64,000 bases of DNA from an uncultured Solirubrobacteraceae bacterium (GCA_963775385.1 CAVZIR010000003.1:3218934-3282933), one strand, 5' to 3'; counted from the stretch's first letter, positions 1-64,000 are shown. The notes: generated by a model not told the origin, from the sequence alone. Translations and numbers: made by a program.

Positions 1-34
1 AAGAACCATGTTGCCCATGCAACATCGCTATCTG

Positions 35-50
35 TGTGACATCGCTCACA
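35..50. promoter_or_regulatory. Perfect CRP/FNR-type palindrome TGTGA-N6-TCACA
   Basis: TGTGAcatcgcTCACA in an AT-richer non-coding stretch; the target gene may lie outside the window. Confidence 0.55.
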
Positions 51-374
51 TATGGGGCTTCTCTGTACAAGCCGGTCCTTGCTTGACACATATCAGGTGA
101 TCGGTTTAGATGCCCGACGGCCGTCGGGGAGAGTGCGGAGGAGAGATACGACTTTCCGCCAGAGCAAGTGCTGCGTTCCCCGGCGGCCTACGCTTCTGTG
201 CGGGTTGTGACGCGCTGCCGACGTTCTCGGCGTCGTCGGCCGTGATCTCGCTGAGCGTAGGAAGGCCCTCGGCCTCCAGCGCGGCGTCCAACGCCTTGGC
301 CGGCTGCGGTTCGGAAAATGAGCGGCAGCACCCTGCGAGGGGTTGTCAGCGACCTTCGGGATACTAAGAACGCG

Positions 375-773
375 ATGTCGCAGCAGAACGTCGAGCTCGT
401 GCTCCGTGGCGTCGCCGCGATGAATCGGGGCGACCCGGAGGCCTTCAGCGCGCTGTGTGCCGCCCAGTTCGAGATGCGCCTCGTGGGCGCCGTCGGCGAG
501 CCCGTGAGCTACGTGGGCGCGGATGCCGTGTTCCAGTTCTTCCGCGACATGGGTGAGAGCTGGGCAGACTGGGGATTCGAGGTCGAAGAGGCGCGTGATC
601 TCGATCCCCACGTGCTGATCACGGGCAGGCAGCGCGGCCGCGGGCGCGTGAGCGGGGTGGAGGTCGACTCGCCGCGAGCCTGTGTCATCGCGGTTCGCGA
701 CGGCGCGGTGACCGAGCTTCGGTACTTCACCGAGCCTGCCGAAGCCCTCGAAGCCGTGGGCCTAGCGGAGTAG
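375..773 (+). CDS. SnoaL-like/NTF2 family protein
   Basis: MSQQNVELVLRG start; 'RGRGRVSGVEV...VRDGAV' pattern typical of this family. Confidence 0.85.
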   Translation: MSQQNVELVLRGVAAMNRGDPEAFSALCAAQFEMRLVGAVGEPVSYVGADAVFQFFRDMGESWADWGFEVEEARDLDPHVLITGRQRGRGRVSGVEVDSPRACVIAVRDGAVTELRYFTEPAEALEAVGLAE

Positions 774-809
774 TCCTGGCGGGTTTCGCTGGGAAGCGGG
801 CACAGGGCT

Positions 810-917
810 TCAACGGCGCCGCTGCGCCCACGACAAGAAGCCGAGCAGGATCAGGACGGCGGCAGCGGTGATCAGGACGGGGTGTTCGGCGACCAGGTAG
901 CCATCGCTGCCGCGCAT
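810..917 (-). CDS. Small membrane protein (35 aa)
   Basis: MRGSDGYLVAEHPVLITAAAVLILLGFLSWAQRRR, single TM plus basic tail. Confidence 0.4.
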   Translation of the reverse strand: MRGSDGYLVAEHPVLITAAAVLILLGFLSWAQRRR

Positions 918-980
918 GCGTTGCTCATCGGCCTGTTCGCGGCGAAGAGGTAGGGCGAGGGGCCCGGCAGGCGCGCCACG

Positions 981-996
981 TGTCACATCGCTGACA
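981..996. promoter_or_regulatory. Palindrome TGTCA-N6-TGACA between divergent small genes
   Basis: TGTCAcatcgcTGACA, same CATCGC spacer as the site at 35-50. Confidence 0.45.
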
Positions 997-1031
997 GTCT
1001 GTTCCGGCCCGAACGCGGGTAGTGAGCACCG

Positions 1032-1289
1032 ATGCACTTCAAAGAAGCCCTCCGAATCGCCGCCCACCACACCGGCCTGGCCGGCGGACCCGACGCTCGG
1101 CTCAACCCCCTGGCGCTGCCGATCGCGCTCGGCGCAGTGATCATGGTCATGAGCCTGCTCGATCCCTCGTTCTTCCTCCTCGGCGCCGCCCTGTGGCTCT
1201 ATGGCGCCGGGGCCGCTGCCGTCGGCGCGTTCGCGCGGCGGCGCCAGAACGGGCTCGACCGGCGCCGCTCGGGCATGCGCGCGAGCTGA
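1032..1289 (+). CDS. Hypothetical two-TM membrane protein
   Basis: 85-aa ORF, two hydrophobic segments, GC3-rich codons. Confidence 0.6.
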   Translation: MHFKEALRIAAHHTGLAGGPDARLNPLALPIALGAVIMVMSLLDPSFFLLGAALWLYGAGAAAVGAFARRRQNGLDRRRSGMRAS

Positions 1290-1375
1290 CGGCCGCCCCC
1301 GCGGGGACTGGCCGGCGCGCCAGTCCCCCTGCAGCCCTGCCGAGGCCAACCGCCGTGTGCAAGGGTTCCGGGGTG

Positions 1376-2197
1376 ATGGTCAAGCGGCGCCTGGACACAC
1401 TGCTGGCCGAACGCGGCCTGTTCCCGTCCAGGACCAGGGCGGCGGCTTCGGTGATGGCCGGCGAGGTTCGCGTCGGCCGCGGCGGCCGCCGCGCCGAGAA
1501 GCCAGGGGAGATGGTCGACGCCGAGGAGGTGCTCGAGGTCTCGGAGCGTCCCGCCTTCGTCTCGCGGGGCGGCATCAAGCTCGCCAACGCGCTCGACGCG
1601 ACGGCGATCGAGATCGAGGGTCGGCGCGCGCTTGACGCGGGCGCCTCGACGGGAGGCTTCACCGACTGCCTGCTGCAGCGCGGCGCGCGTGAGGTGATCG
1701 CCGTCGACGTCGGCTACGGCGTGCTCGACTACGCCCTGCGCAACGATCACCGCGTTCAGGTGCTCGAGCGCACCAACGCGCGCGCCCTGAAGCCAGAGGC
1801 GCTGCCGGCGCCGCGCAGCGGGCCCGACGAGCTGCCATCGCTGGCGGTGATCGACGTCTCGTTCATCTCGCTCGAGAAGGTGCTCGGGCCCGTGATCTCC
1901 TGTCTCTCGCCGAGCCACGACGTGCTCGCGCTCGTCAAGCCGCAGTTCGAGGTCGGCCGCGAACGTGTGGGGAAGGGGGGAGTCGTCCGCGACCCCGACG
2001 CCCGCCGTGACGCTCTGGTGGCCGTCGGCGCAGCCGCGCTCGCCCTGGGCGAGGCGGTGCTCGGGTATCGCTCCTCCGGCCTGCCCGGGCCGAAGGGCAA
2101 CCGCGAGACGTTCATCTGGCTCGCCGAGAGCGGCCGCGAGAGCGGAACCCGGGATGCCGCTGAGCTGGATGCCCTCGCGCGGGAGGTCGAGCCATGA
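1376..2197 (+). CDS. tlyA: TlyA rRNA 2'-O-methyltransferase
   Basis: S4-like RLDTLL, FVSRGGIKL, DAGASTGGFTD, DVSFISL, LVKPQFE. Confidence 0.95.
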   Translation: MVKRRLDTLLAERGLFPSRTRAAASVMAGEVRVGRGGRRAEKPGEMVDAEEVLEVSERPAFVSRGGIKLANALDATAIEIEGRRALDAGASTGGFTDCLLQRGAREVIAVDVGYGVLDYALRNDHRVQVLERTNARALKPEALPAPRSGPDELPSLAVIDVSFISLEKVLGPVISCLSPSHDVLALVKPQFEVGRERVGKGGVVRDPDARRDALVAVGAAALALGEAVLGYRSSGLPGPKGNRETFIWLAESGRESGTRDAAELDALAREVEP

Positions 2198-3042
2198 GGC
2201 AGATCACCGTCCTCACCCATCGGGACCCCGAGGACATCGCGACGGCCCTTTCGGAGCTGCTCTCGCAGGCAGCCGATGCGGGCATCGCGCTGCGCTTCGA
2301 CCCCGAAGAGACCGCCAAGCTCCGCCTGCAGCCGGCCGAGGGGCTGGTGCTCGACGCGCCGATCGAGCGCGACGTCGAGCTGTGCGTGGCGCTCGGCGGC
2401 GACGGCACGATCCTGCGCGCGCTCCAGCACTACGCCGGGACCGGCGTGCCCGTGTTCGCCATCAACTACGGCGAGGTCGGATTCCTGGCGACCGTGGAGC
2501 CCGACGACCTGCACGGAGCGGTGGGCCGCGCGCTGCGCGGGGAGTTCGAGCTGCTGCACCTGCCCGCGATCACGGTGGAGCTTCCCGATGGCGGGCCCCT
2601 GCACGCCATGAACGACCTTGCGATCACACGCAAAGTCGGCGATCGCGTCGCCGAGCTGGCCTATTCGCTGGACGGCGAGGAGGCGGGGAGCGTGCGCTGC
2701 GACGGGCTCGTCGTCGCGACCCCGGCCGGCTCCACGGGCTACAACCTCGCCAACGGCGGACCGGTCATGGCCTGGGGGGTGGAAGGCCTCGTCGTCTCGT
2801 TCATCGCGCCGCATTCGATGACCGCGCGGGCGCTCGTGGTCGCGCCGGGGGACCGCATCAGCATCCGCACCGGGACGCGCCAGCCGCTCGACGTCGCCGT
2901 CGACGGGCGCCCGGCCGGCGCGGTGGCGCCCGGGGCGATCATCCACGCCCGGTTCGTCAAAGACCTCGGCACGCTGGCGCAGCTGCCGGGCACCTCGTTC
3001 TACAGGCGCCTGCGCGAGAAGTTCGGCCGGCTGGCGAGCTGA
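2194..3042 (+). CDS. nadK: NAD kinase
   Basis: GGDGT, ND, DGLVVATPAGSTGYNL motifs; ATGA overlap with tlyA. Confidence 0.95.
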   Translation: MRQITVLTHRDPEDIATALSELLSQAADAGIALRFDPEETAKLRLQPAEGLVLDAPIERDVELCVALGGDGTILRALQHYAGTGVPVFAINYGEVGFLATVEPDDLHGAVGRALRGEFELLHLPAITVELPDGGPLHAMNDLAITRKVGDRVAELAYSLDGEEAGSVRCDGLVVATPAGSTGYNLANGGPVMAWGVEGLVVSFIAPHSMTARALVVAPGDRISIRTGTRQPLDVAVDGRPAGAVAPGAIIHARFVKDLGTLAQLPGTSFYRRLREKFGRLAS

Positions 3043-3048
3043 GGGCGC

Positions 3049-3300
3049 TCAGGCGACGCGTGCGTCGCCCGTGTTCGCGTGCACGTCCTCGGCGGTGCGC
3101 GGGCCTTCGGTCATCGAGGTGATGAAGTTGTCGAGCTGGGCGCGCGAGAAGCGGCGCTGGCCGCCGGGGGTGCGATAGCACGCGATGTGGCCGGCGTCGG
3201 TCCAGCGGCGGATCGTCGCGAGCGACACGCCGAGGTACAGCGCAGCCTGGGAGCTCGTGAAGACGAGCCTGCGGTCGTTCGGTGTGGTGGTCGTGGGCAT
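3049..3300 (-). CDS. BldC-like/excisionase-type HTH DNA-binding protein
   Basis: FTSSQAALYLGVSLATIRRWTDAG..CYRTPGGQRRF, closely resembling the BldC/HTH_17 signature. Confidence 0.85.
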   Translation of the reverse strand: MPTTTTPNDRRLVFTSSQAALYLGVSLATIRRWTDAGHIACYRTPGGQRRFSRAQLDNFITSMTEGPRTAEDVHANTGDARVA

Positions 3301-3584
3301 TCGGGCCTCGATCGTGTCGTCGGGGGCGGCGGTATGCCTCCCGGGTCGCCTCTGTTTCGTCACATCGCGCCGCGAACTTGAGCGCCGCGCAGGTTTGTGG
3401 ACGTTTTCGGCGGCCCGGGACGGGAAGTGTCGCGTTGGCGAGAGAGGGCCGCCCGCATTCGGCGCCCGCGGCCCGTCTCCTTCCCGGGCGGCGCCCGCGA
3501 GGCGCGGCGCCGCCGAGCCGGCGACGGCGCGATCTCAGTGCCGGAGCCAAAGGCGCCCGTCCCGGCGGGCGTTGCGGGAAATGG

Positions 3585-3610
3585 TGTGCATCTGCAACCA
3601 ATCCTGCACA
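3585..3610. promoter_or_regulatory. Inverted repeat TGTGCA-N14-TGCACA, candidate operator
   Basis: Arms 3585-3590 and 3605-3610, ending 13 bp upstream of the putative -35 box. Confidence 0.45.
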
Positions 3611-3623
3611 AAGGTCGGAAAGC

Positions 3624-3653
3624 TGGACATTTCGCCTATCCCTGCGCTACTCT
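3624..3653 (+). promoter_or_regulatory. Sigma70-type promoter of the micropeptide unit
   Basis: -35 TGGACA (3624-3629), 18-bp spacer, -10 TACTCT (3648-3653). Confidence 0.55.
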
Positions 3654-3748
3654 CCCAGAACCTACTCATCTGTAGGGGCTGTCGCTAGGGACGGAGACAG
3701 CCGGAATCCCCGGCTTGCGTACGGGGCCGGAGAAATTAGGAGGAAGAC

Positions 3749-3781
3749 GTGGAAAACTACTCCAGGAACTACTCCAGGTAG
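3749..3781 (+). CDS. Micropeptide MENYSRNYSR (10 aa)
   Basis: AGGAGG at 3738-3743, GTG GAA AAC TAC TCC AGG AAC TAC TCC AGG TAG; own promoter and terminator. Confidence 0.6.
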   Translation: MENYSRNYSR

Positions 3782-3785
3782 CTTT

Positions 3786-3812
3786 CAAAAAGGCCGGAGC
3801 ATGCGGCCTTTC
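3786..3812. terminator. Probable bidirectional intrinsic terminator
   Basis: AAAGGCCG-gagcatg-CGGCCTTT hairpin between the convergent peptide and HD-GYP genes. Confidence 0.65.
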
Positions 3813-3884
3813 GAGGACGTCCGACGCACGGTGAGGAGACTCGCCTGCCGGGCGTCCTCGCGTGTTAACCAGCTGGTCTCCGGG

Positions 3885-5267
3885 TCAGGAGCGTTCGGCG
3901 GCGACCATCTTGCGAACGCGCGCGGCCAGGTCCAGCTCCGTCGCGTGGTCGCCCGCGGGCGCCTCCAGGAGCGCCGGGCCCTCACGCTCGATCATCGCGA
4001 CGAACCTCTCGACGAGCTCGGCGTCGAGCTGCCGGCCGGCGATGTTCCGCAGCTCGGCCAGCGCGTCCTCCACGGACATCCGCGGGCCGTTGGTTTCGCG
4101 CGAGGTCATCGTGTCGAAGGTCGAGCAGATCGCGATGATGCGCGAGGCGAGCGGGATCTCGGAGGCGATCAGCCCCACCGGGTAGCCGCCGCCGTCGACG
4201 CGCTCGTGGTGGTAGAGGATCGCGTCGGCGACCGGCCCGTAGCCGTCGAGCTTGCCGACCAGCGTGGCACCGTCCTGAGGGTGGCGGCGGATCACCTCCC
4301 AGTCGGCGTCCGAGAGCTGCTCGGGGTGCAGGATGCGGTCTGACCAGGTGAACTTGCCGATGTCGTGCAGCAGCGCGGCGGTCTGCACGACCTCGCGCTC
4401 CTCTTCGTCGACATCGAGCTCGATCGCCAGCGCGCGGGCGTAGCGCGCCACGGCGGTCGCGTGACGGCTCGTCTCGGCGTCGCGCAGCGCGAGCGCGTCC
4501 ATCAGCATCGAGAGCACCCCGAGCTGCATGTTCGCAAGGTGGATGCTGCGCGCCTCGAGCTTTTCCGCGCGCTCCTCCGAGCGCAGCAGGGCGCCGATCA
4601 GGTAGTGGAAGATGCCCAGCACCAGCACACCGCAGAGGAGCACGAGCGTGCCGAGGTTGGTGTAGGCGACCGCCAGCAGGGCCGCGAGCACCGCGGAGGC
4701 CAGGTGGCCCGGGATCAGGGGCACGAAGGCGTCGCGGAACTGGCGGCGCAGCGAGCTGCCGTCTTCGATGCGCACATCGATCGCGATCACGGCGAAGTTG
4801 ACGAGGATCGTGATCAGCGAGACCGCGAAGACCAGCAGCCCGAACGTCGCCCCGACGACGGCCGCGTGGTTGTGCGGGTCGCTGACAGGTCCGACGACCA
4901 TCCTCATGATCAGCCCGCCCACCAGGCCGCAGGCGCCGAGGGCGGTCAGGTTGGCGAGCCACTGCGACGCGGGCAGCCGCCGCAGGGCGGATTTGGCGAT
5001 CGCGGCCGTCAGCCCGAAGACGACGGCAGGCGCCGGGCCGAGCAGGCACATCGCGAGCACCATCGCGCTGTGCGCGGGGGTCAGCAGCCCGTCGCGGACG
5101 ACCGAGCTCATGCGGTCGCCGGCCAGGTAGATGCCCGCGAGGATCGCGACCAGCAGGAACGGGCGCCACTGATCGGGAGACGAGAGGGCGACCGCGAGCA
5201 GCGATGCGCCGAGGAGCGCGGACTCGACGATCCACCACGAAGTTCGGATGACGACGGCGGATTTCAT
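3885..5267 (-). CDS. Polytopic membrane HD-GYP domain protein
   Basis: ~7 N-terminal TM segments; LLHDIGK, RRHPQDG, HHERVDGGGYP motifs. Confidence 0.9.
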   Translation of the reverse strand: MKSAVVIRTSWWIVESALLGASLLAVALSSPDQWRPFLLVAILAGIYLAGDRMSSVVRDGLLTPAHSAMVLAMCLLGPAPAVVFGLTAAIAKSALRRLPASQWLANLTALGACGLVGGLIMRMVVGPVSDPHNHAAVVGATFGLLVFAVSLITILVNFAVIAIDVRIEDGSSLRRQFRDAFVPLIPGHLASAVLAALLAVAYTNLGTLVLLCGVLVLGIFHYLIGALLRSEERAEKLEARSIHLANMQLGVLSMLMDALALRDAETSRHATAVARYARALAIELDVDEEEREVVQTAALLHDIGKFTWSDRILHPEQLSDADWEVIRRHPQDGATLVGKLDGYGPVADAILYHHERVDGGGYPVGLIASEIPLASRIIAICSTFDTMTSRETNGPRMSVEDALAELRNIAGRQLDAELVERFVAMIEREGPALLEAPAGDHATELDLAARVRKMVAAERS

Positions 5268-5370
5268 CCCTGTCGTCCTTAACGACCGTCGAGGAGTGGT
5301 ACTTAAGGGGCAACTTGGTGCTATAGCGCCAAGCGGGGCGGGGAAACCGGTCAGGAGGAGATCGGGCAGC

Positions 5371-6609
5371 TCAGGTGAGGGTCTTCTCGGCGGCGAGCGG
5401 CTCCGTCGCGGCGCCTCCGAAGCGCACGCGGGCGAACACTGCTGCGGTCAGCGCGGCGCCCCCGCCGACCACAGCGAAGGCGAACCGCGGCGAGCCGATG
5501 ACGACGAGCACGCCGCCGAGCGCGAGCCCGATCGCAGGGGTGACCGCGCTGATCGATTCGAGCAGCCCCATCACCCGGCCCTGCAGCGACGGCGGCGTGA
5601 GGCGCTGAACGCCGCTGATCACCGGGGCGTACTGCACGCCGTTGCCGATCCCGCCGACGACGGCCGCGAACGCGGCGAGGGCGAGCGTCGGGGCGATCGC
5701 AAAGCCGATGTAGCCGCACCCGATCGCGAGCGTGCCACCGACCAGCAGCACCGTCAGGCTGCGGGTGCCGGCGCGCGCGAAGATGATGCTGCCGAGCACC
5801 ACGCCGACGCCCCACGCGGTCACGAGCAGCCCGTAGCCGCCGTCCCCCGCGACGAGCGTGCGCTTGACGTAGACGACCTCGATCGGCACCGCCGACTCGA
5901 AGAAGATCAGCCCGACGCCCTGGGCCACCAGCAGGGTCAGCAGCGCCCGCTCGCCGCGCACGTAGCGCCAGGCGGCGCGCACGCGCGCCCGCACCGATTC
6001 GCCGCCCGCTTCCTCGACGTGAGGGTGCAGGTCGAGCAGCAGCGTCCCCGAGATCGCGAAGGAGACCACGTCGACGAAGAGGGCCGCGGCGGCGCCCGCC
6101 GAAGCCACGAGGAGGCCCGCCAGGATCGGGCCGAGCACGAACGTCAGCGAGAAGACGACGTTCAGCGCGGCGTTGGCGTGCTGTTCGGCCGCGTGGGGAT
6201 CGTCGGGGTCGGCGATCTCGCGGTTGGCGGCGGCCGCCAGCTCCGTGCGCAGCAGGGCGTTGGCCGCGAGCGCGGCCGTGCCGTCCACGGCCACGAGCAG
6301 GAGGATCGCGGGCAGCCAGAAGTGGGAGAGCAGGACGGCGACCGCACCGATCGCGACGGCCTCGATATACAGCAGGCCGCTGAGCTCGTGGCGCCCTTTC
6401 GAGGCCTCGACGCGGGCGATCACCGCCGGCACGATGAAGGCCGGCAGCACCTGGGCGGCGATCAGGACCGCCGCGACGTCGAGCGCGCTGTGGGTGTGGT
6501 CATAGACCGCGAGCGCCAGCGCGACCGTGCCGAACCATGTCCCGAGGCGGTTGATGCCGTACGCCACCACGATGCGGCGCAGGCGCGGGTTTGCCAGGAC
6601 GGCTCTCAC
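5371..6609 (-). CDS. MFS transporter (DHA3/MefA-like)
   Basis: 412 aa, about 12 TM, QRLTPPSLQGRVMG motif. Confidence 0.85.
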   Translation of the reverse strand: MRAVLANPRLRRIVVAYGINRLGTWFGTVALALAVYDHTHSALDVAAVLIAAQVLPAFIVPAVIARVEASKGRHELSGLLYIEAVAIGAVAVLLSHFWLPAILLLVAVDGTAALAANALLRTELAAAANREIADPDDPHAAEQHANAALNVVFSLTFVLGPILAGLLVASAGAAAALFVDVVSFAISGTLLLDLHPHVEEAGGESVRARVRAAWRYVRGERALLTLLVAQGVGLIFFESAVPIEVVYVKRTLVAGDGGYGLLVTAWGVGVVLGSIIFARAGTRSLTVLLVGGTLAIGCGYIGFAIAPTLALAAFAAVVGGIGNGVQYAPVISGVQRLTPPSLQGRVMGLLESISAVTPAIGLALGGVLVVIGSPRFAFAVVGGGAALTAAVFARVRFGGAATEPLAAEKTLT

Positions 6610-6708
6610 GGGCCGCGACCGTACAGGCTGGCCGGGAGGTCTGTCGACAGTTGCACCCCCGTTGGCACGCGCTCACATTTCGGCGACGGGCTGCCGATAC
6701 GTTGCCTG

Positions 6709-7368
6709 ATGGCGCTCCCTCAGCCCGAAAGTTCCGCGAGCCCGACGACGGTGATCATCGCCGACGACCACACGGTGGTCCGCGACGGCATCCGCGCCGT
6801 GCTCGAGCGTGAGGGCGGCGAGTACGAAGTCGTCGCCGAAGCCGCCGACATCCCTTCGATGGTCCGGCTGGTGCGCGAGCACAAGCCCGACCTCCTGACG
6901 CTCGACCTGACGATGCCGGGCGGGTCGAGCCTCGGCGCGCTGCCGTCGTGCTTCATCGCGCACCCCACGATGGCGGTGGCGATCCTCACGATGCGCGAGG
7001 ACCCCGAGTACGCGCGCCAGGCGCTGCGGGCCGGGGCGCGCTCCTACGTGCTCAAGGAGGCCGAGCCGGCCGAGCTGCTGCAGGCGTTCCGCCTCGCCGT
7101 GGCCGGCGGCAACTACCTGCACCCGCGCCTCGGCGCGCTGATGGCGGCCGGCGAAGAGCCGGGCGGCGACAGCGTCGTGCTCTCAGACCGCGAGCGCGAG
7201 GTCGTGCGGCTGATCGCCAACGGCTACACGAACCCTGAGATCGCCGACAAGCTGAACGTGGCGGAGCGGACCGTGAAGACCTACCGCGCGCGGGCGATCG
7301 AGAAGCTGGGCTTCTCCTCGCGGGCGGAGATCACGGCTTACGTGCGCAAGGTCGGGCTGGCGGACTAG
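6709..7368 (+). CDS. NarL/LuxR family response regulator
   Basis: IADDHTVVRDG, LDLTMPG receiver; LSDREREV...TVKTY HTH. Confidence 0.92.
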   Translation: MALPQPESSASPTTVIIADDHTVVRDGIRAVLEREGGEYEVVAEAADIPSMVRLVREHKPDLLTLDLTMPGGSSLGALPSCFIAHPTMAVAILTMREDPEYARQALRAGARSYVLKEAEPAELLQAFRLAVAGGNYLHPRLGALMAAGEEPGGDSVVLSDREREVVRLIANGYTNPEIADKLNVAERTVKTYRARAIEKLGFSSRAEITAYVRKVGLAD

Positions 7369-7487
7369 CGCGTGAGCGAACGCGCGCCCGCGAACACCAC
7401 CGCAGCCAAGACAGCCACTATCCGTCTCACCCGAAAAGCCTGACTGCCGGAACAGTCGCGGCACGGGGACGGCGTAGCCTGCATTCC

Positions 7488-8501
7488 ATGGCTTCCGCGC
7501 CGCTCCCGGTCCCCGGCCACAAGCTCGAGGGCATCTCTCCGCAGGCCTTCCAGCACCCGGCCGACCGCGCGGCCACTTCCGCCCTCGCCTCGATCCCCTA
7601 CATCGACCAGGTCGTCCGCAAGGTCATCGAGCTGGGCTACGAGCGCGCCCTGCGCCAGAGCTTCCTCGGCTCGGCGGTGCGGCTCTCCGAGGAGCAGCTC
7701 GCCGACGTCTGGCGCGAGCATGCGATCGCCTACGCGACGCTCGACATGGCCGAGGTCCCCGACCTCTACCTCACCCAGTACCCCAGCCCGAATGCGATGG
7801 CGATCGGCTCCAAGAAGCCGATGGTGGTGGTCCAGTCAGAGCTCGTGCGGCTGCTCGATCCGCCGCAGCGCCGGGCGGTGTTCGCGCACGAGGCGGCGCA
7901 CATCCTCGCCGACCACATGCTCTACCGCACCGCGCTCGTGATCCTCGTTCTCCTCGGTCGCAGCGCGCGCCTGCCACTTCCTCTGATGCCCGTGCGCACC
8001 GCGCTGCTGGAGTGGGGCCGGGCGACCGAGCTGAGCGCCGACCGCGCGGCGGCGCTCGTCACCCGCGACCCGCTCGCCGTCTGCCGCACGCTGATGTCGC
8101 TCGCCGGCGGGGCGATGGTCTCAGAGCTCGATCTCGACGTGTTCATGCGCCAGGGGCTCGACTACTCCGAGCAGCCCGGGATCATCGAGCGCTTCACGCG
8201 CCTCACGCTCGAGCTGGGCGTCACCCACCCGCTCCCGGTCAAGCGCACCCACGAGCTGATGGCGTGGGTGCGCTCCGGCGAGTTCGACCGCATCGTCGGC
8301 TCGGGGGAGTACCACCGGCGCGGCGACCCCCTCGACGCGCGCACCGAGGGCGGGGAGGCCGTCTCCTTCTACTCCGACCGCATCCGCGACGCGTTCCGCG
8401 ACGCCGGGGAGTCGATCGGCGGCGCGGGGCAGCAGCTCGCGGACTGGCTGCGAAAGCCGCGCGGAAGCGAGGACGAGGAGCAGGAGGGCGGGGAGGGCTA
8501 G
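7488..8501 (+). CDS. M48 family zinc metallopeptidase
   Basis: PNAMA, HEAAH, ELSADR, THPLPVKR motifs. Confidence 0.9.
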   Translation: MASAPLPVPGHKLEGISPQAFQHPADRAATSALASIPYIDQVVRKVIELGYERALRQSFLGSAVRLSEEQLADVWREHAIAYATLDMAEVPDLYLTQYPSPNAMAIGSKKPMVVVQSELVRLLDPPQRRAVFAHEAAHILADHMLYRTALVILVLLGRSARLPLPLMPVRTALLEWGRATELSADRAAALVTRDPLAVCRTLMSLAGGAMVSELDLDVFMRQGLDYSEQPGIIERFTRLTLELGVTHPLPVKRTHELMAWVRSGEFDRIVGSGEYHRRGDPLDARTEGGEAVSFYSDRIRDAFRDAGESIGGAGQQLADWLRKPRGSEDEEQEGGEG

Positions 8502-9649
8502 TAGGAGGGCTGCGCGTCGACGGCGTGCCCGCCGCGCGGCCGCCCCGCCAGCGGCACGGTGAGCCGGACGATCGTGCCTTTGCCCGGCGCCCGCGTCCAC
8601 TCCAGCTCGCCGCCGACCAGCTCGGCGCGCTCGCGCATCCCGCCCGTTCCGAAGCCGCCGCCGTCCTCGCGCGGGCCGAGGCGCGTGGAGTCGGGCATGC
8701 CCTTGCCGTCGTCGATGACGCTTGCGACGACCTGGCGCTCGTCGCCGGTCAGACGGATCACTGCGTGTGTCGCCTCGGCGTGGCGGCTGACGTTCGTGAG
8801 CGCCTCCTGGACGACGCGGTAGATCGTGGACTCGAGCTCGGGGTCGAGCCGGCCGCCGCCGTTGTGGGCCTCGCCGGGGTGGAGGTCTTCGTCGCGGCCG
8901 AACTCGATCTCGGTGGTCACGTCCAGGCCGTCAATCGCCTGCGCCCGGCGCGCCAGCGCCTCCAGCGCGGCGGCAAGGCCGAGGTCGTCGAGCGCCGCGG
9001 GGCGGAGCTCGGTGATCAGGTGGCGCAGCCCGTCGATCTCGATGCCGAGTCCCTCGAGCGCCTCCTCGACCGCGGTCGCGAGGGCGTCCTTGTCGTCGAG
9101 GTTGCGCGCGTTGGCCAGCCGCATGCGCAGCGCGCCGATGCCCTGGATCGACTCGTCGTGGATCTCGCGCGCCCAGCGCGTCCGCTCGCGCTCGCGCGCC
9201 TCCATCCCGTAGCGCAGGCGTTCGATCTCGACCGAGCGCTCGGCGGCGAGGCGCACGGCCACGCTCTCGGCGAACGCTTTCAGCGCCTCGCGGTCGGGCT
9301 TGCGGAAGTTGCCGTCGCGGCGCAGCGCGATCGCAATGCCGCCGCCCTGCCCCTCCATCGAGAACGGCTCGACCATCACCGAGCGCGCTTCGAGGCCGAG
9401 TTCGTGCAGGAAGGCGGCCTCCTGGCCCCGCGGCTTGTCGATAGCGACCGACTCGCCCTGCTCATAGAGGCTTCCGAGCGCGCTGCCCTGGACGGGCGCG
9501 ATCCGCAGCCGCACGGGCCCGCCGCTGGCGCCCGCGACGCGCAGCTCGCCCTTCTCCTCGATCACCAGCAGCATGTTGCTGGCGTCCAGCAGGGCAAGCC
9601 CGCGGTCCGCCATCAGCCGAAGCAGCCAGAGCTCTGATCCGGTAAGCAC
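8498..9649 (-). CDS. Cytoplasmic GAF-containing histidine kinase (HisKA_3)
   Basis: AREIHDE, QEALTNVSRHA, DDGKG, GFGTGGMRERA. Confidence 0.9.
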   Translation of the reverse strand: MLTGSELWLLRLMADRGLALLDASNMLLVIEEKGELRVAGASGGPVRLRIAPVQGSALGSLYEQGESVAIDKPRGQEAAFLHELGLEARSVMVEPFSMEGQGGGIAIALRRDGNFRKPDREALKAFAESVAVRLAAERSVEIERLRYGMEARERERTRWAREIHDESIQGIGALRMRLANARNLDDKDALATAVEEALEGLGIEIDGLRHLITELRPAALDDLGLAAALEALARRAQAIDGLDVTTEIEFGRDEDLHPGEAHNGGGRLDPELESTIYRVVQEALTNVSRHAEATHAVIRLTGDERQVVASVIDDGKGMPDSTRLGPREDGGGFGTGGMRERAELVGGELEWTRAPGKGTIVRLTVPLAGRPRGGHAVDAQPSY

Positions 9650-9658
9650 CTCCAGGAA

Positions 9659-10287
9659 TTATGAAGGCGGCGAGGTCGGCTCCTCGGCGAACGTTCCCGT
9701 GGCCGATCGGCTTCCCGCGGCGCCGTTCTCGCCGTTGGCCGAGCGCTCGGCGGCCGCCCTCGCCCGGGTCAGCATCGTCGACGGGGTCGCGTTGGCGGTC
9801 CAGGCGACGAGCCCGACCGAGATCCGCAACGGCTCGCGCCGGCCGCGCGCTTCGACCTTGATCGCCCGCAGCCTGTCGAGCACGCGGCGCGCGACCATCT
9901 CGCCACGCGGGCTGTCGGCCCCCGGCAGGATCACAGCAGCTCGCGCTCGCTCGGCATGCCGACGCGGTCGAAGCGGCGGATCTCGCGGCTCAGCGCGCTC
10001 GCGATGTAGGCCATCGTCTGCTGCCGCAGATCCTCGACCGCGATTTCAGACGGGCTCGGCGTGCGCTCGGCGACGGCCTCCGCGCGCTGCCCCTCGCCGG
10101 CCATCTCCTCGAGGTCCTCGACGACGACCAGCAGGCAGCTCAGCTGCGTGCCGTGCCGTTCGGCGCGGCCGATCTCCTCGAGCAGCCGCGCGTCCAGCGC
10201 CGCGGCCCCGGGCCACTCGAGGGCGTCCAACGGGCGCCGGCCCTCACGCGCGCTCTCGATGCTCGAAGTGTCTTCGCCGGCAGCCAT
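9659..10287 (-). CDS. Degenerate GGDEF-domain protein (frameshift ~9932)
   Basis: EEIGRAERHG..LSCLLV, IRRFD, ILPGAD, LRISVGLVA; no GGDEF motif. Confidence 0.7.
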
Positions 10288-10421
10288 GCCCTCGTCGCTT
10301 CCGCTGTGTACGGGCGGCCGGTATCCGTTCCGGCCTCCCCGGATTATGCACCCGCCGGGGGCCGATGACCAGGGTTGCGCGCCGGCGATCCGTCGGCTGC
10401 CGTTGCTAGACCTGGGCTCCC

Positions 10422-12124
10422 GTGCTGCGAGAGCTGACAGTCGAGAACCTCCTGCTGATCGAGCGCGCGCGCCTGCGCGCCGGCCCTGGGCTGAACGTGA
10501 TCACGGGCGAGACGGGGGCGGGGAAGACCGTGCTCGCCCACGCGCTCGACCTCCTGCTCGGCGGCAGGGCGCGCGCCGGGATCGTCCGCCCCGGCGCCGC
10601 AAGAGGCCTATGTCGAGGGCATCTTCGACCTCCCGGACGAGCTGCGCTCGCGGCTGCCTGCGGAGCTGGCCGAGCGGGTCGACGGCGGCGATGCCGAGAT
10701 CGTGCTGGCGCGCCGGCTGGGCGCCGACGGGCGCACCCGCGCCTACGTCAACGGCCGCGCGGCGAACGTCGCCGACCTGCGCGACGCGGGCGGCCTGCTG
10801 CTGTCGTTCTACGGCCAGCACGAGCACCGCAAGCTGATGCTCGCCGCCGCGCAGCTCCAGATCCTCGACGCGCTGTGCGGGCCCGCCCACGAGCGGCAGG
10901 CTGGCCTCCTGCGCGCAGACGTACGCCCGGGCGCGCGAGCTGGACGAGCGCCTGGCAGAGCTGCGCGAGCTTGCCGCGCACCGCGAGCGCGAGCTGGGGC
11001 TGCTGGAGTTCGAGCTCGGCGAGATCGAGGAGCTCGCCCCGGACGCCGAGGAGCACGAGCGGCTGCTGGCGGCGCGCGAGCGGCTGCGCCACGCCGACGC
11101 CCTGCAGGGGGCGGCCGCGAGCCGCCGCGCAGGCGCTGAGCGGCGAGGACGGCGAGACGCGCGGCGCGGCCGAGCTGCTGGCGGGTGGCGTCGGCCTCGC
11201 TCGACGGGGTCGACCGGCGCCGATCCGGCGCTCGACCGCCTCGCCGAGCGGCTCTGCGGGCGGCCGCGATCGAGACCCAGGAGCTGGCGGGGGAGCTGCG
11301 CGAGTACGGCGCCGGCAGCGGCGAGGATCTCGACGTACCGGGCGTCGAGCCGACGCTCGAGTCCGTCGAAGCGCGGCTCGAGGCCCTCGACCGCGTGCTG
11401 CGAAAGCACGGCGGCAGCGTCGACGCCGTGCTCGAGTTCGCCGCGACGGCGCGCGCACGCCACGAGGAGCTGGCCGGCGCCGAGGTCGCGATCGAGAGCG
11501 CCGAGCGCGAGCTCGCGCAGGCGCGCGCGGATCTGGACGGCCACGCCGCCGCGCTGCGCGCCGCGCGGCGGCAAAGCCGCGCCCCGCTTCGCCAAGGCGG
11601 TCGTCGGGCAGCTGCGCTCGCTGGCGATGGAGGACGCGAACTTCGCCGTCGAGCTGGGCGAGGCGGAGCCGGGGCCGCGCGGCGCAGACGCCGTCGAGTT
11701 CATGATCGCCCCCAACCCCGGCGTCCCTCCGGGACCGCTGCGCGAGATCGCCTCGGGCGGAGAGCTCTCGCGGGTGATGCTCGCGATCATGAGCGCGGCA
11801 AGCGCCGCGGCGCCCCAGGCGACGCTCGTCTTCGACGAGGTGGATGCCGGCATCGGCGGGCGCACGGCGAACGCAGTCGGCGCGCGGCTGCGTGAGCTGG
11901 GGGAGCGCGGGCAGGTGCTCTGCATCACCCATCTGCCTCAGATCGCCTCGCTCGGAGCGCGGCATTTCTCGATCGTCAAGGACACCGGCGCCGATCCCAC
12001 GCGGGCGTCCGTGGTCGAGCTCGACGAGCCCCAGGTCGTCTCCGAGCTCGTGCGGATGCTCGGCGCGGATGGCGACGACAGCGCCGCGCACCGTCACGCG
12101 CGAGATCTGCGCAAAGCCGCCTGA
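10422..12124 (+). CDS. recN: DNA repair protein RecN (multiple frameshifts)
   Basis: ITGETGAGKT, FYGQHEH, ASGGELSRVML, FDEVDAGIGG, ITHLPQIA across frames. Confidence 0.93.
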
Positions 12125-12228
12125 GGCGCTCACTTCCTCGAGCGGTACGGCGGAGCGCGGCTCGCACCGTCGCGCGAGGGCCCGCCCGGGCGCCGCCTGC
12201 TGGCGCGGCGCACGTTACCCTCGGCTCA

Positions 12229-13512
12229 ATGGCCGCGACGAGACCCAGCCGTCCCGCGGGGGGTTCTGGCTCCCGAACGACCGCGCCGCCGCCTGCCCGG
12301 ACGCCCGCGCCGGAGCTGCTCCTCCCCGGCATGCCCGAGGTTGCGGGCGCGGTCCGCCCCGGACGGCGCACGAAGCTGCTCGTCAAGCACCTCGTGCCCG
12401 GCGACATCGCCCTGATCGACCACCTCGACATCGACCGCGTCTCGGCCGAGGAGCTGATCGCCGCGGAGGTGGTGGCGGTCGTCAACTGCCGCGCCTCCTC
12501 CAGCGGCACCTACCCGAACCTCGGCCCGCTGCTGCTGGTCGAAGCCGGGATCCTGCTCGTGGACATGCCCGACGACGGGTTGTTCGACCTCCTCTCCGAC
12601 GGCGACCCGCTCGTGCTCGTGCCGCGGCCCGGCCCGGAGGAGGACGGACCGGCCGGCTTCCCGGTCCGGATGGAGGCGGAGGTGCTGCGCCGCTCCGAGC
12701 GCCTCGGGCGCGGCGCGGTGCTCGACCTGGCGCGGGTGCGCTCGGACACCGAGGCGCGCCGGCGGGAGGTCGGCGAGGCACTCGAGCGCTTCGCCAGCAA
12801 CACGATCGAGCACATGCTCGAGGAGCGCGAACTGCTGACCGGCCGGATCGCCCTGCCGCGCTTCCAGACCGACTTCCGCGACCGCTCGACGCTGCTGGTC
12901 GTGCGCGGCGTCGAGCACCAGCGCGACCTGCGGGCCCTGCGCCCGTTCATCCGCGACAAGCGGCCGCTGATCGTCGCCGTCGACGGCGGCGCCGACGCCG
13001 TGCTCGAGGCCGGGCTGACGCCGGACATGATCGTCGGCGACATGGACTCGGCGGGCGCGGCGGCGCTCTCCTGCGGCGCGGAGCTCGTCGTCCACGCCTA
13101 TCCCGACGGCCGGGCGCCGGGGCGCGAGCGCCTGGAGGAGCTCGGGCTTCCCTTCAAGCTCGTGCCGGCGCCGGGGACGAGCCAGGACGTCGCGATGCTG
13201 ATCGCCGCCGAGAAGGGGGCGCGCCTGATCGTCTCCGTCGGCTCGCAGTTCAACCTCGTCGAGTTCCTCGACCGCAACCGCAAAGGCATGTCCTCGACGT
13301 TCCTCACGCGCCTGCGCGTGGGCGAGATCCTCGTCGACGCGAAGGGGGTCAGCCGCCTCTACCAGCCCCGTCCCGGCATCGCCCCGCTGCTGGTCGTGAT
13401 CGCGGCGGGCCTGATCGCGATGGTCGCTGTGATCTGGGCTACGCCCGCGTTGCACGACGTCGCCGAACTGGTGTGGTTGAAGCTGCAGGCGCTGTTCGGC
13501 GCGCACTCCTGA
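12229..13512 (+). CDS. steA: SteA-like protein (thiamine pyrophosphokinase-like domain)
   Basis: DHLDIDRVSAE, SSGTYPNLGP, VDGGADA, GMSSTFLTRL; follows recN. Confidence 0.85.
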   Translation: MAATRPSRPAGGSGSRTTAPPPARTPAPELLLPGMPEVAGAVRPGRRTKLLVKHLVPGDIALIDHLDIDRVSAEELIAAEVVAVVNCRASSSGTYPNLGPLLLVEAGILLVDMPDDGLFDLLSDGDPLVLVPRPGPEEDGPAGFPVRMEAEVLRRSERLGRGAVLDLARVRSDTEARRREVGEALERFASNTIEHMLEERELLTGRIALPRFQTDFRDRSTLLVVRGVEHQRDLRALRPFIRDKRPLIVAVDGGADAVLEAGLTPDMIVGDMDSAGAAALSCGAELVVHAYPDGRAPGRERLEELGLPFKLVPAPGTSQDVAMLIAAEKGARLIVSVGSQFNLVEFLDRNRKGMSSTFLTRLRVGEILVDAKGVSRLYQPRPGIAPLLVVIAAGLIAMVAVIWATPALHDVAELVWLKLQALFGAHS

Positions 13513-13540
13513 GCGCCGGGCCCGTGCTCACCCGCTGACG

Positions 13541-14434
13541 ATGTTCGACTACCGCTACCACGCCCTGTCCCTCGCCGCCGTCCTGTTCGCGCTGGCACTC
13601 GGCGTGCTGATCGGCGTCGCGATCGGCGACACGAACCTCGTCTCCTCGGCCAAGAGCGGGATCGTCCACAACCTCAACGCGGAAGTCGGCGAAGCCCGCC
13701 AGCAGGCCGACACGCTGCAGGACAAGCTGTCCGCCGAGGAAGAGTTCTCGCACGGGCTGTACCCGCTCGCCGTGCACGAACTCCTCAACGGCCGCAGCAT
13801 CGGGCTCGTGTTCCTGGGCAGCGCCTCGAACGAAATCAACTCGCTCGTCAAGACCGCGGTGACGCAGGGCGACGGCACGCTCGCGACGGTCGTCGCGGTG
13901 CGCACACCGCTCAACCTGACCGGGATCGCGCGCGAGGCCGCCGGGACCCACTACGCGGCGCTGAACGAATCGCCGGCGCTGCTCGAACACTTCGGAGAGC
14001 TGATGGGGCGCCAGCTCGTCAGCGGCGGCCAGCGCGTCGATCAGGAGCTGCTCAGCCGCGTCCGCGGCAGCCTGCTGAGCGCCTTCGACGGGCAGCTCAC
14101 CCACCTCGAAGGGGTCGTGATCGCCCGCAGCCCGGCGCCCGAACCGATCAGCGCCGAACAGGCCGAAGCCGAAAGCCGCTTCGAGGCCGGCCTGATCGCC
14201 GGGGTGTCCGCGGCCGGCGTGCGCGCGGTCGGCGTCGAGATGACGAGCTCGACGCCCTCGCAGATCCCTTGGTTCAAGGGGCACAAGCTCTCGAGCGTCG
14301 ACAACCTCGACGACCAGGCCGGCCAGGCGGCACTCCTCTACGCGTTGGCCGGGTACTCCGGCAGCTTCGGGGTCAAGGCGACCGCAGACTCGCTCCTGCC
14401 GACCGTCAACTCGAGCGCGAGCAGCGGTCCGTAG
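13541..14434 (+). CDS. SteB/MctB (DUF3186) family protein
   Basis: MFDYRYHALSLAAVLFALALGVLIG N-terminus; SSVDNLD motif. Confidence 0.85.
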   Translation: MFDYRYHALSLAAVLFALALGVLIGVAIGDTNLVSSAKSGIVHNLNAEVGEARQQADTLQDKLSAEEEFSHGLYPLAVHELLNGRSIGLVFLGSASNEINSLVKTAVTQGDGTLATVVAVRTPLNLTGIAREAAGTHYAALNESPALLEHFGELMGRQLVSGGQRVDQELLSRVRGSLLSAFDGQLTHLEGVVIARSPAPEPISAEQAEAESRFEAGLIAGVSAAGVRAVGVEMTSSTPSQIPWFKGHKLSSVDNLDDQAGQAALLYALAGYSGSFGVKATADSLLPTVNSSASSGP

Positions 14435-14528
14435 GGCCGCGCGCCCTGTCGTGAGGAGCGGGCGCCGCGACGCCGGCAGGGCATCTGCGCGGGGGCGAGC
14501 GGGCGTCCGCTCCCGCCGCTAGCTTCGG

Positions 14529-18328
<3,800 letters not shown>

Positions 18329-18340
18329 CGTCCTGGCGAG

Positions 18341-19622
18341 ATGCTCAAGCTGCGCCGCGCCACCGTGATCGACGCCTCCCCGCCCGCCGGCGCGGAGACC
18401 GGCGAGCAACGCCTGACGGTGAGGCTCGCAGCGCTCGACCCAGCGCCCGGCGGCGCCTCCGATGCCCCGCCGGAGAACCGCCCGGCGATCGCGGACATCG
18501 CGATTGTGGGCCCCTCGCACCCCGGCGACGAGGTGATCGTGAACGTCGAGGCGCTCGATCTCGGGCTCGGTTCCGGCGGCTTCGACGTGGTGCACGCCAA
18601 CCTCACGCGCGGCCTGCAGTCCCCCGGCGCCGGCTCGCGCAACGTCATGAAGCTCAACTACACGAGCCTGCAGCACACCGTGGAGCCGGTCGAGACGGTC
18701 GGTCCGCAGTCGCTGGAGCTGCCGCTGAGCAGGCCGGTCGCGGTGCTCTCGCTCCACGGCCAGCTCGCCCCGGTCGCCTGGGCCTACGCGCAGGCCAACC
18801 CGGGCGCACGGCTCGGCTACGTCCAGACGCCCGGCGGCGCGCTGCCGGGCGGGCACTCGCGGACCGTCGCCGCCCTGCGCCGCGAGGGCATGCTGGCCGG
18901 ACACGTGACCGCCGGGCCAGCCTACGGGGGCGAGCTCGAGGCGGTGAGCGTGGCCGGAGCCCTCCACCACGGCATCGGCGTGCTCGGCTGGGACGCCGCC
19001 GTCGTCGGCCCGGGCCCCGGCATCGTCGGCTCGAGCTCGCGGCTCGGCCACGGCGGCATGGCGGCGCTCGACAGCGCCCATGTCGCGCTCGCGCTCGGCT
19101 GCCCGGCGCTGCTGGTCGCGCGCATGTCCTCCGCGGACAGCCGCGACCGCCACCGCGGCATCTCTCACCACACCCTCACCGTCCTGGAGCTTCTGCTCGA
19201 GCCCGTGACCGTGGCCCTGCCCGCCGGGATGCGCTCGCCCGTCGGCTCCGACCTGCGCGCCGGCCTCGGCGCGGTGTTCGGCGGCGCGTCCGCGGCGCGC
19301 CCGACGCCGGCGCTGGACGTCGAGCGCCCGGTGCGGATCACGCGCCACGACTGGCGGCGCGCGGAGGTGGACCTGCCGGCGTACGCGGCGAGCGGACTGC
19401 CGGCCGAGACGATGGGCCGCAGCCTCGCGGAGGACCCGCTCTTCTTCGGCGCCGCCCTGGCGGGCGGGGCGGCCCTTGCAGAGCTGGTCCCGCTCGAGGA
19501 CATCGGAGGCCGGCCCGGCGCTCCATGCCGGCCCGGGCGAGGCCGGCCCGGCGCTCCATGCCGGCCCGGGCGAGGAATCGGGGGCCGGGCCGCTCCATGC
19601 CGGCCCGGGCGAGGCGGCTTGA
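18341..19622 (+). CDS. DUF3866 family protein
   Basis: LGLGSGG, MKLNYTSLQ, SLHGQL, RHRGISHH, TMGRSLAEDPLFF; end inferred at the TTGA overlap. Confidence 0.8.
19508..19612. repeat. 33-bp tandem repeat, about 3 copies
   Basis: GGCCGGCCCGGCGCTCCATGCCGGCCCGGGCGA at 19508 and 19541, variant copy at 19574. Confidence 0.85.
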
Positions 19623-20158
19623 GCTCGCCGCGGGCCTTCGAGGCGCTCGGCGGGGAGACCGTGTACCGGGGGCGCCTGGTGGACGTGCGCATCGAGCGCT
19701 TCCGCCACGCCGACGGGGAAGAGGTGACGCGGGAGATCGTCCGTCACGCCGGCGCGGTCGGCATGCTCGCCTACGACGAGAACGAGCTCTGGCTGGTCCG
19801 CCAGCCGCGCGAGGCGGTCGGCGAGCCGGACCTTCTCGAGATCCCTGCGGGGCGGCTCGACAAGGCCCGAGAGGACCCGCTCGACGCCGCCAAGCGCGAG
19901 CTGGCCGAGGAGATCGGCCGCGCCGCCGAGAGCTGGGAGCCGATCGTCACCTACTACAGCGGGGCGGGCTTCACGGACGAGCGCGTGCACCTGTTCGCTG
20001 CGACCGGGCTGTCCGAGGCGAGTGCGGACAGCGGCGAGCAGGAGCGGATCGAGGTCGTGCGCCTGCCCCTGGCTGAGCTGGGCGCCGCGATCGAGGAGTG
20101 CCGCGACGCGAAGACGCTGATCGCGCTCTACTGGCTCGCCCGGCGCCTGAACGCCTGA
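19619..20158 (+). CDS. NUDIX hydrolase (ADP-ribose pyrophosphatase-like)
   Basis: EIPAGRLD...AAKRELAEEIG Nudix box; DAKTLIAL. Confidence 0.88.
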   Translation: MSSPRAFEALGGETVYRGRLVDVRIERFRHADGEEVTREIVRHAGAVGMLAYDENELWLVRQPREAVGEPDLLEIPAGRLDKAREDPLDAAKRELAEEIGRAAESWEPIVTYYSGAGFTDERVHLFAATGLSEASADSGEQERIEVVRLPLAELGAAIEECRDAKTLIALYWLARRLNA

Positions 20159-20201
20159 TTGCACCCCGAGGAGCGGCGGCCGGCGGGGCGAAGCTGTCGG
20201 G

Positions 20202-21300
20202 GTGGCCCTGCCAGAGACGATTGCTGCCGATGCCGCCGTTGCTGCCGATGCTGCCGGCGCGGAAGGCCGCGCACGCGTGCAGGACGGCGCGCGCGCGGCC
20301 GCGCCGGCGCCGGGCGCCTCGGAGCGGCTCGTGGGCGACTTCCTCGCCTACCTGGAGCTCGAGCGCGGCCTCTCGCGCAACACGCTGGACGCCTACCGCT
20401 CGGACCTCCAGCAGCTCTGCGCGTACCTGGATCGGCAGGGCCTGACGGTCGAGGAGGCGACGCACGGCGATCTCGCGGCGTTCCTCGACGAGCTGGCAGA
20501 GGGCGGTGCCGGCCGCCCGCCGGTGGCCGCGACGACGCTCGGGCGCAAGGTCGCGTGCCTGCGCTCGTTCTACCGGCACCTGCGGCGCGAGGAGCTGATC
20601 GAGCACGACCCCACCGCCGACCTGCACGGGCCGAGGAAGCCCAAGCGCCTGCCGCAGGTCCTGACGCGGGAGGAGGTGCGGCGGCTGCTCGAGCAGCCGA
20701 GGGGATCGAGCCCGCTCGCCCAGCGCGACCGGGCGCTGCTCGAGGTGATGTACGCGTGCGGCCTGAGGGCCTCGGAGGCGGTGTCCCTGGAGCTGGGCGA
20801 CCTCGACCTGGAGGAGGGGCTCCTGCGCACGCGCGGCAAGGGCTCGAAGGAGCGGATCGTCCCGGTCGGCCGCCAGGCGCTCGCCGCCCTTTCGGTCTAT
20901 CTCCGCAGCGGCCGCCCAGACCTAGTCGGCAACCGGCCCCAGTCGCGGCTGCTCGTCAACCACCGTGGCGGCGCGCTCACGCGGCAGGGGCTCTACAAGA
21001 TCGTGCAGGGCCACGCGCGGGCGGCGGGCCTGGCAGAGCGCATGAGCCCGCACACGCTTGCGCCACAGCTTCGCCACGCACCTGCTCGCGGGCGGCTGCG
21101 ACCTGCGCTCGCTGCAGGAGATGCTCGGCCACGCCGATCTCGCCACGACGCAGGTTTACACCCACCTCTCCGCCGAGCGGCTCAAGGATGCGTATTTCGG
21201 AGCGCATCCGCGGGCCACCGCCCGCCGTCCCGGAGAGGCGGCGTCCGAGCAGGCGATCACAGGCCCTCCGTCGCCGCCGGTCGCAACCGCCGACCGGTAG
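20202..21300 (+). CDS. xerD: Tyrosine recombinase XerD (frameshift ~21058)
   Basis: [48 protein letters not shown]. Confidence 0.92.
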
Positions 21301-21310
21301 AGGACCGCCG

Positions 21311-22495
21311 ATGAGCGCCCGCCGGCACGACGAGCCTTCGTGCTCGTGATCGACGCGTGCGGCGCCGGCGCCCTGCCGGACGCGGCGGCGTACGGCGACG
21401 CGGGGACGAACACGTTGAGCCACCTCGCCGAGGCGGCCGGCGGGCTGAGGCTGCCCGTGATGGGGACGCTCGGGCTCGGGTCGATCACCACGATCGAGGG
21501 CGTGCCGCCGGCGACGGACCCCGCCGTGCACGGGCGCCTGGTCCCGCTGGGGCCCGGCAAGGACTCGATCACCGGGCACTGGGAGCTGATGGGTGTGACG
21601 CTCGGCGCGCCTCTGCCGACCTACCCCGGCGGCTTCCCGGCGCCGCTGGTCGAGCGCCTCGTGGCCGCGATGGGCAGGAACGTGATCTGCAACCGCCCGG
21701 ACAACGGCCTCGCCGCGATCGAGCAGTTCGGTGAGGAGCACCTGCGCAGCGGGGCGCTGATCCTCTACACCTCGCAGGATTCGGTCGCTCAGCTGGCAGG
21801 CCACGTCGATGCGGTCGGCGAAGCGGAGCTGTATGAGCTGTGCGCGCGGGCGCGCGAGGTGCTGAGCGGGCCCGATGGCGTCGGGCGGGTGATCGCGCGG
21901 CCGTTCGCCGGGCGCCCCGGTGCCTTCGAGCGCACGCAGGGGCGGCGCGACTTCTCGCTCGACGCCACCCGCGCGCAGCTACCTCGACGAAGTCGAGGGC
22001 GCGGGGCTGCCGGTCACGGGCGTGGGCAAGATCGGAGACCTGTTCGCGGGGCGGGGGGTGACGAGCTCGCTGCCGGGTGCGACCAACGCGCAGGCGCTCG
22101 GCTCGATCGCCGGGCTGGCACGCGAGATGCCCGCCGGGCTCGCGTTCGCGAACCTGATCGAGACCGACCAGCGCTACGGGCACCGCAAGGACGTGCCGGG
22201 CTTCGCGCGCGCGCTCGAGGAGATCGACGCGCGCGTGGGGGAGCTCGCGGCGTCGTTGCGCGAGGACGATCTGCTGATCGTCACCGGCGACCACGGCGTC
22301 GACCCGCTGCACCCCGGCACCGATCACACGCGCGAGAGCGTGCCGCTCCTGGCGCTGACCGGAGAGATGTCACGGCGCCGGCCGCGCGGCGGCTTCCGCC
22401 ACGACGGCGCGATGGCCGACGTGGGCGCGAGCGTGCTGCGCTGGCTGACCGGGCAGGTCGCGCCGGAGCTGCCAGGGCGCACGTTCCTAAGCTGA
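21311..22495 (+). CDS. deoB: Phosphopentomutase (frameshifted)
   Basis: VIDACGAGALPDA, GKDSITGHWE, YGHRKD, GDHGVDP, DHTRE. Confidence 0.92.
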
Positions 22496-22501
22496 GTCGG
22501 C

Positions 22502-23448
22502 ATGCCGGAGCTTCCCGAGGTCGAGACGATCGTCCGCCAGCTCGCGCCCGTGGTCCAGGGGCGCCGGATCGAGCGAATCGAGATCGACGATCCGCGCTGG
22601 ATCCGGCCGCTGGCGCCGGCGGAGCTCGAGGACGCGCTGCGCGGGCGGCTGATCGAGCGGCTCGACCGGCGGGGCAAGTACCTGCTCTGGCACCTGGAGG
22701 GCGACGTGCATCTGGCCCAGCACCTGCGGATGACCGGGCTCGGTGCTGGCGGACCCCACGGAGGAGCCCCGGCACGTGCGCGTGAGGATGGAGCTCGGCC
22801 CGCTCGGGCGGCCGAAGGACGGCTCGGCCCCGGCTCTCGCACGCCGGGCAGGGCGTGTCCGGCTCGTGATCGACGATCCGCGGCGCTTCGGCACCGGCGA
22901 GCTGCTGCTCGGGTCAGAGGCGCTTGACGCAGTTCCTCGACGAAAGGCTCGGGCTGGAGCCGTTCGACGAGGGCTTCACGAGCGAGCATCTGCGCGAAGC
23001 GCTCCGCGGCCGTCGCGCGCCGATCAAGGCGGTGCTGCTCGACCAGCGGACGATCGCGGGTGTCGGGAACATCTACGCCGACGAGGCGCTGTTCCGCGCG
23101 GGCATCCACCCGCTGCGCGAGGCGGGCAAGCTGACGAGGACGCAGGTCGAGCGGCTGCGCGAGGGGATCGTCGCCTCGCTGCAGGCGGGGATCGACGCGC
23201 GCGGCGCGAGCATCGACGACTTCAAGGACATCGACGGGGTCAAAGGCTCCTTCCAGAACCGCTTCCTGGTGCACCTGCGCGAGGGCGAGCCGTGCCCGGT
23301 GTGCGGCGGAACGGTCAGGAAGATGTTCGTCGCCGGGCGGGGGACCTACGTCTGCGAGCGCTGCCAGCCGCGGCCGCGCCGAAGGGCCGTCAGGCCGCCA
23401 GGAGCTCGTCCAGATGGCCGTCCTCCTCGGCGGCGAGCAGCTCGCTGA
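22502..23448 (+). CDS. mutM: Formamidopyrimidine-DNA glycosylase (frameshifted)
   Basis: MPELPEVET, RRGKYL, HLRMTG, GVGNIYADE, CPVC...CERCQ. Confidence 0.93.
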
Positions 23449-23644
23449 AGCCGCCGATCAGGCGCTCGCCGACGACCACCTGGGGGAAGCTCATCATGCC
23501 GGTCTTCTGGGCGAGCGCGAGACGACCCTCGGGGTCCTTGGAGAGGTTGACCTCCTCGAACTCGACGCCGCGCGAGGCGAGCAGGCCCTTGACGCGCGCG
23601 CAGAAGGAGCATGGATCGGTGGTGTAGACGGTTACGACAGCCAT
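23390..23644 (-). CDS. Glutaredoxin
   Basis: CSFC, SFPQV, IGGF motifs. Confidence 0.88.
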   Translation of the reverse strand: MAVVTVYTTDPCSFCARVKGLLASRGVEFEEVNLSKDPEGRLALAQKTGMMSFPQVVVGERLIGGFSELLAAEEDGHLDELLAA

Positions 23645-23783
23645 TACTTCATAAAGTATAGCGGGGGACCGGGATCTTGAATAGAGGGTGGGCTTCACGC
23701 GTTGCCGGCTGCGGGCGCGCAGTGGCGCCAAGCGCGGCGAGCGCGCGGTGTCCTGCGGGCGCGAGCCTAGACTCGTTGACAGG

Positions 23784-24522
23784 ATGCCCGGGCCCGTGAA
23801 GACAGAGGCGGTGGTGCTGCGCACGATGCGCTACGGCGAGGCGGACCGCATCCTGCATCTCTACACGCCCGCGCGCGGACGGGTCGGGGCGATCGCGAAG
23901 GGGGTGCGGCGCGCCCGCAGCCGCTTCGGCGGGCGGCTGGAGCCGTTCTTCAGGATCCAGGCCGAGCTGCACGAGGGGCGAGGCGAGCTGCTGACGGTCA
24001 CCGGCGCGCAGACGGTGGACGCGTTACCCCGCCTGCGGGGTGACGCGCGGGCGATCGACGCGGCCTCGCGCGCGTGCGACGCGGTCGGGCGGCTGTTCGA
24101 GACCGGGGAGCCGCACCCGGGGGTGTTCAACCTGCTGTGCCGCCAGCTCGCGCTGCTAGACGAGCAGGCGGGCGCGGGCCGGCGCCTCTGCGAGCCGTGC
24201 CGGCTCGCTGAGCTTTCGCCTCAAGCTGATGCTGGCGGCGGGGCTGGCGCCCCAGCTCGGCGCCTGCGCGAGCTGCGGGGAGCCCGAGCATCTCGTCGGC
24301 TTCTCGGGGGCGGCGGGCGGCGTGGTCTGCGCGGCCTGCGAGGCGGGGTCGTTCCCGCTCGGAGCCGAGGCGCACGAGTTCATGGCGGGGCGCTGGGGAG
24401 CCCGCTCAGCGAGGCGCCCGCGAGCAGGCGAGCAGGCGCTCGCCCAGGCCGAACGGGCGATCGCCGCGACGCTCGAGCACCACGCGCACGTCCGTCTGAT
24501 GCCGGCCTTCGCCGCTGCGTAG
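23784..24522 (+). CDS. recO: DNA repair protein RecO (frameshifted)
   Basis: VVLRTMRYGEADRI, AKGVRRARSRFGGRLEPF, CASC..CAAC. Confidence 0.92.
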
Positions 24523-24529
24523 TCGGGTA

Positions 24530-24893
24530 GTGCTGGCGGCCGTGGACGAGGGACTTCCGATCGCCTACCGCGTGCTCGAGCGCGGCGTGCCCGTGCTGAG
24601 CAGCGACGGCGACGAGGTCGGCACGGTCGACCACGTGGTCGCGGCCGCCGACCAGGACATCTTCCACGGGGTCGTGCTCGTCTTCCAAGCGGCTCGGCCG
24701 GCGCTTCGTGCCCGCGGAGGACGTGGCCTCGCTGCACGAGCGCGGGGTCGACCTGCGGATCAGCGCCGCGGCGGTCGCGGAGCTTCCCGCTCCGGGCGGA
24801 GGGGCGCCGGAATACACCGAGGACCCGGCCGAGTCGAAGTGGGAGCACTGGGCGCGGAAGCTGACCCTGCGCAAGGACTGGCGCTCGAAGTAG
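24530..24893 (+). CDS. PRC-barrel-like hypothetical protein (frameshift ~24690)
   Basis: GVPVLSSDGDEVGTVDHV...DIFHG..FVPAEDV. Confidence 0.65.
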
Positions 24894-24932
24894 ATCGCCG
24901 GGCCCGGCCGCGGCCGGTGCGAGAATCGGGTT

Positions 24933-25985
24933 GTGAGCCCGACACAGGCCGTAGCCGAGGAGTTCGCCGAGCGGGTGGCCGCGCAGGAGGAGCGGCTGCT
25001 CTCGCCGCTGGCTGCCCGCTCCTACCCCGCGCTGCGCGAGCACCCCGAGGAGGACTGCTCGCTGCGGACGCCGTTCCAGCGCGACCGCGACAGGATCGTG
25101 CACTCGAAGGCGTTCCGCCGGCTGACACACAAGACCCAGGTGTTCGTATCGCCGCGGGGCGACCACTACAGGACGCGGCTCACCCACACGCTGGAGGTGA
25201 CGAGCATCTCGCGGACCGTCGCCCGCGCGCTGCGCCTCAACGAGGACCTGGTCGAGGCGATCGGGCTCGGGCACGACCTCGGGCATCCGCCTTTCGGCCA
25301 CATCGGCGAGGAGGTTCTCGACGCCTGCCTGCAGGAGAGGTTCTCGCTGTCCTTCCGCCACTATGAGCACTCGCTGCGGATCGTCGAGCGGCTCGAGCCG
25401 GCCCCCAGCTCGCTGCGAGGCGTCTCCTCCGCGGGCCTGAACCTCACCGCACAGGTGCGCGACGGCATCGCGCGGCACTCGAGCAGGGCCGCCCTGCCGG
25501 CGACGCTCGAGGGGCGGATCGTGCGCCTGATCGACCGCGTGGCCTACATCAACCACGACATCGACGACGCGGTGCGGGCGGGCCTGCTCAGCGAGGGCGA
25601 GCTGCCGGCCGAGCCGATCGAGGTGCTCGGCCACTCCGGCTCGGCCCGGATCGACCGGCTGGTCCACGACATGGTCGAGCACTCCGAGCGCGCCGGGGAC
25701 ATCGTGCAGGGGCCGGAGGCGGGGCCCGCGATGGCGCAGCTGCGAGACTTCATGTTCGAGCGGGTCTACCTGGGCCCGGCCGTACGCGCGGAGCACGAGA
25801 AGATCGCGGCCGTGCTCAGCCGCCTGTTCGAGCACTACGTGGCGCATCCCGAGCTGCTCCCGGCCTCGCCGGGGGGAGAGGGGCAGCTCGCGCAGCGGGT
25901 GACCGACTACCTCGCCGGCATGACCGACCGCTACTGCATCCGGGAGTACACCGAGCTCCAGGTGCCGCGGGCGTTCGCGAGATAG
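24933..25985 (+). CDS. dgt: dGTP triphosphohydrolase
   Basis: FQRDRDRIVHSKAFRRL, RTRLTHTLEV, HDLGHPPFGH, DYLAGMTD. Confidence 0.93.
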   Translation: MSPTQAVAEEFAERVAAQEERLLSPLAARSYPALREHPEEDCSLRTPFQRDRDRIVHSKAFRRLTHKTQVFVSPRGDHYRTRLTHTLEVTSISRTVARALRLNEDLVEAIGLGHDLGHPPFGHIGEEVLDACLQERFSLSFRHYEHSLRIVERLEPAPSSLRGVSSAGLNLTAQVRDGIARHSSRAALPATLEGRIVRLIDRVAYINHDIDDAVRAGLLSEGELPAEPIEVLGHSGSARIDRLVHDMVEHSERAGDIVQGPEAGPAMAQLRDFMFERVYLGPAVRAEHEKIAAVLSRLFEHYVAHPELLPASPGGEGQLAQRVTDYLAGMTDRYCIREYTELQVPRAFAR

Positions 25986-25994
25986 GTTCTCTCG

Positions 25995-27875
25995 ATGGCC
26001 CTCTACACGCGCGAGTCGCGGGACGCGGTCCGCGACGCGGTCGACTTCGTCGAGCTTGTCGGCGCGCGCACCGAGCTGCGCCGGGCGGGACCGGCGCGAT
26101 ACGAGGGGCTGTGCCCGTTCCACGACGAGCGGACGCCCTCGTTCGGCATCGACCCGGCGCAGAAGGTCTACTACTGCTTCGGCTGCCAGGCCTCCGGCGA
26201 CGTGTTCACGTTCGTGCAGGAGACCGAGGGGGTGGACTTCCGCGGCGCGCTGGAGCTGCTGGGCGAGCGCTACGGAGTGGAGCTGCCAGCGCGAGCAGGA
26301 GGATCCGGGCGAGGCCGAGCGCCGGCGCGAGCGCGAGCGGCTGCTCGAGCTGCTCAGCCGCACGTCGGACTACTACGTGCGGTATCTGTGGGAGTCCAAG
26401 GAGGCGGCGCACGCGCGCGAGTACCTCGCCGAGCGAGGGCTGGGAGAGGAGATCCTGCGGGAGTTCCGCGTGGGCTACTCGCCGAGCGCGTGGGACACGG
26501 TTCTGAAGGCGTCGCATCGCGGCGGCTTCTCCGCGAAAGATCTCTATGCGGTCGGGTCTGGCGCAGCGCTCGCGGGAGAACGGGCGCGTCTACGACCGCT
26601 TCCGCTCGCGGATCATGTTCCCGCTCGCCGACACGCGGGGACGGGTGCTCGGCTTCGGCGCGCGGGCCCTGGACCACGACTCCTCCGCCGAGGACGCGGC
26701 GGCCGGGCGACGCCGCCCGAAGTACCTGAACACGTCCGACAACGACGTCTACCACAAGGGTCTGCACCTGTACGGGGCCGATCTGGCGCGGGCTCACGCG
26801 ACGCGCGCGGGTGAGGTGATCCTCTGCGAGGGCTACACGGATGTGATCGCGCTGCACCAGGCCGGGATGCGCAACGCGGTGGGGCTGATGGGCACGGCTC
26901 TGACCGGCGAGCAGGTCGGCGAGCTCTCGCGGATGGCCCAGACGGTGCTGCTCGCCCTGGATGCGGACACCGCCGGACAGGAGGCGATGCTGCGCGCCTC
27001 GACGCTGGCGGCGCGACGGAAGCTGGAGCTGCGCGTGGTGCCGCTGCCCGCCGGGCGCCGATCCTGCCGAGCTGGTCCAGCGGGAGGGGCCGGAGGCGAT
27101 GGCGGCAGCGGTCGCGCGGGCGGTGCCGTTCGTGCGCTTCCGCGTCGAGCGCGAGCTCGAGTCCGGCGACGTGCGCAGCCCCGAGGGGCAGGGACAGGAT
27201 CCTCGACGCGCTGCGGCCCGTGTTCGCGACGCTGCCCCAGAGCGCGATGCGGCTGGAGCTGATGCGGATGGTGAGCAGCCGGCTGGCGCTGCCCGAGAGC
27301 CTTGCCGAGCAGCTGTTGAGCGGCGGCGAGCGTCCTGCGCGCTCCGGCGCGCCAGGGCGCCCGGGCGCCTGCCGCGGGCACCGATCGCGCGCGGAACGGC
27401 GGACGGCCCCCGCGTGTCGGGACGCTTGCGGCGCGGCGACCCCGAGCGGGCTTTCCTGGCGCTGTGCATCGCCTCGCCGGAGGAGGGGGCGAAGGCGCTG
27501 CGGCGGTCTCGACGTCGAGCAGGAGTTCTCCAGCGATCTGCTCGTACGCGCGGCGCGGCAGGCTGCGCGACGGCGACCTGTCCGCGCCGATGGCCGATCG
27601 GCCCGGCGAGCCGGCGCTGGGCGAGGACCCGGAGCTGCTCGCGCTGCTGGCCGAGCTGATCGTCCAGGCCGCCGGCGAGGAGCCGAACCCCGGGATGCTC
27701 GAGGTCCAGCGGCTGCAGCTCGAGCTCGCGAGCCTCGAGCGCGGGATCCAGCAGCGAGCGCGGGCGCGAGCACGCTGACGTCGACGCGCTGGCGCGCAGG
27801 AAAGCGGAGAAGAAACTGGAGTTCGACCGGGCTTACGCGCGGGTGCTGGACGAGACGGGGGAGAGGGAGCGTTAG
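25995..27875 (+). CDS. dnaG: DNA primase (multiple frameshifts)
   Basis: CPFHDERTPSF zinc finger, KYLNT, EGYTDVI, DADTAG Toprim. Confidence 0.93.
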
Positions 27876-27925
27876 CCGAGCGTTCGCGGGCGCTGAGTGT
27901 GTCCCGTCGCGCGCATCGGTGACAA

Positions 27926-27984
27926 GCCTGCAAACTCGCGTGTCAAGCGCGTGAACGTTGCGCCGAAACCCTTTGTTTGCAGGC
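27926..27984. repeat. 10-bp inverted repeat upstream of the HNH gene
   Basis: GCCTGCAAAC (27926-27935) / GTTTGCAGGC (27975-27984). Confidence 0.6.
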
Positions 27985-28006
27985 AAAAGGGGTTGAGAAT
28001 GGGTGC

Positions 28007-28727
28007 ATGGATCGCGCCCAGCTCGAAGAGATGCTCGCCGAGGGGCTGTCGCTCGCGGCGATGGGACGGCGCCTGGGAGTGCACGAATCGACCGTGGCCG
28101 GGCAGCTGTGGGCACACGGGCTGCGGGCGGTCAACGCGGAGAAGCATGCGGCGCGCGGAGGGCTGACCAGGGAGCAGTTGGAGCCGTTGGTGGAGGCGGG
28201 GATGTCGATCGCTCAGATCGCGGCCGAGGTCGATCGGAGCAAGGCGACCGTCCGGCATTGGGCTGCGGCGGCATGGACTCAAGACCTGGAGTCCGAGTGG
28301 ATCACGCAGGAAGGCCGAGTCCCACGCGGGATCAGGTGCCGGCCTGCGGGAGGCAAAGATGAGATGCGCGCGGCACGGCGACACGGAGTTCGTTATCGAC
28401 GGCCGGGGCTACTACCGCTGCCGCAAGTGCCGCGCCGAAGCCGTGTCCAGGAGACGGCGCAAGATGAAGGCGATCCTCGTACAGGAGGCGGGCGGTGCCT
28501 GCAGCGCCTGCGGCTATTCGGCGTCGCCCCGAGCGCTCGATTTCCATCATCTCGACCCGGCAGAGAAGTCCTTCGAGCTCAACGCTAAAGGTGTCGCCCT
28601 CGCGCTCGATACGCTACGTGTGGAGGCTCGGAAGTGCGTGCTTCTGTGCTCTAATTGCCACGCTGAGGTGGAGGAACGAGGACTCCACCACCACGGCGCG
28701 TTGACTGAAGTGAACATAGACAGTTAG
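28007..28727 (+). CDS. HTH-HTH-zinc ribbon-HNH endonuclease-like protein (frameshifted)
   Basis: Two HTHs (LGVHESTV; VDRSKATVRHW), CARHG..CRKC, CSACGY..LDFHH..LLCSNCHAE. Confidence 0.75.
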
Positions 28728-28736
28728 TTCATGCTG

Positions 28737-28808
28737 TCCGGGGTAGCTCAATGGCAGAGTAACCGGCTGTTAACCGGTAGGTTGTGGGTTCGAGTCCCAC
28801 CCCCGGAG
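28737..28808 (+). tRNA. tRNA-Asn (GTT)
   Basis: TCCGGGG/CCCCGGA acceptor, ACCGG-CTGTTAA-CCGGT anticodon arm, GTTCGAGTC T-loop. Confidence 0.96.
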
Positions 28809-28848
28809 CTTCGTCCCAGGCGCCCGCGGAGGTCTCGGTACGACGGCT

Positions 28849-29260
28849 CTAGCGGCGCAACGCCCGGAGCACCACGCCGGGCGAGCGTGCCATCCGCGGC
28901 CCGATCATCACGAAGAACAGCAGCGTCGCAAGCAGCGGCCGCAGGTGAGGCCGGATACGCGCGATCCGTCCCTCGGCATCCAGCTCGAACACCATCGCGT
29001 CGCCGATCCTCATCGGCCCGACGCGGGCCTCGGCGATCGCGAGCCGCTGCGCGCCCTCGCCGACCGGCGGCTCCCAGCGAACATCGCGGAGCATCCCGTA
29101 GACCGCGGTGAGCAGCGTCCGTCACGTCGTCGCGGCCCCTGAAGACCGCGCTTCCGATCACGGGAGAGGGCAGCTGGACGTCCGGCGCGAACGTCGCCGC
29201 CAGTGCGTTCATGTCTCCGGCTTCGACGGCGGCGCAGTAGCGGGTGACGGCGTCCTCCAT
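28849..29260 (-). CDS. SnoaL-like protein (frameshift ~29120)
   Basis: MEDAVTRYCAAVEAGD..FRGRDDV; ELDAEGRIARIRPHLRPL. Confidence 0.75.
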
Positions 29261-30505
29261 GAGGGCAGTATTGCGCTCTCGCAGAACCGCTCGACGAGCT
29301 CGGCTGCCGCCGCGCCGGGGTCGTGCGCCGCGTGCCACTGCGCCAGCTCGCGCGCCCGCGCGCGGATCGAAGGCTCCTCGATCGCCCGCTCGACCGCCAA
29401 CCGCACCGTCCGCGGCGAGACGAAGCGCCGCGGCAGCCGCACCCCGGCTCCCGCCCAGTCCAGGCGCGCCGCGTTCTCGTTCATGTCCCCGACGGCCGGG
29501 CAGGCGACGACAGCGCACCCGCAGGAGAGCGCTCGCACGAGCGTTCCGTGCCCCGCGTGGCAGACCACCACGGCGGACCGGGGCATCTCCCGCGTGTAGA
29601 CGAGCCAGTCCACGACACGCGCGTTCTCCGGCACCGGCAGCGGCCGCGAGGGCAGCCGCCGGTTCCACGTCGCGAGCACGCGCACCGGGGCGTCCGCCAG
29701 CCCGCGAAGCGAGGCGTGGAGCAGCCGGTGCTCGGCGTCCTGCGCAGTGGACGGCGCGACGAGCACGAGCGGACGCCCGTCTTGCGCATCGACCTCGCCC
29801 TCCAGCTCGGCGAGGGGATCCTCCGGAGCGGGCGGCTCCCACATCAGCGGCCCGACGACGTGCACGTGCTCGGGCCAGCGCCGCGGGTACTCGAGCTGAG
29901 GGAACGTCGCGACGATCGCAAGCTCCGCGCTGATGCCGCCGTGAACGTGGTCGAGCGCGGCAAGACCCAGTCGCGCCCTCGTCTCGTTCAGCTCGCGCCG
30001 GCCGCGCTCCAGCCCGCGCCCCACGACGGGCTGCGCCCGCCGCCACACCGCCCGCCCCGCTGCCGTCCGCGGCATCCGCGCCCCCAGCGAGTAGATCGGA
30101 TGCTCCGGGCCGCCCGTGCGGATGCACGTGGGGGATCAGCGTCGCCCACCGCCGGCCGTCCATCTCGGCCGCGAGCGCGGGCGCGAGCGTGAGGATGTCG
30201 GCGACGACCGCTTCCGGCGCAAGCTCGCGCACGAGCGGCAGCGTGTCCTGCGCCGCGTGCACCACGGCCTCGTAGAAGTCGAGCGGCTCAGGGCCCTGGG
30301 GGAAGACCTGGTACTCGGGCGCCGGCGCGAACGCCATGCCCTCGGCTTCCACGTGACCCTGCCAGCGCCGCCAGGTCTGCAGCGTGACGTCGTTCCCGCG
30401 CGCCGCCAGCGCCCGCCCGAGGGCGATCATCGGGAATGCGTGGCCCGGGTCGCCGAACGCGCCCAGGAGGATGCGGCGTCCGGCCAGCGGGCGGCCTTCG
30501 CTCAG
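29209..30505 (-). CDS. GT1/MGT-type glycosyltransferase (frameshift ~30110; ends approximate)
   Basis: GDPGHAFP, VVCHAGHGT, DMNENAAR. Confidence 0.82.
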
Positions 30506-31537
30506 GCCGCGAGCTCGGCGAGCAGCCGCATCTGCTCGAGGCGCTCGTCGCGGCCGAAGGCGGTCGGCGTGATCCCGAGCGTGCCGACGCCGGCGTCGCG
30601 GTAGGCGGCGAGCCGGTCGCGGACCATGTCCTTCGGGCCGCACAGCGAGACCGCGTCGATCAGCTCGTCGGGAACCGCCGCCATCGCCTCCTCGCGCTTG
30701 CCGTCCAGGTACAGGTCCTGGATCGTCTTCGCCTCCGCCTCGTAGCCGTAGCGGCTCACGAGCTGGTTGTAGAAGTTCTGCTTGCGCGAGCCCATCCCGC
30801 CGACGTACAGCGCGATGAATGCGCGCATCGTGTTGCGCGCCGCCTCGAGGTCGTCGGAGATGCACAGGCTGACGGTCGGAGCGATGTCGAAGCCGTCGAG
30901 GCTTTTGCCGCTGCGGGCCGCGCCGTCCTCGAGCAGCTTGCGCAGGTCGGCCACGTGCTCGGGGGAGAACAGCGTGGGGATCCAGCCGTCGGCGATCTCG
31001 CCGGCCAGTTCGGTGTTCTTCGGTCCGATCGCCGCCAGGTAGATCGGGATCTGCTCCTGGACCGTGGAGATCGTCAGCTTCAGCGCCTTGCCGGGCCCGT
31101 CGGGCAGCGGCAGCTCGAGCGTCTCGCCCTTGAACTCCACGCGTTCGCGGGCGAGCGCCATCCGCACCACCGCCACGTACTCGCGCGTGCGCTGGAGCTG
31201 TTTCGCGAACCGCTGACCGTGCCAGCCCTCGGCCACCTGCGGGCCCGGAGGAGCCGATGCCGATGATCATGCGCCCGTCTGAGAGCTGGTCGATCGTGGC
31301 GGCGGTCATCGCCGTCATCGCGGCCGAGCGCGCGGGCATCTGGAAGATCCCGGCGCCGAGGCGGATCTTGCTCGTCTGCCCGGCCAGCCACGCCAGCACC
31401 GTGGCTGTGTCGGAGCCGTAAGCCTCTGCCGCCCAGACCGAGTCGTAGCCGAGCCGCTCGGCCTCCTGGACGATCTGCAACTGGTCCTCGGAGGTCAGGC
31501 CGAGGCCCCAGTAACCGATGTGGATGCCGAGCTTCAT
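30502..31537 (-). CDS. LLM class F420-dependent oxidoreductase (frameshift ~31245)
   Basis: AEAYGSD, GIGSSGP, EGWHG, AAIGPKN..AGEIADGW. Confidence 0.88.
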
Positions 31538-31648
31538 GCAGGTTTCCTTTCAGCTGCAGGGATTTCCTTGCCGGCGGAGAGGCGGAGGCCTAGTCTTGGC
31601 CGCGCCCCTCCCGCGATCAGCCCGAGCGCCTCGAGCGGGGCACAGCCT

Positions 31649-32129
31649 ATGCGAAAGCGCCGCTCCTCCAGCAGCCCGATCGAGCGCCTGCGCCTGGCGA
31701 TCGACTGCATGCCGCTGGCCACGCGCGAGGCCATGCTCGCGGGCGTACTCGCGCAGCGAGCGGATCCTCGTCGGCGCCTACACCGACGGCCGCGGCGGCG
31801 TCTGCCCGATGCTCGCCGCGCACCGCGCCGGCGGGCGCACCGACTTCATCTCCTTCGCGAAGGCGTGGGACCGCTTCGCCCGCTGCCGCGGCGCGAGCCG
31901 CCCCGCGACCGAGCGCGAGACACGGATCCTCGTCGCCCAACTCGAAGCGAGCCTGGCCGATGCGGACGGCTGCGAGCTGGACCGCGCGATCGCCGAGCAC
32001 CACGTGCTCGTCGCGGCGTCCAAGCGCCGCCCGGCGCGCGAGACCGAGCACGACCCGCGCGGCGAGATCCGCGCACGCCGCCTCGCCGCCCCCCGCCCGG
32101 CGCCGGCCGGCGTGGCCGTCCCGGCCTAG
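31649..32129 (+). CDS. Hypothetical protein (frameshift ~31750)
   Basis: GC3-rich frames joining LRLAIDCMP..AML to IVGAYTDGRGGVCPMLAAHR. Confidence 0.65.
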
Positions 32130-32358
32130 TCAGCGCCGCCGATGCGCGGCGCGCCGCGGCCCGCGTCCGCGCGCGGCGTAGCTCGCGAGCTCGCGTTCGA
32201 AGGCCGGCCAGTCCCAGCCGCGCTTGGATGCCCGCCTGATCGCGGCGCAGGTCGAGCGCGCGCGAGCCGATCTTCGAGAGGTCCAGCGCGGCCGCCGTCA
32301 CACCCACCACCACGAGGAGCAGCAGGCCGCATACGAGGATGATCGTCAGAGAGCTCAC
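32126..32358 (-). CDS. Small membrane-anchored protein (probably frameshifted)
   Basis: MSSLTIILVCGLLLLVVVGV N-terminal TM; end uncertain. Confidence 0.4.
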
Positions 32359-32411
32359 ACCTGTTGCGAGGTTTCCCCGGCAACGGGCGCTGAAACGTCA
32401 GCAGCCGGAAG

Positions 32412-33138
32412 CTAGAGGCCCTCGCCGGGGCGCACGAACATGATCTCCGGCACCACGCAGGCGGGCGAGACGCGCAGCAGGAACCGCACCGACTCGGCGA
32501 TGTCCTCCGGGCGGATCATCTCCGCCGCGGGCACGTGCTCCTTGACGAAGTCGGTCATCGGCGTGTCGACGAAGGCGGGGCAGAGGGCGGTCGACTTGAT
32601 CCCGTCGGGGCCGAGTTCCTTGTTCATCGCTTCGGTCCATCCGACGACGCCGTGCTTGGTGGCGGAGTAGACCGACAGCCAGCCCTCGCCGTGCTTGCCC
32701 GAGATCGAGGACGTGTTGACGACCAGCGCGTTTTTGTGCTCGGCTGCCGCCTCGCGCAGCATCGGCATGCACTCGCGGTAGAAGATGAAGATCTGGCGCA
32801 GGTTGATCGCCAGCTGCATGTCGATGTGCTTGGTCTGGATCTCGCCGACCGGCGCGCCGATCGCCCACACCCGCATTGTTGACGAGCACGTCGAGACGCC
32901 CGAAGCGCTCCTTGTGCGTCGTGACAACCTGCTTGATCTGCTCCTCGTCGGCGACGTTCACCGCCAGCGACTCGACCTCGTGGCCGAGCTCGCGCAGCTC
33001 GGTGACCGCACCCTCGAGCTTCTCGGGGCGCCGTGAGGCGACGGTCAGCGAGTAGCCCTCCTCGCCGAGGACCTTCGCGATCGCGAGCCCGATGCCGCTC
33101 GATGCTCCCGTGACGATCGCTGCCTTCTCTGCCGCCAT
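32412..33138 (-). CDS. SDR family oxidoreductase (frameshift ~32862)
   Basis: TGASSGIG, NNAG, YSATK. Confidence 0.9.
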
Positions 33139-33269
33139 CTGCCTACCCCTCCTGTCGTGAGCCGAGCCGAACGCCAGCCTGTACGGGCGGGCGGCGGGAG
33201 CATATCTGGACGGCACCCACCGGCCGGGGGTAGACTCGAAGCTCAACGTCGTCGAGCGAGTGGGGGTTC

Positions 33270-33703
33270 ATGGTGTTCGTCCCAAGAAGGTCTCGCGGCA
33301 CGTTCGTCCTCTGCGCCGCGGCCGCGGCGCTCACGGCGGCCGCGCCGGCATCAGCGGCGGGCGAAGGCAGCCCGAAAGTCTCGGTCAAACCGCACAAGGT
33401 GATGGTCAACACGACGGTCACGCTCAAGGGCAAACACTTCGCGCCGAACACGACGATGCGCTCCTCGAGTGCGGCAAGACGTTCTGGCTGGCGCCGTCGA
33501 ACCCATGCCTGGAAGACAACGCGACCGAAGTGACGACCGACGCCAAGGGGCGCTTCGAAACCACCTTCAAGGCCGGCGTCTGCCCCGAAGCCGAACGGAT
33601 CAAAATGCGGACCGAAGTCAAGTGCTACGTGGGCGCGGTCAAATTCGGCGAAGACACCGGCGAACTCGTCGGCGCCGGGAAGCTCGACGTCAGCTACCCC
33701 TGA
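33270..33703 (+). CDS. Secreted neocarzinostatin-apoprotein-like protein (frameshift ~33458)
   Basis: Signal peptide, VSVKP..VTLKGKHF, four Cys in the mature part, TDAKGRF. Confidence 0.55.
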
Positions 33704-33881
33704 GCGTCTGAGGAAGTTCACCCGCCGCGCGAGAAGGCGTGGCAGTATGGGCTCACGAGCCTCCGTGGTCGGTCGGCCCTGACTCCGGCGCGATGACGGG
33801 TTGACGCGGCGAGGGGACTCGCGCCGAACCGAGCGGTTCGGCCCGAGCGGCCGAACCGGGATCTCAACCCGAAGGAGCGTC

Positions 33882-34736
33882 ATGCCCTACCTCACCGTCG
33901 GTCAGGAGAACTCCGCCCCGATCGAGCTCTACTACGAGGACCACGGCTCGGGTGCGCCGATCGTGCTCATCCACGGTTACCCACTCAGCGGCCGAGCCTG
34001 GGACAGGCAGCTGCCGCCGCTCCTGGAAGCGGGCAGGCGCGTCATCACCTACGACCGGCGCGGCTTCGGCAAGTCGAGCCAGCCCGCCACCGGCTACGAC
34101 TACGACACGTTCGCCCAGGATCTCGCGACGCTGATGGACGAGCTGGACCTGACGGACGCCGTCATCGCCGGCCACTCGATGGGCACCGGCGAGGTGACGC
34201 GCTACCTCGGCACACACGGCTCCTCGCGCGTGGAGCGCGGCGTGCTGGTCTCGCCGATCCCGCCGTTCCTGAAGCAGACCGACGACAACCCGGACGGGCT
34301 TCCGCGAAGCCTCTTCGACGGCTTCGAAAAGGAAGCACGGGCGGATGGCAACGTCTGGATGAAGGGCTTCCTCGAAAACTTCTACAACTACGACGACTAC
34401 AAAGGGACACTCGTCAGCGAACAGGCCTTCCAGGCGAGCTTCAACATCGCGGTCAGCTCCTCGGCGATCGCCACCGTCGCCTGCATCGACACCTGGCTCA
34501 CCGATTTCCGTGCGGACCTCGCGAAGATCGACGTGCCGATGCTCGTGATCCAGGGCGACGCCGATCGCATCCTGCCCTACGACAAGACAGGCGCGCGCCT
34601 GCCGGCGTTGCTCGACGACGTCCAGCTCGTCACGATCGAAGGCGGGCCGCACGCGATCGCCTGGACGCACGTGATGCAGGTCAACAAGGCGCTGCTGCAG
34701 TTCATCGGCGCCGAGAGCCGCGTCGCGGCCGGCTGA
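33882..34736 (+). CDS. Non-heme haloperoxidase-type alpha/beta hydrolase
   Basis: YYEDHGSG, HGYPL, YDRRGFG, GHSMG, GDADRILP, GGPH; GAAGGAG RBS. Confidence 0.92.
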   Translation: MPYLTVGQENSAPIELYYEDHGSGAPIVLIHGYPLSGRAWDRQLPPLLEAGRRVITYDRRGFGKSSQPATGYDYDTFAQDLATLMDELDLTDAVIAGHSMGTGEVTRYLGTHGSSRVERGVLVSPIPPFLKQTDDNPDGLPRSLFDGFEKEARADGNVWMKGFLENFYNYDDYKGTLVSEQAFQASFNIAVSSSAIATVACIDTWLTDFRADLAKIDVPMLVIQGDADRILPYDKTGARLPALLDDVQLVTIEGGPHAIAWTHVMQVNKALLQFIGAESRVAAG

Positions 34737-34826
34737 GACGGGGGCTCGCGCCCGGGTGCGCTGGTAGCGTCTGGACGGCCTGCCCGGGCCGTGCCCTGCG
34801 GGGCACCGGCGGTCCGAGCGAGCGTT

Positions 34827-34900
34827 GGGCCCGTAGCTCAGTTGGTCAGAGCTGCCGACTCATAATCGGTAGGTCGCTGGTTCGAGTCCAGCCGGGCCCA
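34827..34900 (+). tRNA. tRNA-CAT, probably Ile2 (lysidine type)
   Basis: GGGCCCG/CGGGCCC acceptor, CCGA-CTCATAA-TCGG arm, resembles ileX-type tRNAs. Confidence 0.92.
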
Positions 34901-34959
34901 CGTTGATCCGACTCGGGAAGCGTGTTCCAGACGCGCTCCGCGCCGAGCGCTTGGTGGCG

Positions 34960-35659
34960 TCAGCTCGGTGGTCCGCGAAGGCTGAGGAGCTCCACTACTG
35001 AGAGCGACGAACATCGCGCTGGCGACCGCGACCAGCCCGTAGCGAGCGGCGGGCAGCGGAAGGCGGCTACCGATCCCGACGAGGAATAGGACGGCCGCCA
35101 GGAAGACGGTGAGGCGCACGTACTTGTCTGCCGTTCCAGCGGCTGACTGGCCGCGGCTGAAGTAGGCGTCGGCCTTGGCGTTCAGGGCCTTGGCTTGGGC
35201 CTGTTGCGGTATCCGGTACTGGGGCATGTCGGACGGATCCGCTGGCGCGTTGGGGTTCGTGAGGGGCTTGGTGGCCCGCCATGCTTCGACGGCGGCGAGT
35301 GCGCTCGGGCGCAGCCGCTTGAGCGCGACGCGGAAGAGCAGGGGATTGTGCGAGGCGTAGGCAGTGATTGCGGCATTGAAGTCCACCGAGTCCAGCGTGC
35401 GGATCTGCGTCGCTTCGATGGCGGCTTGGTTGGCTTTCGTCCGGGTGGAGGAGGCTTTCGCCAGTGAAAGCGACGAGTCGGTGCCCCACTTGGCCGCTGC
35501 GTACCCCGACCATGCGGCCATGATCGCCACGAGCGAGAGCAGCACCGCCTCGGCGATCGAAACGTAGCGGTCACGCCGGGAGTGATCCTCAGGCGCGTGG
35601 TGCTCGCGATGCTCGGCGATCTCCTTGCCGACCTCGGTCGCCGAAAGGCCCTCAGGCAT
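34960..35659 (-). CDS. Hypothetical membrane protein (frameshift ~35005)
   Basis: TM 'AVLLSLVAIMAAWSGY' plus two C-terminal TMs; stop at 34960 in shifted frame. Confidence 0.7.
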
Positions 35660-37367
35660 CCCGACCACGATCCTCTCTGGCCGAAGTGGGCAAACTCACG
35701 CCGCTGCAGCCGGTTGCGTTGCGAGGGCCGTTTCTGCCGCCGGAGCCGGTTCTTTCGACGAGCCCGGCTGGCTCGGCCGGGATCCGCCGGCTGAAGGCCA
35801 GTCCGATCAACGCGAAGATGGCGAGTATCGACAGCGCCTCGCGCAGCCCGTCGAGGCGCGCTTTCGCGTTTTCTTCGACGATCGCGTCTGTGGCCCTGGG
35901 TGGCACATGGGCCTTGTTGAGCGCGTCCTTCAATTGCTTGTCGGAGATGAAGGGGACGCCACCGGCGAGCTGGGTCGTAGCCTGCGATTTGACGCGCGCG
36001 GGAACGGCGGAGTTCTGCTGCACCCCTGTCAGAAACGAGGTGCTCAGCGCGGCGATGACGATCGCGCCCGTCAGCGCGGTGCCCATGGAGATGCCGAGGT
36101 TGCGTGATCGTGTTCTGCAGTCCGCCCACCGCGCTGCTCTGCTCATCGGGAACGGAGGAGACGGTGACGGCCCCGAGCTGGGAGGACAGCGCTCCGATTC
36201 CGAGACCGACGAGCAGCATCGGGAACGGTCGTTATCTCCGGTCCCGCGCCTTCCTGGAGCGCGGCGACCAAGATCACGAGGCCGGCAAACATCGCGATGA
36301 AACCGAGCCGGACCACCCGGCGCGGCGATGCTTTGGGGAACAGCTTGGGGATGCCGGCTGCCGCGAGGATCAGGGCGATCGACAGCGGCAGGAACCTCAC
36401 GCCCGTCTGGATCGCGGAGAGCCCGAGCGCGACGGAGAGGAACAGCGGCACGGCGAAGGCGACCCCGCTTTGCACGAAGAACTGGAAGAAGAACGAGTTC
36501 AGGCCGCCGCGCAGCACGTGGACCCTGCAGGATCTTGGGGTCGATGCAGCGGCTCGCCGCCGCGGGCGAGCACCCGATCCTCCCACTCGATGAACAGATA
36601 GATGACGCAGAGCGCCCGCGAGCATCAGCCAGATCACCGGCGAGAGCCCGATCCATTCGGGAGCCCCCGGCTTTGGGTTTGACAAAGCCCCACACGCCCG
36701 AGCGCAGGACACCGAAGACGATCAGCCCGAGGCCGAGCGCTGACAGCGCCGTACCCACGAGGTCCAGGTGCCCCCCCTTCTCACGCGGCCCCTCGGGTAT
36801 GCGGCGGGCGAGGACGAGGATCGCCAGCACGATCGCGACCTCGCCCGCGAACACCCAGCGCCATGAGAGGTAGGTGGTGAACAGGCCGCCGACGATCGGG
36901 CCGACCCCGATCGCGATCGCGGTCGCCGCGGCGATCAGCCCGTAGGCGCGCGGCCGTTCGGCGGGCCCGTAGTTCACCGCCACCAGCGCGACGATCGACG
37001 GCAGGATCAGCACCGCCCCGATGCCCTCGAGGCAGGACCATCCGAGCAGCAGCACCCCGAGGCTCGTAGAGATCGCCGTGATGAACGAGCCGCAGCCGTA
37101 GATCACGCACCCGATCGCGAAGGCGCGCTTGCGCCCGATGATCTGGCCGACCTTCCCGCCCGTGATCATGAACGCGGCCATCACCAGCGTGTAGAGCGTG
37201 ATCGCCGTCTGGATGCCGGTGACGGTCGTGCCGACGTCCTTCGCGACCGTCGCGATCGACACGTTCATCACCGAGCTGTCGAGCATCATCAGGAACTGCC
37301 CCGCGCACAGCGTCAGCAGAACGCCGCCGGCCACTGCCGCGGTTGCCTTACTCGACACGGCGCTCAC
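35652..37367 (-). CDS. MFS transporter, DHA2-like (frameshifted)
   Basis: QFLMMLDSSVMNVSI, WRWVF, LDLVG. Confidence 0.85.
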   Translation of the reverse strand: MSAVSSKATAAVAGGVLLTLCAGQFLMMLDSSVMNVSIATVAKDVGTTVTGIQTAITLYTLVMAAFMITGGKVGQIIGRKRAFAIGCVIYGCGSFITAISTSLGVLLLGWSCLEGIGAVLILPSIVALVAVNYGPAERPRAYGLIAAATAIAIGVGPIVGGLFTTYLSWRWVFAGEVAIVLAILVLARRIPEGPREKGGHLDLVGTALSALGLGLIVFGVLRSGVWGFVKPKAGGSRMDRALAGDLADARGRSASSICSSSGRIGCSPAAASRCIDPKILQGPRAARRPELVLLPVLRAKRGRLRRAAVPLRRARALRDPDGREVPAAVDRPDPRGSRHPQAVPQSIAAPGGPARFHRDVCRPRDLGRRAPGRRGTGDNDRSRCCSSVSESERCPPSSGPSPSPPFPMSRAARWADCRTRSRNLGISMGTALTGAIVIAALSTSFLTGVQQNSAVPARVKSQATTQLAGGVPFISDKQLKDALNKAHVPPRATDAIVEENAKARLDGLREALSILAIFALIGLAFSRRIPAEPAGLVERTGSGGRNGPRNATGCSGVSLPTSAREDRGRDA

Positions 37368-37509
37368 GCCCTCGCGATGAAACGTCGAGGACAGCCGCTC
37401 GCCCGGCGCGCTTCGGCACGCGGTTCGCCACAGACATGAGGCCCGGCACGCTGAGACATGAGCGAGGTGATGACGAGAGCCCGGGAACGTCGAGCCTGCG
37501 ACCGAGCCG

Positions 37510-37755
37510 CTATTGCCTACTCAGGGAGCGTTCTGCCATCCCGGCGTTCTCGGCGATGAGGTAGACGAAGACGCCGAAGAACGGCAGCACGATGATGAAG
37601 ATGATCCACAGGACCTTGGTCCACCCGGACTCGTCGTGGCGACGGAAGATGTCGGCGAACACAACAAACAGAAGATAGAGCCAGATCACAAGCCCCATGA
37701 AGATGAGCATCGTCCACAGGACTTCGAGGAACGGGTAGCTGGTTGCGAGGATCAT
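37510..37755 (-). CDS. PLDc_N-type small membrane protein
   Basis: DIFRRHDESGWTKVLW...LPFFGVFVYLI; usual SHOCT tail absent. Confidence 0.75.
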   Translation of the reverse strand: MILATSYPFLEVLWTMLIFMGLVIWLYLLFVVFADIFRRHDESGWTKVLWIIFIIVLPFFGVFVYLIAENAGMAERSLSRQ

Positions 37756-37911
37756 GGTGTCGTCCTTATCTATCGAGGGGGAAGGGAACAGTGCAGTTCG
37801 GTCAGACCGTGCGAGCTCTCGGATCGTGCGTCTGCATCAAGGTGCTTGTCGGCGCGAATGATCAGTCACGAGCCACCCGTCGGCTCCCGACGGCCGCAGC
37901 GACCGAACGCA

Positions 37912-38371
37912 TCAGCGGCCCGCCCGCCGGCGCGAGCGCCGCCGGACGCCGCACACCGACACTGGGCTCAGCGGCCGACCGATCGGGTCGATGAACAGTG
38001 AGCAAGGGCCCGTCGCAGTTGGGCATCTCGCCTTCGAGCACGTCCACGTCGTAGGTGAGCGTCTCGCCGTCCAAGCTCGGGTTCGTGAGCGTCACCACCA
38101 CGTCCTCGGGCGTCTCGTCCTGGGAGGCGAGGAACGAGAGCACAGCGTTCGGGGGATCTTCGAGGAAGCTGTTGTCACCGTCTCCCCAGCCCTCCACGAA
38201 CTGTGCGGAGGTGAGGTGGCCGACGATGCGCTCGGGTCGGTCAGAAAACATCAGCGTGGAGGGTGCGAGCCCCTGCAGTGTCATCGAGCCGTCGCTGCTC
38301 GTCACCCCCTGGGCACTCTGGACATACAGCGCCTCGAACTCGTCGGGCTGAGCTGTTGGTTCTGGCGACAC
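37912..38371 (-). CDS. Hypothetical protein (frameshift ~38015)
   Basis: AAGGAG RBS; FSDRPERIVG, SFLEDPPNAVL, IDPIGRPLSPVSV. Confidence 0.75.
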
Positions 38372-38512
38372 TTGGATCTCCTTGATCGTGATTTTGGCGG
38401 CCACGCCCTCGGCGGTTGGCCCTGTTCTGGCTTGGACGGCTCCGGTGTGCGGCGCGTCAGGCCTCTTGACCTCGACAGTGTCGCGAGACGTGTTTGGATC
38501 ACTCCACGGGTG

Positions 38513-39998
38513 TCAGAGCCCCGTCTCGGCGGTGATGCGGCCGGATTCGACGGCCTCGGTCAGGGCCTTGTAGTCGCGCTCGTTCTGTTCGGCGTAGGCG
38601 TGGGAGAACTCGACGATCGCGCGGTCGAAGGCGGCGCTCTTGCCGAGGTAGGCGGCGATCGCGATCCGGTCGCCGCTGCGGGCGTGCGCGCGCGCGAGCG
38701 TCCAGCCGCACAGCCGGCCGTATGTGGCCATGCCGCTCGGAACCATCTGTTCGACTTCGGCCGAGCCCTTCCAGTCCTTCAGCTGGCGCCCGTAGAAGTC
38801 GCGGGGCTTGACTCGTCGAGCCCTGACTCGACGTGCAGCCAGCCGAGGAAGATGTCGCTCGAGGCCTGCATCAGGCGCTGTCCGGTGACGACCCGCTCGC
38901 CGTGGTTCTCGAACTCGCTGGCCTCGAGGAACTCCTCGAGCACCGAGGCCTCGGCCTCCTTCATCTGCAGGAACAGCGGGTCCTGGCCGTCGCGGCCGAC
39001 CAGCAAGGCGATCCAGGCGCGCGTGCCGACGCTGCCGACGCCGACCACCTTGCGCGCGAAGTCGACCAGCTGGAACTGCTCGAGCAGGACGCGCCGGTCG
39101 TGCTGGAGCGTGGCGCGATAGGAGCGCAGGAGCTCGTGCAGCGCGTCGAACATCTCGTCGCGTTCGCATGCCCTGCGCGAGTTCGTCGATCGGCACGATC
39201 AGAGGCGGTTCGGCCACGATCCGCGCCTGCCCGTCGACCTCGCGGGTGAGTTTGGAGAACGCCGACATGCTGTCCTTGGTGCGCGCCTTGGCGAGCGTCT
39301 TCTCGGTCGCGCTTGACCTGCTTGGGCTTGAACTGCGAGCCGAGTTCGGCGATCGTCGCCTCGACGTCCAGGTGCGCATACCAGACCTCGAGGTTCTTCA
39401 TGGCGGCGAAGCCCGCCATCGCGGTGCGGTACTCCGCGACGGTGTCGAGCACGATCTGGTCCTGGTCCTTGACCGGGAATCCGTTGTACTGCGCCGCGAT
39501 GAGCATGCTCACCGCGAGGCGCTTTACGTCCCACTCCCAGGGCCCGGGGAGCGTCTCGTCGAAGTCGTTGACGTCGAACACCAGTCGTCGCTCGGGCGAG
39601 GCGAACACGCCGAAGTTCGACAGGTGCGCATCGCCGCAGCACTGCACCTGAAGCCCCGAGCGAGGCGTGGCGGCGAGGTCGCTGGCCATGATCAGCGCAG
39701 CTCCCCGGTAGAACGTGAACGGCGAGACCAGCATGCGCCCGTAGCGGATCGGGACGAGCTCCGGCACGCGCGTCTTCGCCTGGCGTTCGAGCAGCTTGAT
39801 CGGGTCAGGGCGCCGCCGCGGCGGGTTAAACTCTGCCTGGCTGGCCCGCGGCACTTCGGCACGGGCCGCCTTGCCGCGGGCCACACGCTCTGCGACGCTC
39901 AGGTGCGGTACCGCCTTGACCGTACCGTTCCCTTTTGCGGTGGCTGAGCCACGAATCGGGCGAGGCCCACTTGAAGACTGGACTGTTGAAGGAGACAT
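38513..39998 (-). CDS. DUF2252 family protein (frameshifted)
   Basis: RYGRMLVSPFTFYRG, CGDAHLSNFG, NDFDE, KVVGVGSVGTR, LARAHARSGD. Confidence 0.9.
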
Positions 39999-40135
39999 CG
40001 CCTACCGCCTAGGCGTTGTTTGAGGTCTTGGATAGGAGGATGGGCGAGGTGCGGCCAGCCCGATAGAGCACGCAAACACAAAGTGGTGGCCGCGATCGTC
40101 CGCGTTCCCTGCTCGAGACTGTCCCGGGACGACTG

Positions 40136-40511
40136 TCATGGGCGATGTCCCCGCGGCGCTTCGGGCTCGTCCTCGCGGAGCGCGTGGTTCGGCTCATATC
40201 CGAGCGCGAGCGCAAGCTTCGGCGCGGCTGAGCTGGTCCGAACGATGCCGGCCGACGGGAGGACCGCTACGAGAGTGTCGACGATTTCTGCGTCCGATGC
40301 GCCCGCGGCCTGGGCCGCCTGGACAGTCGCGACATAGGACGGGATAGCTCCCTCGATACCGATGAGCACAGCTAGCTTGACGAGCTCACACGTGCGTTGG
40401 TCGAGCTCAGAGTCGAGCTCAGCTCCCTCGCCGCCAGACCTGCTCAAGGATTGGATGAAGCCCTCGTCCCTGAGCGCGATTCTCGACGAGCGTGTCTTCG
40501 GTCGTGGCCAC
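40136..40511 (-). CDS. Carboxymuconolactone decarboxylase-like protein (start uncertain)
   Basis: LDQRTCELVKLAVLI...AGASDAEIVDTL. Confidence 0.7.
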
Positions 40512-40777
40512 TGCTCCATTGCAGCGCGGGGACGCCGGGCGAGCATCGGCCATATAGGTTGAAATCGCACGAAGACAGAGTTCAGCGATCTGGGCTGGTC
40601 GCCAGGGCGTGCCGCCACCTGCCGCCGGCAAGCCACGGTAAGTAGTTTCCCGCGGGGATCGCGCGGAGAAGTTCGCTAGACGGGGGCGATCGGTCCCGTA
40701 CTCTGCTTGAGAGCGGATGTAATGCTGAGCAGTCAAAGGGGGCACAGGCGATCTCGGTTTCGGGGCTAAGTGACAGG

Positions 40778-43058
40778 GTGGGTGCGCCGCAGCCGGACGT
40801 TCAGGTGCCAGTGCGGATCACTTCAGGGGGACCACGGCTCCATCCGGACTTGATCCCGCGGACTGCGCTACTGCGGCGATTGGCCCACCAAGCGGAGCCC
40901 GTCGTGGCGGTCTTCGCGCCGGCGGGATACGGAAAGACGACCCTCCTCGCCCAAGCGTCGGAGTTAGATGGTCGGCGCTTCGGGTGGATCTCGCTCGAGG
41001 ACGCCGACAACGATCCCGTCGTCCTTGCGACCCATCTCGCACAGGCTCTTAGTTGGGCCAGCGGCGTTGATCCGACGACCTTCGACGCCGTTAGCAACCC
41101 GCCTCACGCGCTTTGGTCGACGACGCTCCCGCGGCTTCGAGCGGCCTTCATCTCGATCGAGCATCCGGTGGTGATGGTGCTCGACGACGTGCATGTGCTT
41201 TGCGAGCGCGATGCCTGCGACGTTCTCACCGCGATCTGCGACTACCTCCCGGCGGGCTCTCAGCTTATGTTCGCGGGCCGCCACGAGCCGCAGTGTTTTC
41301 TTGCTCGTGTCCGAGCTGAGCGTCGTGTTGCTGAGCTGCAGGTCGATGACCTTGCTCTGGACGTGGTCGAGGCGGGGTCCCTGCTTCGCGCCGCTGGGGT
41401 CGCTCTCACCGAACAGGAGGTCGCAGAGCTGACGGCCCATACCGAGGGATGGGCCGTCAGCATCTATCTAACAGCGCTCTCCTTGCGTGAGACCGGCACT
41501 CGCGATCGGTATGCCGGATCCGAGATCGGCGGAACACCGCGTCAGATCGCGGACTATATTCAGCTTGAGGTCCTGTCAGGCTTACCGCCCGATCAGGTCG
41601 AGTTCTTGACGCGGACCGCTGTGCTGGACCGGATGTGCGGGCCGCTGTGCGACGCCGTGCTCAAGCAGACGGGGAGCGCAGCGATCCTTGAGTCGCTGCA
41701 GCGGTCAAACCGCTTGCTCGTGGCGCTCGACCGGCACGGTGAGTGGTACCGCTACCACCACCTCTTCCGTGATCTGCTCGCCCGCGAACTCAACGTCCGC
41801 GAGCCAGATCTGATCCCGACCCTCAACCGCCGCGCAGCTGACTGGAGCGAGGATAATGGTGCGCGGGAGGCGGCGATCGCGTACGCGTCTCGCGGGCGAC
41901 GACGTCAAGCGCGCCGCGACGCTGGTGGCGGTTTGCGCGATCCCCGCGCACCAGGCTGGACGGCTCGAGACGGTACGAAAATGGATCGAGCGTCTATCCG
42001 AACGTGGAGCCCCACGACAATATCCGGCGGTCGCGGTCCTGGGAGCCTGGTGCGAGGGGCTGTCAGGCCATCCTGTCGAAGCGGAACGTTGGGCAATGGA
42101 GGCCAAACAGGGCGACACCGACGAGCCGGCCCCGGACGGAGGCGCGACGATCGAGCCGTGGGTGAGATGCCTTGAAGCGGCCATGTGCCGCCACGGCGTC
42201 GACCGTATGAGGATCGACGCCGAGCGAACGCTTGAGCTGTCCCCCGACTGGAGCTTGCAGCGACCGGTGGCGTCGAACATGCTCGGCGTCGCATTGCTTC
42301 TCGCAGGTGATAGCGACCAGGCGGATCAGGTCTTTAGCGACAACTCGCAGGCGGCAAAGGAACTCGACATGCCCAGCAACGCGTCGGTCGCTCTCGCTCA
42401 GCGCTCGCTGCTGGCGGCGGCGGATGGCGACCTCGACACGGCCGAAGAACTCGCCCAGGACGCGGACCGATGCGTGCTCGAAGGACGGTTCGAGGCGTAT
42501 CTGCCGAGCGCGACAACCTTCGCCGCGCTCGGCAGGGTCGCGCTACACAGGGGGGAACTCCAACAGGCGCAAACGCATCTCGCTGGGGCCGACCGCCTGA
42601 GACCGCTGCTGACGTACTTCATGCCGTTCAACGGCGTGCAGGTTCGTCTCGAGCTGGTGCGCGCCCGTATCGCTTTGGGCGACGCCGCGGGTGCAATGAT
42701 CTTGCAAAGGGAGATCGACCAGCTGTTAAGACGTATCCCCGACCTCGGCGTGCTCGTCGGGCAGGCCGGCGAACTCCGTGATCGGGTCAACGCGATGCAC
42801 GCCTTGACCGGTGACTGGACCCCACTGCTCACCGAGGCCGAGCTGCAAGTGCTACCGCTGTTGGCTACCCATCTCACCATCGCTGAGATCGCTGAGCGGC
42901 GATATGTCTCGCGAGCCACGATCAAGACGCAGGCTGTGTCTATCTATCGCAAGTTGGAGGTCACGAAGCGCGGCGAGGCGATCGAGCGCGCGGCAAAGCT
43001 CGGTTTGATCGACTCCCTAGCCGTGCCACGTTCTCGCGAGTTCGCCCGATCTGGCTGA
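40778..43058 (+). CDS. MalT-like ATP-dependent LuxR regulator (frameshift ~41890)
   Basis: APAGYGKTT, LDDVH, TEGW, YRYHHLF, C-terminal LuxR HTH. Confidence 0.9.
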
Positions 43059-43176
43059 GGAACTCGGGGGCATCCGACGCCCCTCGGCCAGCTCATCGAA
43101 TTTCAACCTCTTTGGTCGATGCAGGCCGCCTTCGGCGCTGCTCAAATGTCAAACACCACCAAGAACAGGAGACGAG

Positions 43177-43689
43177 ATGAGCGACAATCCGGTCTTTATC
43201 TACGCCGCGACGTACGCGGATGCCGCCGGCGCCGAGGCGGACTACGACATCCTTCTCGAACTGCATGCGGCGAAGCTCGTGGGCACCTATGACGTCGCGT
43301 TGGTGACCAAGGACGCCGACGGCAAGGTCCAGGTCGAGAAGCACGAGAAGCCGACCCAGCACGGCACCTGGGGAGGCATCGCCGTCGGAGCGGCGGTCGG
43401 GGTCGTGGCCGCGCCGGCCGTGATCCCCGCGGCGTTGCTCGGCGGTGTCATCGGCGGCCTCGGCGGACACTTCAAAAAGGGCATCTCCAGCTCCGATGCC
43501 AAGGAACTGGGTGACCTGATCGAAGCGGGAGAGGCAACGCTGCTCGTGATCGGCGAATCGCGCCTCGAAGAACAGCTCGACAAGGTCCTTACCCGCGCAG
43601 AAAAGACGATCGAGAAGGAAATCGACGTCGACAGCAAGGAGTTCAAGCGCGAACTCGACAAGGCGGAGAAGGAGTACGCAACTGCCTAG
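43177..43689 (+). CDS. DUF1269-like protein
   Basis: Glycine-zipper GGIAVGAAVG..GGVIGGLGG; AGGAG RBS. Confidence 0.75.
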   Translation: MSDNPVFIYAATYADAAGAEADYDILLELHAAKLVGTYDVALVTKDADGKVQVEKHEKPTQHGTWGGIAVGAAVGVVAAPAVIPAALLGGVIGGLGGHFKKGISSSDAKELGDLIEAGEATLLVIGESRLEEQLDKVLTRAEKTIEKEIDVDSKEFKRELDKAEKEYATA

Positions 43690-43875
43690 CTGACCGGACA
43701 GGGCTGCGGCCCCGCCACGGCCGCAGCCGAGAGACAAGGCCGCCGACTGAACAGAGCCGGTGTGGACCTCCACGGATCCGGTTCACCGCGAGGCGGCCGC
43801 CCATGCCGCGGTCCGCGGGGAGTCCGCGACACGACGCCCCCAAGACACGACGCCCGAAGACCCGAAAGGATCAAG

Positions 43876-44220
43876 ATGACCATTGCATCTGACACCCCCG
43901 TCCTGGACACGCTCGCCGCGATCACCGCAGAGTCGGTTGAGCGCTCCGGATTGGACGACAACTCGCTGCTCGCGGCGCGCATCGCTGCTCTCGTGGCCGT
44001 CGATGCACCGGCTGCGTCCTATCTCGTGCACATCGGGCCTGCGGCAGACGCCGGCGTCACGCTCGAGCAGCTTCAAGGCATCCTGATTGCGGTTGCCCCG
44101 ATCGTCGGCACGCCACGAACGATGTCCGCCGCCGCGCGGATCACCAAGGCACTTGGGATCGCGATCATCGCCGTCGAGGCCGAGCTCGACGCCGAGCAGA
44201 CGGCATCTGAATATCAGTAG
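43876..44220 (+). CDS. Carboxymuconolactone decarboxylase-like protein
   Basis: SGLD..RIAALVAVDAPAASY..VAPIVGTPR; AAAGGA RBS. Confidence 0.75.
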   Translation: MTIASDTPVLDTLAAITAESVERSGLDDNSLLAARIAALVAVDAPAASYLVHIGPAADAGVTLEQLQGILIAVAPIVGTPRTMSAAARITKALGIAIIAVEAELDAEQTASEYQ

Positions 44221-44254
44221 CCATCCACGAACTGCAGGACGAGGAGGTCGGATC

Positions 44255-44830
44255 GTGTTTACGTTTGACGAAGAGCAGGGTGCGCTCGCGCAGCTTTGGT
44301 GGTTGGTGATGCTGTTCGGTGCGGCGGTGTTCTGCGTCGGCGTCTTCTTTGTCGTCTCGCCGCACGAAACGCTGAGCACGTTCACGGTGATCGCCGGGAT
44401 CTTTCTGCTCGTCGACGGAGTGCTGGCGATTGGCACCTCGATCTTCGCCAAGGAGGAAGGGCGCGGCATGCTGGCATTGATCGGCGCACTCAGCGCGATC
44501 GCGGGCCTGGTCCTCATCAAGAAACCCTTTGGCACGCTCGTCGTCTTCGTGCTCGTCATCGGAGTGTGGTTCATCGTGGCCGGCGTGATGCGCTTGGTCG
44601 CTGCCTTCGGTGAACCCGAGGGACGTGCGACGAGCGTCGCGGTCGCGATCCTCGACACGATTGCCGGCATCGTCATCTTGTCCTGGCCCGGGATCGGTCT
44701 GGCCACGCTTGCGGTGGTGATCGGCATCGTCTTGATCGTGCGCGGCGCCTTGTTCTTCATGGCCGGCTGGGAGATGCGCCGACTCGGGCACGAAACCAAC
44801 GCCGTACCGGGGGCGCACCCGGCGACCTGA
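44255..44830 (+). CDS. HdeD/DUF308 membrane protein
   Basis: Six-TM repeat pattern; GAGGAGG RBS. Confidence 0.8.
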   Translation: MFTFDEEQGALAQLWWLVMLFGAAVFCVGVFFVVSPHETLSTFTVIAGIFLLVDGVLAIGTSIFAKEEGRGMLALIGALSAIAGLVLIKKPFGTLVVFVLVIGVWFIVAGVMRLVAAFGEPEGRATSVAVAILDTIAGIVILSWPGIGLATLAVVIGIVLIVRGALFFMAGWEMRRLGHETNAVPGAHPAT

Positions 44831-44947
44831 CCTCCGAACGCTTGGTGTCGTGGCGCAAACCTTCGATGCCCCCGATTTGCAGTGGGCCCGCGCGGGTGGC
44901 CCACGAACGCTGACAATCAATCTGTTCAAAACCGTGAAGGAGAACCG

Positions 44948-45406
44948 ATGTTCAAGACCCTCAACAGACCGGCAGTCCTAGCGGCGATTCTGCTTGTCCC
45001 GGTGGGGCTGGCCGCTTGTGGCGAATCTTCTGAAGAAAAGGCGACAGCACAGGTCTGCTCCTCCACCAAGGAAATCCGGGCCCAGCTCACCAAGCTATCC
45101 AGCCTGTCGATCTCGCAGAAGGCACCGGAAGAAATCAAGGCCGCCGCCGAAGTGATGAAAAAGGAAGCGGCCAAGATCGACGAATCCGTCACCAACCTGC
45201 CGGCGTCGAGCAAGAGTCAGGTGGAAACCGCGCAGAAGGCGCTCGCCGTCGAGCTTGCGGGCCTAGCGAAGACAGCGGCTTCTACGGCAATAGCGTCGGG
45301 GAACGTCGAAGCCGTGCTCAAGGAATCCGAGCCTGCGGTGAAGACCGCTGTCGCCGGACTCGCCGCGAGCTACAAGCAGGCATTCGAATCGCTCAAATGC
45401 TCCTAG
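44948..45406 (+). CDS. Lipoprotein
   Basis: LAAC lipobox, GAAGGAG RBS, Cys pair (VC...LKCS). Confidence 0.8.
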   Translation: MFKTLNRPAVLAAILLVPVGLAACGESSEEKATAQVCSSTKEIRAQLTKLSSLSISQKAPEEIKAAAEVMKKEAAKIDESVTNLPASSKSQVETAQKALAVELAGLAKTAASTAIASGNVEAVLKESEPAVKTAVAGLAASYKQAFESLKCS

Positions 45407-45515
45407 CTCGGACTCCCGGGAACCTCCCGTAGCACCCAAGATGATTCCAACCGGCGAAAGCGAGGGCTGGCCAGCCGGGCGCGATCCAGGACTGCTGCGC
45501 CGTAAGGATTGACGC

Positions 45516-46166
45516 ATGTCCCCAGGCGAAGACTTCCGGAACGAGGGCCGATCGCTTAGCACCACCCGCATGGAAGGGCTCAGCGATGGCGTGTTCGGCT
45601 TCGCGGCGACGCTGCTCGTGCTCGACATCGCGCTGCGTCCGCCGGGCACAGCACTCGAACAGGTGCTTCGCGCCTGGCCGTCCTACCTCGCCTACGTCGT
45701 GAGCTTCCTCACGATCGGAGCAGCCTGGCTCGCCCACACGCAGCTCACCGAGGGGCTGACGCGGACGGATCCGCTGCTGCTGCGTATCAACTTGCTGGTG
45801 TTGCTCGTGGTCGCGTTTCTGCCGTTCCCGACGAGCCTGGTTGCCGAGGCCCTGCACTCCAACACGAGTGAGCGCGTGTTCGTCACGATGTACGGGCTTA
45901 CCCTGCTGGCCATTCGCCTCCTCGGCTTTGCTCTGGACGCGTACGCCCGACGCGAGCGCCTCTACACGCCTACGGAACAGGGCGGGCAGCGGCAGGACGA
46001 ACCGCGCGAACTGCTCCCGGTGCTCGGCGGGTACGTGATCGCGATCCTCGTCGGTCTCGTCGTTCCGGGGGTGGCTGTGGCGGTCTACTTCGCTGTGGCG
46101 ATATACATGATCCTGTTCCGCGGGATTCCACGGCACGCGTTGCGTGCCCGTCGGTCCGGCGGTTGA
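45516..46166 (+). CDS. TMEM175 family K+ channel
   Basis: RMEGLSDGVFGFAATLLVL, WPSYLAYVVSF, FLPFPT. Confidence 0.85.
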   Translation: MSPGEDFRNEGRSLSTTRMEGLSDGVFGFAATLLVLDIALRPPGTALEQVLRAWPSYLAYVVSFLTIGAAWLAHTQLTEGLTRTDPLLLRINLLVLLVVAFLPFPTSLVAEALHSNTSERVFVTMYGLTLLAIRLLGFALDAYARRERLYTPTEQGGQRQDEPRELLPVLGGYVIAILVGLVVPGVAVAVYFAVAIYMILFRGIPRHALRARRSGG

Positions 46167-46264
46167 GCGCTTTGTCGAAGGGCGCCAGTGAGCGATGACA
46201 GCCCACGGCATGCCTCCGCAAACGCGGGGGCTCATGACGTCGGCGTGCGCCGCCTTGCTCCAGC

Positions 46265-46984
46265 TCACGCGCAGGGATTCGGATCCCCTGCATGGAGGGT
46301 GTTCCATCCTCCGCCGGGGCATTGCATTTCGATATAGCCTTTCGGGCCGAGCGTGAACGGCGCTTCAACCGTGAACTTGAACGTGTACCAGGCGAAGTCG
46401 AGGCCATCGGCGATGCCGAACCACGCGGGCAGAGCGAAGTCGGCGACCTTCTGCCCGCCGATTTCGTAGTAGGACCCGTACATCGGGTCGGCGATCTCCT
46501 CGCGGTAGGTGACGCCCGCTTCGTTCGTCGTGAGGCTTTCGCCGGTGGGATCGACCAGCATCTCCAGGATCTCATGGGACATCGTTTCGCTCGCCAAGGG
46601 CCGCCCGGCCTCGGCGTAGTCGACGAAGCCCACGATCGCACCTTCGGCGGTCTGTTCGTGCCAGCCGAGCCCGAACTCTCCTCCGCCGCTGCCGTTTTCC
46701 TGCAGGGTCATCGTCCACGCGCCGGATGGGACTTCGTTGAGCACAAGGCGGGCTTTCGGAGCCAGCCCCAGTTTCACCCACGGCGAGAAGTTGTAGTCCC
46801 GTTCGATCTGTGTCGAGAGCGCCGTGAAGATTTTTTTGAAGGCGCCGGCCCCCATGCTCGAGTGATTGACGACTCCAATCACCTGTTCTTCGCTGGGCGT
46901 CGCCTGGGCGGCCTGCGGACCGACCGCAGCGACGGCGCACGCCGCCGCTGTCGCCACGACTGCGATCAGCTTCCGCGTTCCCAT
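46265..46984 (-). CDS. Secreted zincin-like protein (HExxE)
   Basis: Signal peptide AQA; LGWH, SHEILEMLVDP, EIADP, VADF. Confidence 0.65.
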   Translation of the reverse strand: MGTRKLIAVVATAAACAVAAVGPQAAQATPSEEQVIGVVNHSSMGAGAFKKIFTALSTQIERDYNFSPWVKLGLAPKARLVLNEVPSGAWTMTLQENGSGGGEFGLGWHEQTAEGAIVGFVDYAEAGRPLASETMSHEILEMLVDPTGESLTTNEAGVTYREEIADPMYGSYYEIGGQKVADFALPAWFGIADGLDFAWYTFKFTVEAPFTLGPKGYIEMQCPGGGWNTLHAGDPNPCA

Positions 46985-47122
46985 TCTTGCCCCTCTCTCG
47001 AAATTTGGAAGTGCGATCCGATCCTCGCCGATCCTGTCTCGTGCTGTCAACTGTGGGACGCCAGGAACGCCGCGCGGCATCGGAGTGGCATCCAGAGAGG
47101 GAGCGACGACGCAATAGGGCGG

Positions 47123-47166
47123 CTCACAATCGGTGGGCCCGGCCGGTCCGAGTCCGGCCGCGCGCA
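47123..47166 (+). repeat. Degenerate 3'-half copy of tRNA-Ile2 (att-like)
   Basis: CTCAcAATCGGT..GCcGG-TcCGAGT-CCgGC-CGcGcgCA vs tRNA CTCATAATCGGT..GCTGG-TTCGAGT-CCAGC-CGGGCCCA. Confidence 0.6.
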
Positions 47167-47193
47167 GATCTCCAGCGCGAATAAGCTCCAGCC

Positions 47194-48109
47194 GTGCGTT
47201 TCGCGATCTCCATCCCGCAGTACGCCCGCGACAGCGTCTTCGACGAGCAGGCCTTTCGCACCCACCTCCGCCGCATCGAGGAGCTCGGCGTGTTCGAGAG
47301 CGGCTGGGTGCAGGAGCAGGTGCTCGGCGCATCCGGCAGCCTCGCGGCGCTGCAGACGCTCACCTATGCCGCGGCCTGCACAGAACGGCTGCGACTCGGC
47401 TGCGCCGTGTTCGTCCTGCCCCTCCACAACCCCCTCCACCTCGCCAAGGCGATCAGCTCGCTGGACTGCCTCAGCCACGGCCGCGTCGAGGTGGGCTTCG
47501 CCACCGGCGGGCAGGGACGCCCGTTCGCCGCCTTCGGCGTCGACCCCGACAAGCCGGTCGCGCGCTTCAACGAGGCGCTCGCGCTGATGAAGGCCTGCTG
47601 GACGGAGCCGGAGATCGACTTCGAGGGCCGTTTCTGGAACCTGCACGGCGCCACGATGGAGCCCAAGCCGGTGCAGAAGCCCTACCCGCCGGTCTGGTTC
47701 GGCGGCAGCGCGCCCGCCGGCATGCGCCGCGCGGCTCGCCACGGCGACGGGTTCATGGGCGCGGGATCCCAGACGACCGCCGCATATACGCGAGCAGGTG
47801 GCGATGGTGAAGGAGGAGCTCTCCGCGCTCGGCCGCGAGCTCGAGAGCTTCCGGTTCGGCAAGCGCGTCTACGTCCACGTCGATGACGATCCGGCGATCG
47901 CGAGGCGGCGCCTCGAGGACGCGCTCATCGGCCACTACGGCGGCGGCGAATGGTCGGAGCACATGGTCGCGGGGCCGGCGGAGGAGTGCGTCGCGGGCAT
48001 CCGCGCGGTGGCGGACGCAGGCGCCGAGCTGATCCTGCTGAACCCGCTCGTGGACGACGCACGACAGCTCGAGCTGCTCGCGGGAGAAGTGATCCCGGCG
48101 CTGCTTTGA
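47194..48109 (+). CDS. LLM class flavin-dependent oxidoreductase (frameshift ~47795)
   Basis: TERLRLG, LSHGRVEVG, PKPVQKPYPPVWFGG. Confidence 0.88.
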
Positions 48110-48176
48110 ACGGACTGCGGACCTCATCCGCTCGGGGTGAGGCCTTGCACGCGGCCGAGACGGCAGAATCCTCCTC

Positions 48177-48380
48177 ATGAGACACCTCGAAGACGGCCCC
48201 TTCAAGAAGGGCGAGGACGTGTGGGTGATGGGCGAGGGCGGCGCCAGGCGCGCCGCCGAGTTCGTCGGCCAGGGCGAGACGAACGACTGGTTCGGCGGTC
48301 CGCCGACCGTGATCGTGGTGTTCCCGGACGACGGCTCCGAGGCGCTGGTCGAGCTCGACCGGGTCCTCGCGCGGAAATAA
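48177..48380 (+). CDS. Small hypothetical protein (SH3-like pattern)
   Basis: FKKGEDVWV..., strong GC3 bias. Confidence 0.65.
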   Translation: MRHLEDGPFKKGEDVWVMGEGGARRAAEFVGQGETNDWFGGPPTVIVVFPDDGSEALVELDRVLARK

Positions 48381-48395
48381 GAGTCCGCTGCGCGG

Positions 48396-48776
48396 CTAGG
48401 AGCCGGGGCGCTCGAAGATCGTCTCCTCCTCGGTCACGAACAGCGAGGAGCGCTCGAAGTCGATGAACCGCGCCTCGTCTTCGATCAGGGTCGCGCCGGC
48501 GCGCTGCCCCTCCCCGGAGGTCGAGGCGGCGAGGAAGGCGTCGAGCGAGTCCCACGAGATCTCGGCGATCCCGTCGAACGCCTCCGCGGTCCCGCGCGTG
48601 CCCGCAAGCGCGACGTTCAGCTCCGGCTGAAGCGTGTGGGATTGCACGTAGCGGCGCGCCCCCAGCGATTCGAGGAGCCCGCCCGCCAGGGGCCCGTGCT
48701 CATCGAGCCAGTAGCGGTGGAACTCCTCGGGCGGCACGTCCTCGCGGCGGCTGATCACGAACACGAGCTTGAGCAT
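48396..48776 (-). CDS. EthD family protein
   Basis: EEFHRYWLDEHGPL, RYVQSH, FDGIAE, DEARFID. Confidence 0.88.
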   Translation of the reverse strand: MLKLVFVISRREDVPPEEFHRYWLDEHGPLAGGLLESLGARRYVQSHTLQPELNVALAGTRGTAEAFDGIAEISWDSLDAFLAASTSGEGQRAGATLIEDEARFIDFERSSLFVTEEETIFERPGS

Positions 48777-48787
48777 CGGCGGTGAAC

Positions 48788-49186
48788 CTACTCCTCGGCT
48801 GCTGCGCGCAGCGCTTCCTCGACCGTGACGTAGGTGTCGATTCGCGCGACACGTCCCTCGATGACGGTCCACACGCTGGCGTTTCGCTGCTCGACAGGGA
48901 TTCCGGTCAGCTTGCCGATCGCGGTCATGCGCAGCCCCACGACGACCGTGTCGCCGGCATCCGTGAGCTCCTCGACCTCGAAGCGGATCTGCTCGAAGGC
49001 CTCGCGGAAGGAATCGAAGTAGCGCTGCAGCCCCGAACCTCCGCGGTAGGTGTCCGGTTCGGCGGACAGCTCCGGCGCGATGCGCGCCTCGAACTCGGGA
49101 TGCACGGACGCGAGCACCTGCTCGATCTCGCCGCTGTTGAACGCGGCCAGCGTTCGCCGCACCGCCTCCAGGTTCTCCCGAGACAT
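48788..49186 (-). CDS. SnoaL-like protein
   Basis: MSRENLEAVRR start; paralogous to 375-773. Confidence 0.85.
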   Translation of the reverse strand: MSRENLEAVRRTLAAFNSGEIEQVLASVHPEFEARIAPELSAEPDTYRGGSGLQRYFDSFREAFEQIRFEVEELTDAGDTVVVGLRMTAIGKLTGIPVEQRNASVWTVIEGRVARIDTYVTVEEALRAAAEE

Positions 49187-49206
49187 CGCGCGGCTGTGCC
49201 CGGCGC

Positions 49207-49581
49207 CTACTGCTGGACGATCAGCAGCGAGTTCTCGTCCTGATCGCGCATGAAGAACATCGGGGGAACGGTGCCGTCTCCGCCGATGATCGCGCCGTCG
49301 ACGTCGACTCCAGCGGCCGCCAGCTCGTCCCGCGTCCCTGCCGCGTCGCCGGTCTCGAGCGCGATCCCGGTCATGCGCCCCGTCTGGTATTCGCCCTGCG
49401 GTGGCACGAGCGCAAGCGCTGCGCCGCCGTCCGCGGGCGCGACTTCGACCCAGCGATCGCCGTTGCCGAACGGGACGTCGGCGCTCACTGTGAAGCCGAG
49501 CTTGCCGGTGTAGAACTCGATCGCCCGGTCCTGATCTGAGACGGGCACCATCACGCGGCCGACCTGCTTGATCTTCGACAT
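49207..49581 (-). CDS. VOC/glyoxalase family protein
   Basis: VSDQDRAIEFY..LGF, RWVEV, RDQDEN. Confidence 0.88.
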   Translation of the reverse strand: MSKIKQVGRVMVPVSDQDRAIEFYTGKLGFTVSADVPFGNGDRWVEVAPADGGAALALVPPQGEYQTGRMTGIALETGDAAGTRDELAAAGVDVDGAIIGGDGTVPPMFFMRDQDENSLLIVQQ

Positions 49582-49662
49582 CACGGCTCCTCTCGCTCGG
49601 GAGCTCCGACTCTACGCCCACCCGCGCCGGCGCGAAGCGCGCGCCTTTCTACTCTCTATCCA

Positions 49663-50400
49663 ATGACCGTCATCGATGTCACCGAAGCCGACTTCGAGCG
49701 CGAGGTCGTCGATCGTTCCGCCGAGCTGCCCGTCGTCGTCGACTTCTGGGCGGAGTGGTGCGGCCCGTGCCGTCAGCTCGGCCCGCTGCTCGAGCGGGCG
49801 GCCGCGGCGCGCGAGGGGAAGGTCGTGCTTGCGAAGCTCGATACGGACGCCAACCAGCCGCTGGCGCAGGCGTTCCGGATCCAAGGCATCCCCGCAGTGA
49901 AGGCGTTCCGCGATCGCCGCCTAGCGGACGAGTTCGTGGGCGTGATCCCGGCCGGCGAGGTCGACCGCTTCTTCGACGGGCTGCTGCCCTCCGAGGCCGA
50001 GCTGCTTGCGCAGAGTGGGGAGGAGGAGGATCTCCGCCGCTCGCTCGAGCTCCAACCGGGACGGCCCGACGCCGCGTTGGCCCTGGCGAAGATCCTGCTC
50101 GGCCGCGGCGATCGCGACGAGGCGCGCCAGGTGCTCGAAGGCGTCGCCGGCTCCTTCCAGGCCGACGGGCTTGCTGCGCGCATCAGGCTCGAGGACGAGG
50201 GAGCGCTCGAAGACGCGTTCGCGGCGCTCGACGACGGCCGCCTCGAGGAGGCGCTCGATGCGCTGCTCGCAGCCCTGCCCGAGGCGGAGGAGCGGCGCGA
50301 GGACATCCGTCGTGTGATCGTCGGCGAGCTCGACGTGCTCGGGCCCGGCGACCCGCTCGCCCGCAGCACACGTGGGCGCCTCGCCACGGCGCTCTACTGA
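49663..50400 (+). CDS. Thioredoxin-TPR protein (YbbN/CnoX-like)
   Basis: DFWAEWCGPC, IQGIPAV, C-terminal RLATALY. Confidence 0.9.
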   Translation: MTVIDVTEADFEREVVDRSAELPVVVDFWAEWCGPCRQLGPLLERAAAAREGKVVLAKLDTDANQPLAQAFRIQGIPAVKAFRDRRLADEFVGVIPAGEVDRFFDGLLPSEAELLAQSGEEEDLRRSLELQPGRPDAALALAKILLGRGDRDEARQVLEGVAGSFQADGLAARIRLEDEGALEDAFAALDDGRLEEALDALLAALPEAEERREDIRRVIVGELDVLGPGDPLARSTRGRLATALY

Positions 50401-50446
50401 CGAGCGTCCGTTTTCCTGCCCAGCGCCGCGGGTAGCTCCGTGCACG

Positions 50447-50806
50447 ATGGCCGACACCCAGCAGCTGAGGGGCGGCGAGCTGAACGCCGCCGTCACGAGC
50501 GCGCTGGTCGGGATCCACACGCAGCATCTCGGCCGCGGTCCCACCACCGCCTCGACGTTCCACTACCGGAACGTGCTCGTGACGCTCATGCACGACGTGC
50601 TCACGCAGGCCGAGCGCGCGCTCAGCCGCAACGAGCACGCCGACGCCGTCCATCGCATCCGCGAGCTGTTCCAGCGTGTGATGGAGGCCGAGTTCACCGA
50701 AGCGGTCGAACGCCTGACGGGCCGGCAAGTGGTGGCGTTCATCAGCGGCAACCAGATCGAGCCCGACATCGCGGCCGAGCTGTTCGTCCTCGACGAGCCG
50801 CTCTGA
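50447..50806 (+). CDS. DUF2294/MpsC family protein
   Basis: HLGRGP, LTQAERAL, VERLTGRQV..FISG..ELFVL. Confidence 0.85.
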   Translation: MADTQQLRGGELNAAVTSALVGIHTQHLGRGPTTASTFHYRNVLVTLMHDVLTQAERALSRNEHADAVHRIRELFQRVMEAEFTEAVERLTGRQVVAFISGNQIEPDIAAELFVLDEPL

Positions 50807-50813
50807 GCGGCCT

Positions 50814-53528
50814 CTACACGCGGGTCGCGCGAGCTGGCGCCCGCACACGGGCGCGGGGTGCAACCGTGCGAGCGGGAGCGGGGGCTCGCACCGAGGCGCC
50901 CTCCTCGGGCGGCGCCGCGCCGTCGCCCGGGCGCTTCTCGAACGGCGCCGGGTGCGCGATGTGAAAGCCCTGTGCGAAGTCGACCCCGAGCTCGTCCAGC
51001 AGCTCCAGCGTCGCGGCGTCCTCGACGCCCTCGCCCACGGTCTGCAGGTGGAAGTCCCGTGCGAGCGCGACCAGCGCCTGCACGACATGGCGGCTCGCCG
51101 CGTTGGTGCTCAGATCGCGGACGAACTCGATGTCGAGCTTAAGGAAGTCGACGGGCATCTGCTTCAGGTAGGTGAGGCTCGCGTAGCCGGTGCCGAAGTC
51201 GTCCAGCGCGATCTTGCAGCCGAGCCTGTGCAGGCGCTCGGCGAACGTGCGCGCCGCCGCCTCGTCCTCGACGACCGCGGTCTCGGTGATCTCGAACACG
51301 AGCGTCCCGGGCGCCACCTCGTGCTGCTCGATGCACCGTTCGATGTGCTCCAGCACGTCGCGGTCGCCGACCGAGCGCGCTGAGATGTTGGCCTGCACCG
51401 GCTGGCCCTCACCCGCCAGGCGCGCGGCCTGCTTGATCACCCACCAGTCGATCTCGCCGATCATCGCGTACTGCTCGCAGACCGGCAGGAACTCGCCCGG
51501 CGGCACGACGCGGCCGTCCGGTTCGACCATGCGGATCAGCAGCTCGTGCTGGACGGTCGCGCCCGTCTCCAGGGCGATGATCGGCTGCGCGTGCAACACG
51601 AAGCTCTCGTTGACGAGCGCCCGCTCGACCCGCTCGATCACCGCCAGCGTCTCGGCGTTGCGCCGGCTCTCCTCCTCGCGGCGCTTGCGCTCGGAGATGT
51701 CCTGGAAGATCACGACGCAGCCCTGCGGCCCCTCCGCTGTGGAGAAGGGGGTTGCGGTGTAGGCGACGGGAAGCTCGCCGCCGTCGCCGGTCGCGAATGT
51801 GTCGTCCTCCACCCGCACCGTCTCCTCGCCCCGGACCGCGGCGGCGATCGCGCAGTGCTCGAACGGCAGCACGCTGCCGTCCGGGCAGGCGGCGTAGACC
51901 ATCGCGCCCACCTCGCAACCCATGAGCTCGCCCCGCCGGCGCCCGAGCAGCTCCTCGGCGACGCGGTTGATATAGGTGATCCGGCCCTCGGGGTCGAGCG
52001 TGAAGAGACCCTCGCCCATGCATTCTGTGACCGCCTGGGCGTAGTTGCGAGAGTCGCGCAACTCGGTCTCGGCCGCTATGCGCGCGGAGATGTCGACCGC
52101 CACGCCGACGACCGCGGAGGGCAGCCCCTCGTCGTCGAGCACGAGGCGGTTGCGGACGTAGGTCGTGAACACCGCGCCGTCCTTGTCGCGGACGAGCAGC
52201 TCGCCGTCCCAGCGACCGTCGCGGCTCAGCTCCATCATCAGGCGTTCGGCCTGTGCCGCGTCGGCGGGCACGACCAGCTCGCGGGCGCTGCGCCCGACCG
52301 CTTCCTCGCTGCTCCATCCGTAAAGGGCTTCGGCGCCGTGGTTCCAGCTGATCACGATGCCGGTCATATCGGTCACGATCACCGACGCGTCGATCTGATC
52401 GAGCAGCATCGACTGCACGCTTTCGTCCCGCAGCCTGCGATCGCCGCGCCCGGCGCGCGAGGGCATCGCGTCGAGCGCCGCGCGCCACAGGTCGATCGCG
52501 CCGAAGCCGGCGCGATCGGGCTCGTGGGCCGCGACCTCGGCGGGCGCCGCGCCGGCGCCCTGCGCCTGTTCGCGTTCATAGCGCCCGCGGCGGCTGCCGT
52601 ACAGGCGGCTGTCGGCCTGCCGCGTCAGCTTCTCCAGATCGTCGCCGTCCTGGGGGTAGAGCGCGACGCCCAACGAGCACGGCGCGCGCTCGCAGAGCGC
52701 CTCGCCGATCCGCGTCGTGAGGTCCCGCGCGTCGTCGGCCCCGATCTCCGGCAGCACGATCGCGAACTCGTCGCCCCCGAGACGCCCGATCGCGTCGCTG
52801 GAGCGGACGACGCTCTGCAGGGTCGTGACGACCCAGCAGAGGAGCTCGTCGCCTGCGGCGTGACCGAACACGTCGTTGACCGGCTTGAACTTGTCGACGT
52901 CGAGGACGACCACGGCGCCGCTGCGCTCGCTGCGGCGCATCGCTGCCAGCTCGGCGTTCGCCCTCTCCTCGAAGCCGCGCCGGTTCAGGCAGCCGGTCAG
53001 CGGGTCGGTGCGGGAGGCCTTCGCGAGCGCGCGGTGCTGGCGGTTCTGGTTCTGGGCCTGCCAGCTGCTGAGGATGCCTGTGCACGCCAGGATGAACGCG
53101 AAGGAGACCGTGTAGGCGAGATTCGTGCCTCCTTGGCTGAAGGCGAGGCCGAGATAGGTGAGCACGCTCGTGGCGCTCACGATCACGACCGAGCTGACGG
53201 GGTAGGACATCGCCGAGAACACCACCGGCAGGAACAGCACGATCACGAGCGGGCAGCTCGTGCCGCCGTCGACCAGCGTGCCCGCGATGATCAGCGCGAA
53301 GTCGCTCATCGTCCACGCGAGGAACAGGAGCTCGCGGTGGGGGCTGCGGACCATCTCCTGGCGCACGCGGTAAACGCCCAGGCAGCCCAGCGTGCTGACG
53401 ACGAACAGCAGCAGCAGGAACAGGCGGTGCGGCTGGCTCCAGGTCAGCCCGACGTAGAGGCAGCCGAGCAGGCCGACGCCGAACGTGAGCGGGACGGCCG
53501 CAGCGACCGTCGCTTCGCGCATGCGCAT
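50814..53528 (-). CDS. Membrane GGDEF-PAS-PAS-EAL protein (start uncertain, up to 53612)
   Basis: ~6 TM; DPLTG..GGDEF; two PAS; HELLIR, EITET, ALDDFGTG. Confidence 0.9.
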   Translation of the reverse strand: MRMREATVAAAVPLTFGVGLLGCLYVGLTWSQPHRLFLLLLFVVSTLGCLGVYRVRQEMVRSPHRELLFLAWTMSDFALIIAGTLVDGGTSCPLVIVLFLPVVFSAMSYPVSSVVIVSATSVLTYLGLAFSQGGTNLAYTVSFAFILACTGILSSWQAQNQNRQHRALAKASRTDPLTGCLNRRGFEERANAELAAMRRSERSGAVVVLDVDKFKPVNDVFGHAAGDELLCWVVTTLQSVVRSSDAIGRLGGDEFAIVLPEIGADDARDLTTRIGEALCERAPCSLGVALYPQDGDDLEKLTRQADSRLYGSRRGRYEREQAQGAGAAPAEVAAHEPDRAGFGAIDLWRAALDAMPSRAGRGDRRLRDESVQSMLLDQIDASVIVTDMTGIVISWNHGAEALYGWSSEEAVGRSARELVVPADAAQAERLMMELSRDGRWDGELLVRDKDGAVFTTYVRNRLVLDDEGLPSAVVGVAVDISARIAAETELRDSRNYAQAVTECMGEGLFTLDPEGRITYINRVAEELLGRRRGELMGCEVGAMVYAACPDGSVLPFEHCAIAAAVRGEETVRVEDDTFATGDGGELPVAYTATPFSTAEGPQGCVVIFQDISERKRREEESRRNAETLAVIERVERALVNESFVLHAQPIIALETGATVQHELLIRMVEPDGRVVPPGEFLPVCEQYAMIGEIDWWVIKQAARLAGEGQPVQANISARSVGDRDVLEHIERCIEQHEVAPGTLVFEITETAVVEDEAAARTFAERLHRLGCKIALDDFGTGYASLTYLKQMPVDFLKLDIEFVRDLSTNAASRHVVQALVALARDFHLQTVGEGVEDAATLELLDELGVDFAQGFHIAHPAPFEKRPGDGAAPPEEGASVRAPAPARTVAPRARVRAPARATRV

Positions 53529-53722
53529 CGCGGGGAGATCGAGTACCTCCGATGTGGATTCAGCTCGCACACGGTCGTATCGGCTCTGCGGAGGAACCCC
53601 TAAGCGTCGCACGCGGGTGCTGGACGGGGCCGATCCCCCCGTTGGGGCAGCCGGGAGGCCTCATGTGGCCTTTCTCACTGCGCCCTGAGCGGCCCGTTAG
53701 GGGTTCGGGGCAGGCTCCGAGT

Positions 53723-54715
53723 ATGCGCCGGAAGCTCGGTCTGCGCCTTCTGTTCGTCGGGCTGCTCGCGACGATCCTCGCGGTTGCAGCGGCCACGATC
53801 GCCTCCGGGCTCGATCTCGACGACGGCACGGGCCGGTCCGCAACCGCATCCGCAGCTGGTTGCGGCGCCGCGACCGCCCAGACCATCGCCGCGGTGCAGG
53901 CCGATGTCGCGCGGCGGATCTACGCCGGGGAGATCGACGGCACCGAGACGCGCCTCGACGCCGCGCGGGTCAAGGCTTACCGGCCGCTGCTCGCCGCGCT
54001 TGCGAGCGGCAGCGCTTCCGCCGTCCGCAACGCGGTCCACGCGCTGGTCTACAAACCGCACTGGCACATCGTCCGCTTGCGCGTCCTGCGCGGCTCGCGC
54101 GTGCTGGCCGACGTCGGCGGGCCGCATGTGCTGGCGCCGGTACGGGGCACGTTGCGCGCCAACGGTCGCATCCTCGGGAGCTACGTGATGTCGGTGCAGG
54201 ACGACCTCGGCTACGTCAAGCTCGTCAGCCGTTTCATCGGCGCGCCGGTCGACCTCTACAGCGGCGGCGCGTTCGTGATGGGGACGCTCGCGCCCGCCCC
54301 CGCGGCGGCCGCCGCGTCGGTGGCCGCCGGAGCCGGCCGCTACCTCGCCGTGCCGCTCTCGCTTAGCGCGTTCCCCGCGGGGCCGCTGCAGGCGAGCCTG
54401 TTCGTGCCCGAAGCGCCCTCGGCGCGCTCGTGTGCGGCGGTCAGGCTCGCCGCCTTCGGCTCGGTCGCCCGCCACGTCGCCGCGCGCCTGCACCCGCTCT
54501 CGACGCACCTGCGAGCACTGGCCGACATCGTGCGGAGCGTGACCGGCGGGCACATGCTCGTGATCGCCGGCGGGCGACGCGTGGCCGGCGCCGGGCCGGC
54601 GCGCATGCCGCAGTCCGGCAGCGTCGGCTACGAAGGACGGCGATGGGCCGTCTACTCGTGGCAGCCGCTACCGGACGTGCGCGCGTTCGTGCTCGCGGGG
54701 GTCGGTGGGCCCTAA
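53723..54715 (+). CDS. Secreted/membrane-anchored hypothetical protein
   Basis: MRRKLGLRLL plus hydrophobic N-terminus; divergent from the GGDEF-EAL gene. Confidence 0.65.
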   Translation: MRRKLGLRLLFVGLLATILAVAAATIASGLDLDDGTGRSATASAAGCGAATAQTIAAVQADVARRIYAGEIDGTETRLDAARVKAYRPLLAALASGSASAVRNAVHALVYKPHWHIVRLRVLRGSRVLADVGGPHVLAPVRGTLRANGRILGSYVMSVQDDLGYVKLVSRFIGAPVDLYSGGAFVMGTLAPAPAAAAASVAAGAGRYLAVPLSLSAFPAGPLQASLFVPEAPSARSCAAVRLAAFGSVARHVAARLHPLSTHLRALADIVRSVTGGHMLVIAGGRRVAGAGPARMPQSGSVGYEGRRWAVYSWQPLPDVRAFVLAGVGGP

Positions 54716-54719
54716 TCCA

Positions 54720-54857
54720 TCAGGCCTGCGACGTCTCGATTCCCAGCGCCCTGCGCAGCGGCTCGCGTGCGAGCAGCCGGTAGGCGATGTCCCCGACCAG
54801 CAAAGCCGCCAGCACCTGCGGCAGCATCCACAGCCGCGACCCCCTCGAATCCTCCAT
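54720..54857 (-). CDS. Small membrane protein (45 aa), absent from ORF track
   Basis: AAGGAGG RBS; MEDSRGSRLWMLPQVLAALLVGDIAYRLLAREPLRRALGIETSQA. Confidence 0.6.
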   Translation of the reverse strand: MEDSRGSRLWMLPQVLAALLVGDIAYRLLAREPLRRALGIETSQA

Positions 54858-54957
54858 CTCCGTCCCTCCTTGAACCTGACGGTCCGGCCCTCCTGCACGA
54901 ACCGCACCTTCAAGCTAGGGCATCGCGCGACGGCCGTCAAACCTCGAACCTCGCGCG

Positions 54958-56580
54958 TCAGCCCGCGACGCGACGCGCAAGCCTGCGCGCGGCCCGTTCG
55001 CCGGTTTCCACCGCTCCGTCGAGGAAGCCGATGTTGGCGATCGAGGTGTGCTCTCCGGCGAACAGGACGCGGCCTTCCGCGCGCGCGGCGATCGTGCCGT
55101 AGCTCGCCGCTTGCCCGACGCGGTAGTAGGAGTACGCGCCGTGCACCCACGGGTCCTCGGCCCAGTGATCCTCGTATGCCAGCCCGGTGAACGCGGCGGT
55201 GGTCCCGGGGAAGACGTGCTCGATCTCGCCGAGCGCGAACGCCACGTCGGGCGCCGGCGCGGCGCCGTGCGCGGCGCCGGTCAGACCCTGCGCTCCCACG
55301 TGGGCGCCGGGGAAGGCGAGGAAGAGAGCAGGGCTCGCGCTCGCGCCAAGCGGCACCGAATCGTCCCATCCGCATGCGAGCCGCTGCCATTCGCCGTATG
55401 TGGCGCCCGAATAGCCGAGCCCCGGCCAGGTCTTGTGCGACAGCTCGAGGTGGACCTTGGCGTTGGTGCCCATCCCCATGGTCCGGATCACCGTCCGCTT
55501 CTGCGCGCTCAGCCCTGAGCGGGAGAGATCCACATCGCGCAGCGTGCTGAACGGCAGCGCGAGCACCACCCAGTCGGCGAGCACTTCTTCGATCTTCCCG
55601 TCGGCTTCGAAGTTGAGCGCCAGCGCGCGGTCGGATCGTTCGCGCATCGCGACGAGCGCGCGCCCCTGCTGCACGGCTTCGGCGGGAAGCGCCGCGATCA
55701 TGCGGCTGACGAGCTGGTCGTTGCCGCCGATCAGGTGGTAGCGCTCGTCGTCGCCGGGCAGGGGCGCCAGCGAGGAGCGCGGGTTGCCGCTGAGCAGTTC
55801 GATCAGATCGAGCGCCGACTGGTCACCCGGGTCGCCGCCGTTCTCGGTGACGGTGTTGGCCTGCATCAGCCGGCCGAAGCGGCTGCCGGCGCCGATCGGC
55901 GTGCTGTCGAGCCATTCCGGCACCGACATCGCGTCCAGATGCGCTTCGCCGCCCGGCTTGCCCGCTCGCCGCGCTGCCGCGCGGAAGGCGTCGAAGCCGA
56001 ACGCGCGCCAGTCGGCCTGCGCTTCGCCGAGCGAGTAGCGGGCGCCGCCGATGAAGAAGACCTCCTCGCCGTGAAGGAGGTCGCCTCCGTTGACGAGCTC
56101 CTGCGCGATGCCGAGCTCGGCCGCGAGCGAGCGGACCGCGAGCTGGTTCGAGTTCAGGAACGAGCCGCCGTGCTCGGTTTCGAGCCCCGCCGAGAAGTAG
56201 CCCCGCAGCGTCCAGCAGCGCCCGCCCGCGCGATCCGGGTTCGCCTCGTACACCGTCGAGGCGATCGGCCCGCCCGGAGCGGTCCAGAGCAGATGCGCGC
56301 AGCGCAGGCCGGCGAGGCCCGCGCCCACGATCGCGATCCGCGGGGCGCCGTGCGCGCGCGGCCTGCCGGCGAGGCGCGCGAGCGCCTTCGCTCCCGGAGT
56401 CGAGAGCGCGCCGGCGGCCGCGAGGCCGGCCCCTGCGCCGACGAGCTCGCGACGCGTGATTCGCTGCCGCGGGCGCGCTTCGAGCTCCTCGGGCGGCACT
56501 CCGCTCCGCGCTGCCCGCTCGTGCGTGGCGAAAGCCCGCTGCGCCCACCGTGTGAGGGGGCTGCGCGCCTGCCTGGCCAT
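54958..56580 (-). CDS. Flavin monoamine oxidase family protein
   Basis: VGAGLAGL, RAGGR, FAGEHT..GFLDGAVETG; TRRELV Tat-like motif. Confidence 0.88.
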   Translation of the reverse strand: MARQARSPLTRWAQRAFATHERAARSGVPPEELEARPRQRITRRELVGAGAGLAAAGALSTPGAKALARLAGRPRAHGAPRIAIVGAGLAGLRCAHLLWTAPGGPIASTVYEANPDRAGGRCWTLRGYFSAGLETEHGGSFLNSNQLAVRSLAAELGIAQELVNGGDLLHGEEVFFIGGARYSLGEAQADWRAFGFDAFRAAARRAGKPGGEAHLDAMSVPEWLDSTPIGAGSRFGRLMQANTVTENGGDPGDQSALDLIELLSGNPRSSLAPLPGDDERYHLIGGNDQLVSRMIAALPAEAVQQGRALVAMRERSDRALALNFEADGKIEEVLADWVVLALPFSTLRDVDLSRSGLSAQKRTVIRTMGMGTNAKVHLELSHKTWPGLGYSGATYGEWQRLACGWDDSVPLGASASPALFLAFPGAHVGAQGLTGAAHGAAPAPDVAFALGEIEHVFPGTTAAFTGLAYEDHWAEDPWVHGAYSYYRVGQAASYGTIAARAEGRVLFAGEHTSIANIGFLDGAVETGERAARRLARRVAG

Positions 56581-56661
56581 GGGCGAAGGTTACGCCCGGG
56601 CCGTGGGACCCGAGCCGCCCCGCTCGTTTAGGCTGGGGAGCGCAGGGGCAGACGAATCGAG

Positions 56662-57504
56662 ATGAGCTCTCAGACCGGACCGGTGCCGACGATCCCCACG
56701 AGGGGCGGTGGTGCCATCCCGCAGCTCGGATTCGGAGTCTTCCAGGTGCCGCCCGAGCAGACGACCGAAGTGGTGCTCGAGGCCCTGCAGGTGGGATATC
56801 GCCACATCGACACCGCCGCCGCCTACCGCAACGAGGCTGCCGTCGGCACGGCGGTGCGGGACAGCGCCCTGGCTCGCGGCGAGGTCTACATAACGACCAA
56901 GTGCTGGAACGACAACCAGGGCTACGAGGAGGCGCGCCGCGCGCTGGAGGCGAGCCTCGGGCGCCTGGAGACCGACTACCTCGACCTCTACCTGATCCAC
57001 TGGCCCGTGCCGGCCCACGACCGCTACGTCGAGACGTGGAAGGCGTTCATCGAGGCTCGCGACGAGGGTCTCGTACGGACGATCGGCGTGTCGAACTTCC
57101 AGTCCCCGCACCTGCGCCGGCTGATCGAGGAGACCGGCGAGACGCCGGCCGTCAACCAGGTCGAGCTGCACCCGCTCCTGCAGCAGCACGGCCTGCGCGC
57201 CGAACACGAGGAGCTGGGGATCGTCACCGAGGCCTGGAGCCCGCTCGCCCAGGGGCTCGCGCTGACCGAGCAGACGATCGTCGAGATCGCTGCGCGCCAC
57301 GGACGCACCCCGGGTCAGGTCGTGATCCGCTGGCACCTGCAGATCGGCAACGTGGTGATCCCCAAGTCGGTCACGCCCGAGCGGATCGCCGAGAACTTCG
57401 ACGTGTTCGGATTCGAGCTGGACGAAAGCGAGATGGGCGCGATCGCCGAGCTCGACCGGGGCGAGCGGATCGGCCCGGACCCCGACACCTTCATCCGGCC
57501 TTAG
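56662..57504 (+). CDS. Aldo/keto reductase (DkgA-like)
   Basis: PQLGFGVFQ, IDTAAAY, LYLIHWP, IGVSNF, IPKSVT. Confidence 0.93.
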   Translation: MSSQTGPVPTIPTRGGGAIPQLGFGVFQVPPEQTTEVVLEALQVGYRHIDTAAAYRNEAAVGTAVRDSALARGEVYITTKCWNDNQGYEEARRALEASLGRLETDYLDLYLIHWPVPAHDRYVETWKAFIEARDEGLVRTIGVSNFQSPHLRRLIEETGETPAVNQVELHPLLQQHGLRAEHEELGIVTEAWSPLAQGLALTEQTIVEIAARHGRTPGQVVIRWHLQIGNVVIPKSVTPERIAENFDVFGFELDESEMGAIAELDRGERIGPDPDTFIRP

Positions 57505-57560
57505 CTGAAACCTGCACATTCGCAGTCAAGCTTCTGCCCTCGCCGGCCGATGCTTGGCAC

Positions 57561-58841
57561 GTGAATCCCCCGAACGGCCAGCTTCTTGCGACCGCTGACC
57601 ATGCTGCCTCCGCCGCCCTGCGGGAGCTGCCGGAGGCGCTCGTGATCGTCTTCGACCGCCAGCTGCGCTTCGTCCTGACCGCAGGACAGGCGATCGAGCG
57701 CATGGGCGACCCCGACATCTGCCGTGAGGGCAACTACGTCGCGGACGCGTTCCCGGCGGAGTTCTGGGAGCGCTTCGAGCCGCTGTTCAGCTCCGCCCTG
57801 GAAGGCGAGACCCGGACGCGCGAGATCTGGACCTCCGAAGAGCGCCACTGCCTGATGGTCGACGCCGGCCCGCTCTGCAGCGACGGCGGCCCGGCCAGCC
57901 GCGACTGCTCGAACGTGGACGGCGGCGTCGCCGTCGTGCTCGACATCACCGCTCGCCGCCGCGCCGACCTGATGGCGGCGCCGCGCCGCACCGAAGGCTT
58001 CGAGGAGGTCTTCGAGCACGCCCCGATCGGCACCGGCCTGATCGACACCGAAGGGCGCTGGCTGCTGGTCAACCGCGCGCTCTGCGAGATCACGGGCTAC
58101 ACCTCCGACGAGCTCGTCGGCAAGCGCTTCGACGGGATCATGCACCCGGAGGACGCGGTCAACGACGCGGTCGAGCGTCGCCTCCTGCAGGACGGCGAGA
58201 TCCCGGCCTACCAGGTCGAGAAGCGCTACTTCGACGCTGCCGGAGAGACGGTCTCGGCGATCCTCTCGATGTCGCTCGTCCGCGACCGCGACGGGCAGCC
58301 GCTCCATTACATCGCCCAGCTCCAGGACATCTCGGCCCGCAAGGAGCTCGAGGAACAGCTGCTCAGCCTGGCCGACCACGACCCGCTCACCGGCTTGCGC
58401 AACCGCCGCCTCTTCGAACACGACCTGCGCCTCCAGCTCGGCCGCTGCCACCGCTACGGCGAGACCGCGGGGCTGATGGTCATCGACATCGACGGATTCC
58501 GCGAGCTCAACCGCCAGTTCGGCAGCGCCGTGGCCGACGAGACGCTGAGGTCGGTCTCGCGCGCGCTGACGCGCCGGCTCCGCGAAACCGATCTGATCGG
58601 GCGGCTCGGCGGCGACGAGTTCGCCGTGCTGCTCCCGCACGCCGACGAGGAGGGCCTCGCCGTCGTGGTCGAGGGCCTGGAACGCGTGATCCCCGCATGC
58701 AGCGTCGATGCCGGGGTCGGCGTCGTTCACCCGACGGCGAGCATCGGCTTCACGCTGGTGCACCAGCGCAGCCCCGAGCTGCGCCAGGTGCTGGTGGACG
58801 CCGAGCGGGCACTCAACGCTTCCAAGCGCGCGAAAGCCTAA
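57561..58841 (+). CDS. PAS-PAS-GGDEF diguanylate cyclase
   Basis: Two PAS, DHDPLTGLRNRR, RETD I-site, GGDEF. Confidence 0.9.
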   Translation: MNPPNGQLLATADHAASAALRELPEALVIVFDRQLRFVLTAGQAIERMGDPDICREGNYVADAFPAEFWERFEPLFSSALEGETRTREIWTSEERHCLMVDAGPLCSDGGPASRDCSNVDGGVAVVLDITARRRADLMAAPRRTEGFEEVFEHAPIGTGLIDTEGRWLLVNRALCEITGYTSDELVGKRFDGIMHPEDAVNDAVERRLLQDGEIPAYQVEKRYFDAAGETVSAILSMSLVRDRDGQPLHYIAQLQDISARKELEEQLLSLADHDPLTGLRNRRLFEHDLRLQLGRCHRYGETAGLMVIDIDGFRELNRQFGSAVADETLRSVSRALTRRLRETDLIGRLGGDEFAVLLPHADEEGLAVVVEGLERVIPACSVDAGVGVVHPTASIGFTLVHQRSPELRQVLVDAERALNASKRAKA

Positions 58842-58846
58842 GAGGC

Positions 58847-58911
58847 GCAGGTCGGCTGGCGCTCCGTGCCGGCCTCAAGGCGGCAGGTCGGCCGGCGCTC
58901 CGCGCGGGCCT
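58847..58911. repeat. Intergenic direct repeat (29 bp, period 36)
   Basis: GCAGGTCGGCyGGCGCTCCGyGCsGGCCT x2. Confidence 0.65.
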
Positions 58912-58975
58912 GCCTCTGGAAGCGGGCCGAACCGGCCGTGTAGAGGGCGCCGGATCGGGCAATACGCTCCAGGCG

Positions 58976-60581
58976 ATGGCGCCACGGACGCGGCTGGCGG
59001 TGATCGACCTCGGCTCGAACTCGTTTCGGCTCGTCGTTTTCGAGTCGGGCGAAGGCTGGTGGCGGCGCACCGACGAGATCTATGAGCCGGTGAGGATCGG
59101 GCAGGGCCTCATGGCCACCGGTCGCCTGGGGGAGGAGCCGATCGAACGCGCGCTCGCGACGCTCGACGTGTTCGCGCACTTCTGCCACGCGAGCGGCCTC
59201 ACCGCATCGGAGGTCGACGCCGTGGCGACGAGCGCGATCCGCGACGCCGAGAACGCATCGGAGTTCCTCGAGCGGGCGCGCGAGCGCTTCCCCTTCAACG
59301 TGCGCGTGCTCAGCCGCGAGGAGGAGGCGCGCTACGGCTACCTGGCGGCGGTCAACTCGACGACGCTCGCCGACGGCTGCGTGCTCGACCTCGGCGGCGG
59401 CTCGATGCAGCTGGTCGGCGTGGCCGGGCGGCTGGAGCGCAGCTCGGGATCGTGGCCGCTCGGCACCGTGCGCATGAGCGAGCGCTTCCTGCCGCCGAAC
59501 GGCCCTGCCAAGCGCCGGCAGCTGACCGAGCTGCGCGACCACATCCGCGCCGAGCTGGGGAGCGTCGTCTGGCTCGCCGAGCAGCGCGGGCACGCGCCCG
59601 TCCGGCTGGTCGGCATCGGCGGCACGTTGCGCAACCTGGCCGCCGCGGCGCAGCGAGCGGCGGGGCTTCCCAGCAACGGCGTGCAGGGGATGGTGATCGG
59701 CGTCGACGCGCTCGAGGATCTGATCGAGCGCCTGGCCGCGCTGCCGGCAGCCGAGCGCGCCGAGGTGCCGGGAGTCAAGCCCGCGCGCGCGGATCTGATC
59801 CTCGCCGGCGCCGTCGTCGTCCGCGAGGCATTGCGGGCGGCCGGCGCGGAGTCGATCGAGACCACCGAGGCGGGGCTGCGCGAGGGCGTCTTCTTCGAGC
59901 TTCTATTGGGCTGCCCACCCGCCCGGTGCCCACCCGCCCGGTGCCCACCCGCCCGGTGCCCACCCGCCCGGTGCCCACCCACCCGCCGACGAGCCTCTGT
60001 TCGAGGATGTCCGGCGGGCCAGTGTGCTGAACATGGCGGCGCAGTACCACGTCGACGGAGCTCACACCCGCCACGTCGCCGCGCTGGCGCTCGGCATGTT
60101 CGACGAGCTGGCGCGCCTCGGCCTCCACGAAGGCGATCCGCGCGAGCGCGAGCTGCTGTGGGCCGCCTGCATGCTGCACGACATCGGCATGTCGATCGAC
60201 TACGACGACCACCACAAGCACTCGCGCTACCTGATCCTCAACGGCGCGCTGCCGGGGTTCGCGCCGGTCGAGACCGCGATCATCGCCCAGGCCGCGCGCT
60301 ACCACCGCAAGGGCATGCCGAGCCCCGGCCCGATGTCGGCGCTGTTCGGCCCCGGGGACGAGGAGCGTCTGGACCGCTGCGCGGCGCTGCTGCGCCTGGC
60401 GGAGGACCTCGAGCGCTCGCGCGACCAGCTCGTCCGCGGCACCGACATCGACCTCGAGAACGGCTCGGTGCGGCTGCGGCTCATCGCCGAGGGCGACCCG
60501 GCCGTCCCGCGCTGGGCCGCGGGGCGCGAGCGCGAGCTGTTCGCGCGCGCGTTCCATCGCGAGCTGTCGGTCGCGGCATAG
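58976..60581 (+). CDS. ppx: Ppx/GppA phosphatase with HD domain (frameshift ~59910)
   Basis: IDLGSNS, ATSAIRDA, DLGGGS, GLREG, LHDIG..HHKHS. Confidence 0.9.
59912..59980. repeat. 15-bp tandem repeat x4.6 inside ppx
   Basis: TGCCCACCCGCCCGG units at 59912, 59927, 59942, 59957, partial at 59972. Confidence 0.9.
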
Positions 60582-60621
60582 CGGCCTGCCGCCGCGGCCG
60601 CCGTTGAACGGAGGCTCTCGG

Positions 60622-62750
60622 CTACCCCTGCGCTGCGAGCTGCCGTTCGTGCCCGCGGCAGTCGAACAGCGTGAGCCCGTTGGGGTAGGGGTCGGGGCTA
60701 CTCCATTCGAACGGGGCCAGCTCGCGGCAGACCGCGAGCGTCGCCCTGGTCGCGCCGTTGCCCCCGCGCGTCGAGTACTCGCCGCCGAGCACGACGTAGC
60801 GCGCCTGGCCCCTTTCGATCAGCTTCGCGAGGCCCTTGCCGTCCAGCACCGGGTCGACGCCGCTGTAGCCGGCGAGCCCGGACACGTTGGCGCCCATCAG
60901 CACGAAGGACGCCGCTGTCGGCATCGAGACGGTGAGCAGTTCGTAGCGCTTCGTGGCGCCGTGGCTGCGCACGTAGGCCAGCAGGGCGCGGTCGATCGCC
61001 ACGGCGCGCGCGTTGAGACCGACTCCGCCCCAGCCCGCGTACTGCTTGGGCCCCGCCGCCGGGAAGGTCGACTGCACCGGCGCGAGCCAGGTCGTCGACG
61101 CGTATCCGGCGGGGACGACGAGCAGCAGGGCAATCGCAGCGACGGCGGCGATCGCGGCCGCATGCGTGCGGCGAAGCAGCGTCGCGGCGAGCAGCGCGAG
61201 GAGGCAGGCCGCGGCCGCGACGGCGAGCACCGGGACGAACCACCGCAGGTAGTCGTAGCGGTGCATCAGCACGATCTCCACGGCGACGGTGCTCAGCACC
61301 GCGGCGGCGCTCAACACGAGCCCCGCGTAGGGCGGTCGCCTGCGGCACAGACGGATCAGCGAGTAGAGCCCGATCCCCGCCATCGCGCCGGCGCCGGGGG
61401 CGAGCGCCGAGACGTAGTAGGGGTGCACGATGCCCTTGGAGAGGCTGAGCACGACGCCCTCGACCGCGAACCAGCCGCCGAGCACGATCACGGCGGCGAG
61501 GCGTGGATCGCGCCGCCAGCACGGGCGCCGCAGCCTCGGAGGCTCGTTCTGCGGCGTCATCCTCCTGTTGCGGTCCGCGCCGCTCGAGCCACAGCAGCAC
61601 GAGCGCCGCGATCAGGCCGAAGAAGGCGAACGGCAGGATCCAGCCGGCCTGGTCGCCCAGGCCGACGCCGAACAGCCGCAGCGGGCTGGGCGACTCCCCG
61701 AAGGCGATCGGTTTCGGGTAGCGGCCGGTGTTCGCCGATGGCCCGGCGGGGGCTTCGGGCGGCGGCGGCGGGGGCGGGTGGTGTTCGCGGGCGCGCTGCG
61801 CGTCCACGCGGCGGGCGAGGGAGATCGGCACGCGGGCGCCGGGCTTGCCGTGGGTCGCGCCGGGCCCGCCGGCCTGTCCTTCGACGCGCCCGAAGCCGTT
61901 GTAGCTGAAGGTCAGGCCCAGCTCGGTGTTGTCGGTCGAGCTGCCGACGTAGGGCCGCTGCGACGCCGGCGTCGCTTCGACGGCCGCGATCCACGCGAAG
62001 GAGACGGCGCCCGCGAGGACGCCGGCGGCGAGCAGCTGGAGGATGCGCTTGCGCACGCTCACGGGCGCGCAGAGGAGGTAACCGAGCGCGATCCCGGGCA
62101 CGGCCAGGTACGCGGCGAGCGTCTTCGTGTTGAAGGCGAGGCCGACGAGCAGGCCGGAGAGGAGCAGCGTGCGCCAGCGCCCGGATTCGCACGCGCGGAT
62201 CGCCGCCACGCAGGCGAGCAGCATCAGCAGGATCAGCGGGGCGTCGACGTTGTTCGTGCGCGACACCGCGACGAAGGAGGGGAACAGCGCGCACACGAGG
62301 CCCGCTGTCAGACCGGCGAGGGCGCCGAAGCGCTTGGTGACGACCCAGTAGAGGACCGCGGCCACCGCCACCCCGGCCAGCGCCTCCGGCAGCAGCACGC
62401 TGAGCGGGTGGAAGCCGAACAGCTTCGCGCTGGCCGCCTGGAGCCAGAGCCCCAGCGGCGGCTTGTCGATCGTGACGAGGCCCGCCGGGTCGGACGCGAC
62501 GAAGAAGAAGTTGTGCCAGGAGCGCAGCATCGAGCGCACGCCGGCCGAGTAGAAGATGTTGCCGTAGCCGTTCTGTGAGAGGCGGACCGTGTTCATCACG
62601 GCGGCGGCTGCGACCACCACGCCCAGCCCCACCCAGCCGCAGCGCGCCTTCGGGGTTCTGCAAGCGCTCGCGCAGGCCGTGCTTCTTCTCGCCCGCGGCG
62701 GCCGCAGCGGCGGGAGCCGCCGCGAGCGGCTCGGAAGCGGTCCCGCTCAC
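60622..62750 (-). CDS. GT39/ArnT-like membrane glycosyltransferase (frameshifted)
   Basis: FYSAGVRSMLRSWHNFFF..DKPPLGLW, RPYVGSS..YNG, HPYY. Confidence 0.87.
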
Positions 62751-63829
62751 GGGCGAAGCGCCCCGAGCAGGCGCTCGAGATCGCCCTCGTCGTTCCAAGC
62801 CCCCACCGACGCGCGCAGGCATTCGCGGCCCGGGATGTTGCGGATCAGCACGCCCCGCTCCGCGAGCTCGGCGCGCTCTGCCTCGGGGTGGGGGCTGGGG
62901 AACGAGACGAGCGTCGTCTCCCCACGGGGCAAGGGCTCGCGGCCGCGCTCGGCGAGCATCTCGGCCAGGCGCGCCGCGAGCGTCCGCGCGCGCTCCCACA
63001 CCGCCGGCCATCCGAAGGCCTCGAGCACCTCGGCGGCTGCGAGCGAGCACGCGAGCGCCTCTGCGCTCAGCGACGGGGCGTCGAAGCGCCGTGCGTCCTC
63101 GTGCACGACCGCGCCGAGACCGGCGTTGGCTTCCTGGAGGTTGCCGTAGCCGCGACGCGAGACGGCGAGCTCGCCGCGAGAACTCGGGCGCGACCCAGAG
63201 CGCACCCGACCCGTCGGGGCCGCAGCACCACTTCTGCCCCGCCCCGGCGTAGGCGTCGCAGCCGAGCGCGGTCACGTCGACGTCGATCGCGCCGAGGCCC
63301 TGCGCGCCGTCGAAGCAGCACGGGCACCTCGACCTCGGCCAGCTCCGCGGGCGCGAGCGCGCCGGTCGCCCAGCTCACGTGCGAGCAGGCGACGAGACGC
63401 GTCGCGGCTCCGACCTCCTCTGCCACGCGGGCGAAGGGGACCTCGCGGATCGTCGCGCCAAGGATGTCCCGCGCCGCGCCGAGCGCGCCCTGCAGACCGG
63501 GGTGCTCCTCGTCGCTCGTGAGGATCTCATCGCCGGGCCGCAGATCCATCCCCATCACAACCTGGCCCATCCCTTCGGTCGTGCTGGTCGTGAGCGCGAC
63601 GTCGGCAGGGTCCGCGCGCAGACGCGCGCGCGTAGGCTCCGCGCAGCGCTTTGCCCAGCTCGCCGCGCCGTTCGAAGTGCGCCATGGCGCGGCCGTCCGC
63701 GAGCTCGCGGTCGAGCTCCGCGCGGGCCGCCTCGACGGCGCGTCGCGGCAGCGGCCCGTCGGTGCCGGCGTTCAGGTAGGCGAGCTCGGCGAGCACCGGG
63801 AACTCGCTGCGCAGTCCGGACGGGTCCAC
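62747..63829 (-). CDS. Class V PLP-dependent aminotransferase (frameshifted)
   Basis: LRSEFPV..YLNAGTDGP, EHPG, SHVSW, GQKW..GPDGSG. Confidence 0.85.
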
Positions 63830-64000
63830 GATCGGCGAGAATAGCTCCGTGGCCAGCGGCGATCGCCAGCAGCCCATGTGGATCCCCTCACCCGAGCGGG
63901 TGCAGGCGACGCGAGATGGCCCGTTTCAGAGACTGGGTGGCGAGCGCGGCACGGCCTGGAGATCGACGGCTATGAGGGGCTCTGGCGCTGGTCGGTGGAC

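Follow-up and report, generated by a model that had tools for sequence, protein, structure and literature searches.

Micro-genes that vary in step with a neighbouring membrane HD-GYP enzyme in Solirubrobacterales: a likely strain-specific signal of an orphan sensor

Related peptide and sensor systems

In Rap-Phr and the other RRNPP systems, a short allele-specific peptide is coded beside its receptor and read on the cytoplasmic side, and repeated cores occur. The receptor is a soluble TPR-fold protein, the propeptide carries a signal sequence, and the mature peptide is exported and re-imported. In the ComQXP and Agr pherotypes, the peptide diversifies along with its sensor, and close relatives exchange the two as a set. 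The bytA genes of the biarylitides are 18 bp long and are described as lying within ~500 bp, rarely 1,400 bp, of a P450 gene (PMC13417212). The MASE9-HD-GYP proteins (PF20972) span the membrane with eight helices, in a domain marked by a short intramembrane hairpin and a conserved Asn, with Thermotoga TM1467 and Streptomyces venezuelae HdgA as examples (Galperin and Chou, bioRxiv 10.1101/2021.11.05.467447); the main text of that preprint does not contain the word peptide, names no fold and gives the MASE9 ligand as unknown. The passages on HdgA and HdgB in a further article describe both proteins as membrane-bound and leave their signals unnamed (PMC6205966). In ECF S-components, loops 1 and 3 gate the binding site (PMC7329351), and the proteins bind from the outside and topple (PMC7329351; PMC10368641). 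In Rubrobacter, pilus genes and genes for c-di-GMP enzymes are expressed from WhiG-type promoters, and Thermoleophilia have RsiG (PMC8325347).

The locus described here lies in a window of 64,000 nucleotides from an uncultured Solirubrobacteraceae bacterium (GCA_963775385.1, CAVZIR010000003.1:3218934-3282933), in which a micro-ORF for the peptide MENYSRNYSR (3749..3781, plus strand) faces the convergent gene of a membrane protein (3885..5267, minus strand; Pfam HD_5) that joins a MASE9-like sensor to an HD-GYP domain, and which we infer to be the receptor of the peptide. By the features compared, this peptide-sensor pair does not belong to any of the peptide systems above, and it works most like Rap-Phr: the peptide is coded beside the receptor, is allele-specific, is predicted to be read inside the cell, has leader-bearing long forms and shows repeated cores. 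Unlike in Rap-Phr, however, the receptor is a membrane domain of S-component fold with a phosphodiesterase-type output instead of a soluble TPR protein, MENYSRNYSR has no leader of any kind, a signal sequence being seen only in its long-form relatives, and the candidate way out of the cell, suggested by gene co-occurrence, is an MFS transporter and not Sec. As in the ComQXP and Agr pherotypes, the pair diversifies and is swapped jointly, whereas the locus has no histidine kinase and no dedicated maturation enzyme, and sensing is predicted to take place from inside. Many alleles are 18 bp long, like bytA, and six are only 15 bp; the partner here is nevertheless a sensor, with no P450 partner in the window, and MENYSRNYSR is not a five-residue M-x-aromatic-x-aromatic peptide, a pattern that only a minority of alleles fit.

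With the MASE9-HD-GYP proteins, the window protein shares eight membrane segments, a short hairpin, the conserved Asn and the fusion to HD-GYP, but it falls below the Pfam cut-off, has lost the RxY[K/R] motif, and differs in the cognate peptide gene, S-component fold and inward pocket that we propose for it. It shares with ECF S-components the fold of sensor residues ~30-209, and differs from them in an extra helix at each end, a predicted inversion, a fused enzyme and an identity of 10-16%; no ECF module recurs in the flanks of the HD-GYP loci. The receptor gene has a WhiG-type site, as do the c-di-GMP enzymes in Rubrobacter, whereas the relevant passages on the RsiG-WhiG switch describe no peptide input (PMC8325347). 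Our search of the open-licence PMC and bioRxiv literature returned no description of a peptide/MASE9-HD-GYP system.

The micro-gene and its conservation

The initial annotation of the window described a stand-alone transcription unit for a tandem-repeat micropeptide, and much of its reading of the individual elements holds. A housekeeping-type promoter-like site lies at 3624..3653 on the plus strand, with the annotated -35 box TGGACA (3624-3629), 18 nt of spacing and -10 box TACTCT (3648-3653), and 5' of the -35 box is an operator-like TGCA-N8-TGCA repeat (3593..3608, plus strand). The 5' leader (3659..3748, plus strand) contains AACCTACTCA at 3659-3668, GGACGGAGAC at 3689-3698, hairpins and an SD AGGAGG (3738-3743), which on reading the sequence does stand 5 nt before the GTG start at 3749. 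The ORF is likewise as annotated, with codons for M and E, an exact 12-bp duplication (AAC TAC TCC AGG, twice) and a TAG stop; an in-frame TAG four codons 5' of it rules out a longer product. Folding of 3655-3870 gives a structure stabler than shuffles (z -3.93), in which the annotated leader hairpins at 3661-3676 and 3677-3702 reappear, whereas the third folds at 3710-3730 and not at 3708-3726. Beyond the stop, where a terminator hairpin had been annotated, folding yields two terminator-like hairpins on the plus strand, common to the convergent HD-GYP gene: one at 3789-3811 and a larger one at 3812-3860, which carries the unit on to ~3865, past the end at 3812 that had been assigned to it. 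A plain consensus scan picked up neither the promoter of the micro-gene nor a canonical terminator, and Rfam and ARAGORN gave no match at the micro-gene; across the window, Rfam at gathering score returns two tRNAs only, leaving the micro-gene outside known structured RNA families.

On the 5' side are the NAD kinase gene (2194-3042, plus strand) and a gene for a small MerR/BldC-like HTH protein (3049..3300, minus strand), which is divergent from the peptide promoter and may encode the binder of the TGCA-N8-TGCA repeat. The HTH protein scores over the HTH_17 cut-off and reaches 39.4 bits against the BldC model NF033787, below its cut-off of 77; its likely start is at 3300, behind a sigma-28-like site at 3381-3355, and its gene is syntenic in most loci of the genus. 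Relatives of the HD-GYP protein at 85-98% identity come from records of uncultured Solirubrobacteraceae. A small share (0.08) was seen in one soil metatranscriptome, and a metatranscriptome contig from a close strain spans 3704-4084 plus 51 leader-like letters, with no listed difference within the ORF; this contig is strandless, enters the convergent gene and may be DNA, and it is therefore excluded as evidence.

An HD-GYP orthologue was found in 148 of the 151 genus genomes searched, a tally that takes in two unpublished genomes (G065, G174). We examined 135 loci and dropped two at contig ends (L165, L169), which leaves 133. Of these 133 orthologous intergenic regions, 120 have, on the micro-gene strand, an SD of at least five matches followed by an ORF of 4-14 aa; the opposite strand has the combination in 16, and dinucleotide shuffles predict 41.4. 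The excess fits the dedicated small-peptide gene, and not a leader, that the initial annotation had proposed. When an aromatic-then-basic motif is added, a motif set after the data were seen, the counts become 108 loci versus 3 on the opposite strand and 9.8 in shuffles. A looser score gives a candidate ORF in all 133 loci, the second-ranked candidate having been chosen by position in four of them (L080, L142, L191, L206). One 14-aa ORF (L122), a sister of MDSYAR and probably a sequencing frameshift, was kept within the 133 and excluded from the distance tests, and two loci (L194, L072) were left out of the tree.

The 133 loci hold 90 different peptides, the core being mostly an aromatic residue and then a basic one. 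Lengths of five (75) and seven (28) residues are recorded, Lys, Gly, Trp, Arg, His and Tyr together make up 60% of the residues, and a few peptides, such as MPKQK and MPLKG, lack an aromatic residue. Start codons (ATG 100, GTG 31, TTG 2) and stop codons (TAG 60, TAA 53, TGA 20) interchange across the loci. Substitutions were counted in disjoint pairs chosen by HD-GYP distance alone: the 19 pairs at distances up to 0.10 show no difference at 228 non-synonymous sites and 3 differences at 48 synonymous ones, the 28 pairs up to 0.15 differ at 9 of 318 and 6 of 69, and the 36 pairs up to 0.20 at 28 of 432 and 13 of 93, three further pairs in this last set differing in length. In the same disjoint-pair test, ORF identity exceeds that of both flanks. 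The substitution counts are small, yet they point in the same direction at each cut-off. The micro-ORF is almost certainly a real coding gene, and the comparison across loci shows the unit to be a conserved coding micro-gene whose peptide is hypervariable between species, with a core constrained to aromatic-then-basic.

What does not stand is the NYSR tandem repeat as the defining feature. The flanks of HD-GYP homologues, where NYSR-type repeats had been anticipated, do have a conserved SD and micro-ORF, but NYSR is only one of the 90 alleles. MENYSRNYSR recurs in L080 and L082 and, with one synonymous change, in L022, where the HD-GYP protein is 85% identical and the leader only 71%; its sisters, MEQYGR and MEQYSR, have a single unit. 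Core duplications are found in 8 peptides at 13 of the 133 loci (units NYSR, GWYR, WPTR, WPSR, WPIR, KSHIR and FPIK), always in whole codons and ending in Arg or Lys, in some cases with synonymous differences between the units, and in a FastTree tree, with supports not taken into account, they fall on three branches or more. By this comparison, the tandem repeat is a derived state that arose repeatedly. Copy-number variation and a bias toward synonymous change in close pairs, both of which the initial annotation had proposed to look for, are present.

The regulatory surroundings are conserved to varying degrees. A promoter-like match lies 85-166 nt (median 126) 5' of the start codon in 128 of the 133 loci, with TGGACA as the -35 box in 86, and a TGCA-N7/8-TGCA repeat is kept in 113 of the 128 promoters. 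The wider palindrome of the initial annotation, TGTGCA (3585-3590) and TGCACA (3605-3610) with 14 nt between them on the plus strand, can be read from the sequence where it was placed; it is kept in only 2 of 128 promoters, as by chance, and we rejected the long palindrome (3585-3610) as the operator. The leader motif CCTAC[TG]CA occurs in 108 of 128 loci and GGA[TC]GGA[GA]A in 52. RNAalifold gave no consensus fold for a 48-row leader alignment, some rows of which were anchored on the wrong motif, and the SD is hardly more accessible (0.48) than the remaining leader (0.39). The 100 nt 3' of the stop fold with z < -2 against mononucleotide shuffles in 113 of the 133 loci.

Beyond the genus, 20 of 30 phylum-wide MASE9 loci hold an ORF of 20-33 aa that, by inspection, has a basic start, continues with a hydrophobic stretch and a small-residue site, and closes with a short tail of aromatic and basic residues; neither Pfam nor NCBIfam has a family that matches these long-form peptides (best E 0.09). 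In a sister genus, all four genomes have the long form, with ATG[GA] followed by GFRTN, AFRIK, GWRTT or GFRGN at the end, and in sister genera the same place holds six- and seven-residue ORFs (MGFRMPR, MSYRTGR, MHWRNC). Short ORFs elsewhere read MGFRKG, MGFKSN and MGYRN, and further long and short forms are interleaved within the family. Since the short ORFs occupy the place of the long form with the same kind of core, the micro-ORF can be read as Met plus tail, and the comparison shows that it corresponds to the mature part of a signal-peptide-like protein of 20-33 aa. The long form would then be cleaved before its tail. As the outgroups are long, loss of the leader would be the likelier direction.

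The sensor protein and its pairing with the peptide

The sensor region covers aa 1-228, which an AlphaFold model (pLDDT 92) folds into eight membrane helices with a beta-hairpin at 55-62. Against the Atlas MASE9 clusters it scores 0.93-0.94, and its full-length profile matches the best MASE9 locus with a probability of 99.2 over 236 columns. The cut-off of Pfam PF20972 is not reached, with no match for the window protein or in genome G000; in alignment A2, MASE9 is found at E <=0.05 in 4 of 65 Solirubrobacterales members and in 10 of 10 phylum outgroups. Residues N106, G77 and A81 are nearly invariant. On these profile comparisons, the window protein is a divergent member of MASE9.

In a VIA structure comparison, the top 14 rows are all ECF S-components at Z 9.1-14.4, 13 of them at 10 or above, the match covering model residues ~30-209; the next rows are MreD and BtuM, and then Z falls below 7. 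RibU, FolT, PanT, ThiT, BioY and CbiM give Z 12.0-14.4 (rmsd 2.9-4.4 over 152-187 residues), values of 13-14 being near the caution level of the tool for helical bundles. Foldseek also ranks S-components first, all at E >0.001. The model has the six-helix S-component fold with a loop-1 lid, this lid being the beta-hairpin of codons 53-64 (5076..5111, minus strand; strands 55-57 and 60-62 in the model), while loop 3 is at 96-100. Loops 1, 3 and 5 carry 6.7 Lys/Arg on average and the opposite loops 1.6, and helices 5 and 6 have the conserved Asn106 and Asn157 in their inner halves. Counting helices back from the cytoplasmic HD-GYP domain, together with this charge bias, places loops 1, 3 and 5 inside, so the pocket is predicted to face the cytoplasm, and the model suggests an inverted ECF S-component fold that opens to the cytoplasm. 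The peptide probably binds the sensor from inside. S-components can topple, an observation that counts against an inward pocket.

The HD-GYP domain has its metal ligands and GYP motif (H269, H301-D302, K305, H329, H353-H354-E355, G361-Y362-P363, D385), and the Glu of the third metal site (position 260) is mostly absent. The RxY[K/R] motif is described as conferring c-di-GMP (guanine) specificity (bioRxiv 10.1101/2021.11.05.467447). At its position, the window protein has E-T-N-G and most of the family D/E-S/T-Y-R, while R-x-Y-[RK] is kept in 8 of the 10 phylum outgroups listed; with the motif lost, c-di-GMP is not secure as the substrate, and substrate or activity may differ. The gene is preceded by a sigma-28/WhiG-type promoter-like site (5280..5306, minus strand; TTAAG, 15 nt, GTCGTTA). 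With the consensus taken from PMC8325347, such a site occurs 5' of the receptor gene in 98 of 120 genus loci (0.2 in shuffles) and in 15 of 45 more distant loci (0.1 in shuffles), and before the NAD kinase gene in 0 of 89. The source genome has a FliA/WhiG gene over the cut-off.

The initial annotation had tied the peptide to the convergent HD-GYP protein, and several comparisons favour this tie. Across the order, the micro-ORF stands by the HD-GYP gene in three arrangements (downstream-convergent, upstream on the same strand and downstream on the same strand), with ORFs such as MGYRRG, MGFRKG, MGYRN, MGYRVG and MGFKM. Of 27 order-level loci, 16 are clear, 2 doubtful and 9, including the unpublished G207, without an adjacent peptide ORF. 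Family-wide, ~54 of 68 further loci have a short or long peptide ORF, as judged by eye and with some doubtful, and ~14 of 68 have no peptide gene near the receptor. Detached units occur in four genomes that lack an adjacent ORF, always behind one and the same other gene, and three of these genomes have two copies each. A pattern search of nine genomes without an adjacent ORF gave five plausible hits, one spurious hit and three blanks; because the reversed control pattern matched 7 times in 10 genomes, only the four detached units seen in context are counted.

Over 123 genus loci, peptide distance correlates with that of the sensor (rho 0.48) and of the catalytic domain (0.66), against 0.12 for the NAD kinase; in partial correlations over all pairs, the values are 0.53 for the catalytic domain and 0.11 for the sensor. 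Genomes with NAD kinases 0.7% apart can have sensors 37-63% apart and other peptides. Because divergence tracks the receptor and not the flanking NAD kinase, peptide and receptor are exchanged as a cassette, and the comparison shows that the two genes travel and diverge as a pair, independently of the housekeeping gene at their flank. Linkage within one exchanged cassette would by itself explain, without any binding, why the peptide tracks the catalytic domain. Among 42 disjoint pairs chosen for similar catalytic domains, sensor divergence is 0.092 in the 20 that share the peptide core and 0.313 in the 22 that do not, and at a matched catalytic distance of 0.03-0.10 the values are 0.088 (9 pairs) and 0.323 (18 pairs). 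The lid (53-64) diverges by 1% with the same core and 27% with a different one, whereas the outer loops are 0.18-0.20 apart even in pairs that share the core. Every sensor segment diverges in different-core pairs (0.16-0.45), and the lid stands out only through its invariance under the same core. The peptide is very probably the cognate partner of the sensor.

An MFS transporter gene (5371..6609, minus strand), whose product is nearest to the 2A0121/EntS/Tap exporters though below their cut-offs, is a candidate peptide exporter. It adjoins the HD-GYP gene in 68 of 82 loci (67 of 81 without G207), upstream or downstream and on either strand. Among 121 family genomes, all 59 with an MFS orthologue (E <1e-45) have the sensor, and the MFS occurs in 0 of 38 without it, counts in which kin are not independent. 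The MFS orthologue was found in 6 of 6 genomes of one short-form genus and in none of the long-form genomes searched, whether of the sister genus (4) or of the phylum (20); at one long-form locus (G412), a distant MFS adjoins. It has no orthologue in 24 of 83 sensor-bearing family genomes, and the near-complete ones among those in which only short peptides were seen (MFWRTK, MIWRNK, MFWRGK, MYLSGR, MYVRGK) imply that it is not obligatory. MFS distance does not track that of the peptide (rho 0.21 over 32 loci, like 0.20 for the NAD kinase), and neither does that of the HTH protein (rho 0.06). From these occurrences, the MFS is likely part of the system as a non-obligatory member.

Proposed mechanism, rival readings and meaning

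As the peptide genes vary in step with the neighbouring membrane enzyme, their product is likely a strain-specific signal of this orphan sensor. In the mechanism that we propose, the stand-alone micro-gene makes a leaderless peptide that would be an allele-specific ligand of the MASE9-like/HD-GYP protein, whose lid loop 1, loop 3 and Asn106/Asn157 are on the predicted cytoplasmic side, where such a peptide is made. Binding would reach the HD-GYP domain by way of helix 8 and the coiled coil, and this domain would then alter cyclic dinucleotide turnover, in either direction. The MFS would drain peptide from the cell; among crowded cells of one allele, or within a closed pore, less would be lost on balance and the inner peptide level would rise, so that exported peptide would report kin density or confinement. 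The receptor gene would be under sigma-28/WhiG, which c-di-GMP would inhibit via RsiG in this class, and this link could close a feedback loop on motility or pili. The NYSR duplication would give two cores per translation, if the peptide is cut after Arg. The whole chain, with a leaderless allele-specific peptide, an inward pocket, likely export by the MFS and signalling from cell to cell, we hold to be somewhat favoured on balance.

The same inward pocket could also serve a cell-autonomous switch that sends no message between cells, with a peptide level that follows translation, the state of CsrA or efflux driven by protons, and with the MFS as no more than a sink. The absence of a leader, the short-form lineages without an MFS, the second GGA motif besides the SD in the leader (52 of 128 loci) and the presence of csrA in 5 of 5 genomes tested would all suit such a switch, to which we nevertheless give a minor share of our belief: kin discrimination would predict the 90 alleles and the exchange of peptide and receptor between near-identical backgrounds, diversification would gain a purely inner signal little, and the long forms bear signal-peptide-like leaders. 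Those secreted-looking long forms would in turn suit a classical pheromone acting from the outside in, which after export would dock on the sensor's outer face or gain access from outside to an S-component domain that has toppled, as S-components themselves bind outside and topple (PMC7329351; PMC10368641). We consider this unlikely, as the helix count and charge bias place loops 1, 3 and 5 inside, and the outer loops, unlike the lid (0.01), vary while the peptide stays the same (0.18-0.20).

A different kind of explanation would make the peptide incidental, the product being an RNA (CsrA-titrating or antisense) or the ORF serving the HD-GYP gene as leader or attenuator. In favour of this explanation are the conserved motifs and the hairpins of the leader, the convergent overlap in the terminator region and the lineages in which the ORF is 5' of the receptor gene on the same strand. 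It is nonetheless very improbable, given the constraint at the amino acid level, the duplications in codon units, the lack of a consensus fold among the 48 leaders (some misanchored) and the receptor gene's own sigma-28-type site; the three gene orders and the detached units far from the receptor imply action in trans, which also argues against it. Hardly credible, in our view, is a RiPP reading, with the micro-ORF as a minimal precursor of the bytA pentapeptide type whose product an enzyme would modify and the MFS would export as a metabolite. The gene size is the same and some alleles have the form M-x-[YW]-x-H (MRYHH, MRWNH, MGYSH), but no modifying enzyme recurs in the flanks, and most alleles, MENYSRNYSR included, lack a second cross-linkable residue two places on. 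The genome has 13 P450 matches, the nearest ~170 kb off; with none of them within the window, the biarylitide reading was rejected.

Returning to the allele-specific peptide read from inside, its widest form is one that we advance tentatively, as a real possibility somewhat short of a probable one. It would be a new class of bacterial peptide communication, in which MASE9 domains are inward-turned vitamin-transporter folds reused as peptide receptors that set cyclic-dinucleotide levels, and in which the signal gene has shrunk in Solirubrobacterales to the mature message of 3-6 residues (15-21 bp), exported by an MFS, with dozens of private dialects arising through joint swapping of peptide and receptor. 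If so, a peptide signal would exist without a leader, a modifying enzyme or a TPR or kinase receptor, an ECF S-component fold would serve as an inward-facing receptor, and a kin signal would be tied to a sigma-28/c-di-GMP switch. Streptomyces BldK takes up an oligopeptide, and the leader-bearing long form found across Actinomycetota would become a candidate for such orphan peptide signals. The 90 matched peptide-receptor alleles form a natural panel in which specificity is directly testable, and the orphan sensor family gains a concrete candidate ligand that is cheap to synthesize, from genes of 5-11 codons that escape gene callers, in hosts that are abundant and mostly uncultured soil bacteria.

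Peptide units and their regulatory signals

The short-peptide ORFs, of which MENYSRNYSR (window 3749-3781, + strand) is one allele, vary in copy number by whole units, with four copies of the MGFRKG ORF at locus L057, three of the MHWKH ORF at L267, and two copies of the peptide ORF at each of L258, L321, L078, and L214. At L245, L248, L249, and L251, the peptide units are detached and lie distant from the receptor gene, and one common gene, which resembles a cyclodeaminase, precedes all of them.

Between the small MerR/BldC-like HTH gene and the peptide promoter, a putative operator, TTTGT[GC]GAC (window 3394-3402, + strand), is kept across orthologous intergenic regions (108 of 135), and the exact sequence TTTGTGGAC has just five copies in the window's genome. 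In the upstream flank of a distant receptor clade (L221-L231), a longer MerR-like regulator, divergent from the peptide gene, replaces the small HTH. The second GGA motif of the peptide leader (window 3689-3698, + strand), frequently set in a small hairpin loop, lies ~45 nt 5' of its 3' partner, the SD (window 3738-3743, + strand). CsrA-repressed mRNAs have a two-site layout, which this pair resembles. csrA was detected in all five genomes tested; genome G000 carries two copies, one broken into two pieces.

The receptor and its genomic setting

In the subclade around the window allele (L023-L027), the nucleotide-specificity motif of the HD-GYP receptor (codons 391-394, window about 4086-4097, - strand) is missing its Y-R too; this may be an altered or degenerate enzyme. 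Close to the MASE9 gene of another locus lies a basic 24-aa ORF, MSKRARKRR... (L106:3333, + strand), similar to the small ribosomal protein bL37. Elsewhere in the window, one RecN-like gene (10422-12124, + strand) is broken across several frames, probably through long-read assembly errors; the completeness of the window's genome is 72%.

Genomes with two receptor loci

Three genomes of the genus (G167, G082, and G140) contain two receptor loci each. The peptides differ between the two loci in G167 (MGHHF and MHWQK) and in G082 (MGYSR and MGWKG), which may reflect either mixed bins or one cell speaking two dialects.
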